Of a stretch of 15,943 nt of DNA, positions 1-15,943 are shown piece by piece. The DNA lies in the NCBI GenBank assembly GCA_963977445.1, contig CAXBPH010000157.1, positions 1 to 15,943 of the forward strand, in the 5' to 3' direction. The notes beneath the pieces were generated by a model. That model was given only the letters and a program-made list of their open reading frames with translations. It did not search any database and had not been told where the DNA came from. This DNA is from an uncultured bacterium (GTDB lineage: Bacteria; Hydrogenedentota; Hydrogenedentia; Hydrogenedentales; JAEUWI01). A program made the translations under genes and the position numbers. The first letter of the stretch is position 1. The number at the start of each line of letters is the position of its first letter.

Positions 1-1
1 T

Positions 2-1534
2 CTCATGGCGGCAGCGGGCGTGGGCTGGACGATTGGACGGGAAGGCCGTGCCGAGTACGGCGAGTCCCTGGCGGGCAAGCGATTCCCCAAAAGGAAGATG
101 GAGATATCCGGTCTCGACGACGACGGCGAGCCCCTGCCCCTCATGACCACCACGGACGCGGGACCCGAGGCGGAAGGCGACGAAAGGGTTATGGTTTACA
201 GCTTTCGCCTGTGTCTCACGGACGATCCCGACAACCGTGTGCCCTTCCCCGAACCGGAGCACTACGACCCGGCCCGCTTTGAGGCGGTTCGGCGCTATGC
301 CCAGTCGGGCGGCAAGAATTTTGGCTGGGATAGTTATCCCCTGCCCGGAAACAAGTTTGATGGCAACAACTCCATTGGCGGCAACTTTTCCCTCGGCCTC
401 GTGGGCGCATGCAATGGATGGAGCGAGGCGGACGCCGAAGGGCGCAAGAAAATCTGGGAAGCGCACAAACAGTACACCCTGGAGTTCCGCCACTTCCTCG
501 TCAACGACCCCGCAGTGCCCGAGGCCATTCGGGAACAGTATATCAACCTGGGCCTCTGTAAGGATGAGTTCGCCGAGTACGATCACTTCTCGCCCCAGCT
601 TTATGTCCGCGAAGGTCGGCGGATGAAAGGTCAGTACGTAGTCACGGAAAAAGACATCCTGGAATCGCCCGAAAAGGAAGACCCCATTGTGGTCTCGTCT
701 TTTCCCATCGATTCTCACGATGTGCAACGGGTTGCTCTGCCGGAGGGCGGTGTCATCAACGAGGGTACCATCTTCCCCGTACGGATGGAGGGACGCCGTC
801 ATGGCTACCCCTACCATATTCCCTATCGCGCCATTCTTCCCCAGTCCGAAGAATGCAGCAACCTCCTCGTGCCGGTGGCGCTGTCGTGTACCCATGTGGC
901 GATCTCTTCCATCCGCGTAGAGCCCACGTGGATGATTCTCGGCCAGAGCGCGGGTATTGCGGCAGCGCTGGCGGCGAAAACCGACGTGACGGTACAAGAC
1001 GTGCCCTACCCCACCTTGCGTGAACGCTTGCTGGCGCAGGGGCAAGTCCTGGACCTTCCCGAACTGCCGCCCCTGCCCCCCAAACCGGAGAAGCTCGGCG
1101 CGGTCGATCCCAAGACACTACCCGGCATCGTGTTGGATGACTCGGATGCCGAATTAACGGGAACGTGGAAGCACTCCACCAATTTTCCGGTATATGTGGG
1201 CACGGGTTATGTCCACGACGACAGCGCAGGCGACCGCAAAGCGACGGCGACTTTTCGCTTCACCGTCCCGGCGGATGGCAACTATGAATTACGCATGGCC
1301 TATTCAGCCCACCCAACGCGTGCGACGAAGGTGCCTGCCGAAATTGTCTGTGGTGAGACAAAGACCACTATCTTCGTGGACCAAACGCAACCCCTCCCAC
1401 AAGGGAAGCACTTTCGAAAGGTCGGGACAGTAGCATTGCGTAGAGATTCTGAAACAACCATCACCCTGGGTAACTCGGGCACCAACGGCTTCGTCATAGT
1501 CGATGCATTGCAACTGATTCCCTTGCCTGAATGA
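2..1534 (+). CDS. FAD-dependent oxidoreductase (FAD_oxidored/PF12831-like) with C-terminal xanthan-lyase/golvesin-type beta-sandwich; 5'-truncated by window edge
   Basis: Frame is open from the window start. Family motifs: LMAAAGV..TIGRE...EYGE, YSFRLCLT, QLYVREGRRM, FPIDSH, YHIPYRAILP..NLLVPVALSCTHVA..SIRVEPTWMILGQSAG. C-terminal GIVLDDSDAELTGTW...GYVHD...VIVDALQL module. The N-terminal FAD-binding GxGxxG lies outside the window. Confidence 0.85.
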   Translation, partial: LMAAAGVGWTIGREGRAEYGESLAGKRFPKRKMEISGLDDDGEPLPLMTTTDAGPEAEGDERVMVYSFRLCLTDDPDNRVPFPEPEHYDPARFEAVRRYAQSGGKNFGWDSYPLPGNKFDGNNSIGGNFSLGLVGACNGWSEADAEGRKKIWEAHKQYTLEFRHFLVNDPAVPEAIREQYINLGLCKDEFAEYDHFSPQLYVREGRRMKGQYVVTEKDILESPEKEDPIVVSSFPIDSHDVQRVALPEGGVINEGTIFPVRMEGRRHGYPYHIPYRAILPQSEECSNLLVPVALSCTHVAISSIRVEPTWMILGQSAGIAAALAAKTDVTVQDVPYPTLRERLLAQGQVLDLPELPPLPPKPEKLGAVDPKTLPGIVLDDSDAELTGTWKHSTNFPVYVGTGYVHDDSAGDRKATATFRFTVPADGNYELRMAYSAHPTRATKVPAEIVCGETKTTIFVDQTQPLPQGKHFRKVGTVALRRDSETTITLGNSGTNGFVIVDALQLIPLPE

Positions 1535-1587
1535 CCTGCGGGGCTGTCTCGCTGAACGTGGTGCCCTTGTTTATACAACGTGCGCCT

Positions 1588-1659
1588 TGTGTCGGGCAGG
1601 AATGCCCAACCTCCTGTGCAGACGTCTCCATAGGAGGTTGGGCATTCCTGCCCGACACA
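1588..1659. repeat. Perfect 28-bp inverted repeat (REP-like doublet), each arm itself a hairpin
   Basis: TGTGTCGGGCAGGAATGCCCAACCTCCT (1588-1615) and AGGAGGTTGGGCATTCCTGCCCGACACA (1632-1659) are exact reverse complements with a 16-nt spacer. Each arm is GGAG + GTTGGGCA-TTCC-TGCCCGAC. Confidence 0.9.
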
Positions 1660-1763
1660 CAGCCCACCATGGGCTCCAAGTGGCACCCTTGACGGACACC
1701 TCCCCGATGCAAAAAACATCGCGCGGGATCTCGGGAGCATCTGGACGCGCCCCGAGGGTGACG

Positions 1764-1772
1764 TGCTACACT
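1764..1772 (+). promoter_or_regulatory. Putative extended -10 promoter (TGcTACACT) upstream of the sulfatase
   Basis: TG-C-TACACT about 85 nt upstream of the probable GTG start; no well-spaced -35. Confidence 0.4.
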
Positions 1773-1856
1773 TGGGTTTCAGATTCAATCGGCAGGAGTC
1801 CGTCCCGTTAGACCCATTTCTAACCGCACTCGTCGCCTCTCTTGAAAGGTCTTTTT

Positions 1857-3950
1857 GTGAAATCTTTGTCCATTTGTTTTTTGCTTGTATCCTTGGCTCA
1901 CGTCGCCCACGCAGCTACCCAACCCAACATCGTCTTCTTCTTCACCGATGACCAAACCACCAGCACCATCGGCTGTTATGGCAACGACGTTGTCCAGACA
2001 CCCAATATAGACAAGCTCGCCACCGAGGGTGTCCGTTTTACCAATGCCTTTGTGAGCCAGCCCATCTGCTGGGTCAGCCGGACCACTATCCTCACGGGTA
2101 TGACCGGTCGGGGCTATGGCACGCCGGAGAACCCCGAAGTGGCCCGTCCCGATGCGGCGGAAGCGCTGTTTTCTGACGAACTTCGTAAACAGGGCTATCG
2201 CACCGGTCTTTTCGGCAAATGGGACACGCGCTTTCCCAAGGACTTCGTAAAGGAAGCGCATTTCGATGTCATTGAGGCTATTGGACGGAACCCCTACTAC
2301 AAAAAGATGCCCGATGGCAGTCTCCGCCATGAAACGGAACTCATTGTGGATAAGGGCATCGAATTTCTGAAAAATCAGCCCAAAGACCAACCCTTTGCCC
2401 TCAATATGTGGTTTAACGCCTGCCACGCAGAAGATAGTGACCGTCGTCCCGGAATCGGCCATTTCCCCTGGCCCCGCGCAGTGGATGGCATGTATGAGGG
2501 CATGACCATCGCCCCTCCTCGGCTGAATGCCCCGGAGATTTTTGATGGCCAGCCGGACTTCCTGAAGACGACCCTCAACCGGGAGCGCTATTTCTGGCGG
2601 TGGAACACGGATGAGAAATACCAGACCAACATGCGGGCCTATTATCGCATGGTCAGTGGAATCGATGGTGCCATGGGGCGCTTCATGAAGGCCCTGGAAG
2701 AGGCCGGGCTGGCCGACAACACCATCATCGTTTACTCGGCCGACAATGGCTATTACATGGGCAACCGGGGCTTCGCGGGTAAGTGGTCCCACTATGAAGA
2801 GGCCTTGCGCGTTCCCCTCATCGTTTTTGACCCCCGTCTCCCCGAAACACAGCGGGGACAGGTCACCGACGCCATGGCGTTGAACGTGGACCTCCCGGCC
2901 ACTTTTGTCGACTGGGCGGGTGCTTCGGTTCCCGAGCGATTCCAGGGAGAGAGTCTCAAGGCCGTTGTCGAATCCGGAAAGCCCGCCGACTGGCGCACGG
3001 AGACCTTCCACGAACATTATGCCGTACGTTCCCGTATCCCCGCCCATGAGGGCATCCGAAACGAAGCGTTTAAATACGCCCGCTACATCGACGAAGAAAA
3101 CTTCGAGTTCCTTCACGACCTTAAAAATGACCCCAACGAATTGGTCAATCTCGCCGGTGACCCGCAGTATGCCGACACCCTGCAGGCGATGCGTGCGCGT
3201 ACGACCCAACGGGTGACCGAGCTCGGTGCCCCCCTTGCCCCCCTGGGGCAGCCCTTCACCGCAGCGACGGTCCCCCATCCGGAGGCCTCTGCCGCCGTGA
3301 GCATAACGCCCGGACCCGATGGCTTCGTCAATCTCTTCAATGGGAATAACCTCTCCGGCTGGAGCGGTGACGATGCCCTGTGGTCCGTGAAGGAGGGTGT
3401 CATTACCGGACAGACCGATGGCACGCTGAAGGTGAACAACTTCCTCACGTGGAACGGCTCGACCATCCAGAACTTTGACCTCCGGGTGCAGGTGAAGATT
3501 ACACCGGGCGGCAACAGCGGCATCCAGTACCGCAGTGATTCCCGTCCCGAAATCGACCTCTATGCGGTGTCGGGTTACCAGTGTGACATCGTGGCGGACA
3601 ACCCGGCGTACAACGGCATGCTCTATGAAGAGCGGGGTCGCGGCATCCTCTCCCAAACCGGCCAGACCACGGTGGTTGGTGCCGATGGCAAACCCGAAGT
3701 TACCGCGTCGTCGCCCGCGCCCGAGTTTGAGGCAGGTGAATGGCACGAATATCGAATTCTCGTCGAAGGCAATCACTATCAGCATTGGATTAATGGCCAA
3801 CCGACGACCGAAGTAACCGACCTCGATGAATCGGGCCGTTCCCTCGAAGGGGTGCTGGCGTTTCAGGTCCATGTGGGTGCGCCCATGACGGTGCAGTTTA
3901 AAGAGATTAAGATTAAGCATCTGCCCGACGACTTGACGCTTATCGATTAG
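1857..3950 (+). CDS. Secreted type I (formylglycine) sulfatase fused to a C-terminal DUF1080 / 3-keto-disaccharide hydrolase-like domain
   Basis: Signal peptide ending AHA-A; PNIVFFFTDDQ; TPNIDKLATEGVRFTNAF; CWVSRTTILTG; YRTGLFGKW; NTIIVYSADNG; GKWSHYEEALRVPLIV; DLKNDPNELVNLA. From ~3321: GFVNLFNGNNLSGW...GNSGIQYRS...GYQCDI...GEWHEYRI...GVLAFQVH...VQFKEIKIK. Start placed at GTG 1857 (GAAAGG at 1844-1849); the ORF track uses TTG 1842. Confidence 0.92.
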   Translation: MKSLSICFLLVSLAHVAHAATQPNIVFFFTDDQTTSTIGCYGNDVVQTPNIDKLATEGVRFTNAFVSQPICWVSRTTILTGMTGRGYGTPENPEVARPDAAEALFSDELRKQGYRTGLFGKWDTRFPKDFVKEAHFDVIEAIGRNPYYKKMPDGSLRHETELIVDKGIEFLKNQPKDQPFALNMWFNACHAEDSDRRPGIGHFPWPRAVDGMYEGMTIAPPRLNAPEIFDGQPDFLKTTLNRERYFWRWNTDEKYQTNMRAYYRMVSGIDGAMGRFMKALEEAGLADNTIIVYSADNGYYMGNRGFAGKWSHYEEALRVPLIVFDPRLPETQRGQVTDAMALNVDLPATFVDWAGASVPERFQGESLKAVVESGKPADWRTETFHEHYAVRSRIPAHEGIRNEAFKYARYIDEENFEFLHDLKNDPNELVNLAGDPQYADTLQAMRARTTQRVTELGAPLAPLGQPFTAATVPHPEASAAVSITPGPDGFVNLFNGNNLSGWSGDDALWSVKEGVITGQTDGTLKVNNFLTWNGSTIQNFDLRVQVKITPGGNSGIQYRSDSRPEIDLYAVSGYQCDIVADNPAYNGMLYEERGRGILSQTGQTTVVGADGKPEVTASSPAPEFEAGEWHEYRILVEGNHYQHWINGQPTTEVTDLDESGRSLEGVLAFQVHVGAPMTVQFKEIKIKHLPDDLTLID

Positions 3951-3975
3951 GGCTGCCCTACAAGGAGATTAATTC

Positions 3976-5292
3976 ATGTTTAGTAGTCGCCCATCATGGC
4001 AATGTATCCGGTGCCTCGTCGCCGTGGCCCTGTTGTGGCCTGTCGCCGTGCCCGCACTCGACAAAGCCGATCTCGAACTCGTTTTTGAAGATGATTTTGA
4101 GTCAGGAATGGACGGCTGGTCTTTTAGCGACGCCGTCAACTGGAAGGTGGAACAGGAAGACGACACGAACAACCACGTCCTCTCTTTGTTCACCCCCAGT
4201 GGCAACGAGCGGGACTACTTTGCACCACGGTCTGTGGCCACCATCAAGGATCTTTCCCTCGGCAGTTTTGTTCTTGAGGCGCGACTGCGACACCGGGGCA
4301 AGGAATATGGTCATCAGGATCTCTGTGTCGTTTTGAATACCGAAGGCGACTACCAGTTTTACTACGTCCATCTTGCCCCCGTGGCAGACGAGGGGGCCAA
4401 CACGGTGTTCCGCGTCGACAATGCCGAGCGAGAATCCATAGCCATCCAGCGTAGCGACGGCACGACGTGGGGCGACCAATGGCACGATGTTCGGATTGTC
4501 CGCGATGTGCTGGCGGGTGATATCACCGTCTACGTTGACGATATGAACAAGCCCGTCATGGTGGCCAACGACATCACCTTCACGAAGGGCTCCCTCGGCC
4601 TCGGCAGTTTCAACGACATCGGCTGGTTTGACGATGTGAAAATCTGGGCACCGCCCGCCCAAAAAGAGGATGTCCCTTTTGTTTCAATCTTTGATGGTAA
4701 TTCGCTTTCTGGGTGGAAGGCCTCCGACATGCGTTACTGGTCGGTCGAAGACGGGACCATCACCGGCCAATGGTCAGAAGCCCTTCCCTGCACCCAGAAT
4801 CAGTTTCTCGTCTGGCAGGGCGGCGATGTCGCGAATTTTGAACTGAAGGCGAAGTTCCGGCTTGCCGAGTCAACGGGCAACTCCGGCATTCAATTCCGAA
4901 GCCGTATCGCTGCAGACGGCACGGGTGTGGGCTACCAGGCGGACATCCTGCCCGGCGGCCCCTGGTGTGGTGCCCTCGCCGATGAGTACACGGGGCGCGA
5001 ACCGCTGATGGTGCCCAATGGGCACAAGACGGTCGTGGACTTCGACGGCAATCGCACGGTCACGCCCATCGGCGATCCGGTTGCGTTACGCCCTATCGGC
5101 GAATGGAACGACTACCATATCATCGCCCGAGACCATCGGATGACCCTCCGGGTAAACGGCGAGGTGTCGGCGGTCTTTGTCGACTACGACACGAAGGAAT
5201 TCGATCCATCCGGCATCCTGGCACTCCAGTTACGTAACCAGATGCCGATGAAAGTGCAGTTCAAAGATATCTTTCTAAAGGAGTTGCCGTGA
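3976..5292 (+). CDS. Secreted protein with an N-terminal ConA/DUF1080-like beta-sandwich and a C-terminal DUF1080 domain
   Basis: RBS AGGAG at 3963-3967; hydrophobic signal peptide. N-domain LVFEDDFESG...WHDVRIVRD...GSLGLGSFNDIGWFDDVKIW. C-domain FVSIFDGNSLSGW...WSVEDGTITG...GNSGIQFRS...GYQADI...GEWNDYHI...GILALQL...VQFKDIFLKEL. Confidence 0.88.
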   Translation: MFSSRPSWQCIRCLVAVALLWPVAVPALDKADLELVFEDDFESGMDGWSFSDAVNWKVEQEDDTNNHVLSLFTPSGNERDYFAPRSVATIKDLSLGSFVLEARLRHRGKEYGHQDLCVVLNTEGDYQFYYVHLAPVADEGANTVFRVDNAERESIAIQRSDGTTWGDQWHDVRIVRDVLAGDITVYVDDMNKPVMVANDITFTKGSLGLGSFNDIGWFDDVKIWAPPAQKEDVPFVSIFDGNSLSGWKASDMRYWSVEDGTITGQWSEALPCTQNQFLVWQGGDVANFELKAKFRLAESTGNSGIQFRSRIAADGTGVGYQADILPGGPWCGALADEYTGREPLMVPNGHKTVVDFDGNRTVTPIGDPVALRPIGEWNDYHIIARDHRMTLRVNGEVSAVFVDYDTKEFDPSGILALQLRNQMPMKVQFKDIFLKELP

Positions 5293-5304
5293 GTAATTCT
5301 ATTG

Positions 5305-5336
5305 GTGGACCCGCTCGAATTTCTCGTCGGGTCCAC
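5305..5336. repeat. Hairpin just after the DUF1080 gene (possible degenerate REP or mRNA-stabilising stem)
   Basis: GTGGACCCG (5305-5313) / CGGGTCCAC (5328-5336), perfect 9-bp stem with a 14-nt loop and no U-tract. Confidence 0.5.
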
Positions 5337-5530
5337 TCCTGGTAATTCGCCCGAGATCCTTCGAATGGCGACGCCGGCGCGGCCTCTGCTAGAATGGTGG
5401 TCATGAATCGTCACGCTTGCTCTTGGCTACCCGCACAATTTGTCTCCCGAGACACTCCCCTACGGGCACCCCGCCTGTAACCCTAACGCCTGTGCGGACA
5501 AGCGTTTCGTAATCTCACGGAGTATACCCA

Positions 5531-7576
5531 ATGCTGCTGTACCTCGCCCTCACCGCCCTGGCCGCCACGTCTCAGAATGTGCTTGACGTCGCCAACACCC
5601 CCTTTCCCCAGGAAATTCCTTCTTTTTACCAATCCGAGGAGGCCCTGCCGGACAACGTGAAGTTTCCCGCACCCTCCTTCAGTATTGATAGCGATGACCT
5701 CGCGGACGCAGGCGCTATCCTCGCTGTTGCAGCCGCACCGGGCAGCGACCACGCCACGGCCGTCGGAACGGAACAGGGTCTGTATATGGTCACTGAAAAT
5801 GGACAAGGCTTTGCCCCCGTCTATCCCGCCGACGACCACTATTCCTGGGCACCCCGCGAGGTAGGCGCTGTGGTCTATGACAGCAAAGGCCGCCTCTGGT
5901 TCGGCGCGCAAAATGGTGTCGGTGTGCTGGATGGCACGACGTGGTCACTCTATACGGGTGCCGAGGGCCTGCCCTACAACACGTTTACCTGTGCTGCGGC
6001 GGGCGAAGATGGAGCGGTCTGGTTTGGCACGGACCATGGCGCGATTCGCTTTGACGGAACCACCTGGAATTACCGTTCGGGACGGCGCTGGTTACTCGAC
6101 AATCACGTGAAGGGCATCACGGTGGAAGCCGATGGCTCTGCCTGGATAGCGACCGAAACGGGCTTCAGCTACATCAAGCGCGAGATGTGGACCCTGGAAA
6201 AGAAATCCGATTTCTTCATCGACCAGGTGGAAACGCGTCACAACCGCGATGGATTTATCACCAATTGGGATTTGGAAGTGCAGGGCGATATCTCCACCGC
6301 CGTGCCCCAAATCACCGACAATGACGGCCTCTACACCGCCATGTATGGCGCGGCTATGGCCTTTAAGTATGCGGCCACGGGCGATGAACAAGCGCGGCTA
6401 TTGGCGGAGCGGAGTTTCGACGCCTGCAAGCGCCTGGTCGATGTGGTCCCCGAGTCGATGAAAGGTTTTCCCGCCCGCGTGCTGATTCCGGCCGACTGGA
6501 AAGACCCGGTAAACGAACAATACGACGCGGAATACAACGCGCGGAAGCTCAAAGGCGACGCCTTCTGGAAACAGATCACGCCCCGCTTCCCCCTGAGTGA
6601 AGACGGCAAATACATGTGGAAGAACGACACGAGTTCCGATGAACTGGCCGGCCACTATTTCTTCTACGCCATTTACTACGATCTGGTCGCCAAAACCGAT
6701 GCCGAAAAACAGGCCGCCCAGGATTTGGTGCGGGACGTCACCGATCACCTCATCCGCAATGACTTCGCCCTGGTAGACCACGACGGCAAGCCCACCCGCT
6801 GGGGCTACTTCGGACCCAAAGCGCTCTACTCGGCCCACGGCTGGCCCCAGGTTGGCCTCAACTCCATGATGATGCTGTCCTTCCTCAATGTAGCCGAACA
6901 CGTTACGGGTGATGCCAAGTATGGAGAAGTGGCCGCCATGTTGCGCGAGAAGCACAACTACCACATCAACGCCATGGTCCCCCGCCCCACCTTTCCCCCC
7001 GGAAACGTGGTGCCCTGGGACAACAATCTGGCCCTGTTGAGCTTCTATGGCCTAATCAACTACGAGCAGGATCCCGAGCTCATGATTCTCTATCGCCAGA
7101 GTCTGGAAGATTGCTGGCAGTTCTGCAGCAAACAGAAGAATTCCCTCTGGAACTATATCTATGCGTCTGGGGCAGAAAAGTTCATCGACCTGGTGAAGGC
7201 CGACTATTTCGACGGGGCCTTCCCCGATGCGGGCCCCTATGCCCCCAACTATGTAAAACGCTTTTCCACCTACGACGCGGCCGGTGCCGATTCCCTCGAA
7301 ACCCTCCAGCGCATCCCCTTGTATCTGCTCGGATGGCCCATGGAAAATACCCATCGGCTCGACGTCGAAATGGACCCCACGCCACAGGCCGGTGACAACC
7401 ACGGCTGGTCCCGCGTGGACCACCGGGCACTGCCCATCGACGAACGTGCCCATGTACGCCAGGATCGCGATGCCTTCAAGCTGAATGGTGCGGAAGGTGA
7501 TGGCTGGACGGAACACGAAGGGACGTTTTACCTGCTGCCCTATTGGATGGCCCGGTATCATGGATTCTTGAAGTAG
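5531..7576 (+). CDS. Secreted hypothetical protein: N-terminal beta-propeller (two-component regulator propeller-like repeats) plus C-terminal helical, probable (alpha/alpha)-barrel domain
   Basis: RBS GGAG at 5519-5522; short signal peptide MLLYLALTALAA. Repeats DSKGRLWFGAQNGV, GEDGAVWFGTDHGA, EADGSAWIATETGF and a YTGAEGLP motif. C-terminal DNDGLYTAMY, NDTSSDELAGHYF, DHDGKPTRWG, YLLPYWMARYHG. Confidence 0.8.
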   Translation: MLLYLALTALAATSQNVLDVANTPFPQEIPSFYQSEEALPDNVKFPAPSFSIDSDDLADAGAILAVAAAPGSDHATAVGTEQGLYMVTENGQGFAPVYPADDHYSWAPREVGAVVYDSKGRLWFGAQNGVGVLDGTTWSLYTGAEGLPYNTFTCAAAGEDGAVWFGTDHGAIRFDGTTWNYRSGRRWLLDNHVKGITVEADGSAWIATETGFSYIKREMWTLEKKSDFFIDQVETRHNRDGFITNWDLEVQGDISTAVPQITDNDGLYTAMYGAAMAFKYAATGDEQARLLAERSFDACKRLVDVVPESMKGFPARVLIPADWKDPVNEQYDAEYNARKLKGDAFWKQITPRFPLSEDGKYMWKNDTSSDELAGHYFFYAIYYDLVAKTDAEKQAAQDLVRDVTDHLIRNDFALVDHDGKPTRWGYFGPKALYSAHGWPQVGLNSMMMLSFLNVAEHVTGDAKYGEVAAMLREKHNYHINAMVPRPTFPPGNVVPWDNNLALLSFYGLINYEQDPELMILYRQSLEDCWQFCSKQKNSLWNYIYASGAEKFIDLVKADYFDGAFPDAGPYAPNYVKRFSTYDAAGADSLETLQRIPLYLLGWPMENTHRLDVEMDPTPQAGDNHGWSRVDHRALPIDERAHVRQDRDAFKLNGAEGDGWTEHEGTFYLLPYWMARYHGFLK

Positions 7577-7609
7577 ACAGAGGGATACAGACATTCCTGT
7601 CTGTCTTTT
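7575..7609 (+). terminator. Probable intrinsic terminator that also contains a REP-like TTCC-loop palindrome
   Basis: AGACAGA-GGGAT...ATTCC-tg-TCTGTCT stem followed by T residues, right at the stop codon. Alternative fold ACAGACA-TTCC-TGTCTGT (7587-7604). Confidence 0.6.
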
Positions 7610-7926
7610 GAAACCTTCGGAAGTATCACACGCTGAAATAGGACCCAATTCCCAAACTTCTCACCCAAACGCGCCATGCGATCCGGCAACGCCGGTTCGT
7701 GTGCCCGTTGTGGGTGAGTTGGCATGACTACAAACCCATTCAGCCAAGCGGTTTTCAGGGTCTGGAAACTCCCGCCGGTGAAGCCGCTGGCAGTAGCCCG
7801 TGCGGTTGGCATTGAGCGAGTGCGACTACGGGCACACGAAGCGGCGAAGCCGCATCGCGTGGCACGGCCCCAGGACCACTGCACGCACCGGATTTGTTAT
7901 CCTCGATTTAATAGGAGGCCCAACCC

Positions 7927-8316
7927 ATGATACAACTCGACCCCATCATCGCCGTAACGGACGTGGAAGCGAGCTCCCAGTGGTATCAGGCGCTGTTGGG
8001 ATGCAAGAGCATGCACGGCGGAAGCGAGTTCGACGTGCTCGCGGATGACGATGGCGAGACAATACTCTGTTTGCATACGTGGGGTGCCCATGAGCACCCC
8101 ACGATGCTGAATTCCTCGATTACACCGGGGAACGGACTCATCCTCTACTTCAAGACGGATAACCTGGAAGGCATCCGAGCGAATGCCGAGGGGCTTGGTT
8201 GTGCGATTGAAGAAGATATCCACGTGAATGAGAACTCCACCAAACGGGAGTTTTCGTTACGGGACCTGGATGGATATTATCTGACGATCACGGAGTTTCA
8301 TCGGTACGCGGGGTAG
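7927..8316 (+). CDS. VOC family protein (glyoxalase/bleomycin resistance/dioxygenase)
   Basis: RBS AGGAGG at 7913-7918; PIIAVTDVEASSQWYQALLG; GNGLILYFKTDNLE; REFSLRDLDGYYLTI; 129 aa. Confidence 0.9.
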   Translation: MIQLDPIIAVTDVEASSQWYQALLGCKSMHGGSEFDVLADDDGETILCLHTWGAHEHPTMLNSSITPGNGLILYFKTDNLEGIRANAEGLGCAIEEDIHVNENSTKREFSLRDLDGYYLTITEFHRYAG

Positions 8317-8367
8317 GTTACGGGATGACGGGTGGGACTGTCGTCTCCAGAAAGAGAAATGTGACCG

Positions 8368-8535
8368 TTGGGAGCGCAGGCGGCTCGCCTGCATCACGCG
8401 AAAGGCGCGAAAGGCGCGAAAATAAAATGCTTCCATGGGGTCTCAAATTGACATAGCTTTCGCCCGTGTTAACTACTTATGTAACGTCCATAGATGCCTA
8501 TCGCCAGTCTGCAGGCGGGCCGCCTGCGCTCCCAA
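8368..8535. repeat. REPIN-like unit A (two inverted 26-nt REPs plus 116-nt spacer)
   Basis: TTGGGAGCGCAGGCGGCTCGCCTGCA (8368-8393) and TGCAGGCGGGCCGCCTGCGCTCCCAA (8510-8535) are 25/26 reverse-complementary. Each REP contains GCAGGCG-NNN-CGCCTGC. Confidence 0.9.
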
Positions 8536-8567
8536 TGGTTGCGTTATATTTGGTGGATTGGAGAATT

Positions 8568-8735
8568 GCTCGTCTGCACCGCGCCAAAGGCGCAAAAATA
8601 AAATGCTTCCATGGAGTATCAAATTTACGTAGCTTTCGCCCGATTAAATGGTCATGCTATTCCCATAGGCACTTATTGCTACTCTGCAGGCGGGCCGCCC
8701 TCCTTCGGCGCGTCCGAGACCTGCGCTCCCAATGG
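8568..8735. repeat. REPIN-like unit B (tandem copy of A; left REP decayed, right REP carries a 22-nt insertion)
   Basis: Shares AAAATAAAATGCTTCCATGG (8419-8438 / 8595-8614) and TAGCTTTCGCCCG (8454-8466 / 8630-8642) with A. REP at 8685-8732 is 48 nt instead of 26. A further REP remnant GCCCGCCTGC lies at 8765-8774. Confidence 0.88.
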
Positions 8736-8839
8736 ATGCGTTCGTTTTGGTGGATTGTAGATATGCCCGCCTGCCTACGTTTCTGAATCAGGAGATTCCC
8801 CTTCTATCAAGAATACTTCAATGTAAATATTCACCGCAC

Positions 8840-9433
8840 TCACATGCGGTGGGTATCGTACGGCTCAACTTCACCGCGATAGTGGGCGCTTCCAAAAGGC
8901 CAGCTTTCGGCCGTGGCGACTATGTTTGCAGTCACCGGATTTTGCTCGACGTAGAAAAGCGTTCGGGCCAGGTGAAGTGGACCGCGCATATAGCGGTCGA
9001 ATACCTCGGTCTGCCAGACGGCTCCCTTTCTTCCGACTATTTGATTCAATTTGTGGGCCGAATATGACTTCCATGAATGGGCGACATCCTCCAGGGCGTA
9101 TCCGTCGATTGTCTCCGCAATCACGTGGACGTGATTCGGCATCACACACCATGCAATCAACCGATAGCGTTGGCCATCGAAGTAGCGGAGGTTATCTTGA
9201 ACCATATTCGCGACGTCCGGTTTTCGCAACCAGCACGCACCGTGTCCCTTGTCGAGGTAGCCCTCAATCCTTCGCATACGCTCCACATCGTCAATTTTAC
9301 GTTGGCGAAGGTCCTCATCGTAAGATTCGAGGACACTCTTGGGCAGGGAGTCTTGGAGACGATAGGTGATGAATTGCACTTTACCCGGTTCGTCACAATG
9401 TGGAAGATAGCCCCGTGAATACCAGCCTCGCAT
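8840..9433 (-). CDS. REP-associated tyrosine transposase (RAYT/TnpA-REP; IS200-like Y1 HUH family)
   Basis: N-terminal WYSRGYLPH and FITYRLQDSLP; HUH motif in YRLIAWCVMPNHVH; HSWKSYSA; VWQTEVFDRYMR; putative catalytic Tyr in YVEQNPV; WPFGSA. Flanked on both sides by REPs. Confidence 0.93.
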   Translation of the reverse strand: MRGWYSRGYLPHCDEPGKVQFITYRLQDSLPKSVLESYDEDLRQRKIDDVERMRRIEGYLDKGHGACWLRKPDVANMVQDNLRYFDGQRYRLIAWCVMPNHVHVIAETIDGYALEDVAHSWKSYSAHKLNQIVGRKGAVWQTEVFDRYMRGPLHLARTLFYVEQNPVTANIVATAESWPFGSAHYRGEVEPYDTHRM

Positions 9434-9474
9434 TGGAATGCCCCTGATTGATTCGTTGCTTCATTTACTTACCT

Positions 9475-9503
9475 ACTGTAGCATCGTTAGTTATGACAGT
9501 AAA
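9475..9503 (-). promoter_or_regulatory. Putative sigma70 promoter of the RAYT gene
   Basis: Minus strand: TTTACT (9503-9498), 17 bp, TACAGT (9480-9475) with a TG extension, in an AT-rich stretch. RBS-like AGGGG precedes ATG 9433. Confidence 0.45.
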
Positions 9504-9599
9504 GGGAGTTTTTCTTGCGGCAACGGAAAAGTTTGGTGCTAACACCTGGGACACGCTGTGGTAGCGTGGCAGCCCCCACCTACAGCAAGAGAAAAGTGA

Positions 9600-9781
9600 C
9601 CATTGGGAGCGCAGGTTGCAGACGCGCCGAAGGAGGGCGGCCCGCCTGCAGAGTAGCCACGGGTGTAGCTAAACTTCGAGAGCTATTTGAATCGGACGAA
9701 AGATACTGTGGATTCGTGACGACAAAGGAGGATTTTTAACGCGCCTTCGGCGCTATGCAGGCGGGCCGCCTGCGCTCCAAA
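9600..9781. repeat. REPIN-like unit C (inverted copy of units A/B; RAYT-proximal REP carries the 22-nt insertion)
   Basis: REP with insertion at 9603-9650; plain REP at 9756-9781. Reverse complement of the spacer matches B: 9690-9706 vs 8629-8645 (15/17) and 9741-9753 vs 8581-8593 (12/13). Confidence 0.88.
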
Positions 9782-10018
9782 TTGTCGAGCCTCTTTTGCG
9801 GGAAGCGAGTGGGCAGCCCTTCCCCTGCAGTTTTGGGGCTGGGCCGCTTCGTGGGGTGTGCTTGTGGATCCGGCGTCGAGACGATGGACATCGCCCCCTT
9901 GCAAGGCCGGTACAGCCTCGCGCCCAAACGCCTCTCCCTTCGAATCCAGCTGTTTGGGACATAGGCTTCACACGCTCCCCTCCTCGCGGTCAAGCAGGGC
10001 ACGAAGGCAGTCCCTATG

Positions 10019-10060
10019 AAAAACGCCGCCCCCGAATTCCGAGGGCGGCGTTGTGTTTTT
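10019..10060 (-). terminator. Intrinsic terminator of valS (probably bidirectional)
   Basis: AACGCCGCCC (10022-10031) / GGGCGGCGTT (10043-10052) stem. A5 at 10019-10023 gives a U-tract on the minus strand; T-rich tail TTGTGTTTTT on the plus strand. Lies ~20 nt after the valS stop. Confidence 0.85.
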
Positions 10061-10074
10061 GGATATGCTATTTA

Positions 10075-12702
10075 TTATTCAGCGGCAGGAACGGGTGCCA
10101 GTACGGTTTCTACCGTGGCCAGACCGATTTCGATGGTGCCTGCGACTACGGTGGCCGTCTCGATTTTCAGCATGCGCTGGATGTCGTCGAGGGTGGCTTC
10201 GACGGCGGCGACGTTGGCTTCGGCCACAGTAATTGTCGCGGACTCAACGGGGGCCGCCATGCTGACGGCGGCGTCGGCTTTGGCCTTGCGGATTAGTTCG
10301 ACGACGGCGACTGCTGCATCGTAGGAGGTGCTGTGGGCAGGCGCAGGCACGGCGGCGAACTCGTCCAACGTGGGCCAAGGGCTCTTGTGGATGCTGGTCG
10401 CCATATCGCTATCGTTGCTGTAGGTCCAGCCCCAGACTTCTTCGGTGATGTAGGGAATGAAGGGGGCCATCATGCGGACGAGGGCGCGGTGCACCAGGCG
10501 CAGGGTGGCGCAGGCGGAAAGGCGTTCTGCGGTCAGCGCTTCGTCGTAGGTGCGCTGTTTGGCCATTTCGAGGTAGTTGTCACAATAGACACTCCAGAAA
10601 TAGCCCTCCGCCAGACTCAAGGCCTGGGCGTAGTCGAATTCCTTGAAGGCGGCTGTCGCTTTTTCGATAACGGGGCGCAACTGGGCAATGACTGCGCGGT
10701 CGAGTTCGGTGCAAATCTTGTCGGGCGTCAGCTGGTCGGCGGGCACGTCTTCAAAACGACCAATAGCGAACTTGCTGGCGTTGAAGAGTTTGGTGACCAG
10801 TTTCTTGCCGACCTTGAAGACTTTCTCGTCGAAGGAGGTGTCCACACCCAAGCGGGCGCGGGCGGCCCAGTAGCGGACGGCATCGGCGCCGAACTGGTCG
10901 ATGAGGGGCTCGGGGGTGACCACGTTGCCCTGGCTCTTCGACATTTTCTTACGGTCGGGGTCGAGAATCCAGCCGCTGAGCACGACGTTGTGCCAGGGGA
11001 CTTCTTTCTCGTGGAGATAGGCCTTCACGATGGTGTAGAAAGCCCAGGTGCGAATGATGTCGTGGCCCTGGGGACGCATGTCCATGGGGAAGAGTTTCTG
11101 GTGTCGTTCTTTGTCTTCCACCCATTGGGAAGCGACCTGGGGCGACAGGGAACTCGTGGCCCAGGTATCGAGTACGTCGGGGTCGCCGGTGAAGCCATTG
11201 GGCTGGTCACGCTGGTCGGCGGTGAAGCCTTGGGGACATTCCGACAAGGGGTCGATGGGCAGGTCCTTGAGGGTGGGAAGAATCGTCTGATCGTAGCGCA
11301 CTTCGCCATGTTCATCGAGGCGATACCACACGGGGATGGGCACGCCGAAATAACGCTGGCGGCTGAGACACCAATCCTGGTTGAGGCCTTCCACCCAGTG
11401 GGCGTAGCGCTTCTCCATGTATTCGGGGTGCCACTTAATCTTTTTGCCCTGGCCGACGAGGGCCTCTTTCTTGTCCATGATTTTGGTGTACCACTGGCGG
11501 GTGGGCACCAACTCCAGGGGACGCTCCCCTTTCTCAAAAAACTTCACCGCGTGGGTGATGTTTTCGGCGGGGCGGTCGATGACGGTGCCGTTTTCTTCGG
11601 CGGCCGCGATGACGAGTTTCTGGGCTTGTTTGGTGTATTTACCCTGAATCGTGCTGTAGACCGCGTTGGCGCTATCGGGATTGAGGCTGGGAATCTTGCC
11701 GTGTTGCTCGGGGGTTCCGGCAGCAACAAATTCGACGGCCATAAGGTGGCCGTCCCGGCCGATAATCTGGCGGAGGGGCAGCTTGTAGGCCGTCCACCAT
11801 TCCACGTCGGTCTGGTCGCCGAAGGTACAGACCATGACGACGCCCGTACCCTTTTCGGGGTCGGCTTTCGCGTCGGCCTTGATAGGAACGGGCACTTCGA
11901 AGAGGGGCGAAATGGCATTCTTGCCCACGAAGTCCGCGTAGCGCTTGTCTTCGGGGTGGACCAATACGGCGACGCAAGCGGGGAGCAATTCGGGACGGGT
12001 CGTGGCGACCACGAGTTTCTCTTCGCTGCCTTCGACGCCAAAGCGGATGAAGTTGTAGGCACTGGGTCGTTCTTTATCTTCGAGCTCGGCCTGGGCGATG
12101 GCGGTCTGGAAGTCCACGTCCCACATGACGGGGCGCTCAGCCTGATAGATCTCGTCTTTTTCGAGAAGTTCCAGGAAGCTGTATTGGGAGGTGCGCCGGG
12201 AGTGTTCGTTGATGGTGGCGTATTCCTGATCCCAGTCATAGCTCATGCCGAGACGGGTCCAAAGCTGTTTGAAGGCCTTTTCGTCGTCCACGATGACTTC
12301 GTCGCATAATTCGACAAAATTCTTACGGCTGATGGGCGTAGCGTTACCTTTTTTGCCCCGTTCCGCTTTGAAATCGGGGTCGTAGGGCAGGTGGGCTTCG
12401 CACTTCACGTTGAGGAGGTTCTGCACGCGCCGTTCGGTGGGCAGGCCGTTGTCATCCCAGCCGATGGGGAAGAAAATGTTCTTGCCCATCATCCGCTGAA
12501 AGCGCACGATGAAATCCTGATGGGAATAGCTGAAGAGGTGGCCCACATGGAGGGAACCACTTACCGTGGGCGGTGGCGTGTCGACGACAAAGCTCTCGTC
12601 GCGGCTCTTGGAAGGATCCCACTTGTAAATACCCGACGCATCCCAGCTTTCGAGCCATTTCTGTTCGGCTTCCTGGGGGTCATACTTCTTCGGCAAATCC
12701 AT
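10075..12702 (-). CDS. valS: Valine--tRNA ligase (type 2, short form)
   Basis: DTPPPTVSGSLHVGH (HIGH-type motif), GWDDNGLPTERRV, editing-domain ATTRPELL and GTGVVMVCTFGD, DWCLSRQRYFG, DVLDTWATS, PQGHDIIRTW, KMSKS. RBS AGGAGA at 12713-12708. Confidence 0.97.
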   Translation of the reverse strand: MDLPKKYDPQEAEQKWLESWDASGIYKWDPSKSRDESFVVDTPPPTVSGSLHVGHLFSYSHQDFIVRFQRMMGKNIFFPIGWDDNGLPTERRVQNLLNVKCEAHLPYDPDFKAERGKKGNATPISRKNFVELCDEVIVDDEKAFKQLWTRLGMSYDWDQEYATINEHSRRTSQYSFLELLEKDEIYQAERPVMWDVDFQTAIAQAELEDKERPSAYNFIRFGVEGSEEKLVVATTRPELLPACVAVLVHPEDKRYADFVGKNAISPLFEVPVPIKADAKADPEKGTGVVMVCTFGDQTDVEWWTAYKLPLRQIIGRDGHLMAVEFVAAGTPEQHGKIPSLNPDSANAVYSTIQGKYTKQAQKLVIAAAEENGTVIDRPAENITHAVKFFEKGERPLELVPTRQWYTKIMDKKEALVGQGKKIKWHPEYMEKRYAHWVEGLNQDWCLSRQRYFGVPIPVWYRLDEHGEVRYDQTILPTLKDLPIDPLSECPQGFTADQRDQPNGFTGDPDVLDTWATSSLSPQVASQWVEDKERHQKLFPMDMRPQGHDIIRTWAFYTIVKAYLHEKEVPWHNVVLSGWILDPDRKKMSKSQGNVVTPEPLIDQFGADAVRYWAARARLGVDTSFDEKVFKVGKKLVTKLFNASKFAIGRFEDVPADQLTPDKICTELDRAVIAQLRPVIEKATAAFKEFDYAQALSLAEGYFWSVYCDNYLEMAKQRTYDEALTAERLSACATLRLVHRALVRMMAPFIPYITEEVWGWTYSNDSDMATSIHKSPWPTLDEFAAVPAPAHSTSYDAAVAVVELIRKAKADAAVSMAAPVESATITVAEANVAAVEATLDDIQRMLKIETATVVAGTIEIGLATVETVLAPVPAAE

Positions 12703-12829
12703 GGGATTCTCCTGTTATCATCAACGTAAGTTATTTAGACAAAGGGGTATGCGCACCTGTGGCACACAGAGCAGCGCCCTCCCCAAATGCTCAAAGTGCC
12801 AGCAAGGGCACACCATTGGGGAAGGCGAG

Positions 12830-12838
12830 AGTATAGCA
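12830..12838 (-). promoter_or_regulatory. Putative extended -10 promoter of valS (TGcTATACT)
   Basis: Minus strand TG-C-TATACT, about 130 nt upstream of the valS ATG. Confidence 0.55.
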
Positions 12839-12866
12839 GAATCGGGGCAGACGATTCGACGGACGG

Positions 12867-13559
12867 CTAGGAAAACATGATTTGCAGGAGTTGGGGAATA
12901 TCCACCAATCCCTGGGCACCTATTTTCAGGAAAAAGATAAAGCAGTACATCATGGGCGTCTGAAGCAAGGGCGCCAGGACGAGGATGGCGATAATAATGC
13001 CAAAGGGTCCGATTTTGCCCAACATCTCCTTACCCGACTGGGGCAGGAAATAGTAGAGCACATGGTGGCCATCCAGGGGCGGCAAGGGAATCAAATTAAA
13101 CAGGGCGAGGACAATGTTGATGATAATCATCCCACCGAGTAGTTTGATGAAAATGTCAGGATTGGGAATACCAACCTCGTTCACCACCAGCAAGAGCAAA
13201 ACGCGCAAGAGTATCGCACTGGTCAGGGCGATCAGCACGTTGGACGCAGGGCCCGCCAGAGCAATCAATACGGGATCCCGTTTGAAGTTCTTCAGATTAT
13301 GTGGGTTAAAGGGGACGGGTTTGGCCCAACCAAAGAGGTACGATCCGGGCATCATCATCATGATGAGGGGCAGGATAACGGTACCCATGGGGTCAATGTG
13401 TTTTCGGGGGTCGATGGTCATGCGGCCGAGGAGACGCGCCGAAGGGTCGCCACAATAATTGGCCATAGCCGCGTGGGCCGCTTCGTGGACGCACAGTGAA
13501 AACAACAGGCAGAAGTACTGCATCAAGATTTGCGCAAAATCGATATTACCGGAGAGCAT
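12867..13559 (-). CDS. Site-2 protease family (peptidase M50) membrane zinc metalloprotease
   Basis: HEAAH zinc motif, GDPSARLLGRMTIDPRKHIDPMGT, FGWAKPVP, IALAGPASN, FNLIPLPPLDG; several hydrophobic segments. Confidence 0.95.
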   Translation of the reverse strand: MLSGNIDFAQILMQYFCLLFSLCVHEAAHAAMANYCGDPSARLLGRMTIDPRKHIDPMGTVILPLIMMMMPGSYLFGWAKPVPFNPHNLKNFKRDPVLIALAGPASNVLIALTSAILLRVLLLLVVNEVGIPNPDIFIKLLGGMIIINIVLALFNLIPLPPLDGHHVLYYFLPQSGKEMLGKIGPFGIIIAILVLAPLLQTPMMYCFIFFLKIGAQGLVDIPQLLQIMFS

Positions 13560-13633
13560 GGGTTAGAAGAGTCCTTACAGGATGTGAATTTGGGGGGCAC
13601 CGGAGCATGGGGTGGTGCCGCGCGACCAGCACA

Positions 13634-13663
13634 AGTATAGTGAATCGGCCCGTGGGCGATCAA
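13634..13663 (-). promoter_or_regulatory. Putative sigma70 promoter for the M50 protease gene
   Basis: Minus strand TTGATC (13663-13658), 18 bp, TATACT (13639-13634). Confidence 0.55.
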
Positions 13664-13677
13664 AGCCATCACCGCCC

Positions 13678-13706
13678 TTGAAGGTTCGCTCCGGGTGTCG
13701 TACACT
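13678..13706 (+). promoter_or_regulatory. Putative sigma70 promoter for the divergent gene
   Basis: TTGAAG (13678-13683), 17 bp, TACACT (13701-13706), then RBS AAGGAG (13716-13721) and ATG 13731. Confidence 0.65.
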
Positions 13707-13730
13707 GCGGCCACGAAGGAGAAACGATCC

Positions 13731-15245
13731 ATGGCTACCCCCCAATTCTCTGCGCGCACCGTCTCGGAACACCTGGAACCGCTACTGGCCGATGCGGTAG
13801 CGCGAAATAGCACCGCCGACCTGAATATCGCCCGCGACTATGCGGCCCTTTTTACCGACCCGGAATTAGAACTTTATCATCCGGAGAAAATATTTCAGAC
13901 CTTTGTGGCCCATTTCCCGCCGAGCAGCTTCTCCATCCATGTCGAACATGTGGAGACCGAGCGCGTAGGCGACCCCGCCCGCATGTCGGCCTGTGTGTCT
14001 GCCTTGTTGAAGGCCATCGAACGGGACCCCAAGACCATTCTCGTGGTGGAGATTTACGAGGAAGAAGAACACAGCGATATGATTCCCCGCATGAGCATTG
14101 CCTTCCAGGGGCCGGGGCGGGTGCCTGAATCTTTTCGCTATGCCGACCGCTTTCCCATGACCCTGGAAGCGCTGAGCGACTGCTGGACCCTGGCCACTTC
14201 GGGGGGCCGCATCGACCGAACCGAAAACGGGGTGGAACTCCGACTCCATGGCATGCGTATGCCCCCGGAACCGCTGGCGATTGCGGAAAACGTCGCGGCC
14301 CATCTTGGGCGGACGCCGGATGTGGAAGGTGCGACTCGTGCGCTGGCCCTGCTGGAAGACCAGACCCCACCCGATATGGCGGACCTGGAGCGACTGTACA
14401 CCGAGTGTTTGTCCGAATGGGAATCGAAGCTCAATCAGGGCGGCGTGGTTCACAGCTACAGTTTCAGCGAGGGCTTCCCCCAACTGCCCTTGAACCGCAC
14501 ACGTATGCAGGGCTTCTTCCACAGTCTTTTCTCGTGGGCCATTGACGGCATGTCGGCGGGCGGCACCCTGGAAGTGCTTCTGGACTACGACGCCGCATCA
14601 CGGGAGGCCACCGGCATACTCAGCCTGAGCACGGCGGAAGGAAAAATCCCCGATTCCTATCATGGGTCCCTCATGAAACGGGCCATCGAATTTCACGGGG
14701 GCACCTGTGAGGTTGATAGCCAGGAATCTGACCTCACGCTCACCTTTACCCTCGGCGACTCGCTGGGGCAGACCCTTGATGCATGGTTACCGGGGTGGGA
14801 ATTCCTGGGCCCCGAATCCCGGAAATATCTCCGACTCCTCAAGAGTGGCGCCCAGGCTCCGCCGGAGGATTTTATCCTGGGTGGCATTCTGGAGCAGGAG
14901 TTGGAGAACTGGCTACTCCCCCGCCTTACGGTGCCCGCGACGGTGCGCATGGCTTCCGATGGCACCTTTAGAAACGACAAACTCAAGGGAAGCATCAAAG
15001 AACGGATGCAAAAGGCCTTGGACCAGGTCGGCCGGGGCAAACCGAAGAAGGAAATCTGCCAACCCCAATATGCGGGCGAACTCTTCGGTGCCTTTGGTGC
15101 TGACGCACGTCACCGGAGCGCCCTGGGCACCCAGGTATTGACCGACGACGAACTCACGGATTTGTGTGAATCACTGCTGGCCAAACCCGTGGACGGTCGT
15201 CATTGTCTTCTACTGGTCGCTGCACTCTTGGGCCGGTCTGGCTAA
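13731..15245 (+). CDS. Hypothetical protein with two degenerate histidine-kinase-like ATPase (HATPase_c) folds and a helical C-terminal domain
   Basis: Start at ATG 13731 from the RBS and promoter. DPARMSACVSALLKAI...FQGPG...SGGRIDRTENGVELRL and DLERLYTECL...FPQLPLNRTRMQGFFHSLFSWAIDGMSAGGTLEV...GKIP...MKRAIEFHGGTCEVDS...TLTFTL follow the HATPase_c pattern without intact catalytic boxes. Confidence 0.75.
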   Translation: MATPQFSARTVSEHLEPLLADAVARNSTADLNIARDYAALFTDPELELYHPEKIFQTFVAHFPPSSFSIHVEHVETERVGDPARMSACVSALLKAIERDPKTILVVEIYEEEEHSDMIPRMSIAFQGPGRVPESFRYADRFPMTLEALSDCWTLATSGGRIDRTENGVELRLHGMRMPPEPLAIAENVAAHLGRTPDVEGATRALALLEDQTPPDMADLERLYTECLSEWESKLNQGGVVHSYSFSEGFPQLPLNRTRMQGFFHSLFSWAIDGMSAGGTLEVLLDYDAASREATGILSLSTAEGKIPDSYHGSLMKRAIEFHGGTCEVDSQESDLTLTFTLGDSLGQTLDAWLPGWEFLGPESRKYLRLLKSGAQAPPEDFILGGILEQELENWLLPRLTVPATVRMASDGTFRNDKLKGSIKERMQKALDQVGRGKPKKEICQPQYAGELFGAFGADARHRSALGTQVLTDDELTDLCESLLAKPVDGRHCLLLVAALLGRSG

Positions 15246-15283
15246 GCTGCCCCCCCCAAGCAACGGACTCCGGCTCCGCCGGT

Positions 15284-15844
15284 TCACCCGCCGAGCTGCT
15301 CGATTAACTCTGAGGCATCGGCTTTGGACTTCATGCGGGCTATCTGGGCACCACTGGCACCGAGGGTGTGGAGCAACTCAATCTGCATCCGCGTTGGTCG
15401 CAGGTGCATGGCCTCGATGAGGGATGAGGCGTCGGCCTGGCTGATTACCGTTGCGATACGGGCGGGTGGTGCACCGAGCCTGCCAAGATGGGCCAATTGC
15501 TTTTCCGTGGGTGGCGACAACTTCAGATGCTGCGCCTTGAGGGTATCGATACGTTCCGAAGCGGTTCCCCTATCCATCGTTACGACTTCGGATTCCCGGG
15601 CACCAAGGCGACGAAGATATTCCTTCTGTGCCTCAGAAGCGGGCTCATTTGAACCGGCTTCCATCGGCAACTCTTCGACCAGACTCGCCATTTGGGGTGC
15701 CGGGTCATTGGCCGACCCGATGAGGGCGATGCGGGTGCGACATTTGTTGCAGCATCCCCGCTGTCCGAGGTGTTTTGGTGCTATTTTCAACACCTGCTTA
15801 CAGGATGGACATATAAACTGGAGCATGCGTTCTGGTTTCTCCAT
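15284..15844 (-). CDS. Hypothetical protein: N-terminal CxxC-CxxC zinc ribbon plus three ~36-aa DUF3072-like repeats
   Basis: FICPSCKQVLKI...GCCNKCRTRI; three repeats of P-[ST]-x2-Q-x3-L-x2-LG-x(~10)-AS-x2-I-[DE]-x-[LM] type. Start could also be Met7. Confidence 0.8.
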   Translation of the reverse strand: MEKPERMLQFICPSCKQVLKIAPKHLGQRGCCNKCRTRIALIGSANDPAPQMASLVEELPMEAGSNEPASEAQKEYLRRLGARESEVVTMDRGTASERIDTLKAQHLKLSPPTEKQLAHLGRLGAPPARIATVISQADASSLIEAMHLRPTRMQIELLHTLGASGAQIARMKSKADASELIEQLGG

Positions 15845-15943
15845 GGCGCGGACGGGCCGCGTTGCTCCATCAGTGGTAGTACGTTGATTCTAGAGATTTA
15901 AGATGGGCTAACCCATCACGAAGTAGTTGGTCGCTTGATTCGG

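Follow-up and report, generated by a model that had tools for sequence, protein, structure and literature searches.

A REPtron of the Hydrogenedentota in which the two intact REPs nearest to the RAYT gene share a 22-nt insertion

The window (the whole 15,943-nt stretch of DNA analyzed here, from an uncultured bacterium of the Hydrogenedentota) contains a 1.76-kb gap between a small glyoxalase-fold gene and valS. The gap has a single ORF, on the minus strand at 8840-9433, and this is set among GC-rich palindromes that are repeated on both of its sides. The valS relatives that carry names are assigned to Candidatus Hydrogenedentes, the best at 78%. The anatomy of the locus can be read directly, and its features are as follows.

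7927-8316: small glyoxalase-fold gene
8364-8393, plus strand (the head 5′-GGGAGC reads on plus): R1, canonical REP, the outer REP of REPIN unit 1
8397-8418: small GC hairpin(s) CGCGAAAGGCGCG, repeated once, beside the tail of R1
8405-8577, plus strand: tandem unit A (hairpin, spacer, R2, linker)
8510-8539, minus strand: R2, canonical REP, the inner REP of REPIN unit 1
8560-8578, plus strand: degenerate half-REP GGAGAATTGCTCGTCTGCA, with the 3′ half kept and the head-proximal arm lost, aligned under R1
8581-8774, plus strand: tandem unit B, a copy of unit A with hairpin at 8581-8593, spacer, R3 and linker
8678-8735: left 58-nt arm, comprising a 7-nt tail flank GCTACTC and interrupted R3
8685-8735: R3, interrupted REP
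8700-8721: 22-nt insertion in R3, CTCCTTCGGCGCGTCCGAGACC on the plus strand
8757-8774, plus strand: second degenerate half-REP GTAGATATGCCCGCCTGC, the remnant nearest to the RAYT stop codon, with CCGCCTGC at 8767
8840-9433, minus strand: RAYT/TnpAREP-type Y1 transposase gene, 197 aa
9600-9657: right 58-nt arm, comprising interrupted R4 and a 7-nt tail flank
9600-9650: R4, interrupted REP
9614-9635: 22-nt insertion in R4, GGTTGCAGACGCGCCGAAGGAG on the plus strand, 19/22 identical to that of R3 as the reverse complement
9741-9753: small GC hairpin GCGCCTTCGGCGC beside the tail of R5
9755-9785, minus strand: R5, canonical REP with the head CTCCAAAT, the outer REP of REPIN unit C
10075-12702, minus strand: valS

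The ORF at 8840-9433 is an intact gene of the RAYT type. In its translation the HUH motif takes the form HVH, within PNHVHVI, and the catalytic tyrosine lies in YVEQNP, a Y---NP context. The protein matches Pfam Y1_Tnp with 29.5 bits (cut-off 23), and scores 70.5 bits with the NCBIfam equivalog REP_Tyr_transpos, which is under the cut-off of 80. The best relative of solved structure is E. coli TnpAREP (4er8), over residues 89-184 with an E value of 3.3e-05. Relatives are plentiful, 1239 out of 1264 candidates being found at E ≤ 0.001, and several of these homologues bear the source name RayT. The closest two are 81 and 77% identical and of equal length, and the cluster of the protein at 90% identity represents 2 contigs only. 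Set against Table 1 of PMC6006769, the motifs NHVH, WQ and YVEQNP are ambiguous among subclasses 2.1, 2.4 and 2.7.

Five REPs surround the gene, all lying between ORFs that have family matches. The canonical core is GCAGGCGGGCCGCC followed directly by TGCGCTCC, and it forms a 7-8-bp GC hairpin (GCAGGCGG/CCGCCTGC) with the head 5′-GGGAGC on one side. Uninterrupted cores lie at 8511-8532 and 9757-9778, and a third, with a single mismatch, at 8371-8392. A window-wide scan for the 22-nt core, allowing five mismatches at most, gave seven rows, all of them at the five sites R1 to R5. R1, R2 and R5 are short extragenic palindromes, and on folding each gives a 7-bp stem on both strands. The head is GGGAGC in R1 to R4 and GGAGC in R5. 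The conserved GT[AG]G tetranucleotide at the hairpin foot is absent, and the GGGAGC-type head holds the position of GTAG. Composition is even over the whole RAYT and REP region. No family reached its gathering score in an Rfam search of the whole window, and a relaxed search returned weak terminator-like matches alone, at 10007-10106. A tRNA search found none, a promoter and terminator scan of 8250-10150 gave no prediction on either arm, and a blastn comparison of 8330-9820 with a plasmid collection gave no match.

The REPs are arranged as heads-out inverted doublets, or REPINs, with spacers of ~100-116 nt. A unit comprises, besides its spacer, a small GC hairpin adjoining one REP, and the units are homologous over their full length. 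Two tandem units lie to the left of the RAYT gene and one to the right, in mirror orientation. The hairpin and spacer of tandem units A and B align with 76 matches, 21 mismatches and 1 gap column; those of mirror units 2 and C align with 64 matches, 21 mismatches and 23 gap columns. All three pairs of units are 94-95% alike in their REP parts. On the left side the second tandem unit and the stub that follows it each start with a half-REP (8560-8578 and 8757-8774), and both of these are without the same head-proximal arm. Together with the duplication of the tandem unit, these two half-REPs show that local decay and rearrangement are common at the RAYT locus. The locus is a REPtron, a single RAYT gene amid cognate REPs in REPIN units.

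An earlier sequence-only reading had drawn attention to a 58-bp inverted repeat around the gene. Position by position, 8678-8735 and the reverse complement of 9600-9657 do match at 55 of 58, and the segment from 8678 to 9657 measures 980 bp. The symmetry extends further than was proposed, as the whole REPIN units at 8560-8735 and 9600-9785 mirror-align, with lower identity. Thus the inverted repeat around the gene is an entire REPIN unit of ~185 nt on each side, of which the 58 nt are the best-kept core. A repeat search lengthens the arms to 75 nt at 85% (8678-8752 and 9583-9657), and the outermost pair R1/R5 is also inverted, with 74% over 69 nt. The sequences immediately outside the arms differ, and no direct repeat flanks 8678-9657.

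Within the arms R3 and R4 share a 22-nt insertion that the other three REPs of the window lack, and it lies in the head-proximal arm, all as first described; on the strand that reads 5′-GGGAGC it follows GCAGG. The extra bases are placed between ...GCCGCC and TGCGCTCC, and because there is CC on both sides the insertion point can slide by 2 nt. All three mismatches between the arms fall inside four consecutive bases of the insertion (CCGAGA versus CTGCAA). Since the REP parts are so alike in every pair, most of the 55/58 agreement is ordinary REP conservation; what is private to R3 and R4 is the insertion and the 7-nt flank GCTACTC only. At 19/22 (86%) the insertion is more conserved than the spacers of its two units, which agree in 64 of 108 alignment columns; this could reflect either constraint or recent conversion. 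The two carriers had been called the RAYT-proximal REPs. They are indeed the intact REPs nearest to the gene on either side, but the half-REP at 8757-8774 stands between R3 and the gene. The chance that two carriers among five REPs should be the two intact gene-nearest ones is 1 in 10, so the link between insertion and gene is not statistically strong.

The insertion alters the predicted structure. On neither strand does the minimum-energy structure of R3 or R4 contain the canonical 7-bp stem. The structural premise of the proposal that these REPs are disarmed is thus borne out in the folding predictions, which no longer contain the canonical hairpin. A new 12-bp hairpin arises on one strand of R4 (−13.5 kcal/mol, z = −2.47) and has no counterpart in R3 (z = −0.77 and +0.24), so that no alternative structure is conserved between the two interrupted copies. 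Binding by E. coli TnpAREP is reported to require the 5′ tetranucleotide at the foot of the hairpin as well as the stem (results in PMC3479197), and cleavage in S. maltophilia was affected or nearly abolished by stem mismatches (results in PMC8266576). With their stem predicted to be lost, R3 and R4 taken as single hairpins are probably poor substrates for RAYT. The longer REPIN hairpin is another matter. The R1-R2 REPIN folds into a 36-bp stem (−54.2 kcal/mol, z = −6.94), and in the R4-R5 REPIN the predicted stem is retained with the insertion bulged out (−45.4 kcal/mol, z = −3.67). Inside the REPIN hairpin, as modelled, the insertion is a mere bulge.

How general is the interrupted form? Genome contigs were scanned with a gapped pattern that admits either REP form, and at least 125 loci in other organisms matched; a few listed loci overlap one another, and so some of the 142 pattern matches are counted twice. 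Among the matches listed, 83 of the 142 have the ungapped core and 0 of 125 loci have the insertion motif; five matches do have a gap of 22 nt, but of unrelated sequence. Among the same listed matches, the uninterrupted core occurs as a repeat in Acidobacteriota, Verrucomicrobiota, Chloroflexota, Zobellella and a Hydrogenedentota MAG. There the head is GGAGC in other phyla, and the foreign loci comprise 13 heads-out against 2 heads-in doublets. RAYT homologues adjoin uninterrupted cores in locus L047 (51% identity over 178 aa) and in L088/L089. In the two related REPtrons that we inspected the gene-proximal REPs are uninterrupted, and thus the insertion is not general to the RAYT family. The REPs of L047 and L089 are dimorphic, with compensatory changes from GCAGGCG/CGCCTGC to GCGGGCG/CGCCCGC. 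A protein search with the 74-aa spurious frame that runs through R4 (9515-9736), a proxy of low power, found no other copy. The ungapped matches elsewhere, the 0 of 125 with the motif and the RAYT genes beside uninterrupted cores together indicate, by sequence comparison, that the REP was ancestrally uninterrupted and that the 22 nt are a derived insertion.

To look for the origin of the 22 nt, each insertion was aligned locally with all other parts of the window, and shuffled inserts were run in 60 trials each. The best match is a 14-nt exact identity within an M50 peptidase ORF, near 13432-13445, coding GDPSARLLG. The observed score was reached by 0 of 60 shuffles for the R4 insertion and by 1 of 60 for that of R3, and we take the match to be a coincidence in GC-rich coding DNA. 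The REP tail plus small GC hairpin beside R5 matches the insertion at 15 of 17 positions with one gap, and scored lower. Derivation from a collapsed tandem REP pair would require two deletions and is unsupported, and a simple duplication of the head, as in L107 and L024 among the matches listed, does not fit the insertion in the window.

We consider the best explanation to be that one indel is common to the mirror-image units by descent or gene conversion, in a decaying REPtron and with no selected role; we would give this a probability of about 45%. A single insertion event would have hit one REP, and the two copies would share it through common descent of the mirror-image units or through conversion between units. 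rayt genes are described as having, without exception, an inverted pair of flanking REPs that change together (in the text available from PMC2817692), tandem REPIN clusters including their flanks are known (from part of PMC3116915), and REPtrons are stated to give no evidence of mobility (in a passage of PMC8266576). As the unit closest to unit 2 by its spacer, unit 1 (76 of 98 columns), is without the insertion, simple descent would need conversion or loss of the insertion in addition. We infer the mode of copying, as we do a lowered activity of the carriers and the lack of a selected function. An observation that sits less comfortably with a shared neutral indel is that the carriers are precisely the two intact gene-facing REPs, at the odds given above. 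The main rival, itself rather unlikely, is that the interrupted 48-nt form is a second, longer and active REP subfamily, found at numerous sites and forming REPINs with the short form, in which case its adjacency to RAYT would be incidental. Unit C does combine one short and one long REP and is still predicted to fold as a REPIN with the insertion bulged, and the R4 insertion supplies the new arm of the 12-bp hairpin; but that hairpin is not conserved in R3, and in the doublet of unit 1 both REPs are of the short form. There are precedents for more than one REP form next to a RAYT. Length variants or subfamilies of 35 (y), 29 (z1) and 37 nt (z2) are given for E. coli and of 42 and 38 nt for Marinomonas (in the section of PMC8266576 on these repeats), almost half of sampled genes have flanking REPs of two or more subfamilies (per the part of PMC6006769 available), and the related REPtrons L047 and L089 are dimorphic. 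The prior for a second repeat subfamily is further raised by composite inverted repeats flanking some Pseudomonas RAYT genes, in which a degenerate REP is joined to an unrelated stem-loop in hundreds of copies per genome (described in part of PMC3733652). Set against these precedents are the absence of the insertion from all 125 core-bearing loci of other genomes among the matches listed and the lack of a further copy in the low-power search with the spurious ORF.

The sequence-only reading had offered two functional interpretations, a domestication lock and the specialized ends of a mobile or invertible unit. In the former the insertion would have been selected to disable the gene-facing REPs, barring RAYT from cleaving beside, excising or rearranging its own gene. 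Its appeal is that both intact gene-facing REPs carry the insertion, that the canonical hairpin is predicted to be destroyed and the head shifted from the hairpin foot, that the foot tetranucleotide and stem are needed for binding in E. coli (PMC3479197, in part), that a stem mismatch affected or nearly abolished cleavage in S. maltophilia (PMC8266576, in part), and that the insertion has outlasted the neighbouring spacers in conservation. It would also speak to a matter stated to be open, at least in parts of PMC5581495 and PMC3116915, namely the single-copy state of RAYTs. We find it improbable all the same. Canonical R1, R2 and R5 bracket the gene within 450 bp, so cleavage at intact sites would not be prevented; the positional association arises by chance once in ten, two related REPtrons have uninterrupted proximal REPs, and the same data are explained by a neutral indel with conversion. 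A broader form of the idea, in which the shared insertion is selected self-restraint, such that RAYT does not cut, excise or copy its own gene and dispersed REPINs stay mobile, is a long shot. On the RAYT strand the insertion contains CCCTCCTT upstream and AAGGAGGG downstream, and as a variant of self-restraint it could act on the transcript via end-to-end pairing or an anti-Shine-Dalgarno effect. The other interpretation takes the 58-bp arms as the functional ends of a 980-bp RAYT unit that would move like an IS or invert by recombination between its arms, possibly switching RAYT expression. The inverted arms, alike at 55/58 positions, do enclose one ORF, and a 58-bp inverted repeat is of sufficient length for homologous recombination. 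When RAYTs were first described, the IS-like layout of rayt genes was remarked upon (in the text available from PMC2817692). This reading is disfavoured, and we hold it to be very improbable: the left arm lies within tandem unit B, which is collinear with unit A on either side of it, so that the borders of the arms are not those of an element; direct repeats are lacking around 8678-9657, the RAYT protein cluster represents just the 2 contigs, similar DNA is lacking from the plasmid collection, and transposition of REPtrons as whole units is reported not to occur (in the part of PMC6006769 available). That a metagenome assembler collapsed or mis-joined repeat copies is scarcely credible. The region is dense in repeats and the source is an uncultured organism and a metagenome-type contig, but the two insertions differ at three positions and lie in different flanks, the RAYT ORF is intact and of full length against its 81 and 77% homologues, and the composition stays even throughout.

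The present evidence thus describes an ordinary REPtron of a little-studied phylum together with one shared indel, and its main value is as a documented example of a RAYT locus. It also shows one REP core (GCAGGCGNGCCGCCTGCGCTCC), with related RAYTs, across several phyla. The wider question is why RAYT genes stay put. In the parts of PMC5581495, PMC8266576 and PMC3116915 available, RAYTs are single-copy with no sign of mobility, and how an active transposase spares its own REP-flanked gene is left unexplained. If gene-facing REPs were regularly disabled, this would be a concrete and testable answer, and self-restraint, if true, would provide a sequence-level reason for RAYTs staying single-copy.

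Most of the elements seen here are already published, including REPtrons, REPINs, tandem REPIN clusters, several REP forms per RAYT and composite inverted repeats. A non-exhaustive literature search of the parts of main texts available, supplements excluded, found no description of a shared stem insertion in gene-facing REPs, or of the lock proposal. The IS200/IS605 elements have a related Y1 transposase, and subterminal hairpins with a guide or head sequence that are recognized in single-stranded DNA; their ends are non-inverted and the elements are multicopy and mobile, whereas here the flanks are inverted and the gene gives no sign of mobility. Closer in layout are the composite TIRs and TIRtrons (Di Nocera et al. 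2013), which likewise have long inverted repeats around a RAYT-like gene, made of REP-derived and other sequence. In the composite TIRs a degenerate REP adjoins a separate stem-loop, in hundreds of copies, while the REPs of this locus are otherwise intact and have the extra sequence within them. In the TIRtron/TIRYT systems the TIRs are unrelated to REPs, but the arms of this locus are REP-derived. The motif of most TIRs, GGGGWSAS, occurs three times in the window and is absent from 8300-9850.

The REPINs of Pseudomonas fluorescens SBW25 (Bertels and Rainey 2011) are, like those described here, heads-out doublets that form a long hairpin, and the tandem REPIN clusters of that strain also repeat units with their flanks and have decayed singlets adjoining. 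The spacers are 71 nt there and ~100-116 nt here, and in this locus two of the doublets have one interrupted partner. The REPtron of E. coli yafM (Nunvar 2010, Ton-Hoang 2012) has the same plan, a single Y1/HUH gene with inverted doublets of cognate REPs. The head of the REPs in the present locus is GGGAGC where the known one is GTAG, the host belongs to the Hydrogenedentota, and the inner REPs share a 22-nt insertion within the stem and not a difference in loop length. In both the flanking REPs evolve in concert, and more than one form of REP stands beside the gene.

The two half-REPs to the left of the RAYT gene, at 8560-8578 and 8757-8774, each keep the 3' arm and the tail, while AT-rich sequence takes the place of the head-proximal arm, the hairpin arm next to the GGGAGC head. 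The missing arm is the same one that is split by the 22-nt insertion in the two gene-facing REPs, R3 and R4. In a Zobellella denitrificans locus (L089, 185-227) a half-REP comprising head and 5' arm lies directly past the RAYT stop codon, and is followed after 9 nt by a full inverted REP. Thus the window is not alone in having irregular gene-proximal repeats.

The spacers of the two tandem REPIN units share, in the same place, a pair of sigma-70-like hexamers (TTGAGA or TTGATA, 16 nt, TATTTT):

8419-8446, minus strand: sigma-70-like hexamer pair, directed away from RAYT
8595-8622, minus strand: sigma-70-like hexamer pair, directed away from RAYT

The 22-nt insertion carries motifs of its own (8703-8710 and 9625-9632), with AAGGAGGG on one strand being Shine-Dalgarno-like and CCCTCCTT on the opposite strand anti-Shine-Dalgarno-like. 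Read on the RAYT strand, the copy upstream of the gene is anti-Shine-Dalgarno-like and that downstream is Shine-Dalgarno-like; no start codon follows the insertion's Shine-Dalgarno-like motif at a usable distance. The insertion core has a 14-nt exact match within the M50 peptidase ORF (13432-13445, minus strand), where it encodes GDPSARLLG, and we judge this to be coincidental.

Elsewhere in the window, the stretch between the sulfatase gene and the FAD-oxidoreductase/Golvesin gene holds an 88-nt near-perfect palindrome (1580-1667). Its two 44-nt arms abut and are 89% complementary, and its sequence is not related to that of the REPs. A 42-nt inverted repeat (83%; 7670-7711 and 7825-7866, with a 113-nt spacer) is found upstream of the glyoxalase-fold gene. 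The 711-aa ORF at 1785-3920 (minus strand) matches no family; it lies antisense to the sulfatase/3-keto-disaccharide hydrolase gene (1842-3950) and is probably a non-coding shadow frame.

How general is the REP core? Among the matches listed from the pattern scan (L001-L125), the 22-nt core with its GGAGC head is a repeated element in several phyla, mostly as heads-out doublets, for example:

L029, 1498-1593: REP-core element
L045, 1500-1600: REP-core element
L111, 299-416: REP-core element

Among these matches the core occurs in genomes of Acidobacteriota, Verrucomicrobiota, Chloroflexota, Zobellella and Hydrogenedentota, and RAYT homologues lie near the cores in L047 and L088/L089. The compensatory stem variant GCGGGCG/CGCCCGC is also present in L047 and L089. 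Identical cores were favoured by the scan pattern itself, and with that qualification the near-identity of REPs between phyla is unusual in view of the reported co-divergence of RAYTs and their REPs.
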